A stretch of DNA of 35,914 nucleotides, taken from the IMG/VR virus record IMGVR_UViG_3300035675_000020, positions 1 through 35,914 of that record. One strand, 5' to 3'. The notes below the pieces were generated by a model that did no database searches, was not told where the DNA came from, and saw nothing but the letters and a program-made list of their open reading frames with translations. Positions 1-35,914 of the stretch are shown piece after piece (position 1 is the first letter of the stretch; each line of letters starts with the position of its first letter). Position numbers and translations under genes: made by a program. The DNA comes from a virus. Taxonomy: Duplodnaviria; Caudoviricetes.

Positions 1-1
1 T

Positions 2-61
2 GACGAGTTAGCGATTGATCCAGAAGAGGACAGTGAAGGTTATCCGAGTTTAATTGATTAA
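2..61 (+). CDS. 3' end of an upstream gene (partial)
   Basis: Open frame DELAIDPEEDSEGYPSLID* ending at TAA 59-61, just before the next gene. Confidence 0.5.
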   Translation, partial: DELAIDPEEDSEGYPSLID

Positions 62-69
62 TAATAGTT

Positions 70-831
70 ATGGAAAAATTTGTTCTATACGGCGGGGATG
101 TGGAGTTGATGTTTGATACGGACAAACATATATACACTATCGGAGATAAGGTTGTTTATGGGGTCACTTCAATTGTTGGTGTATTAAGCAAGCCAGCGCT
201 TGTTAACTGGGCGGCTAAGATGTCGGCTGATAGATTCAAAGAATTAATTCAACCAGGCGCTGTGTATAGTGAGGTTCAATTAGCGGAATTTTACGGCGAT
301 ATCAAGGGAGCACACTACAAGAGGAGTTCGCAGGCGTTGGATATCGGAACCATAGTTCATGACTGGATAGAGGGTTATATTACATACAAGCTTGGTACTG
401 CGGAACGACCAATCGATTTGATTGATAAGCGAGCTAAGGGGTGTGCGGACGCTTTTCTTGATTGGGAATCTAAGCATAGCGTGAAGTATGTGTATACCGA
501 GAGGAAGATATACTCAAAGAAGCATGAGTACGCAGGCACGTTGGATATACTGGCAATTGTGGACAACGAGCTAACGGTTATTGATATCAAGACAAGCTCA
601 GGGATTTATGAGGAGTATTTCTTGCAGACGGCGGCATACTCACTAGCCATAGAGGAGGAGTTTGGGAAGAAAGTAGGGAATAATATTATTCTAAGGGTTG
701 ACAAGACAGGGGCGGGTTTTGAAGCTTGCGAGAACAAGGATATCGAGAATTCTTTCCAAGCGTTTAGCGCATGCAAATTGCTCTATGAGTATAGGATGAA
801 TGAAGTTAAAAGGACAAAGGAATTAAATTAA
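70..831 (+). CDS. PD-(D/E)XK exonuclease (Cas4/RecB-like phage recombination nuclease)
   Basis: Motifs GVTSIVG, GTIVHDWIE, E..YAGTLD...IDIKTS and LQTAAY match the PD-(D/E)XK motif series. Confidence 0.85.
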   Translation: MEKFVLYGGDVELMFDTDKHIYTIGDKVVYGVTSIVGVLSKPALVNWAAKMSADRFKELIQPGAVYSEVQLAEFYGDIKGAHYKRSSQALDIGTIVHDWIEGYITYKLGTAERPIDLIDKRAKGCADAFLDWESKHSVKYVYTERKIYSKKHEYAGTLDILAIVDNELTVIDIKTSSGIYEEYFLQTAAYSLAIEEEFGKKVGNNIILRVDKTGAGFEACENKDIENSFQAFSACKLLYEYRMNEVKRTKELN

Positions 832-844
832 TTAATTATATATT

Positions 845-1198
845 ATGCAGATCAAGATATTATCTATAGTTGGTTTTGACGCTACCACAAAGAGTGGTGC
901 GCCCGCTAGAAGGTATGTAATAACAGTTGATAACCCGGCTCAATACAATCTAGCTGGATTTAATGGGGAGTGTACGTTCTTTGACACGAACGGAAGCGCA
1001 GCTGGTTGGAAGGTCGGTGATGTAATAGACATTTTTGAGATAAAGCCTAATCAGTCGGCTAATGGAAGGATGTACTACAACATATGGAAAACCGCCCCTA
1101 GAAATGGTGGCGCTGGCATTGCGAAAGAGATTGAGGATATCAAGGCTAGACTAGAGAGATTAGAGAAAGCGTCTAACGTAACTATTAGCGGGTTTTAA
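845..1198 (+). CDS. Hypothetical protein, possible OB-fold ssDNA-binding protein
   Basis: Beta-rich N-terminus (WKVGDVIDI, GRMYYNI), short coiled coil, C-terminal Phe; follows the exonuclease. Confidence 0.4.
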   Translation: MQIKILSIVGFDATTKSGAPARRYVITVDNPAQYNLAGFNGECTFFDTNGSAAGWKVGDVIDIFEIKPNQSANGRMYYNIWKTAPRNGGAGIAKEIEDIKARLERLEKASNVTISGF

Positions 1199-1626
1199 TG
1201 GATGTTAGTGAAATAGTAGACAAAATCTATGGTATACGCGACGAAATCATTAACGGAACCATCAATCGTGATGACGGCAACATGTTGAGTAGAAAGGCCG
1301 TTCTATTAGCGGCGTACAAAATGAGCCTTGGTGATGAGTTAACTAGTGCCAAGATTACGCACGACCAAGCAAAAACCAACACAAAGTTTAAAGAGTCTAC
1401 ACTTACAATGAAGTATAAGAATAGTGGTTTAGGGGTTGGCGAAGCAAAGGAGAGGGCGATTATTGATAATGTGGAATTTATAAAGACTGAAAGTGATGCT
1501 TACGAGTCATACGAGCGGTTGAAAAATCTTTATGAGGATACGGATAGACTGATTAGTACACTACAAACCAGAATTAAAGTTTTACTATCAGAACGTGAAA
1601 TTTCGAGGAGTAACCTACAAACTTAG
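1198..1626 (+). CDS. Hypothetical coiled-coil protein (possible recombination mediator)
   Basis: All-helical heptad pattern; start overlaps the upstream stop (TAATG). Confidence 0.5.
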   Translation: MDVSEIVDKIYGIRDEIINGTINRDDGNMLSRKAVLLAAYKMSLGDELTSAKITHDQAKTNTKFKESTLTMKYKNSGLGVGEAKERAIIDNVEFIKTESDAYESYERLKNLYEDTDRLISTLQTRIKVLLSEREISRSNLQT

Positions 1627-1651
1627 ATTAATTTTGTGAAGGACAAATTTA

Positions 1652-1978
1652 ATGGCGATTAAAAAAAGGGAATATACCGAAAAAGAGGAAGTTGAAAATA
1701 CCTACATGGAAACAGAATACGCATGTGATGGATGTGGGGTTTCTTTGGGTACAGAGACTTACGACATTGATGGGCGGTGCGTCGAAAAACGTAAGCCGCG
1801 CGGGGAGTTGAACATCGAATTACGGGTGCCAGATTCATTTGATGATGACGAATGGGACTTAGGTCTTAAAGATTCAGCGAATCTGATATTCTGCAAGGAG
1901 TGTGTTAATAAGTGCAATCTTAAGGAGTTAGTTAAGGAATTTATAAAGAATGGCAAAGATGAAGAAGCCAAAGACTGA
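1652..1978 (+). CDS. Zinc-finger-like hypothetical protein
   Basis: CDGC and CKEC pairs. Confidence 0.6.
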   Translation: MAIKKREYTEKEEVENTYMETEYACDGCGVSLGTETYDIDGRCVEKRKPRGELNIELRVPDSFDDDEWDLGLKDSANLIFCKECVNKCNLKELVKEFIKNGKDEEAKD

Positions 1979-2360
1979 GGTAACGTTTAAAATCGACAAG
2001 TTGCCGGTAACGGAAAACAGTGCTGTTCGTATGACAGCCCGAGGTGGGTACAAGACAAAATTGTTTAGGCAATGGGAGCGAGCTGTTGTTGAGCAGTTAG
2101 AAGACAAGATCATAGCTATCAGTCCTGAATACGGTGTAGAGATAATTTTCTCGTACCCATTGAAATTTAAGAACGGAAACTTGAAGCATAAGGACGCTCA
2201 CAACATGATTAAGTATGCAATCGATACTATTCTTGCTCATAAATTATTAGACAGTAAAAACAACAGGATAGACGATAGTGTCATATCGGAGGGAAGTTGG
2301 GCAAGATTAGACAGTGACAAAGACGGATTGGAAATAACTTTTTATACGATAGGGAGATAA
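1950..2360 (+). CDS. rusA: RusA-like Holliday junction resolvase
   Basis: LPVTEN, KDAHNMIKYAIDTI and IDDSVI match the RusA D..N..K...D and DD motifs. Confidence 0.75.
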   Translation: MAKMKKPKTEVTFKIDKLPVTENSAVRMTARGGYKTKLFRQWERAVVEQLEDKIIAISPEYGVEIIFSYPLKFKNGNLKHKDAHNMIKYAIDTILAHKLLDSKNNRIDDSVISEGSWARLDSDKDGLEITFYTIGR

Positions 2361-2665
2361 TGAACAGAGTAACTAAAGCAGATGTTATAGAGGAATTGGT
2401 GCGTATGGGCGTTAGACCACAAACCTTAATAGCTAAGAAGGTAGGGGTATCTAGGGAGTATGTGAGATTAATAATCCACGAGCGCAAATTGCCATATAGG
2501 AAAAGGCATAAGTCTATAATCAAAGTACAAGTGGGATTGTCCAGAGAAGAGGAAAGATACTTAAGGAAAGTGAGCAGTGGCGCTGGATTGAGTGATACGA
2601 TTAAGCAGGTAGTTCGCGCAAAGATGCATAGCGAGGGGAGGGAAAATTTTAATGAAGAGAGATAA
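2360..2665 (+). CDS. Helix-turn-helix DNA-binding protein
   Basis: QTLIAKKVGVSREYVRLI is a typical HTH; possible ribbon-helix-helix-like C-terminus. Confidence 0.7.
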   Translation: MNRVTKADVIEELVRMGVRPQTLIAKKVGVSREYVRLIIHERKLPYRKRHKSIIKVQVGLSREEERYLRKVSSGAGLSDTIKQVVRAKMHSEGRENFNEER

Positions 2666-2710
2666 CTCTCAAGTTAATTAGCCGACAGCTATCCCTCTTC
2701 TCGCTTTGCA
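2625..2710 (+). promoter_or_regulatory. Putative three-way-junction RNA structure upstream of the glycosyltransferase cluster
   Basis: 2625-2643 pairs with 2692-2710 (18 of 19 bp, two G-U); encloses hairpins gagag/ctctc and tagc/gcta. Confidence 0.5.
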
Positions 2711-2731
2711 GATTAAGTCATTATTATTTAG

Positions 2732-3394
2732 ATGATGATTAATATATACACTGCCTGTTATGGCGGATACGACAATGTAATTGAGCCGCCACTAATTCCC
2801 GATGTGAGGTATACGTTCTTCACGTCGTCAGCGGACTTTCCAAGATTACAGAAGTACAGTACCCGCTGGGACATGGTCATTGATGATTCACACAAAGGCA
2901 TGCATTCAAGAATGGTAGCCAAGTGGTACAAGCTGCACTCGCACGAACTATTTCCCGAAGAAACAAGCTGTTGGATAGACGCTAACATGGAGATTAAGTA
3001 CAATTATCTTGATCTGCTTAAGTACATGGAGCTTGGTTTTGCAGTGCATAAGCATCCGTCTGAGAGAGACTGTTTGTACCAGGAAGCAGGTTTTTGCAAG
3101 ACAATGGAAAAGTACCGAGAGCTTCCAGTCATGGAGCAAGCGGAAGCATACCGCAAAGAGGGAATGCCAGGGCATTATGGCCTATGGGCGTGCGGCAACC
3201 TATTCAGAGAGGACAACGAGCTGGTTAGGAGTATTAACGAGGCGTGGTGGGAGGAATGCGTTAAATGGACTTATCAGGATCAGATTTCCTTTCCTTACGT
3301 ACTATGGAAAAGCGGCGAATGTATTGACACTATAACAGAGAATCAGTATAGTGGTAGATATTTCCGCATTTTAGCGCACAACCGTAATGATTAA
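2732..3394 (+). CDS. DUF616 (TOD1/MUCI70-like) GT-A glycosyltransferase
   Basis: IYTACYGGYD, AKWYKLHSHELF, WIDAN, KHP..RDCLYQEA and WW.E......QDQISFPYVLW. Confidence 0.8.
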   Translation: MMINIYTACYGGYDNVIEPPLIPDVRYTFFTSSADFPRLQKYSTRWDMVIDDSHKGMHSRMVAKWYKLHSHELFPEETSCWIDANMEIKYNYLDLLKYMELGFAVHKHPSERDCLYQEAGFCKTMEKYRELPVMEQAEAYRKEGMPGHYGLWACGNLFREDNELVRSINEAWWEECVKWTYQDQISFPYVLWKSGECIDTITENQYSGRYFRILAHNRND

Positions 3395-4409
3395 TACAAT
3401 TTGCTACATAGCAGGTATTACGGGCATGGGGAAAACTACACTTGCCCACGAATTAGCCAAGAAATACAAAGGGTGTGTTATTAGCGCCGACAAATTCTAC
3501 GATTGGTACGCACACCGTTACGGTGGAAACGCGCAAACTTTAACGCAACGGTCTAAGTGGAACCCCATGTTGAGGCAAGAGAAGTACGATTACTACGAGA
3601 AATTATTTCGCATGTTGTTAGGCTATAATATATTTTTCGTTGAAGGAGCGTCGGTGGCGTACGAGGAAGAGAGGGACGCTATAGAAAGCGGGTGCGGCAA
3701 TTGCCAATCCTTCATGCTTCACTTGAACTATGACAACTGGGACACCAGATTCTTCAGTAAGTATGGTCACGCGCTCGGAGATAGTGAAAGAAGAGCTTTA
3801 AAGGCGTATAACGAGGAATTAGAGAAGCCTGTGTGGTATAATGAATTCAAGAACGAAACCGACATATTGAGTCCGTTGTTATATCAAAGGGACGGGTTCA
3901 CCGATAAGAAGTGGGCGGCTATACAGGCCAAGCAATTTATGTTAGGGAACAACGTGTTAGACATAGGATGCAATGCTGGTTGGTTTGGCAAGTACGCACT
4001 GAAAGACGGGGCGGATAGTTACACAGGTATTGATAATCAATGGAAAGAAGTGCTCGAAGCCAGTGCGAATGTGAGCGGTGATATATACCTTGACAATGCA
4101 CGATTGATAGACACATACAAAAGCAAGTGGGATGTAGTTATCTGTGCGTCCATGTTGCATTATATAACAGACAAAGAGAAGTTGATATCGCGCATAGCGA
4201 GCGTGACTAACGATGTATTCATCTTGGAGGTTCCAGTCAATTTAGCGCATGGTAAGGTAGAAGAGCATAAGCCTGGCAAGGAGTATAAGATACCCAGCAT
4301 GTCTTTGGTGATGTCGTGGCTTACAGAGTATTTTAAAAAGGCGGAAGTCGTTGGGGAATCAGTGTCCCCAGACGACTCGCATAGATTAGTTTTTCATGCA
4401 TTTAAATAA
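3387..4409 (+). CDS. Fusion of a P-loop kinase-like domain and a class I SAM methyltransferase
   Basis: N-terminal Walker A GITGMGKTT plus ISAD; C-terminal VLDIGCNAGWF and DVVICASMLHY. Confidence 0.8.
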   Translation: MINTICYIAGITGMGKTTLAHELAKKYKGCVISADKFYDWYAHRYGGNAQTLTQRSKWNPMLRQEKYDYYEKLFRMLLGYNIFFVEGASVAYEEERDAIESGCGNCQSFMLHLNYDNWDTRFFSKYGHALGDSERRALKAYNEELEKPVWYNEFKNETDILSPLLYQRDGFTDKKWAAIQAKQFMLGNNVLDIGCNAGWFGKYALKDGADSYTGIDNQWKEVLEASANVSGDIYLDNARLIDTYKSKWDVVICASMLHYITDKEKLISRIASVTNDVFILEVPVNLAHGKVEEHKPGKEYKIPSMSLVMSWLTEYFKKAEVVGESVSPDDSHRLVFHAFK

Positions 4410-5029
4410 TGGAAGAAATCAAGCATACTACGTGGTGGCAACGCCATGTGAAAGAATATTTACAAGATTTCAATAAATGGGTCGGGGGTGTAGACAGCCG
4501 ATCGCGGGTAGCAGTCCGTAAGTATGTGATTGAGAAAGGGTATCAATCAGTACTGGACGTTGGGTGTGGCACAGGCGTTTCGCACGAGGGATACTATAAG
4601 GATGGCTATACTGGAGAATACACCGGTGTGGATAATTGTAAGGAAATGGTTGATATAGGTAAGTCTCAAGGAATTAATTGTGTGCTCGCGGACGGGGATA
4701 AATTGCCATTCCCAGACAAATCAATAGATTTTGTGTATTGTAGGCATGTGTTGGAACATCAAGACGAGGGTTATGAGGCTATATTGAAAGAGATGTTAAG
4801 GGTGGCGTCAAAGGAAGTAGTGGCTGTGTTTTTTATGGTGCCAAAGGATATTGAAGAAGACCAGTTCGGATACGATGCCAACCTCAACAATGAAGTGCCA
4901 TTGAACGTGTATTCCATGAAGAAATTGAAGAGGTTTGTAAGTTGCCGAAGACTGAAGAGCGAGTGGGAGTATTTAGGTGGTCCGGCGGGTAGGTATAGCG
5001 AGGCTATATTGCATATATACAAGAAATGA
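4409..5029 (+). CDS. Class I SAM-dependent methyltransferase (Methyltransf_11-like)
   Basis: VLDVGCGTG, TGVD and LPFPDKSIDFVYCRHVLEH. Confidence 0.9.
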   Translation: MEEIKHTTWWQRHVKEYLQDFNKWVGGVDSRSRVAVRKYVIEKGYQSVLDVGCGTGVSHEGYYKDGYTGEYTGVDNCKEMVDIGKSQGINCVLADGDKLPFPDKSIDFVYCRHVLEHQDEGYEAILKEMLRVASKEVVAVFFMVPKDIEEDQFGYDANLNNEVPLNVYSMKKLKRFVSCRRLKSEWEYLGGPAGRYSEAILHIYKK

Positions 5030-5874
5030 AGATTGCCGTGTGTTGCACAATTTACTTTGAGAACGAGCGTCATTTGCAAATGGCTATTGAAAGCTTGACC
5101 ACGTTTAAGAGCCATAAGCATAGCCTAGACATCTATGCATTTGAGAATTTATGTGCACCTGGGTTGAGAGACAGAGCGCAGAGGTTCTTCAAGGAGTGGT
5201 ATGTGAACGATAGGAACTGTTTAGCCGCAAGTTGGAACAGGGGTATAAAGTATGGGTTCGACAATAGTTACGATTACGTTATAGTGCCTAACCTAGACGT
5301 TATACTCAACGACGACACGATTGATAAGCTAGTTGAGTACGCAGAAAAGCATAAGGACTATGGTATGTTTTCACCGTGGTGTACCAATAAAGATAGGGGG
5401 CGTCCGCGCAAGACGTACGATGTGAAGCCAGACTACACCTCGTATGACACGTATGCGTTCTTCATGGTCAATAGAAATTTCCTGACAATGGAGGAGGATA
5501 TACCAGAGTTTGATATTGTTACTATGCAATCAGGAGACACAAAGCCCATGTTGTTTGACGAGAACCACAAGCCTGCTTACGGAGAGGATGTTGACATGCA
5601 AATCAGAATGAACGCAAAAGGATTGAAGCATGTGTGCTACTATAGCAGTAAGTTCATACACTACGATTGCGCAACAATACGGTTGCACTCCAATCCAGGG
5701 AAAGCCATGGAAGAACTCACAGAGCGTGCAGGTAGTGGAAGATACTTTGAGTTGAAGTGGGGCGGTCAACCAAGGGAACAGAAGTACGAGAGGCCATGGA
5801 TGGGATTTAAGGGATACGACGACATGAAAGCACACGAAGCGAGCTATACTATTAGGAAGAAAATACTATCATGA
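5026..5874 (+). CDS. GT2-family glycosyltransferase
   Basis: LAASWNRGI, YDYVIVPNLDV and FDE...AYGEDVD. Confidence 0.8.
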   Translation: MKIAVCCTIYFENERHLQMAIESLTTFKSHKHSLDIYAFENLCAPGLRDRAQRFFKEWYVNDRNCLAASWNRGIKYGFDNSYDYVIVPNLDVILNDDTIDKLVEYAEKHKDYGMFSPWCTNKDRGRPRKTYDVKPDYTSYDTYAFFMVNRNFLTMEEDIPEFDIVTMQSGDTKPMLFDENHKPAYGEDVDMQIRMNAKGLKHVCYYSSKFIHYDCATIRLHSNPGKAMEELTERAGSGRYFELKWGGQPREQKYERPWMGFKGYDDMKAHEASYTIRKKILS

Positions 5875-7064
5875 TAGACTGGAAAATAGAAAAAAGAAAA
5901 TTAAGTGAATTAAAAGAACTTCCTAACAACCCCAGGAGGATTAGCAATGATCATTTTGAGCGGCTCAAGAAGAAACTTTCAGAAAGGGGCTTTCACGATG
6001 TTATAAAGATTGACACTAACGGGTGTGTATTGTCAGGTAACCAAAGGCTGCGAGCAATGAAAGAGCTATGGGGTGATATTGAAGTTGATGTAAAAGTACC
6101 TGACAGGGAACTAACCGAAGAGGAGAGAAAGAAGATCGTACTTGAGAGCAACCAGAACGAGGGGGAGTTTGATATTGATATACTAGCCAATGAGTTTGAA
6201 GATATACTGGAAGAGGTTGGGCTTGATGATTTGTTGCCTGAGGTTATAGATGAAGTCGAGGAGGATGATTATCAGGAACCTGCGAAGTTGTCTAGCAAGG
6301 TTAAGCTAGGGGAGGTGTGGCAATTAGGTAACCATCGTTTAATGTGCGGAGATAGCACGAAGATAGAAGATGTAGAGAAGTTGATGAATGGCGAAAAGGC
6401 GGACATGGTGTTTACAGACCCTCCTTATGGTGTAAATTATGCTTCAAAGAATGAGTTTCTTAACAGACAAGATAAAGGCAACTGTATCCAAGTGGATATA
6501 GAGAACGATACGATGACCGTAGGCGAGACTGCGGATTTTATATATAAGTGTTTTGTAAATTTGAGACTATCGCTAGCCGATAAGTCTTCTTATTATATTA
6601 CTGCACCACAAGGAGGCGACCTATTAATGGTGATGATGATGATGATGCAAAAAGCAGATATACCATTGAGGCATATGTTAGTATGGGTTAAAAATAATCA
6701 TGTATTAGGCAGGACAGATTACAACTACAAGCATGAACCTATACTCTATGGTTGGATAAATACGCATAACTTCTATGGAAAAGGTGAATGGAAGTTTTCT
6801 ACATGGGAAATAGACAAGCCACTCAAGAATGATTTGCACCCCACAATGAAGCCAATAGCACTAATGATAAATGCGATAAGAAACTCCACCTTAAAAGATA
6901 ATATGGTATTAGACCTCTTCGGTGGCTCAGGTTCTACCCTAATAGCCTGTGAGCAAACTAATAGAAGGTGCTATATGATGGAATTAGATGAGCATTATTG
7001 CGATGTGATTATAGACAGATGGGAGAAACTAGCTAATAAAGAAGCAGTTAAAATATCAAGTTAG
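5871..7064 (+). CDS. ParB-N domain fused to an N4/N6 DNA methyltransferase
   Basis: PNNPRRI and VLSGNQRLRA (ParB); HRLMCGDST, DPPY, HPTMKP and DLFGGSGST (methylase). Confidence 0.93.
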   Translation: MIDWKIEKRKLSELKELPNNPRRISNDHFERLKKKLSERGFHDVIKIDTNGCVLSGNQRLRAMKELWGDIEVDVKVPDRELTEEERKKIVLESNQNEGEFDIDILANEFEDILEEVGLDDLLPEVIDEVEEDDYQEPAKLSSKVKLGEVWQLGNHRLMCGDSTKIEDVEKLMNGEKADMVFTDPPYGVNYASKNEFLNRQDKGNCIQVDIENDTMTVGETADFIYKCFVNLRLSLADKSSYYITAPQGGDLLMVMMMMMQKADIPLRHMLVWVKNNHVLGRTDYNYKHEPILYGWINTHNFYGKGEWKFSTWEIDKPLKNDLHPTMKPIALMINAIRNSTLKDNMVLDLFGGSGSTLIACEQTNRRCYMMELDEHYCDVIIDRWEKLANKEAVKISS

Positions 7065-7069
7065 AGACA

Positions 7070-7459
7070 GTGGAAAACACGAAGAAAAACACAGGAGGAG
7101 CGTCTGGAAAGGGCTTTGATGTACTAGGTCAACCGTCACCAGAAGCCAAAAAGAAAGGATGGGAACGTAGAAGAGCAGCTCAAGAGATTATGAATATAAT
7201 GGATGATTATAGAAAGATGCCATACGGTGAGTTGAAGAAGCTTATTGAGGATGTTAAAGCTGATCCTGATAGTCATACGGTACAAGAGGTGAAGCTTGCT
7301 GGTTACATGTCGAGTCCTAAGTTTACTATAGACTGGCTAGATAGACATGTAAGCAAGGCGCCTCTGGAGACCAGTCTAGATGTAACAAGTGGTGGTGAAA
7401 AGATAACGGCCGGAATATTTGTAAAGAGCCCTACTGGTGAAGACTTACCAACCTCATAA
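7070..7459 (+). CDS. terS: Terminase small subunit (putative)
   Basis: GTG start; directly upstream of terL; C-terminal LDVTSGGEKI motif typical of small subunits. Confidence 0.65.
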   Translation: MENTKKNTGGASGKGFDVLGQPSPEAKKKGWERRRAAQEIMNIMDDYRKMPYGELKKLIEDVKADPDSHTVQEVKLAGYMSSPKFTIDWLDRHVSKAPLETSLDVTSGGEKITAGIFVKSPTGEDLPTS

Positions 7460-8750
7460 ATACCAAGTACAATTCCACAAGAGCAGTGCACGATTCAGGT
7501 GTGTCTTTGCAGGCCGTAGAGGAGGTAAGACACTAGCGGGAACCATAGAAGCATTGTGGCAAGCAGACCAGAGACCTTGTAAAGGCTGGATAGTAGCTCC
7601 GACATATCCGATGTTATCTGATATCAACATCCCCACAATATTCGAGTGGTTACCTCGGTCTAGTATCAGGGATTGGAACAAACAACATAAGCAATTGATA
7701 CTTACCAATGGATCGGAGATATCTTTCAGGTCTGCAGAAGACCCGGACAAACTGAGAGGTATTGGATTGGATTGGCTTTGGATAGACGAAGCTTCTTTTG
7801 TTAAATCAGGGTTATGGGAAATTATTTACCCTGCGCTTACAGACAAGAATGGCATAGCCTGGATAACCACAACCCCGAAAGGCTATGACTGGGTACATAA
7901 CACGTTTTACATTCCTGCAAGTAAAGGCGATCCAGACTTTGAGATTTGGAAGTACTCTACACTAGATAATCCGAACATTGACAAACTTATGGTAGCCAAG
8001 GCACGGGAGAACCTGTCGCCGACTATGTTTAGACAGGAGTATGAGGCAAGCTTTGAGAAGTTTGAAGGATTGGTGTATCCAGAGTTCAGTAAGGACAATA
8101 TAGTAGAGAATACCAAGGTCGATCGTGACGACTTGTTCTTTGTAGGTATAGACGCGGGATTTACTAATCCAACAGCGGTGGTGTTCATGGCGGAAGATCA
8201 TTTGCACAATATAAGGGTGATAGACGAGATATACGAGACTCAGATGTCTATCCCGCAAGTATGCAAGCTTATAAAGGAGCATAGGGAAGCATTAGGGAAG
8301 TTCACCTCGGACGGCAGGGTTCCAAAGATAGAGAACTACATTATTGACCCTAGTACACGGGCTGTGAATCAACAAACCATGATGAGTATAAAAGACCAAT
8401 ACATAGAAAATGGCATTCCTGTTATTGAAGGTATTAACGATGTGCGAGCGGGAATAGATAGAGTTAGGCAGTATCTCACAGGCGATGCGAAGTTGTATGT
8501 TGATGGTAGATGTTTGAATGTTATTCGAGAGTTCAGCAATTATGTGTGGGATCCGGCACCGAAGGACGGGTCTAATCTCGACGAAAGGCCAAGAAAGATG
8601 TTTGACCATGCCTTGGATGCTATACGGTACGTTATCATGGATAGACCAGACTGGTATACTCATGTGCAGCGTGATAGGTTTGATAAGATAGTGAATCGAG
8701 ACAACGGTTTGGTAACGCAAGGTAGGGATATATGGTCTGTAATGGACTAA
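7437..8750 (+). CDS. terL: Terminase large subunit
   Basis: PHKYQ, AGRRGGKT (Walker A), LWIDEA (Walker B), TTTPKG, nuclease GIDAG and DHALDAIRY. Confidence 0.97.
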   Translation: MKTYQPHKYQVQFHKSSARFRCVFAGRRGGKTLAGTIEALWQADQRPCKGWIVAPTYPMLSDINIPTIFEWLPRSSIRDWNKQHKQLILTNGSEISFRSAEDPDKLRGIGLDWLWIDEASFVKSGLWEIIYPALTDKNGIAWITTTPKGYDWVHNTFYIPASKGDPDFEIWKYSTLDNPNIDKLMVAKARENLSPTMFRQEYEASFEKFEGLVYPEFSKDNIVENTKVDRDDLFFVGIDAGFTNPTAVVFMAEDHLHNIRVIDEIYETQMSIPQVCKLIKEHREALGKFTSDGRVPKIENYIIDPSTRAVNQQTMMSIKDQYIENGIPVIEGINDVRAGIDRVRQYLTGDAKLYVDGRCLNVIREFSNYVWDPAPKDGSNLDERPRKMFDHALDAIRYVIMDRPDWYTHVQRDRFDKIVNRDNGLVTQGRDIWSVMD

Positions 8751-8759
8751 TTCGCTCAA

Positions 8760-8788
8760 TTGACGTGAAATTAAATTTATTCTAAGGT
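8760..8788 (+). promoter_or_regulatory. Putative sigma70-type promoter for the head operon
   Basis: TTGACG-17 bp-TAAGGT with TTAAATTT in the spacer; ATG 8796 lies 7 nt downstream. Confidence 0.45.
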
Positions 8789-8795
8789 GATTAGT

Positions 8796-9029
8796 ATGGA
8801 AGCTTTTATGATAATCTTTACAGCAGGACTATTGTGTTTAATGGGTTGGAGAGAGTACTTATCGCATGTTGAGCGCATTGCAATGGCCAAGATTAACAAG
8901 GTGAAGGACATCAATGAATTAGCCTTTATGTTTCCAGATAGTGTGCCTCATGTAACAGACGAGAAGCCCACTAACGAGAAACCACTCGAGGCAATAACTT
9001 TAGAGGACTTAAGAAATGGCAAAGAATGA
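8796..9029 (+). CDS. Small protein with an N-terminal transmembrane helix
   Basis: MEAFMIIFTAGLLCLMGW; lies between terL and portal; alternative GTG start at 8787. Confidence 0.65.
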   Translation: MEAFMIIFTAGLLCLMGWREYLSHVERIAMAKINKVKDINELAFMFPDSVPHVTDEKPTNEKPLEAITLEDLRNGKE

Positions 9030-10887
9030 CGGCAAGACTGCTACAAAGCAGCACGATGATTCCTATTATGTACGTATTGTAGACGACTATCTGAAAGAGG
9101 TGAAAGACTTCCGAGCTGTGAATATTGACAAGCAGTGGATGATTAATCAAGCGTACTATCGTGGAGTTCAGGACGTGAAGTTCAATACTACCAGTAAGAC
9201 GTTAGCATGGGGCGATAACGATCCTTTGAAGTACAGTATTAACATGGTCTACACGACTATTCGTGCAGTCAAGACAGCTGTTACGAAGTATCAGCCGCAA
9301 TGGGATGTGGACTCTATACCGTACGGCGAACTATCGGCCGCTAAATCCTCGATACTATCCGGTTACTTATCAGCATTGTTTGAGAAGCTTGCAATGCGAA
9401 GGAAGATTAAAGAGTGGGTACACAACGGGTTGCTGTGTGATTACGGAGTTATTCAGTATGGATACGATCCTACGGCTGATAACGGCGAAGGAGAGTCATG
9501 GGTTGAGGTACTTGATCCGTTTGACACGTATGTTGATCCTATGGCAACTAGTCTTGATGATGCGAAGTATGTGATTAAAGCTATACGCAGAAGACTAGAC
9601 GATGTAAGAGACAACGAGAATTACAGTGAGAATCGTAGTAAAGTCGGAGAGGATAACAAGTTCGCGGAAAGCGAGTTTAAGACACTTTTGCATAACAAGA
9701 TTTACAAGTCGTCTGAGTCTGGAACTGACGAGGGCACGGTGATTGTTTACGAAGCGTGGATACGAGACAAAGACGGAGTAAAAGTCATTACTACGGCGGA
9801 CGGGGAGCTTTTAAGGAATGAAACGACTGACTTTGAACACTTGCCGTTCATACTCTACCATGGGACAAAGAATCCAGGAGAGATTTACGGTGAAAGTTGG
9901 GTCAAGAACGTCATACCTTTGAACCGTGCGCTTAATAGTTTAGAGCGATCTGTGCTCGAGTTTAACTGGATATTCTCAAAGGGTCGATACCTAACGGACA
10001 GTGACGGACAATTGAACGTGATTACTAATGAGAATGGTGCAATCATTAAACACCCGAGAGGAACTACATTAACTCAAATGGATATCAAGCCTATGAGCTC
10101 GACTCCGTTCAATCAGATAGATAACATCATGCGTTACATACAGGACGTGTCAGGCGTTCAGGATGCGTTTTTAGGAAGAGTACCAACAAGTGTGAGTTCT
10201 GGTGTGGCTATTGAGCAATTAGTCGCCAATTCATACACAAACATTCTTGATATCATAGATAATCTTGAAGAGTCGTTGTCAACACTAGGGAAGCGACTGT
10301 TAGAGTTAGGGTATAAGTACAACACAGTAGCCAAGCCATACAAGATATTCGACGGAGATAAGGATCGAGTCATAAGGGTTGTCGGCGCTAACATGGCTGT
10401 TCAGTACGATGTGGAGGACGAGGATGTGATAGAACTCCCACAGGAAGCCAATGTAAAGGTAAGAATCATATCAGGAGCTGCTTACACAAAGAACGCCAAG
10501 CAGGATTTGACACTTGCTTTGAGAGACAGGGGTTTGATTGATGCTAGAAGCGTGCTCGAGGCATTCGAACTGGATGCTGACAAGATACAGGCTAGATTGC
10601 AGGAAGAGGCACAAGGCAAGCCAGTGTCAGAGGGTGGGCAACCTGGTGAAGAAGAGATGCAATTGCCAGACAGAGGCGATACTCAACAGTTGTTAGACTT
10701 TGTAGAAAAGAACGGCTTGATATTTAGTGACGACTTCCAGAAGCCGGGCATGCTCGAGGCGTTAGTGCAGGGTCAAGTGGCATATATCATAAAGGATGGA
10801 ACTATATACCCAGCCGCCCCAGGTGAGGAAGAGGCTCGGGTCATTAATGCCAACACGGCTGCTACGGAAAGCAACTTCGCAGTTTAG
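9016..10887 (+). CDS. Portal protein (P22-like podoviral type)
   Basis: 623 aa after terL; WVEVLDPFDTYVDPMA, YGESWVKNVIPLNRALN and SGVAIEQL motifs. Confidence 0.88.
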   Translation: MAKNDGKTATKQHDDSYYVRIVDDYLKEVKDFRAVNIDKQWMINQAYYRGVQDVKFNTTSKTLAWGDNDPLKYSINMVYTTIRAVKTAVTKYQPQWDVDSIPYGELSAAKSSILSGYLSALFEKLAMRRKIKEWVHNGLLCDYGVIQYGYDPTADNGEGESWVEVLDPFDTYVDPMATSLDDAKYVIKAIRRRLDDVRDNENYSENRSKVGEDNKFAESEFKTLLHNKIYKSSESGTDEGTVIVYEAWIRDKDGVKVITTADGELLRNETTDFEHLPFILYHGTKNPGEIYGESWVKNVIPLNRALNSLERSVLEFNWIFSKGRYLTDSDGQLNVITNENGAIIKHPRGTTLTQMDIKPMSSTPFNQIDNIMRYIQDVSGVQDAFLGRVPTSVSSGVAIEQLVANSYTNILDIIDNLEESLSTLGKRLLELGYKYNTVAKPYKIFDGDKDRVIRVVGANMAVQYDVEDEDVIELPQEANVKVRIISGAAYTKNAKQDLTLALRDRGLIDARSVLEAFELDADKIQARLQEEAQGKPVSEGGQPGEEEMQLPDRGDTQQLLDFVEKNGLIFSDDFQKPGMLEALVQGQVAYIIKDGTIYPAAPGEEEARVINANTAATESNFAV

Positions 10888-10979
10888 GGTGCCGTGATAT
10901 GTAAATGTTACGGTATTGACAGAATCATATTCCCATGAGAGATTGAGAGTAATTATTTCGTGACTTAACACGTAAAACT

Positions 10980-11723
10980 ATGGAAGACACAAATGTCGCA
11001 CCCGTTAGTGATAGCGGTGCAGGGGAGACAACCCCTGAAGTAGAATCGACCCCTACAGATCAAACAGACGGAGAAGCTACTCAAACGTCAGAGAAGACGG
11101 AAACCACTGAAGGCAGCGATGAAGTCTCTAAAAAGGATTCCGAGTCTCCAATGATTCCAAAGTGGCGCTTTGACGAAGTCAATAGCAAAGCAAAGGAGTT
11201 AGCGAGATACAAGGAGATTTTTGAGAATATTCAGAATGATCCTAAAGCTCGGGATGCTTTCATGGCTACTCTACCAAAACATATTGCTGAAGAGAATCCA
11301 ACGCTCACAAGGGCGCAAGAGACTCTAGACAAAATGGGGTACATTAAACGTGACAACGTTGTATCATTGGTGCAGGAAATTCTTTCGCGTGATCGAGTTA
11401 TGCGAGAGATAGACCAACAAGCCGAAAAACTTGCAAAAGAGTGGGACGGCAAGGAGGGTAAGCCAAAGTTCGATATGCAAGAGGTTGCTGAATACATGAA
11501 TCGTACAGGTATACTTGATCCAGAGAGCGCGTTTGAACAGCTTCACAGGGACACTTTAGCAGACTATCGTGTACGCAGGAAGATGGGCACGCCCTACACG
11601 GAAAAGCCCGGTACGCCAATACGGCAAAGCTCTAACAATCGAGCAGCGAAACTCGAAGAAGCTAAAAAGACTGGCAATTGGAAGGATTTACTATTAGACG
11701 TACTTCCGTACAATCATCAGTAG
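10980..11723 (+). CDS. Capsid scaffolding protein
   Basis: Acidic disordered N-terminus, IPKWRFDEVN, helical; lies between portal and capsid. Confidence 0.75.
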   Translation: MEDTNVAPVSDSGAGETTPEVESTPTDQTDGEATQTSEKTETTEGSDEVSKKDSESPMIPKWRFDEVNSKAKELARYKEIFENIQNDPKARDAFMATLPKHIAEENPTLTRAQETLDKMGYIKRDNVVSLVQEILSRDRVMREIDQQAEKLAKEWDGKEGKPKFDMQEVAEYMNRTGILDPESAFEQLHRDTLADYRVRRKMGTPYTEKPGTPIRQSSNNRAAKLEEAKKTGNWKDLLLDVLPYNHQ

Positions 11724-11755
11724 ATTAGCGAGAGCTAAATTGATATTTTAACAAC

Positions 11756-12646
11756 ATGGCAAACACAGGAACGTTGACGTACAATCAGAACGGCAATCGT
11801 GAAGATTTGAGTGATATAATCACAAACATTACGCCAACAGAAACCCCGATGTTTAGTTCGTTTGCGAAGTCAACAGCAAAGGCTAGCTATCACGAGTGGA
11901 TGATAGAAGAGCTGGCGTCTGCGACAACCAACGCACAACTTGAGGGTGCAGATTATTCTTTTTCAGCATCAACAGCAAGAACAAGGACTGGTAACTATAC
12001 TCAGATCTTGAGCAAATCATGGGATATATCAAATACCCAGGAAGCAGTTGATAAGGCTGGTATTACAAGTGAGTACGTTCGCAGATTGGAGAACAGCATG
12101 AAGGAGATTGCTCGTGATGCTGAATACGCACTTGTTAACGGTACAGGTAACGCAGGTGCTTCCGGCACAGCACGCTCCTTAAAGGGCGTTCTTGCATGGA
12201 TCACAACGACCAATGTTACAGGTTCTGCAACCGGTACACAGCAACTTACGGAACTTTTGTACAACGATGCAATGCAACTTATTGCCGAACAGGGCGGAAG
12301 TCCTGACAAGGTATTCTGCAATGGCTGGCAGAAGAGAAAAATCTCTGCAATGACAGCAAATGCAACAAGAAACCTTGCGGCTGGCGACAAGAAGCTTGTA
12401 AGTTCAGTCGATGTATACGAAGGAGATTTCGGAATGCAGGCTATCAAGTATGATAGATTCATGCCAACCGATAAGATCGCGTTACTCGAGACTAGTAAAT
12501 GGGCACTTGCTTGGTTACGTCCATTCAAGAGTGAGGAAGTCGCAAAGATTTCAGACTCTAAGAGAGGCGTGATTGTTGGAGAGTTTACTCTGACAAGCTA
12601 CAACCAGAAAGCGTCTGGAAAGGTTACTGAATTGACTACATCTTAA
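11756..12646 (+). CDS. Major capsid protein (SU10/DUF5309-like HK97 fold)
   Basis: NREDLSDIITNITPTETP, HEW..E.L, EGAD, GNYTQI, VDVYEGDFG and LRP. Confidence 0.92.
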   Translation: MANTGTLTYNQNGNREDLSDIITNITPTETPMFSSFAKSTAKASYHEWMIEELASATTNAQLEGADYSFSASTARTRTGNYTQILSKSWDISNTQEAVDKAGITSEYVRRLENSMKEIARDAEYALVNGTGNAGASGTARSLKGVLAWITTTNVTGSATGTQQLTELLYNDAMQLIAEQGGSPDKVFCNGWQKRKISAMTANATRNLAAGDKKLVSSVDVYEGDFGMQAIKYDRFMPTDKIALLETSKWALAWLRPFKSEEVAKISDSKRGVIVGEFTLTSYNQKASGKVTELTTS

Positions 12647-12662
12647 TAGTTAATTTGTAAGT

Positions 12663-12701
12663 GGGGTGCGGTGCAATGTACAAGTGTTGTGCCGCACTTT
12701 T
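12663..12701 (+). terminator. Intrinsic terminator-like hairpin after the capsid gene
   Basis: ggggtgcggtgcaatg pairs with tgttgtgccgcacttt (several G-U), ending in a short T run. Confidence 0.6.
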
Positions 12702-12706
12702 CATAT

Positions 12707-13018
12707 ATGGATTATGAAGAAATACACAGTGACGCAGTAGATTTAATTACGTCAAGCATAAGCAAGCGTAAATTAGCAGCTCTTCACAGGGCATATAACG
12801 ACGAGGATTTGCTTCGACATGCAAACGAGGTTAGGAAGGAATTTACGACCACCAAGGGATTCTCAAAAGATAGGAACATGCGGTGGGTTGGCACTGTCCC
12901 GACTGAAGTTTATGATAAGGCTTGTGAATTATACGGTGAGCAGGTCTTATTGCGTGACAAGAAGCTACTCAAGAAGTTGTTTGCCCCGTGGATACTTGTT
13001 AATAAGGAAGGATTATGA
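12707..13018 (+). CDS. Hypothetical protein
   Basis: ATG 12707 after the terminator is preferred to GTG 12671; ATGA overlap with the next gene. Confidence 0.7.
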   Translation: MDYEEIHSDAVDLITSSISKRKLAALHRAYNDEDLLRHANEVRKEFTTTKGFSKDRNMRWVGTVPTEVYDKACELYGEQVLLRDKKLLKKLFAPWILVNKEGL

Positions 13019-14193
13019 CCCAAATTATAAACCCCTATGACGGTAAAGACATAGAACCGTCTTTCAAGAGTGATAAGTTTAAGATACTGGCTCTACCCAC
13101 CGACGAGGGCGGTTGCGGATGGTACCGAGTGAGACAGAACATACTAGAGATAAAGAGACAGGATTTAGCAGACGTGCGCATAATGGAATCCACGGCCGAC
13201 GAGAAGGTCATGGTCGACCTTGTGCAAGGCGCGGATATAGTACTTGCTAGACACAACTCCTCGAAGATGTTGAGGGCTATACTGTCTGCAAACCCCACAA
13301 AGAGCGTTATTTTCGACGAAGACGACAATGTAAGCAAGATTTTGCCAAGTAATGAAGGGTATTTACATCTTGGAACCAAGGATGTTGTGGCGCCCACCAG
13401 CAAGGGCGAAGTGCCACTGTGGGTAACTGGTATAACTCCTGGATTCAATAAGTACGCTAACCTGTGGCACTTGAAAGAGATTGAGTACTGCTTGCAGGCT
13501 TGCGACGCTATTACGACCACAACGCCGTACATTGCGGAATACTTCAGAAGGTTCAATAGTGATGTGTTTGTGGTGCCTAATTATATTGATTTCAGGCTGT
13601 ATCCCAACGTCGAAGTGCATGATTTGGATAAGAAACTGGAGTTGAGAATAGGTTGGAGTGGTGGCGTGAGCCATATGAGCGACATTCAGGGGTCGGTGAA
13701 CGCAGTCAAGAAGTACATGGACAAGCATGATAACACTGTTTATTACACAGTAGGGTCCAACTACCCCGCATTGTTTAAGGGATACGAGGATAGAGTAAGA
13801 TTTATTGAGTGGGTATCCTTTGAAGCCCATCCTTATAGAATGAAGACGTTAGATTTAGACATTGCGGTCATACCGTTAGAAGACCAGGAGTTTAACGATT
13901 ACAAGAGCGAAGTGAAGTTCTCTGAGTTTGCGGCTTTGGGAGTGCCCATGATTGTGCGAAATAGGCTTCCATACAGTCTATACGCTCAAGACGGCGTGAA
14001 TTGCTATACGTTTTCAGATGAAGACGAACTGTTGAACAAGTTGGAAATACTCGCTTTGGACAATCGCAAGCGCAAGAAGATCATTAGGAATGCCTATGAG
14101 TGGGTACGCGACACAAGAGACGTCGCGAAAGGCGCTAAGGATATAGTTGAGTTGTACAAGGGGATTTCAGATGGATCAAAGCTTGTTGGATAG
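13015..14193 (+). CDS. GT-B (GT4-like) glycosyltransferase
   Basis: GCGWYRV, FDEDDN, VVPNYID, RIGWSGG.SH and DIAVIPL...FN.YKS.VKFSEFAALGVP. Confidence 0.88.
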   Translation: MTQIINPYDGKDIEPSFKSDKFKILALPTDEGGCGWYRVRQNILEIKRQDLADVRIMESTADEKVMVDLVQGADIVLARHNSSKMLRAILSANPTKSVIFDEDDNVSKILPSNEGYLHLGTKDVVAPTSKGEVPLWVTGITPGFNKYANLWHLKEIEYCLQACDAITTTTPYIAEYFRRFNSDVFVVPNYIDFRLYPNVEVHDLDKKLELRIGWSGGVSHMSDIQGSVNAVKKYMDKHDNTVYYTVGSNYPALFKGYEDRVRFIEWVSFEAHPYRMKTLDLDIAVIPLEDQEFNDYKSEVKFSEFAALGVPMIVRNRLPYSLYAQDGVNCYTFSDEDELLNKLEILALDNRKRKKIIRNAYEWVRDTRDVAKGAKDIVELYKGISDGSKLVG

Positions 14194-14590
14194 ATACAAA
14201 ATACAAGTGTTTAGGATCAAAAAGGCCAACGACACTAACGGAGTGCCGCTAGAAAACGCCTCAAAGCCTCTAAGTGAAACAATGGCGGCTATTAACTTGC
14301 CCAGCGACGAGTCGGACATACCATTTGCTATGCTTGGGGATACTTTAGGGTACGACAAAGAAGACAAATTGACTGGTGAAGAGAAGGGTAAGCTTAATGA
14401 AATATACAGGTATGCGGCTAAGTACGGAGACCCTCAATTTATAGTGCAACGCATACTCAATAAAATGGGCGATGCGCCGCTCGGAGTTAGCTTGTTGAAT
14501 CAGTTATATAAGTATGTTACGCTGAAAGTGCAAATTAAGGATATGATGAACAAGTATGAAGCTGCAAGTGGTGATAACAACGAATACTAA
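14171..14590 (+). CDS. Hypothetical protein
   Basis: ATG at 14171 overlapping the GT stop; helical composition. Confidence 0.7.
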   Translation: MDQSLLDRYKIQVFRIKKANDTNGVPLENASKPLSETMAAINLPSDESDIPFAMLGDTLGYDKEDKLTGEEKGKLNEIYRYAAKYGDPQFIVQRILNKMGDAPLGVSLLNQLYKYVTLKVQIKDMMNKYEAASGDNNEY

Positions 14591-14726
14591 CGACATTTTA
14601 CTCGCATTGCCCCAAGAAATGCTCGAAGAAGCCATAGCTACTGAATGCAATATCCCTATAACCAGAGTTCGCGCCTCTATAAACGCGCTTATTAAGCTTT
14701 TACAGCGGAAGACAACAGCGTTATGA
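14556..14726 (+). CDS. Small hypothetical protein (56 aa, absent from the ORF track)
   Basis: MKLQVVITTNTNDILLALPQEMLEEAIATECNIPITRVRASINALIKLLQRKTTAL*; fills the gap and ends in an ATGA overlap with 14723. Confidence 0.6.
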   Translation: MKLQVVITTNTNDILLALPQEMLEEAIATECNIPITRVRASINALIKLLQRKTTAL

Positions 14727-15163
14727 GCGATCCTATACTATACGTCAATAAAACAATCCGAGACGAGCATGATTACGACGAGCCACGCGCTAAAAGGGTG
14801 CTTGTGTACGGATGGGATGTTAATAATCTGCAAAAGGTTAGATTAGCGGCTAATTCAGACGGCTCGCTCATTATGGATTCCAAGGAAACGACTAACTTTG
14901 AAGGAGCTCCGGTTACTGTGGGTACTTCGGCGATCGCTATTACTTTCGCAGGGACAACACAGGCGATTCATATCAGCAGTGACGATAATAACTCTGGGTA
15001 TATTTACATAGGTAAGAGCAACGTGACCAGCGCGGGTGCTAATGCTATGGAAAAATTAGAACCGGGCGCCAGTATAAGCATAGACTTTAACGATACTACC
15101 AATGCTATTTACGTGGTTAGCAATGCGGCCAACCAACTCATTTATAAACTTGCGCTACTGTGA
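14723..15163 (+). CDS. Virion structural protein (small beta-sandwich, decoration-like)
   Basis: NSGYIYIG...LEPGASISID...IYVVS pattern; located in the structural region. Confidence 0.55.
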   Translation: MSDPILYVNKTIRDEHDYDEPRAKRVLVYGWDVNNLQKVRLAANSDGSLIMDSKETTNFEGAPVTVGTSAIAITFAGTTQAIHISSDDNNSGYIYIGKSNVTSAGANAMEKLEPGASISIDFNDTTNAIYVVSNAANQLIYKLALL

Positions 15164-18100
15164 AGATAAGGAAAGAGCACTCGCCTACATTTAAGAATTT
15201 CATTCGGTACAATACTCTATACACGCCGACTGGGAGCGAAGCAATAGGGACTAGATACTGGAATGCGGTCAAGGGAACAACTTCTTTAGTAACGGCAAGT
15301 GGGTCAATCCTAGATGATGGGCAAGAGGTTAGATACTACGGTAAAGCCAGCGGGAATATTCTTAATGGGCAACTGGTTCAATTTGCAGGTAACCAAGGCG
15401 ATCACGTGCTTTTTAAAGTGGTTGTACCAGCCGAGGTTATAGCAAACCCGAAATTACTAATGGGCGTTGCAACCCATGATATTGCTAACGGAGAGTTTGG
15501 GAATGTATGCGAATTTGGTTATGTAAATGACATACCGACTTATGCTTGGAGCCAAAACGATTTATTATATTTCGACAATGTTACTGGACAATTGACTAAT
15601 GTTGCGCCTGTAGCACCAGAGCGTCTTGTATTAGTCGCGGAAGTAGTGAAGGAAGAGACTGGCAGCTCCTCGAATGGGATTCTTCTTGTGAGGTTAACTT
15701 GGGGATTTAGAATGTCTGAACTCGAAGACGTTGATGGTTATGCTCATAATACTAATGGCCAAGTACTAGTTTTTAATAACAATGATGGAACTTGGAATGC
15801 TGAACATATACTACCAGATTCAAGTCATTATACGGGGTGGGATGACAGTAGAGACAGTATAGCGATATCATTTAACAATGCAGACCGCACCTTAACATTG
15901 ACGGGTTCTATATCGGTGTATATTGATGGGGTCAAATATACCAAGACTAACGATAGCAAGCAGATCGCAGATACAACCGGAATGCATTATTTATATTACA
16001 CTGTGGTGGCCGGGGTACTAACACTTACTGACAGCGTAGGGACTTTCCCGGGATTTGATACCTGTTTAGCGGCGTTTGTTTACTGGAACACGACAATTGA
16101 TAAGGGAATCGCGCAAGCAGAATACCATTGGTTTGGACGCGACCAGTGGACGCACGAATATCTGCACGAGACTATTGGCTCTAGATATGCTTCAGGATTA
16201 GGAGGAACGTTTGCTACAGCTAGTCTATCTATTGGCGAAGGTGAGTTTTATGATGAAGATATTGAGCATGCCATTACTACGCAGACAGACTGTGATATCT
16301 TATACAAGAATGGTTCGGCTAATTGGGAATGGGATGAAAGCCAGACACTCGTTGCCAAAGTGGTATCTAGTAAACTGCAATGGAATAATTCCAACACTTT
16401 AACCGCGGCTAATACCGGCGAATACATTGCATACTGGGTATACGCGACAGCCTCCATCACTAATCCTATTCAAGTGATAATTGGTCAAAGAATTGATACC
16501 AATATTGCTAATGCTAGAGCTAACAACGTACCTAGTTCTTTAACTCTTGGTACTCTACCAGTAGTTGAAAGTAAGTTACTTTTTAGGGTCATTTATCGGC
16601 AAACTGGGACTAGTACCTATGAATACGTAGAAACAGCCGATTATAGAACTGTAAGTAACAGTCCAACTACAAGCTATACGGCAACCGATCATAGTTCATT
16701 ATCTAATCTAGCCTGGCTAACTTCTGGACATAATGGGACAGTGAGCACGCTAGCGGGCTTTGACAGTGTTGGAAGCGCAACTAACTACACAGAGGCCAGC
16801 TACATGCTTGTCGACGGTTCTAGGGCTATCACAGGCGACTTAACCGTGCAAGGTGATTTGATTGTTAATGGAGATCAGATAATCGAGAATGTTGAAGAGT
16901 TACTTGTCGAAGATAATCTAATTGTCGTTAATAATGGAGAGGTTGGTGCGGGGGTAACCGCTGGCTATGCTGGTATATCAGTCGATAGGGGTTCAAGCAA
17001 TGATTACTCATTCTTCTTCAGGGAATCGGACGATCTGTTCAGAGTCGGAGAGACTATCTACGAGAGGAACACGGCTCAAGCAGGTGGCGGAAGCACAACT
17101 ATTAAACTTGCAGCTACTACCGATCACGCGTCTGCTAATTTTTACGATGGAAAAAAGATCATACTTGTGGCTGGCACGAGTGCAGGTGATGTAAGAACAG
17201 TCGCAGTTGGAGGTTGGAATAATACAACTAAGATTTTGACCGTAACAAGCGCGTTTACTGCAACCCCGGACGCTACCACCGAGTACGAGATATTGGTAAC
17301 TGACAATACGCAAGCGGTGGCTACTAGACAGGACACTCCGTTGAGTGCAGGAATTGCCTATTGGAATGATACTGATAAGAGATTTGATACGAGTAGTAAT
17401 GCTACATTGACCAGTGCAGGAGCAATTACTCTCGCAAGTACTATGCAGGCGACAACAGTAAAGTTAACAGATTTAACAGACGGTTATGTACCTTATCATG
17501 TAAGTGATGCAAGTGGACTTGCCAATAGTGTTATTTATCAGTCTAGTTCACTAATTGGAATAGGCACAACAGCACAAACAGAACTACTGCAGGTCGGGGG
17601 ATGTATCGCTACAAGTCAACTCGGGAGTACGGCGAGAATAGGTAGATTCTTTTTAGACAACGTTGGTAATTTCAGTAATTTAGGTACTATTATTTCCCAC
17701 AACCTGCAAATCGATAAAGAGCTAGATTACACATCGACACAGGGCTCATTCATGGCATTCGCGAGTAATGGGGATATTTCCTTGGGTTCAAGTGATACTG
17801 GAGCCGGAGCGAGAACACTTACCACACACATGACGCTTGATGTATCAAGCGGATATTTAGGTATTAATATTGCTTCACCAGAGTCATTACTAGACATTCG
17901 TGGTACTGGGATAGCAGCCGCAACAGCACCTATACTCACATTATCCACTCCTAACGACCAGGCTATTACAACTGGCTCCGAACTGGGACAAATCCAGTGG
18001 AGTTACGACGATAATAGTTCTGGGCGAATTAGACAAGTAGGGGCAAGGATTCATGCATACGCAACAGAAGCTCACGATGGAAGTAATGCTGGTACGGCAA

Positions 18101-19632
18101 TTGGCTTGGGAGTAATTGGCGGGGCTAGTGATACAGTATCGGACGGTATGGTACTGTATTCTACTGCATCGGGAAGTCAAAACTTGGGCGCTGGAATTGT
18201 TATACCTACTGCAAGAATACATTCTTACTCATCTGGTATATTAGCGACACAGGCTACAGGTTCGTTGCGGTCAGAATACCACTGGAATCCTGAAGCGGAA
18301 CCTGCAACGGTATATCCTACAATCCATACTATTATCGGCTATTATGGTTCGGCATATTCGCCAAGCGGTGGTTACATGATTGGCCAATACAATTATTTTT
18401 ATAACGAAGCGAATGCAAGCAATGGAACGATTCCTTATGTGGCTTATGATATTGGATACGATAATCAAACAGCAGCTGGAACTGTAACATCGCTGCGATA
18501 CCTTACACTTCGAAACCCAGTAAACGCAACGGGGGGAACAATTACTCAATATGAAGGTTTATATGTAGTCGATGTCACCAGTGCTAATATCACCACTGCA
18601 AGAGCGCTCGATCTGGCAATTAACCTCGCGAGCGGAAAGACTCGATATAACGTGTACGCGCCTGGAACTGCTTATAATTACTTCAATGGTAACGTTGGAA
18701 TTGGAATTGCTGTTCCCTCAACAGCGCGGTTTCAGATTGAAGGCACGGGAGGCACTGCAGGAACAGAGTTACTTAGAACTTATACAGATACTACCGGAAC
18801 TTTTTCAGCTGTTCAGGTTGGTAAAGCAAGAGGGAACCAGGCATCTCCAACAGCTGCGCAATCCGGCGATACTTTGGGTAGATTTTCGGCTACCGGTTAT
18901 GGAGCAACAGCATGGGGATCGAGTGCTGCTATGATAGATATGATTGCATCTGAAAACTGGACCGATGCTGCACATGGCACTTATGTAACAGTTTCGACCA
19001 CGACTATTGGAGGTTTAACTACAACGGAAAAAATCAGATTCACTGATGCTGGTACTATATTCAATGAAGGCGGTGTTTCTACTTTGAATTTTAGGGTCGA
19101 AGGGGATACTAATTCATACTTATTTTTTGTTGATGCAGGACTAGATATGGTATCCATTGGAACGTCAGCAGTAGCGTCTAGGTTTCACGTTTATGAAAAT
19201 ACAAGCACCACCACTAGTGCCGCTGGATTAAGGATTGAACAGGATGGAGCTGGTGATGCAAGATTGGGATTTGCTCTTACTGGTGGGGCTGAATATTCTT
19301 TTGGGATTGATGCTTCTCAGTCTAGCCAATTAGTTTTGTCGGCTAGTTCGGCCCTTGGGACTACAGACGTGGTTAAGATTAGTTCGACAGGAGCTTTATA
19401 TCTATACTCTTCTTCAGACATAACCTGTAATGCTAAAGTGAAGTTCAATGCCTATACAGAATTTGATGATGAATCTGCACATCCAGCCGATGACCCCTAT
19501 GGCACGGTTCAGTGGTACGTGAAAGGCGGATTGCTAATTGCTAGATTTGACGATGGCGGCACAATCCGTTACAAGTATCTCAATATGGCCGGAACGGGGA
19601 CAACATGGACACATACAACAAGTGCGCCTTAA
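15160..19632 (+). CDS. Large mosaic fibre protein (1490 aa)
   Basis: Thr/Ser/Gly-rich; VEDNLIVVNNGE..AGISVDRG and GNVGIG-type fibre repeats; GTGA overlap with the upstream gene. Confidence 0.8.
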   Translation: MKIRKEHSPTFKNFIRYNTLYTPTGSEAIGTRYWNAVKGTTSLVTASGSILDDGQEVRYYGKASGNILNGQLVQFAGNQGDHVLFKVVVPAEVIANPKLLMGVATHDIANGEFGNVCEFGYVNDIPTYAWSQNDLLYFDNVTGQLTNVAPVAPERLVLVAEVVKEETGSSSNGILLVRLTWGFRMSELEDVDGYAHNTNGQVLVFNNNDGTWNAEHILPDSSHYTGWDDSRDSIAISFNNADRTLTLTGSISVYIDGVKYTKTNDSKQIADTTGMHYLYYTVVAGVLTLTDSVGTFPGFDTCLAAFVYWNTTIDKGIAQAEYHWFGRDQWTHEYLHETIGSRYASGLGGTFATASLSIGEGEFYDEDIEHAITTQTDCDILYKNGSANWEWDESQTLVAKVVSSKLQWNNSNTLTAANTGEYIAYWVYATASITNPIQVIIGQRIDTNIANARANNVPSSLTLGTLPVVESKLLFRVIYRQTGTSTYEYVETADYRTVSNSPTTSYTATDHSSLSNLAWLTSGHNGTVSTLAGFDSVGSATNYTEASYMLVDGSRAITGDLTVQGDLIVNGDQIIENVEELLVEDNLIVVNNGEVGAGVTAGYAGISVDRGSSNDYSFFFRESDDLFRVGETIYERNTAQAGGGSTTIKLAATTDHASANFYDGKKIILVAGTSAGDVRTVAVGGWNNTTKILTVTSAFTATPDATTEYEILVTDNTQAVATRQDTPLSAGIAYWNDTDKRFDTSSNATLTSAGAITLASTMQATTVKLTDLTDGYVPYHVSDASGLANSVIYQSSSLIGIGTTAQTELLQVGGCIATSQLGSTARIGRFFLDNVGNFSNLGTIISHNLQIDKELDYTSTQGSFMAFASNGDISLGSSDTGAGARTLTTHMTLDVSSGYLGINIASPESLLDIRGTGIAAATAPILTLSTPNDQAITTGSELGQIQWSYDDNSSGRIRQVGARIHAYATEAHDGSNAGTAIGLGVIGGASDTVSDGMVLYSTASGSQNLGAGIVIPTARIHSYSSGILATQATGSLRSEYHWNPEAEPATVYPTIHTIIGYYGSAYSPSGGYMIGQYNYFYNEANASNGTIPYVAYDIGYDNQTAAGTVTSLRYLTLRNPVNATGGTITQYEGLYVVDVTSANITTARALDLAINLASGKTRYNVYAPGTAYNYFNGNVGIGIAVPSTARFQIEGTGGTAGTELLRTYTDTTGTFSAVQVGKARGNQASPTAAQSGDTLGRFSATGYGATAWGSSAAMIDMIASENWTDAAHGTYVTVSTTTIGGLTTTEKIRFTDAGTIFNEGGVSTLNFRVEGDTNSYLFFVDAGLDMVSIGTSAVASRFHVYENTSTTTSAAGLRIEQDGAGDARLGFALTGGAEYSFGIDASQSSQLVLSASSALGTTDVVKISSTGALYLYSSSDITCNAKVKFNAYTEFDDESAHPADDPYGTVQWYVKGGLLIARFDDGGTIRYKYLNMAGTGTTWTHTTSAP

Positions 19633-19648
19633 TTCAGAACTTCAACTT

Positions 19649-19771
19649 ATGACAAAGAAAGTTAAACAAAAACGAAAGTATAAGTGTAAAGATTGCAGTA
19701 AGTGCCCATACAAGGGGAACCTGTGGGGCGTGTATTGCTTTTGGTGTAGGAATTTACAGAAGGATAAATAG
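19649..19771 (+). CDS. Small basic Cys-rich protein (40 aa)
   Basis: MTKKVKQKRKYKCKDCSKCPYKGNLWGVYCFWCRNLQKDK*; ATG 17 nt after the fibre stop. Confidence 0.45.
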   Translation: MTKKVKQKRKYKCKDCSKCPYKGNLWGVYCFWCRNLQKDK

Positions 19772-19808
19772 CAGCTATTATTGATTAATTAAATTAATTA
19801 TATTATCT

Positions 19809-20084
19809 ATGAAGAATATCAAATTAGAAGAAGGCGAGATTAAGGAGTTGTCTTATCTCAACATAATGAGGGCTTGTATTAATGAGCCTGCTAGGGACGG
19901 GCTAAGTGTTGATGAAATGAGGAAGCGCATCAGAGTATTAGACAAGCTTACTGATGGGATTGTAGAGCTAGAACTAGAAGACGACGACTTTAATACTTTA
20001 AAAGATATAGTGAACAAGAAGAGATGGCCAATGCCTCACAAGAATATTATAGAGTTTGTTGATTATATTAATTCAATCAAGTAA
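19809..20084 (+). CDS. Hypothetical protein, possible fibre assembly chaperone
   Basis: Small helical protein downstream of the fibre; AT-rich leader. Confidence 0.6.
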   Translation: MKNIKLEEGEIKELSYLNIMRACINEPARDGLSVDEMRKRIRVLDKLTDGIVELELEDDDFNTLKDIVNKKRWPMPHKNIIEFVDYINSIK

Positions 20085-20088
20085 CACT

Positions 20089-20127
20089 ATGCCTTGCGGT
20101 AAAGGGAAGGGTAAAAAAAAGAAATAA
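20089..20127 (+). CDS. Putative 12-aa basic micropeptide MPCGKGKGKKKK
   Basis: ATG 4 nt after the previous stop; TAA at 20125-20127; fits the intergenic gap. Confidence 0.35.
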   Translation: MPCGKGKGKKKK

Positions 20128-20144
20128 ATTGAGTCACAACATAT

Positions 20145-20384
20145 ATGTCGAACTATAAGACGTATGATCCAACACGGGTCAAAAAGGTTCGCGCTACGAT
20201 ACGGCCTAAAATACTAACACCAAATGTAATCAAACCTGCGATGAACGCAATGCCGTCTTTGGGAATGCCGCAGAGTTTAAAGCCAGTAATTAGAGCAACA
20301 CCGGTTAGCACTGGTTCATATCCTATGGGTTTGCGAGAAAGGCTTGCTAAGAAGCCTAGATTGTCATCATTGCTACAGATTTAA
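20145..20384 (+). CDS. Small basic Pro-rich protein
   Basis: 79-aa ORF rich in K/R/P with almost no acidic residues. Confidence 0.6.
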   Translation: MSNYKTYDPTRVKKVRATIRPKILTPNVIKPAMNAMPSLGMPQSLKPVIRATPVSTGSYPMGLRERLAKKPRLSSLLQI

Positions 20385-20399
20385 ATTTGTGGGTACAAT
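20370..20399 (+). promoter_or_regulatory. Putative promoter for the tail adaptor genes
   Basis: TTGCTA-18 bp-TACAAT with TTAAATTT in the spacer; ATG at 20405. Confidence 0.45.
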
Positions 20400-20404
20400 T
20401 AAGT

Positions 20405-21073
20405 ATGGAATTTAGTGATATGCAGGCGACAGTCGCCGAACAATTGAACATGACAATTACAGATGATACCGGGACTATTACTCTGACATCGATTAAGCGC
20501 AACCTCAACAGGGCATACCGCAAGATAGTCAATAGGATAGTATCTCTGAATCAGAACTACTACGAAACAGATGCGGGGGCTAATCTGGTCGCTAACCAGT
20601 CCACATACACACTCCCTGATAACTTTGTAAAGATGAACAAGCTTATGCTTGGCTACTCATCTCCGGATATACTGTATCGTGCATGCGAAATAAATAGAAG
20701 CAGTATAGATACGTCGAGCTTATCGTTCTCGACCGCAGCCCCGGCGTTTACATTTTTAGACGGTGGTTTTCAGATATTTCCCACGCCCAGTACAGATATT
20801 ATTATGGGGATTCGCATGTGGTACGTTAAAGATATCGACGACATGTCTGCCGATGACGACGAACCTGAATTGCCAAAGAATTATCTCGACGTTCCAATAG
20901 AATACGCCACAGCAAAGGCAAAATTGCAGTTAGGACTAGTAGATGAAGCCAGCGTGCTCTTGCAGGAATTTAACAGTGAAGTGCAAAGCATGACTTATGA
21001 ACAGGTAACGAGATCGACCGATAGCCCTCAATTTGTTTTAGTAAGGGATAAGTATGGCGACGACTTGGACTGA
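20405..21073 (+). CDS. Head-tail adaptor / tail tubular protein A-like
   Basis: LNRAY, QSTYTLPDNF, QIFPTPS and EPELP..Y....IEYA motifs; ATG 20405 preferred. Confidence 0.75.
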   Translation: MEFSDMQATVAEQLNMTITDDTGTITLTSIKRNLNRAYRKIVNRIVSLNQNYYETDAGANLVANQSTYTLPDNFVKMNKLMLGYSSPDILYRACEINRSSIDTSSLSFSTAAPAFTFLDGGFQIFPTPSTDIIMGIRMWYVKDIDDMSADDDEPELPKNYLDVPIEYATAKAKLQLGLVDEASVLLQEFNSEVQSMTYEQVTRSTDSPQFVLVRDKYGDDLD

Positions 21074-21251
21074 GAACCCGATCACAGATACAACCTATTA
21101 TGATCTGCTTGAACTAGTAGAATACTTCTTGGTTAGTGAGCCGGATGTGTATATAGTATGGCAGGACGCGATTGATTCGTGCATTATTTATCAGAGCAAC
21201 ACGGGATTTGATCAGACCATATGGACTGAGATACCCTTAGAAAGCACATAA
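21054..21251 (+). CDS. Small acidic hypothetical virion protein
   Basis: MATTWTE...TIWTEIP; lies between adaptor and nozzle genes. Confidence 0.6.
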   Translation: MATTWTENPITDTTYYDLLELVEYFLVSEPDVYIVWQDAIDSCIIYQSNTGFDQTIWTEIPLEST

Positions 21252-21252
21252 C

Positions 21253-22692
21253 ATGAGAACCCAAAGAACTACAAGACTTACAGTGCCATTTGAGACCTTC
21301 GACGGTGGTATACAGGAATATACCTCTTTACTTGTCAATTCACAGAACGAAACCCCTTACGCGGTTAATGTTTACCCCTCTAAACCGGGTGTGTTGAGTA
21401 AATGTCTTGGTATGGCGGAATTAGGTAGCGTGGCTACTGCGGATAAGGTGAAAGGATTGGCTATCTATGAGAAAGAGGACGGGACAAGAGAGGTAGTAAA
21501 GGCCGTTACAACAACACTTAGTAGGTACTCGGGTGGCTCATGGTCAAGTTTGTACACATCGTTTACCAACAACTCGACGGATAAAATGGAAGCCGTGAAT
21601 GCGTATATTGACGATCAGCAGAGACTCTACATGGTTACGGGTCACAATGACAATCTAGCGTACTACAACGGATCGACTGTATCGGCCGTGACAGACGTCA
21701 AAGCCAAACATATAGCGTACTTTCTGAACAGAATATACATAGCAAACTGTAAATTAGGAGCAACAAGCTATCCTATACGTGTGCAGTGGGCACCTGAAGG
21801 CGCTGACACGTTTGATATTGTAAATGACTACTTTGATGATCTAGGAGAGCCCGTAACAGCGCTGAAGGTATATTCAAACAACCTGTTTGTGTTTGGAGAG
21901 AACTCTTTGGCTGCGTTCGATGGTTACGCCTTGCGATTTATACCCGGAAGACTAGGGACTACGAGCGCGAGAAGTGTTCAAGTGGTAAATGGGAAATTAG
22001 TCTGGTACAACCGGTTAGGAGTTTATGTGTTTAATGGCATAGCGCAACCACCAATACTGATTAGCAAGAAGATACAGGGTTGGATAGATGCCATAGCTGA
22101 TTCATCCGCGGTAGCATCGGGTATTGACACGTATGGAAGGTATTTCCTATACGTTGGAGACGTAACGTACGGCGGGACACTTCATAGCGACGTTGTGTTG
22201 GTATACGACGAAGGAATGAACTCATGGATAGTCGAGACCGGAAAGAACTGTGGTTGTTATGCTACGAGTGCTAGTGGCGGAGCTTTCACTATGTATGGTG
22301 GGAGTGTGGACAATGCGAAGGTATACACGATACACAGCGGGTATTCTAACGCAGGCAATGCTATTGCGAGTGAGTGGAGAACGCCCTGGATTGTTGTGGA
22401 TAGCCCGGAAGACATTAAGAATGCATACAACTTGTATTTATGCATAAAAGGCATGAATACTGCTGAATACTTGACGGTGCAATACCGTACCAACGGGAGC
22501 GCTACTTGGAGCAATATTGAGGGAACTACTAGCAATGTTTCATTATCAGGCACCAGCTTATTGAATACAGAGGAGTTATTGCTTCATAATTTGGCGTTCA
22601 AGAGTGTACAATTCCGCATTACGCATAGTTCGAGTGCAGCGGGGTTTGAAATGTATAAACTACAGATCGAAATGGATAAGTATGCGAACTAA
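21253..22692 (+). CDS. Tail nozzle / head-closure protein (P22 gp10 or tubular protein B-like beta-propeller)
   Basis: 479 aa beta-rich; HIAYFLNRIYIA, VTALKVYSNNLFVF and GTTSARSV. Confidence 0.72.
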   Translation: MRTQRTTRLTVPFETFDGGIQEYTSLLVNSQNETPYAVNVYPSKPGVLSKCLGMAELGSVATADKVKGLAIYEKEDGTREVVKAVTTTLSRYSGGSWSSLYTSFTNNSTDKMEAVNAYIDDQQRLYMVTGHNDNLAYYNGSTVSAVTDVKAKHIAYFLNRIYIANCKLGATSYPIRVQWAPEGADTFDIVNDYFDDLGEPVTALKVYSNNLFVFGENSLAAFDGYALRFIPGRLGTTSARSVQVVNGKLVWYNRLGVYVFNGIAQPPILISKKIQGWIDAIADSSAVASGIDTYGRYFLYVGDVTYGGTLHSDVVLVYDEGMNSWIVETGKNCGCYATSASGGAFTMYGGSVDNAKVYTIHSGYSNAGNAIASEWRTPWIVVDSPEDIKNAYNLYLCIKGMNTAEYLTVQYRTNGSATWSNIEGTTSNVSLSGTSLLNTEELLLHNLAFKSVQFRITHSSSAAGFEMYKLQIEMDKYAN

Positions 22693-22714
22693 GTTTATAG
22701 TTATAATGCTAATA

Positions 22715-23779
22715 ATGGTTGTTTCATTGTACGATAATCTAAACGAATATTTGAATCGTAGCCTTACAACAGAGCCTATGGATTCATCAGCTACGTACGG
22801 AAGCACCATTAACAACGCGGAAGCTGGCGGACTGGCTGGCAATCTTAAGGTAGGCGCGGGTGGGCAAATACTTACAGCTGGCGACGATTGGAACTACATA
22901 TCTTCTGCAAAGGTTGATTACTATTCCGCACATACTCTACTGGTTACTAATTTAGACGCCACCACTGTTTTACAGAAAGGCGACAAGGTTAAGATAGAGC
23001 AGGCATCTGCTACCAAGTACTTCACCGTGCAAAGCGTGACAGCAGATTATGTAGTGCTTAATGCGACTCCAACATATTCGTTAACGCCTGACGACATCAA
23101 CTTATTTGGATATTCGAGAGTGGTAAATCCTACGGGATGGACAGATGAGGAGGTGGCATGGAAGTATCTAACTCCTACGGCATTCACGTTCAGCAGCGCA
23201 ACGAGAATCAACATATCGTCTAGCCTGTTGTCATACACAACTTTTAATGTTGGTGACAAACTGGTGTTGCAGCAAGGTGGCGCAACAAAATACTTTTACG
23301 TGTATAACACAGGCTCGTCATACATAGACATTACAGCTGGTACAACCTATACGTACACAAGTGAAACAATTACATATATTGGATATTCACGACTTAGCCC
23401 CGCGCCCGGGCATCCGATAAAGTTCTCGTACACCCCAACGCTTGGCGCGACTTCGGGGTCTATTACGGGACAAGGTACGGTTACTGCGACATTTTCATTG
23501 GTAGGGGACACGTGTATTGTTGACATTTACCGTGCCAACGCCACGACCGGATCGGGAACCACTTCACTTTTCGAATCGATGCCGATTAACAAGACTGGCA
23601 GCACTGGATACACTATCGGATTTTTATTCTATATAGGGACGCCGACCTATGCTTCGCGCTGCTATATACCATCGGCTGCCCTGAATCGCATTGTTATTGA
23701 GAGTCTAAGTGGTGCAAGCGTAGGCGCCGCTACGGTGACCCACTCACTACATATTGAGTATCGGATCGCGCATAATTAG
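22715..23779 (+). CDS. Tail protein with a tandemly duplicated beta domain
   Basis: Two GDK..Q..ATKYF.V...Y...GYSR repeats; ATG 22715 avoids the overlap of the 22604 start. Confidence 0.7.
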   Translation: MVVSLYDNLNEYLNRSLTTEPMDSSATYGSTINNAEAGGLAGNLKVGAGGQILTAGDDWNYISSAKVDYYSAHTLLVTNLDATTVLQKGDKVKIEQASATKYFTVQSVTADYVVLNATPTYSLTPDDINLFGYSRVVNPTGWTDEEVAWKYLTPTAFTFSSATRINISSSLLSYTTFNVGDKLVLQQGGATKYFYVYNTGSSYIDITAGTTYTYTSETITYIGYSRLSPAPGHPIKFSYTPTLGATSGSITGQGTVTATFSLVGDTCIVDIYRANATTGSGTTSLFESMPINKTGSTGYTIGFLFYIGTPTYASRCYIPSAALNRIVIESLSGASVGAATVTHSLHIEYRIAHN

Positions 23780-23783
23780 CGTG

Positions 23784-23812
23784 TGGACATGAACTTAAAT
23801 TTGGGTTACGTT
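23784..23812 (+). promoter_or_regulatory. Putative promoter for the ejection-protein genes
   Basis: TGGACA-17 bp-TACGTT with TTAAATTT in the spacer; ATG 23820 lies 7 nt downstream. Confidence 0.4.
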
Positions 23813-23819
23813 ATAAGCA

Positions 23820-24359
23820 ATGGCAACAGCACAAGAACTGTCACAACAAATAGCGGATTCAATAGTGTCGCAAATTCCGATAAAGTCGGACTTTACGACA
23901 ATATTGCCGTGGGAAAACTACTGGGATCAAAACTTGGCAAACGCTTCTATAGCGCAACAAACAGACAAGTACTTCATGCCACAGATTGAAGAAGGCATAG
24001 GCGGTATTCGTACCGAGGCGGCGTCAAGAGGGTTGTTCCGCAGTGGTGTAAGAAAGAAGCAGGAAACAAAGTTTCTTGAGGACACAGCGGAAAGAGAGGC
24101 TTTAATGAAAGAACAGTTATTCGGGACTCGAGAAGCCGAGCAGATGGGGCGGTATGGATTAGAACAGGAGCGGTATGAAGCAAGCCCGATTAGTTACCAG
24201 GCACCAGCAGCAGAAACCTTGTCTAGTTTCTTATACGAAACACCGGCTACTCAGCAAGTACAGCAAAGTCAGTACGGCCTTGGTAGTTCTGAAGATGTTA
24301 GTAATAGGTTCGGTGATGCGTATAAGCAGTGGTATACACAGCGTTACGGCGCAAGATAA
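23820..24359 (+). CDS. Putative internal virion / DNA ejection protein
   Basis: Gln/Glu-rich helical, ASRGLFRSG motif; follows the tail genes. Confidence 0.6.
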   Translation: MATAQELSQQIADSIVSQIPIKSDFTTILPWENYWDQNLANASIAQQTDKYFMPQIEEGIGGIRTEAASRGLFRSGVRKKQETKFLEDTAEREALMKEQLFGTREAEQMGRYGLEQERYEASPISYQAPAAETLSSFLYETPATQQVQQSQYGLGSSEDVSNRFGDAYKQWYTQRYGAR

Positions 24360-24376
24360 TTTGATTAATTAAAAAT

Positions 24377-25171
24377 ATGGCATCCGCGTACGAGAAAGCA
24401 ATGCAAAAGTATCAAGACCTGATAGGTAATCAGGCGTCATTTTCGTCTACACTTGAAAAGTTGATTGGTGAAAAGACTAATTACAACGCAGACCTGATTA
24501 AACAACAGCAAGCACTGCAAGAACAGAATTACTCATTGCCGGCTCAATTGCGAGCTCAGTATGCGAGTTCTCCTATACGTAACCCATTAGAAATGGAGAA
24601 TTTGATTGCTCAGAGAAGGGCTAATGTAGGTCAACAGCTAGGAACGACTACTGGATTATTGAATGCAAGGGGACAGGGGTTGTCATCTTTGCTGAATCAG
24701 GGATTACAGGCGTACCAGGGGAACGTTAGCGCCGCACAAGCAGCTGCGGAATCAGCGCTACAACAGGAACAATTAGCAATGCAACGTGAAGCGCAGAAAG
24801 CTTCCGAAAGAGCTTCTAAGCAACAGGCTGCTTTGATGTCACAATACTACAACCAGGGGCAACCAGCGCCTCGTACAGGTATGGACATAGCGAATACAGT
24901 CATGGGTGATCTTTCTAACGCAGTAAAGCAGGCTGGTACGGCTGTGAGCTATGGCGATACATTAAAGAGTCAGAAGAAATCGGGGGCGGCTAAAACACTT
25001 GCCGGAATGACGGCGGGTAATTTGATGGCGCCGGGCATAGGTATGGCAATTTATCCCGCATCGCAGGCAATAACTAAGGGAATTTTAAGCACGAAATGGG
25101 GTCAGAACTTGGGCAATAAGCTTGCAAGTTCTAAAGCAGGACAGTGGCTTACGAGCAAGCTTTATAGATAA
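24377..25171 (+). CDS. Putative internal virion / DNA ejection protein
   Basis: Gln/Ala-rich coiled coil with a Gly-rich hydrophobic segment near the C-terminus. Confidence 0.6.
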   Translation: MASAYEKAMQKYQDLIGNQASFSSTLEKLIGEKTNYNADLIKQQQALQEQNYSLPAQLRAQYASSPIRNPLEMENLIAQRRANVGQQLGTTTGLLNARGQGLSSLLNQGLQAYQGNVSAAQAAAESALQQEQLAMQREAQKASERASKQQAALMSQYYNQGQPAPRTGMDIANTVMGDLSNAVKQAGTAVSYGDTLKSQKKSGAAKTLAGMTAGNLMAPGIGMAIYPASQAITKGILSTKWGQNLGNKLASSKAGQWLTSKLYR

Positions 25172-25189
25172 GGTATAATTAATAGCAAC

Positions 25190-27172
25190 ATGCCAACATT
25201 AACAGGACAAGCAGCAATAAAATTCTTACGAGAGCAAGCAGAGAATCCTACGGAGGCTTATCGTATTGAGTCCGGCGGCGATTATCTGGGAGTGCCTACT
25301 GGTACTCTCGTCGATCCACAGCAAAGTAAAGGAGGATTGTATGGTTATGCAAGAAACATTACTAACCCATTTAGGACATGGGCGGAAGCAAATCTTATGG
25401 GGTTATCGAGTTTTATCGACCCTACAGGTGCGTATACCCCAAGTTTATTGACTGCTACTGAGGCACAGAGACTAGCGAAGAATCCTGAAATGACCATCGC
25501 TAAGTCCGGCGCTGGCATTGCATCTTACTTAATACCAGGCGGCGGGGCTGGCAAAACATTTCTTGAGACAGTCGGTAAGGGTGCGTTATCGCAGGCTGCA
25601 TCCGGTGGCTTGCAGGCATTCGCTCAATCCGAGCAAGGGAGCGAAATAGAAGACACGTTAAAAGGCTTGGCGCTTGGCGGAACCATTGGTGCGGGAACAT
25701 CTGCAGCTGGGTATGGTCTATCAAAATTGATTGGTAAGCTAAAATCAGGGGCTGCAGGTACGGCAACAAAAAGTGCGGCTGGCATGGAAAAGATAGGAAG
25801 GTCTTCCGGAGTATGGGATGACGGTTTGACTACTGCTGAAAACATTAAACGTATACAATCACTCGACGACCTTGGAGTATTGAAGAGGAATCCCCGCAAA
25901 ACGCTCGACGCGCTTGGAGATTTGAAACCAGAAGCGTTGGCTGCTAAAGGGGACGCTCTGAGCAAGATTCCTACGCAAAGTGAGGATGATTTGATAAGCA
26001 TGTTGGCTAACACGGAAGATACACTTTTGAAGTCCGGCAAACCAAGTTCACTTAATAGTAGGGCTTGGCAAGACGTTCAGAATTCCATTACCAACACAGC
26101 CGGCGATCCACAGGCATTAGACGATCTAGCGATTGCCTGGCAAGACGCGGCCTACAAGGCTGGCAAAGTGGGTAAATCGACCGAACAACAGGTGTTCGCA
26201 GCGGGCGCCAAGAGCATTCGTGACAGTCTTAAGGCGCAATCGCCCGAATTACAAGGGGCTTTAGGAGAGTTGAGCGACGTGTTTAGCACATTAGAGAGAT
26301 CGCCTCTTACAAAGGAAGTGCAAAAGACAGGAAAACAAGGAATAACTTCAGCAGCGGCATTCGGCGTGAAGTTGCCGATTCCCGTTGAGGACATAAGCCG
26401 CGGCATACAGTACGGAGTAGGACGTGCGCAACAGAAACTCGCAGGCGGAATGTTACCATCTTTGAACGCTCAACAGATAGCGGGATTATCTCAGGGCATT
26501 CAACAAGCCGCACCTCAAATAGGAAAATACGGAACCATAGCGACTACGGCGGCTACCACCCCGCAGGCCATGACATCTGACGAGGCGACAAAGGCGCTAC
26601 AACAAACATTTGGAATCGGACAAGAGCAACCAGGGCAAGCGACAGGGGCAATGACAGCGCAAGACGTCATGGCTCAATTAAGGGCTCCATCTGAAACTAG
26701 GGCTGCTGAAAGACAACAGATGTATACCGAACTTATGATGCAAGGCTATTCACCAGCAGAAGCAAAGACTATAACCGACATGATGGCGCCTGAAATCAAG
26801 ACGCCAAAATTAGCGGCAGACCAGTATAAGGCTTTGAACGTGATTGACTTTGCTACTAAATTGGAAAATGCGATGGGCGCTGGCACCGATTGGAATATTG
26901 TGGGAAGTTTTGGGATTCCAATAGCGGAACAAAGTAAGGCAATAAGAGATACGCGGCGCGCATTAGCAGAATTTGTCGGAAGAATGGAGTCTGGCGGTGC
27001 TATAGGTGAGGACGAATTGAAAACATTCAGAAGGTTAGTCCCGACCGTTACTGATACGCCTAAAGATGCGGCAAGAAAGTTACAAGACATGCGTGGCGCT
27101 GCTATGAATATTGTGACTGCAGGTGGTGAAATGGGAACTGAAGAAGATTTAATTGAAACATTAGCGTACTAA
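25190..27172 (+). CDS. Putative large DNA ejection (pilot) protein
   Basis: 660 aa Ala/Gly-rich helical with glycine-zipper segments (GLALGGTIGAGTSAAGYGL); RMESGGAIGEDE. Confidence 0.65.
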   Translation: MPTLTGQAAIKFLREQAENPTEAYRIESGGDYLGVPTGTLVDPQQSKGGLYGYARNITNPFRTWAEANLMGLSSFIDPTGAYTPSLLTATEAQRLAKNPEMTIAKSGAGIASYLIPGGGAGKTFLETVGKGALSQAASGGLQAFAQSEQGSEIEDTLKGLALGGTIGAGTSAAGYGLSKLIGKLKSGAAGTATKSAAGMEKIGRSSGVWDDGLTTAENIKRIQSLDDLGVLKRNPRKTLDALGDLKPEALAAKGDALSKIPTQSEDDLISMLANTEDTLLKSGKPSSLNSRAWQDVQNSITNTAGDPQALDDLAIAWQDAAYKAGKVGKSTEQQVFAAGAKSIRDSLKAQSPELQGALGELSDVFSTLERSPLTKEVQKTGKQGITSAAAFGVKLPIPVEDISRGIQYGVGRAQQKLAGGMLPSLNAQQIAGLSQGIQQAAPQIGKYGTIATTAATTPQAMTSDEATKALQQTFGIGQEQPGQATGAMTAQDVMAQLRAPSETRAAERQQMYTELMMQGYSPAEAKTITDMMAPEIKTPKLAADQYKALNVIDFATKLENAMGAGTDWNIVGSFGIPIAEQSKAIRDTRRALAEFVGRMESGGAIGEDELKTFRRLVPTVTDTPKDAARKLQDMRGAAMNIVTAGGEMGTEEDLIETLAY

Positions 27173-27173
27173 T

Positions 27174-29414
27174 ATGGCACAAAAAAGAATTAGAGATTTA
27201 ACAAGTTTAACGAGTGCGGCAAGTGACGATCGAATGCCGATTGAAGACACTTCGGAAAGCACGGCGCCTACAAAGTATGCAACAGTAGCGACTGTACTGG
27301 CAACCTCTGTTCCAACCGTAGCCGGGAAAACCGTTCCGGCTGGTGATATTGTAGGCACTAGTGACACTCAGACTTTGACTAACAAGACTATTAATGCCGA
27401 TAATAATACTATTTCAGGGGTCATCACTCCTTCGTCGTCTGACATATTAACTAACAAAACTATTGATGCGGAACAAAACTATTTGAGCAACATTGGAAGT
27501 GCTGAAGTCAAAGCTGACATAGTCAGCGGTCTCACAGCAGAAGCGTCGCCTGTCTCGGGTGACTACGTTATGGGGTATGATGCTAGTACTGGTGCACTCA
27601 GAAAGTTTGACGTTGGTGATTTACCCACAGCTGGTTCAGGAGAGGCAAACGATGGTCTTAATGTAGGTACGGCTGGCGTTGGCGTATACAAAGGAAAGTC
27701 TGGTATCACCTTACAGTTCAAGAAGATCAATGCTGGTTCTAGTAACATTACCGTAACAGATGACACTGGCAATGACGAAGTAGATATCAATATTGGTTCC
27801 AATGTACTTACTAATTCGAGCACGCACACATTAACCAACAAGACCATTAACGGAGACAACAATACTATCAGTAATCTTGCACACGGCTCGGAAGTGGATA
27901 ATCCTGCGAATGGAGTACACGGGGTCACTGGATATGTAGTGGGTACTACCGATACTCAGACCTTGACCAACAAGACTATTAATGCCGCGAATAACACATT
28001 AGTCGGAATAATTACAGATACCTCGACAAGTACATTAACCAACAAGACAATCAATGCAGATAACAATACTATAAGCAATCTAGCGCACGGTGCTGAAGTG
28101 GATAGCCCATCAACAGGCGTTCATGGAGTTACTGGTAGTGTGGTCGGAACCGGAAGCACTCAGACCTTGACTAATAAAACCATTGATGCCGATAACAATA
28201 CGATTAGTAACTTGGCTCATGGCGCAGAAGTAGATAGCCCGGCAAGCGGGGTTCATGGCGTCGTAGGGAGTGTGGTGGGCACAAGCGATACTCAAACACT
28301 AACTAATAAGACGGTTGACGCGGATGATAACACGGTAACCAATATTGGGAGCTCTGAGATCACGGCGGATATAGTCACTGGATTAACTGAGAAGGCTTCA
28401 CCGGTATCAGGGGACTTGATATTAGGCTACGACGTAACCGGGACGGCTTTGGTCAAGATTAACGTTGGCAATCTTCCAACTGCAGGAGAAGGAGAGGCGA
28501 ATGACGGCCAAAACGTAGGTACTGCAGGCGTTGGTATTTACAAGGACAAGAGCGGTGTGACACTGAGATTCAAAAAGGTGAATGCCGGGTCGAGCAATAT
28601 TACTATTACAGATGATACCGGCAATGACGAGGTAGATATCGACATTGGAACTGGCGTTGCTACTTTAACAGGAACGCAAACATTGACTAACAAGACAATG
28701 GCGGCTGGTACTACGAACACATTCAGTGGGTTCCGGCATGGGTATGAGGTTGATGATGCTTCAAGTGGAGTTCATGGCGTGACTGGCAATGTAGTAGGCA
28801 CGTCTCAGTCTCAATCACTAACTAATAAAACGATCGATGCTGACAGTAACACTATTACCAACATAGGTAGTTCGGAGATATCTACAGAAGCGATAACGGG
28901 TCAAACAGAGCTTACAGAGCCTGTTGCTGCGGATTACGCGCTTGTGTACGATGCTAGTGCAACGGCTTTGCGTAAAGTGTCGCTTGGTAACATTGTTGGG
29001 ACTGGAATGGCAATAAATCCTGCACCAGCAGATCACGTGTACAGTGGCATTGTAGCTACGTACACAGCGGGTGAAACCATGGCGATTGGAGAGGTGGGAT
29101 ATCTTAAGTCAGACGGAAAGATTTGGAAAGCTAAGGGCGATGCGGTAGGAACAAGCGGCGGATGCTTACTGGTCATGGCAACAGCGGCTGTATCAGCTGC
29201 GGCAACTGGCACATTCTTGTTGTATGGATACTTCAGAGACGACTCTACGTTTGCAATGACGCCTTGTGTGGCTCAGTATATAAGTGCGGCAACAGCGGGG
29301 ACAATAACCGAAACGGCACCGTCAACAGCGGGACAAATGGTTAGGATAGTCGGTTACGCTCAAACAGCGGATATTATATGTTTTTGCCCGGATAATACTT
29401 GGATTGAAATCTAA
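27174..29414 (+). CDS. Fibre protein with LTNKT repeats
   Basis: 9 LTNKT motifs, 4 HG.EVD...GVHG units, a duplicated ~100-aa block and a C-terminal globular domain. Confidence 0.8.
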   Translation: MAQKRIRDLTSLTSAASDDRMPIEDTSESTAPTKYATVATVLATSVPTVAGKTVPAGDIVGTSDTQTLTNKTINADNNTISGVITPSSSDILTNKTIDAEQNYLSNIGSAEVKADIVSGLTAEASPVSGDYVMGYDASTGALRKFDVGDLPTAGSGEANDGLNVGTAGVGVYKGKSGITLQFKKINAGSSNITVTDDTGNDEVDINIGSNVLTNSSTHTLTNKTINGDNNTISNLAHGSEVDNPANGVHGVTGYVVGTTDTQTLTNKTINAANNTLVGIITDTSTSTLTNKTINADNNTISNLAHGAEVDSPSTGVHGVTGSVVGTGSTQTLTNKTIDADNNTISNLAHGAEVDSPASGVHGVVGSVVGTSDTQTLTNKTVDADDNTVTNIGSSEITADIVTGLTEKASPVSGDLILGYDVTGTALVKINVGNLPTAGEGEANDGQNVGTAGVGIYKDKSGVTLRFKKVNAGSSNITITDDTGNDEVDIDIGTGVATLTGTQTLTNKTMAAGTTNTFSGFRHGYEVDDASSGVHGVTGNVVGTSQSQSLTNKTIDADSNTITNIGSSEISTEAITGQTELTEPVAADYALVYDASATALRKVSLGNIVGTGMAINPAPADHVYSGIVATYTAGETMAIGEVGYLKSDGKIWKAKGDAVGTSGGCLLVMATAAVSAAATGTFLLYGYFRDDSTFAMTPCVAQYISAATAGTITETAPSTAGQMVRIVGYAQTADIICFCPDNTWIEI

Positions 29415-29417
29415 AAA

Positions 29418-30539
29418 ATGAAACTCAACGGCATAGAGACATTTACGAAAGTAATGAATATTTCCAGTTGGTCTAAGATCAATGGGGTAACGTGGGCTGG
29501 CGGCTTCAATTGGGCTGATATTTACACATACACCACAAACGCTACGGCTACGACAATCACGAATTGGATTGGCGCGGCTATTTCGACGTCTCCGAATGTA
29601 CCGGCTACTATAGACGGCCAACCCGTGGTTGTTACGGCTTCCTCGACGTTTAATGGCAAGACAGCACTGACTAATTGTTATATAGACGGTACGGTGACGT
29701 TTGTTGATAATAGCATGACAAATGCGTTTAGGAATTGTTCGAACCTTATAGGGGTCAACGCCATACCCAACTCGGTAACCGACATGGTTAATGCCTTTTC
29801 GAATTGTTCAAAACTTGTCAATGCGCCTACTATTGGTACTAATGTAACAAATATGAGATATACGTTTTCTAACTGCTCGAATCTTGTGAATGCGCCAGTG
29901 ATACCTAACTCCGTGACTAGCATGGGGTACACCTTTAATTATTGCATTAACCTTGTTAATGCACCAGTTATACCCGCGAATGTGACGGATATGGGTGGTA
30001 CCTTTCGCCACTGCAATGAGATAGCAGATGCCCCTGAAATACCTAATAAAGTGACAGATATGCAATTAGCATTCGATTTCTGTTCGAACCTGATTAATGC
30101 CCCAACGATTCCCAATAGTGTTATCAATATGTACAGTACATTTATATATTGTAACAGACTCGTGAATGCGCCCGTGATAGGCGCAAACGTAGTAAATATG
30201 CAGCAAACATTTTATAGCTGCGCAAGGCTTGTGAATGCGCCCGTAATACCCGCGAACGTGACGGTCATAAACCAGACATTTTTTAACTGCTCGAATCTTG
30301 TGAATGCGCCAGTGATAGGCGCAAACGTGGTGAAGATGGGGGGGACTTTTGATAAGTGTACGAATTTGACTGGCAACATCACACTGGTTAACACGTCAGT
30401 GACACAGGCTAACATGGCAAACTGCTTTAACAACACAAGCGCCGCAAAGACTGTACGCTGTCCGACCGGATCGACGACTTACACATCCGCAATGGCTGTT
30501 TGGGATGGTAAAAACGGGGTAACTGTAGTAGCATACTAA
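29418..30539 (+). CDS. BspA-like leucine-rich-repeat protein (putative receptor-binding protein/adhesin)
   Basis: Nine 23-aa repeats of the form NLVNAPVIPNSVTxMxxTFxxC. Confidence 0.85.
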   Translation: MKLNGIETFTKVMNISSWSKINGVTWAGGFNWADIYTYTTNATATTITNWIGAAISTSPNVPATIDGQPVVVTASSTFNGKTALTNCYIDGTVTFVDNSMTNAFRNCSNLIGVNAIPNSVTDMVNAFSNCSKLVNAPTIGTNVTNMRYTFSNCSNLVNAPVIPNSVTSMGYTFNYCINLVNAPVIPANVTDMGGTFRHCNEIADAPEIPNKVTDMQLAFDFCSNLINAPTIPNSVINMYSTFIYCNRLVNAPVIGANVVNMQQTFYSCARLVNAPVIPANVTVINQTFFNCSNLVNAPVIGANVVKMGGTFDKCTNLTGNITLVNTSVTQANMANCFNNTSAAKTVRCPTGSTTYTSAMAVWDGKNGVTVVAY

Positions 30540-30541
30540 AC

Positions 30542-31528
30542 ATGAAAAAAGAAATCGACGTTATAATTCCTGCTTACAAAGCGCACAAGACTATAGCCCG
30601 CACGCTGGCTTCGATTGCTGCGCAAACAATAGCCAGCAAGGTTGTAGTGACTATTGTTAATGATGCTGACGAGAAAGGATACGAGCAGTATAAGGGACTG
30701 TTCGGCAATCTTGAGATCAATGTAGTCGACCTTAAGACTAATGGCGGCCCGGGGGTGGCACGACAAGTCGGTATGAATGCTACTAAGTGCCCGTTCGTTA
30801 CGTTTATCGATGCAGATGATACCTTTGCAGGGGCTTTCGCATTGGAGATACTGCTTAAAGGCATGGAAGACGCTGCTTATCACACGGTTGTCGGGGGTTT
30901 TGCAGAAGAACAGCCTGGATTGCACTTTGTGTCTCATCAAAATGACCTCATATGGATGTTTGGCAAGCTATACAGACGGTCGTTTCTTGATAAGTATAAG
31001 ATACGATTCAACGAAACGCGCGCCAATGAGGACAACGGGTTCAACACATTCGTACGATTGGTATCATCGGAGCAAGAGAAGGTCATGTTTATTCCGGATA
31101 TTGTGTATTACTGGCACTGGAAAGAGGATTCGATAACCAGGATCAATAACGCTCAGTATTCCTATGACCAAAGCTTTGTCGGGTATGTGGATAACATGAT
31201 CTATGCCATAAAGAGCGCAAAGAAGTTGAAGCCATTCAATAACTATATCGACATGTGGTCAATACAGGTTATGGCTCAATTGTACATCTACTATTATCAG
31301 ACAGTGCGTAGAGACCCTCGGTTTACCGAGCAAAACTATAGCTATTGTGTAAAGTACTACGAAGAGGTATTTTCTGAGTTATGGTCTAAATACGGCATAG
31401 ACGGTTGCCGGGACATATTTGGAGAAACATTAGCACAAAGATCGCATGACATGATGGACATAGTACCAGACAAGGCCATACATCAATTTATAGAAGACTT
31501 AAACAATGAAAACGGACTCACAACTTAA
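30542..31528 (+). CDS. GT2-family glycosyltransferase
   Basis: DVIIPAYKAHKTI, IVND, NGGPGVARQVG, FIDADD, GKLYRRSFL and NED. Confidence 0.92.
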   Translation: MKKEIDVIIPAYKAHKTIARTLASIAAQTIASKVVVTIVNDADEKGYEQYKGLFGNLEINVVDLKTNGGPGVARQVGMNATKCPFVTFIDADDTFAGAFALEILLKGMEDAAYHTVVGGFAEEQPGLHFVSHQNDLIWMFGKLYRRSFLDKYKIRFNETRANEDNGFNTFVRLVSSEQEKVMFIPDIVYYWHWKEDSITRINNAQYSYDQSFVGYVDNMIYAIKSAKKLKPFNNYIDMWSIQVMAQLYIYYYQTVRRDPRFTEQNYSYCVKYYEEVFSELWSKYGIDGCRDIFGETLAQRSHDMMDIVPDKAIHQFIEDLNNENGLTT

Positions 31529-31865
31529 AGCAATGGTAGACAGCGCATGCAGCGAGAAGTATACTGAACTCAAGATAGAACTAACGGAACTGCGTGCCGA
31601 TTTCAAGATCGGTATACAAAAGTTGCAATCCAGTGTTGAGGCTATAAAAAAAAACCTCGAGGATTCTCTAAATGCTGACAAGGGATTACATCAAAAGCTC
31701 AAAGAACTCGAGGATCGTATGGATGATGTCGACGTAGCGGAAAAAGTACGAATTGCGAACAGGAAGCTACTTTATGCAATAGGGGGTTTTTTAGGGTTAT
31801 CATCTTTGCCGAACTTCATAAATCTAGTTCAGCAAATAATTAAACTATTTACAAAACAACCATGA
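31506..31865 (+). CDS. Coiled-coil protein with a C-terminal membrane segment (holin/XhlA-like)
   Basis: Coiled coil followed by LLYAIGGFLGLSSL; immediately upstream of the endolysin. Confidence 0.55.
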   Translation: MKTDSQLKAMVDSACSEKYTELKIELTELRADFKIGIQKLQSSVEAIKKNLEDSLNADKGLHQKLKELEDRMDDVDVAEKVRIANRKLLYAIGGFLGLSSLPNFINLVQQIIKLFTKQP

Positions 31866-32662
31866 ATATAGTTCAAATGCCGATTAGCAATAACTACACT
31901 GCGGGTCGCAAGGTAGGCGCTAAGACCTACAAGATTAAACGAATTGTTCTCCATACTGTAGCGGGAAAGAGTACCGGACAAGGAATACACGATTGGTTTG
32001 ACAAAGCATCGACGCAGGCAAGCGCGCATTATTATGTGCATAGTGATGGTTCTATCTATCAATACGTACAAGACGAGGATGTCGCATGGCATGCAGGAAC
32101 GGTTAAACAGCCAAACAACAACTGGGAATCAGTAGGCATCGAATTCTGGGATAATGGTGAGTGGTCTGGTAGCAAGGGCAAGAAGAGAACAGACGCCTTG
32201 TACGCAGCGGGGTCGGAATTAATCGCCAGCTTATGCAAGAAGCACGGTGTGAAGTGCGAATTGCTAAGTAAGAACGATGCGTGGGGCAATGGAATTGGCA
32301 AACATAACTATTACGCAGCTAAGGCATGTCCGGGAGATTTGGATTGTGAGCGGTTTATTGAGGGTGCGAACGAAATACTCGCAGCCCCAACGACCCCTCC
32401 AGATACCTCTGACACCTGTAAGGCAGAACGAGAGCAAATAGAGGCACTACAGGCTCAGCTAGAGGTATCCGAGAAGGACATCGAAGCCAAGGGGTTGACC
32501 ATTGCTATAATGACGAAGAAAGCCGAAGATTGGAAAGCTAAGTATGATATTGCACTTGCAAAATTAAAGAAAATGGAGGATGATGATATTAAAGAACACA
32601 AGGAACTCTCGACCCTATCCGGAAGATTGAAGGCGGCTTTGAAAGCCTTGCAGGGTCAATAA
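31862..32662 (+). CDS. Endolysin, N-acetylmuramoyl-L-alanine amidase (Amidase_2)
   Basis: IVLHT, SAHYYV, AWHAG, SVGIE, H...KACPG; C-terminal coiled coil. Confidence 0.93.
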   Translation: MNIVQMPISNNYTAGRKVGAKTYKIKRIVLHTVAGKSTGQGIHDWFDKASTQASAHYYVHSDGSIYQYVQDEDVAWHAGTVKQPNNNWESVGIEFWDNGEWSGSKGKKRTDALYAAGSELIASLCKKHGVKCELLSKNDAWGNGIGKHNYYAAKACPGDLDCERFIEGANEILAAPTTPPDTSDTCKAEREQIEALQAQLEVSEKDIEAKGLTIAIMTKKAEDWKAKYDIALAKLKKMEDDDIKEHKELSTLSGRLKAALKALQGQ

Positions 32663-32736
32663 TCTTTTAATGTACAATCATAAAAAGATTGCTATACAGT
32701 TACGCAAAAATTTGTGCAAGACGCGAGCGTGGGCGC

Positions 32737-32811
32737 ATGTTCAGATTTTGGGTCTGGATGTGGACGTTTGTTGCTGCACTAGCTATATTAGTTATTATGT
32801 TTAACCAATGA
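32737..32811 (+). CDS. Single-transmembrane micropeptide (24 aa; 40 aa if TTG 32689 is the start)
   Basis: MFRFWVWMWTFVAALAILVIMFNQ*; ATGA overlap with 32808. Confidence 0.45.
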   Translation: MFRFWVWMWTFVAALAILVIMFNQ

Positions 32812-33017
32812 ATATCCGAAGTATACTCACGGATCCCAAGGTAGCAGATATTGCCAAGGGTCTTTTTTATGCTGGTATTGAGTTGATTGTTGTTGTACTC
32901 GCCTCTGAAGCGTTTCAGGCGTTGCTCAATGAGAGGATCGACGATAAGGCCTTATACAGTGTGGTAATTGTTGTTGTCATTTGGTTGAGAGGTAGGCTAT
33001 CAACTGTTCACGAATAA
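32808..33017 (+). CDS. Putative holin (two transmembrane helices)
   Basis: GLFYAGIELIVVVLA and ALYSVVIVVVIWL with a basic C-terminus; lies after the endolysin. Confidence 0.6.
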   Translation: MNIRSILTDPKVADIAKGLFYAGIELIVVVLASEAFQALLNERIDDKALYSVVIVVVIWLRGRLSTVHE

Positions 33018-33018
33018 G

Positions 33019-33219
33019 ATGTACTCGATAACGTACAAAAAAACCTTCATGGGAACACAAGCGATCGTGCTATTCAACGATAAAGAGGAAGCTTATCAGG
33101 AATACGAGCAGTTGCTAGTGCATCCTAACACTCAGTACGTTATTTTAAAAAAAGACGAGCGTATTTTAGGTCAATATACTAACAAAAAGTATGCTTTACG
33201 ATCCAGAAACAGGAGATGA
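33019..33219 (+). CDS. Hypothetical protein
   Basis: 66-aa ORF packed between its neighbours. Confidence 0.55.
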   Translation: MYSITYKKTFMGTQAIVLFNDKEEAYQEYEQLLVHPNTQYVILKKDERILGQYTNKKYALRSRNRR

Positions 33220-33631
33220 TTATAACGAGCATCCTCTAGCACCTATTGAGGGTGGGGAATATGCCTTTAGCAAGAGATCGCGCGATATCATTAGGCGCCG
33301 CGCAGGCGGGAGGTCTGAACTTTCAGGACGAGTAGATACAGAGATGCATTGTTCCCATATCAATCATAATCATAATAGGCGCGACTACGATTCCCCTGAC
33401 AATGGGCTTTATCTAACTGTTCCGGAACATCTGGCCTATCACCTATTAGCCGTCTGCGATGCCAGATCAATCGGACTCTCCGAAAGTGAAAATAGTTTTG
33501 CAGTCAATACTCTCGCACTTCACGTCCACGATGATGACCGTGCAATCCAACAGGCGCTTGATATGTGGTACGAATTAGACGATCCCCATGAGCTAATCGA
33601 CGATGCTAAATTGCCCGGTGACTGGGACTAG
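33191..33631 (+). CDS. HNH-like protein
   Basis: MHCSHINH...DNGLYLTVPEHLAYH; the usual CxxC is replaced by SELS. Confidence 0.6.
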   Translation: MLYDPETGDDYNEHPLAPIEGGEYAFSKRSRDIIRRRAGGRSELSGRVDTEMHCSHINHNHNRRDYDSPDNGLYLTVPEHLAYHLLAVCDARSIGLSESENSFAVNTLALHVHDDDRAIQQALDMWYELDDPHELIDDAKLPGDWD

Positions 33632-33643
33632 TCAACATACCCC

Positions 33644-33672
33644 TTGACAATTATTCTTCAGTATGTTATATT
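33644..33672 (+). promoter_or_regulatory. Strong sigma70-type promoter (early region)
   Basis: TTGACA-17 bp-TATATT with extended TG; GTCAA-8-TTGAC inverted repeat (33631-33648) overlaps the -35. Confidence 0.75.
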
Positions 33673-33684
33673 GCGTTCAATTGA

Positions 33685-33806
33685 TTGAGCTACGCCAAAA
33701 TCACAGACGATCTCGAAATTTAAGAAGGAATTATGTTGTTAGAATGGCGTTGTTAAGATTTGAGCTGCGCCAATAGCTGCGCAAGACCTGCGCCAAAGCT
33801 ACGCAA
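33685..33806 (+). repeat. Five copies of an (A)GCTRCGC(C)AA motif
   Basis: One copy at 33685-33698, then four tandem copies at 33761-33806 with an 11-13 nt period. Confidence 0.7.
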
Positions 33807-33832
33807 TAAATTAAATTTATTTTATTATATTT

Positions 33833-34201
33833 ATGAAGAAAGATACTATAACTGTTAACGGGGTAGAGTACATTCGTAAGGATAGCGTACCTTGCCAAGC
33901 TACTAAGCTTGACGGAATGGATTACTGTATAGTACGAACTTACTCCGCGGGTGTATTTGCCGGCTATGTGGAGTCGAGGAACGGGCAAGAAGCTGTGGTG
34001 CGCAACGCCCGGAGAATTTGGTACTGGAGCGGGGCTGCAAGCCTGTCACAACTAGCTGTAGACGGGACATCCGACCCAGATAATTGCAAATTTCCAGTTG
34101 AGGTGGACAGGGTTACCCTAACACAGGTGATCGAGATACTGGATTGCACCGAAAAAGCTAAGTTATCAATTCAGGAAGTACCAATATGGAAAAACCACTA
34201 G
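33833..34201 (+). CDS. DUF6948-like phage protein
   Basis: YCIVRTYSAGVFAG...NARRIWYWSGAASLSQLAVDG signature; family name recalled, not searched. Confidence 0.75.
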   Translation: MKKDTITVNGVEYIRKDSVPCQATKLDGMDYCIVRTYSAGVFAGYVESRNGQEAVVRNARRIWYWSGAASLSQLAVDGTSDPDNCKFPVEVDRVTLTQVIEILDCTEKAKLSIQEVPIWKNH

Positions 34202-34467
34202 GCTCTGGCTATGGCGATGGCAATGGCGATGGCTCTGGCTATGGCTCTGGCTATGGCTATGGCTCTGGCTATGGCTCTGGCGATGGCGATGGCTCTGGCT
34301 ATGGCTATGGCTCTGGCGATGGCGATGGCGATGGCGATGGCGATGGCTATGGCAATGGCGATGGCTATGGCTATGGCGATGGCAATGGCGATGGCTCTGG
34401 CGATGGCGATGGCTATGGCTATGGCGATGGCAATGGCTCTGGTTATGGCAATGGCTCTGGCTCTTAA
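34186..34467 (+). CDS. Gly-X (X=S/Y/D/N) repeat protein
   Basis: MEKPL followed by 44 GX units; overlaps the upstream gene by 16 nt. Confidence 0.6.
   Translation: MEKPLGSGYGDGNGDGSGYGSGYGYGSGYGSGDGDGSGYGYGSGDGDGDGDGDGYGNGDGYGYGDGNGDGSGDGDGYGYGDGNGSGYGNGSGS
34201..34464. repeat. Hexamer tandem repeat GGC(TCT/TAT/GAT/AAT) x44
   Basis: Directly visible; only one unit begins with GGT (34441). Confidence 0.95.
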
Positions 34468-34484
34468 ATTAATAAACACAAAAT

Positions 34485-34652
34485 ATGTTACTATTATCTG
34501 CTCTATGTTTCATAATTTTCGGATATACCACAGGTGCTTATAGCTTCGGCATGCTTATGTTAGGATGCTTGTTGTTAGCTGTATGGATGGTTAGATGTTT
34601 CATAAAAGACGATACTAAAGTGACAGTATGTAAGGCAAGGATTAGAGTTTAA
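34485..34652 (+). CDS. Small two-TM membrane protein (55 aa, absent from the ORF track)
   Basis: MLLLSALCFIIFGYTTGAYSFGMLMLGCLLLAVWMVRCFIKDDTKVTVCKARIRV*; AT-rich leader like neighbouring genes. Confidence 0.55.
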   Translation: MLLLSALCFIIFGYTTGAYSFGMLMLGCLLLAVWMVRCFIKDDTKVTVCKARIRV

Positions 34653-34833
34653 TTATTTAACAGGCAGGTGTGTTGCAACCATAAACCCTTTAAAGGTGGA
34701 GTGGCTCTGCGCAGTGGACAACTCCAGAGAACGGAACCTAAGCAAAACACACGAGGTGACTAAATCTGTTCTTCTCGATATCGAGAACAGGAGGCATTAG
34801 AAGTACAATAATGCCCCTGCCTGTTAGGTAGTT
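34651..34833 (+). ncRNA. Putative multibranch structured RNA of unknown class
   Basis: 18-bp closing stem 34651-34668/34816-34833 with three G-U pairs and no mismatch; several internal hairpins. Confidence 0.6.
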
Positions 34834-34859
34834 AGAGTTTAATTATAACTTAGAAATAT

Positions 34860-35312
34860 ATGAGAGAAATTAAATTCCGTGGACTTACAATTGATGGGAA
34901 GGTTTGGGTTTATGGCTCTTTATTGCAAATTGATTATCATAACTCAATCGATTATGTGATAACTACACAAATTGTTCTTCCTAACTGTCATGAGTATGAT
35001 GTGGATCCAGCTACAGTCGGACAATATTCTGGCTTGCAAGATAAGAATGGTAAAGAGATTTTCGAAGGGGATATTGTCGAGTTTTATATTGATGGAGATA
35101 AAAATGCTGAAATGGCTCAAGGTATAGTTAGATATAGTGAGCGTCGAGCCGCTTTTATGTTCAAAGTGGATGAAATAGTTAGTGTTTTAATTGGATTAAA
35201 TATTCCCCACTCGATTAGCTGCTTTGATGATGCCAATAATTGCAAGGTTATTGGCAACATCTATGAGAATAGCAACCTTCTTGACAAACCAGATACGAAA
35301 ATCCAGAACTAA
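34860..35312 (+). CDS. yopX: YopX family protein
   Basis: MREIKFRG, WVYGSL, VDPATVGQYSGLQDKNGKEIFEGDIV and VIGNIYEN. Confidence 0.93.
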   Translation: MREIKFRGLTIDGKVWVYGSLLQIDYHNSIDYVITTQIVLPNCHEYDVDPATVGQYSGLQDKNGKEIFEGDIVEFYIDGDKNAEMAQGIVRYSERRAAFMFKVDEIVSVLIGLNIPHSISCFDDANNCKVIGNIYENSNLLDKPDTKIQN

Positions 35313-35336
35313 AACCGAATTGATACAGGTGTGATT

Positions 35337-35454
35337 TAGTAGACGTTGAACGCCACTTCTACCGTCTACAAAAGATCTAGTAGACGTTAGAACGTTAGTT
35401 AGTACTTAGACACCCCCTAGGAGTGGGGCAGATCTCCTAGGGTATGTGTGAGTA
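35337..35454 (+). promoter_or_regulatory. Intergenic structured RNA with alternative hairpins
   Basis: TAGTAGACGTT occurs twice flanking a complementary segment; downstream ccctaggag/ctcctaggg hairpin. Confidence 0.5.
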
Positions 35455-35476
35455 TTTAAATTATTTATATTAAATT

Positions 35477-35665
35477 ATGTCAAACAAGAAAGAAGAATTA
35501 GTCGAAGAGGTGTTTATTGTCAAACCGTGCTATCAGGAACTTCCGATAAGACGAAAGGCCGCGATTTTGAAGCTTCTTAGCGAATGGGCGAATAAAGAGC
35601 TTGATAAGCTACCCAGATTAGTAACAGGCGTTAAGAAAGTAAATAAGCAATCTAGTAAGAAGTAG
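35477..35665 (+). CDS. Hypothetical protein
   Basis: 62-aa ORF with an AT-rich leader. Confidence 0.6.
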   Translation: MSNKKEELVEEVFIVKPCYQELPIRRKAAILKLLSEWANKELDKLPRLVTGVKKVNKQSSKK

Positions 35666-35667
35666 TA

Positions 35668-35695
35668 TTTACTTTCTACTCTGTAATGTTATAAT
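35668..35695 (+). promoter_or_regulatory. Extended -10 promoter
   Basis: TTTACT-16 bp-TATAAT preceded by TGn; predicted start near 35701. Confidence 0.65.
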
Positions 35696-35700
35696 AAAAA

Positions 35701-35842
35701 TGATTTGATCTGACTGAGTAATAGTGCCTTCTAGCCTTATCGCTGCGTATCGCTGTAGGGGCTGCGTGAATCTAGGGCTTTATCTACGTCGACGTGTTAA
35801 AGCTAATCGCTAGCGGGTTGGAATCCCGTGATCAAGTCACCC
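35701..35842 (+). ncRNA. tRNA-like non-coding RNA (not a canonical tRNA)
   Basis: 10-bp terminal stem 35701-35710/35830-35839 stacked on a T-arm GCGGG-TTGGAAT-CCCGT (35813-35829). Confidence 0.6.
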
Positions 35843-35914
35843 GAGAGTTAATTAGTATGTTGTTAGTGTGGACTGTGGGCGTCGTTTAGTGGGTCGCAAA
35901 TCTTCTTGACACGT

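Follow-up and report, generated by a model that had tools for sequence, protein, structure and literature searches.

What might a predicted short RNA with the top half of a tRNA, and with no anticodon arm, be doing at the very end of a small phage contig? The window analysed here is the whole IMG/VR record IMGVR_UViG_3300035675_000020, a linear sequence of 35,914 bases estimated to be 91% complete, which gives a phage genome of ~39 kb; there is no tRNA gene in the assembled part, and the missing ~9% lies directly downstream of the RNA locus. The tRNA-like element is the last one before the contig end and sits among small early-type genes past the lysis module. We propose, with a probability of about 0.55, that positions 35702-35842 are an early phage small-RNA gene, whose likely product is a stable, non-decoding mimic of the tRNA top half that acts as a decoy or ligand for host proteins gripping that half. 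The locus was divided as follows.

35668 to 35695, plus strand: sigma-70-type promoter-like site with an extended -10 (TTTACT-16-TATAAT, TG upstream; 10/12 matches).
35701 to 35710, plus strand: 5′ strand of the terminal, acceptor-like helix (pairing probability p 0.99-1.0 for 35702-35710).
35713 to 35725, plus strand: weak D-arm-like hairpin, 4 bp with a 5-nt loop without GG or GC, and with U8, A14 and G15 in tRNA register (p 0.3-0.4).
35732 to 35764, plus strand: hairpin H2 in the anticodon-arm position, without a canonical anticodon loop (p 0.3-0.5).
35766 to 35810, plus strand: arm H3 in the variable-arm position, with an apical hairpin at 35776-35804 and a palindromic tip (p 0.6 basal, ~0.9 apical).
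35813 to 35829, plus strand: T-arm with a 5-bp stem and 7-nt loop, carrying U54, U55, G56 (not C56), A58 and G53-C61.
35830 to 35842, plus strand: 3′ strand of the terminal helix in the predicted fold, discriminator-like A35839 and a CCC tail, with no encoded CCA.
35843 to 35914, plus strand: 3′ trailer to the contig end, with no terminator called and a 10-codon frame at 35857-35889.

The 10-bp terminal helix with one G-U pair reported in the initial annotation was recovered at 35701-35710/35830-35839, with pairing probabilities of 0.99-1.0 for the inner nine pairs and 0.73 for the outermost. The T-arm described as stacking on it was also found (35813-35829; 5 bp, 7-nt loop TTGGAAT, no linker to the helix; p 0.62-0.75), with the correction that the first pair of the T-stem is G-U. 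Its loop retains U54, U55, R57, A58 and G53-C61, in agreement with the canonical tRNA T-arm consensus. With a +1 at G35702 the helix has 9 bp and is followed by unpaired A35839 and CCC, so that the reported 3′ end ..CACCC stands as a CCC tail after that base, CCA not being encoded. The acceptor/T stack is 9/5 or 10/5 (14-15 bp), compared with 7/5 in canonical tRNA, and a 7-bp acceptor frame would open with U1-G72 and a paired leader, so no canonical 7/5 stack is present.

The folding energy overall was not better than that of shuffled sequences (z = -0.23, 76/200; second test 69/300), and the signal at this locus is therefore its tRNA-like geometry and not its stability. A descriptor for a T-arm directly on a closing helix of at least 7 bp had a single match in the window, with both strands searched, and in 100 dinucleotide-shuffled windows it gave a mean of 0.04 matches at ≥7 bp and none (0/100) at ≥10 bp. 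It is hardly credible that a hairpin and an inverted repeat came together by chance in intergenic DNA. The ordinary energy would suit such an accident, as would T-loop-like hairpins of identical sequence in coding DNA and in contexts that resemble cobalamin riboswitches, but the motif's failure to appear in the shuffled windows argues against it even with the promoter coincidence not yet counted.

The promoter-like site that the annotation had seen upstream stands (10/12), and its predicted start shifts from about 35701 to G35702, the +1 given by canonical spacing from the -10 hexamer at 35690-95. By the sigma-70 consensus this site ranks second of the 8 between 32600 and 35914; relaxed sites are not enriched overall in that interval (8 found, 7.9 in shuffles). 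The predicted start coincides with the base of the helix. Only 40 of ~35,860 plus-strand positions have a site of ≥10/12 lying 5-8 nt upstream, which sets the coincidence at 0.11% per position.

The predicted fold is a five-way junction of the terminal helix, the weak D-like hairpin, H2, H3 and the T-arm. Next to the inner helix end are U8 and G9, followed by the 4-bp stem 35713-16/35722-25 (p 0.3-0.4), with A14 and G15. The interior had been described as having no canonical D or anticodon arm; the anticodon arm is indeed absent, and the statement needs softening for the D arm, as the D-like hairpin may form at that probability. Among the interior helices proposed, the acgtcgacgt palindrome is the tip of hairpin 35776-35804 (p ~0.9), which is the interior element with good support, while gccttctag/ctagggc would cost 3.5 kcal/mol (p 0.01-0.07) and agc/gct reaches p 0.07, and both were dropped. 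H2 contains an imperfect 10-nt tandem duplication (35736-45/35746-55), which suggests loose constraint on the interior.

A single variant of the RNA was found, on a 526-nt sister contig from run X1 (depth 5.9; 28% of the run read), which comes perhaps from the source sample and is therefore not independent. Its match to the window covers 35686-35775 and includes two substitutions (one listed, C35727T) and the loss of 10 nt at 35736, one unit length of the imperfect tandem repeat. The listed differences are interior only, with none in the 5′ helix strand, over a match that ends before the T-arm and the 3′ strand. The other end of the contig matches 35673-35702, and the -10 part of the promoter-like site is present twice. 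We infer a sister genotype in which ~416-430 extra bases separate two promoter copies and precede a shorter allele of the RNA, and from the duplicated copies, exchangeable promoter cassettes.

Homologues were sought by several routes. Comparison by blastn gave no match among phages and, among plasmids, 9 chance matches of 27 nt, all outside the RNA. In the viral collection, a 21-mer pattern had 0 matches and a relaxed T-loop plus acceptor pattern had 1, unrelated; on inspection, none of the 72 matches to a 15-mer T-arm pattern shared the interior or terminal helix, and none of 17 matches to patterns for the interior palindrome (9) and the gapped closure (8) was related. Metagenome patterns gave 0 and 6 matches and a GTDB pattern 52; among the 20 longest of these 58, none extended beyond 27 nt around the T-arm. 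Through the neighbouring proteins, the upstream 62-aa frame and a 660-aa protein had no relatives, the exonuclease led to one distant locus and the capsid led to 64 loci. Of 65 records (the 64 plus L074), 32 were searched whole and 4 of the 32 had matches, of 14-19 nt only. As no homologue was present in the searched collections, from which the records closest to this one may be absent, there is no covariation for the window RNA. At the level of listings and abstracts the literature held no description of the RNA or its class; a match within the alignments of the viral structured-RNA catalogue (PMC10690425) is possible.

The G56 of the T-loop was followed through the 72 viral loci of the 15-mer scan, several of which are tRNAs called by ARAGORN, also with the G56 variant. 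After filtering for a full 7-bp acceptor, U8-R9 and A14, 12 distinct loci passed (the other 60 failed or were duplicates). A D-loop GC was present in 12/12 of these G56 tRNA-like loci and GG in 1/12; in T4 tRNAs with C56, GG was present in 8/8 and GC in 2/8. Given GC in all 12 loci, G56 is a compensated elbow variant of phage tRNAs and no sign of decay. Phage tRNAs with the swapped elbow pair include L007, L013, L025, L039, L040, L045, L050 and L071, among others. In the window RNA the D-like loop has no GC as a partner for G56; the nearest, at 35726-27, is just past the usual span and reads GT in the sister contig (C-to-T), and position 48 is A, opposite G15.

These features bear on whether the locus is a tRNA pseudogene of the C19-G56 type, decaying or remodelled, enlarged by insertions and now without function. 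U8, R9, A14 and G15 in register, a T-arm sequence common to real phage tRNAs, the single canonical tRNAs of related phages, the orphan status and the interior duplication with its indel polymorphism would all fit such an origin. We consider it unlikely, since a tRNA has a shorter and less clean terminal helix than this one (9-10 bp, one G-U), which begins exactly at the predicted +1, since decay is expected to erode pairs and not to lengthen a helix, and since no Rfam tRNA match was obtained even at E ≤ 10. The non-decoding mimic remains our preferred reading, and we compared it with the known classes of tRNA-like RNA.

As the annotation had foreseen, ARAGORN (without intron search) and Rfam gave no match, and on the narrow stretch Rfam had none up to E ≤ 10; these negative results and the missing class features support an RNA other than a tRNA, tmRNA or Y RNA. 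The anticodon arm of a canonical tRNA (5-bp stem, 7-nt loop, U33, R37) is absent. Taken as an intron-containing tRNA, the RNA has one candidate anticodon stem (p ≤ 0.07) and no anticodon halves, and the Rfam tRNA model does not match it, though it weakly detected the insert-bearing L057. The likeness to tmRNA lies in an acceptor-like stem plus T-arm without an anticodon arm and in a similar T-stem sequence. Unlike tmRNA, the window RNA has no G3-U70 in a 7- or 9-bp frame and no GGGG 5′ end (the only GGGG is internal, at 35758), and it is 140 nt long with no tag frame in the three frames read and no pseudoknots; the Rfam search that was negative here yet detected the tmRNA-like loci L147 and L055. 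As for a two-piece tmRNA, the partner strand of the window T-arm lies upstream, and the 72 nt downstream contain no good partner strand.

Retron msr-msd RNAs have an adjacent reverse transcriptase and a long msd hairpin inside terminal repeats; no RVT_1 was found in the record, whose downstream part is missing, and the fold has no long msd-type hairpin. YrlA is, like the window RNA, a T-arm-bearing tRNA mimic, and some examples are phage-borne; as described in PMC4201824, it is permuted, with the acceptor stem as an internal hairpin between T and D, carries a GNCGAAN0-1G motif and lies ≤4 kb from Ro60. In the window RNA, by contrast, the acceptor helix is terminal and the GNCGAAN0-1G motif is absent, and no TROVE gene is present in the record (91% of the genome; the downstream ~9% is missing). 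Allo-tRNAs have acceptor domains of 12-13 bp (8/4, 9/3, 8/5, 9/4) plus an anticodon arm, and non-translating five-stem members are described (PMC7609411). The window RNA resembles allo-tRNAs and tRNA-Sec-like species in its lengthened acceptor stem, long arm at the variable position and possible five-stem junction (PMC7609411), but differs in its 14-15 bp (9/5 or 10/5) and in having no anticodon arm.

A decoding or charged RNA, whether a tRNA whose insert is excised, a species of the allo-tRNA kind or a ribosome ligand resembling a minimal tmRNA, is very unlikely at this locus. There are precedents in phage tRNAs that share the G56 T-loop and carry ~110 nt inserted in the anticodon arm (L057, L072), in a 59-nt tmRNA-like domain in a related phage (L147) and in the non-translating five-stem allo-tRNAs on record (PMC7609411). 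The window RNA itself, however, is negative by ARAGORN without intron search, has no 5-bp anticodon stem after the D-like hairpin at useful probability (p ≤ 0.07), lacks G3-U70, a GGGG 5′ end and a tag-like frame, and has a 9/5 stack and not 7/5, 8/4 or 9/3.

The closest likeness is to T4. The annotation had called the RNA undescribed, which holds for the sequence and not for the architecture, as this is the layout of T4 species 1 RNA (rnaC; 139 nt, NC_000866.4 70908-71046), in which the two ends pair and two long hairpins come before the T-arm on the 3′ side. T4 rnaC and rnaD (species 2 RNA) share with the window RNA a length of ~140 nt, a 5-bp T-stem and 7-nt loop directly before the 3′ closing strand, interior hairpins and the lack of an anticodon loop, and like it they have no matching Rfam family. 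From the older T4 literature we take mature RNA C to end in CCA. At least 80% of the length of rnaC was covered in 722 of 751 matching phage records, and in three homologues 10 of the 47 consensus pairs carry double changes, including two compensatory ones in the T-stem, with a drifting T-loop. RNA C is expressed and conserved, with no function assigned to it (PMC9697503, PMC12685909). Alignment of the window RNA with rnaC reached a score that 32/500 shuffles also reached, indicating no significant sequence similarity, and a covariance model of rnaC, weak in being built on three sequences, gave no match to it at E ≤ 10. T4 rnaC is counted among the late RNAs, its gene lies within a tRNA cluster in a myovirus of 169 kb, and its closing helix is interrupted. 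The window RNA, by contrast, is solitary and follows a promoter-like site of its own in a ~39 kb phage, with a continuous 9-10-bp helix and a G56 loop. Together, these comparisons suggest that the window RNA is at least built like RNA C and perhaps works like it, without belonging to the rnaC family by sequence. The feature is real, its sequence is uncatalogued and its architecture is known.

Phages with a related capsid or exonuclease were covered by a strict T-arm scan of 85 loci (967 kb, partly redundant). Of the 6 distinct perfect T-arms that it gave, 3 belong to canonical tRNAs and the other 3 to elements that ARAGORN does not call; each of 5 shuffles gave 1. The three uncalled elements are analogues and not homologues, about one of them perhaps arising by chance. 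In L147:1467-1525 (G014), two phage genes flank a 59-nt tmRNA-like tRNA domain with G3-U70 and A73, and without a message part (E = 4e-9 with the Rfam tmRNA model, its score under the gathering threshold); it may be a minimal alanine-identity mimic or an integration-site remnant. The other two are non-canonical T-arm elements on the minus strand, without an ARAGORN call and without an Rfam match at E ≤ 0.1: one closes a 5-bp helix (L148, G006, ~31770-31850), and one lies ~150 nt behind a promoter-like site (L150, G015, ~35190-35350).

Other tRNA-like genes were seen in these searches. L057:392-575 and L072 (~270-450) are members of tRNA arrays, 179-184 nt long with a related ~110-nt anticodon-arm insert, and are missed by ARAGORN. 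L018 (~340-440) holds a 101-nt tRNA-like gene, called by neither ARAGORN nor Rfam, whose variable arm is long and whose anticodon is apparently CTA (amber), and L055:389-784 is a divergent phage tmRNA-like gene with a G56 T-loop (Rfam E = 8e-9, below the gathering score).

The surroundings of the locus are those of a small tailed phage. PHROG matches listed among the 43 frames scanned include an exonuclease, methyl- and glycosyltransferases, terminase, portal, major head protein, tail proteins and endolysin; the assigned genes are on the plus strand throughout, and many scanned frames have no family. Downstream of the lysin are small genes (DUF6948, a Gly-rich repeat frame, YopX) with promoter-like sites and structured spacers between them. 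Promoters in the window are of the TTGACA/TATAAT type, a Shine-Dalgarno-like word precedes only 8 of 42 starts, and relatives of the capsid protein (51-54% identity) carry the assembly labels Azambacteria, Micrarchaeota, Ignavibacteriales and Persephonella; from these labels, the promoter type and the scarcity of Shine-Dalgarno words, our guess for the host is Patescibacteria.

The same region holds further elements. A frame of Gly-Asp/Tyr/Ser hexamer repeats (34186-34467) lies directly 3′ of the DUF6948 gene. At 34640-34846, a very stable 205-nt element has 28-nt inverted arms (79% complementary) that close a branched interior, and it is bounded by a perfect 15-nt direct repeat (34642-56, 34832-46). 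None of 200 shuffles folded as well, no Rfam match was found, and its matches among phages were at chance level only. It may represent another RNA gene, or else a MITE-like insertion that duplicated its target, and its structural signal is arguably stronger than that of the tRNA-like RNA. The stretch 33644-33805 holds the strongest promoter-like site (11/12) and, behind it, a structured leader in which an AGCTRCGC-like word recurs four to five times, possibly as iterons or an operator array. Between YopX and the 62-aa frame, 35333-35465 contains two hairpins and a 15-nt direct repeat, and the hairpin at 35396-35465 is more stable than 200/200 shuffles.

The terminal helix is computed at p ~1 until the transcript passes ~35892. 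In a transcript that reads through, the tRNA-like form gives way to another fold at equilibrium (p 0.18; 0.8 kcal/mol between the two). A rival reading is a cis-acting leader, in which the tRNA-like top would stabilise the 5′ end of an early operon past the contig end, or give RNase P, RNase Z or RNase E a handle for processing it, with the 140-mer as a by-product. We regard this as a serious possibility, although on balance a rather unlikely one. No terminator follows the helix, the record is a linear fragment at 91% completeness, the downstream 10-codon frame has an AT-rich leader like those of other genes, and the other strong early promoter (33644-72) also precedes a structured leader. Against this, a plain stabiliser needs no T-loop consensus, and a TTGACA at 35906 may begin a new promoter, a weak point given 18 copies on the plus strand. 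The trailer also has no specific switch-type pairing: a switch acting through pairing with the 5′ end was rejected, as 129/300 shuffled trailers disrupted the fold equally. An antisense role was likewise rejected, the longest complement of 35702-35842 elsewhere in the window being 10 nt, which is chance level, as is a 12-nt match at 33404.

Under the non-decoding mimic that we prefer, host sigma-70 polymerase would start at G35702, and that start would place the 5′ triphosphate end inside the helix, with no RNase P cut needed. The terminal helix would close co-transcriptionally, and host 3′ nucleases would trim the read-through trailer back to it, perhaps with CCA repair after A35839. Enzymes with an elbow ruler, such as RNase P or CCA-adding enzymes, measure the acceptor/T stack from the elbow, as outlined in PMC4810234, and an 8-bp acceptor stem is noted to lower EF-Tu binding (PMC7609411). 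As such enzymes measure from the elbow and a longer stem weakens EF-Tu binding, the 14-bp stack would likely bind these factors without normal turnover. A sealed 9/5 stack, two pairs beyond the 7/5 ruler, would be poorly processed, charged and delivered by EF-Tu, and could make a durable binder. Our guess is that the target is a defence or stress protein that senses or cuts tRNA and reads its acceptor/T half. The phage answer to tRNA-cutting defence described in 10.1101/2023.03.15.532788 is to supply a working tRNA. Being non-decoding, the window RNA cannot replace a tRNA, so any counter-defence role would go through binding and not through an anticodon loop. The annotation's suggestion of a decoy for anticodon nucleases is unlikely, as no 7-nt anticodon loop is present. 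Speaking against the mimic reading are the lack of covariation, the ordinary energy, the uncertain elbow partner, the missing terminator and the refolding on read-through.

As a single orphan, this RNA is a poor experimental handle, and families with homologues, or T4 itself, are better suited for testing. The RNA C layout in an unrelated sequence, in a small phage and behind its own promoter-like site, suggests that this layout has arisen anew and does not simply come along with tRNA clusters. More speculatively, and with considerable doubt, small phages of this capsid lineage may carry exchangeable promoter-plus-RNA cassettes, in which independently evolved mimics of the tRNA top half (the 9/5 RNA, the 59-nt tmRNA-like domain and other T-arm RNAs) would serve as anti-defence decoys that jam tRNA-sensing or tRNA-cutting proteins and do not replace the lost tRNA. 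If true, such decoy cassettes would form a new class of counter-defence by RNA, and T4 RNA C would have its explanation.
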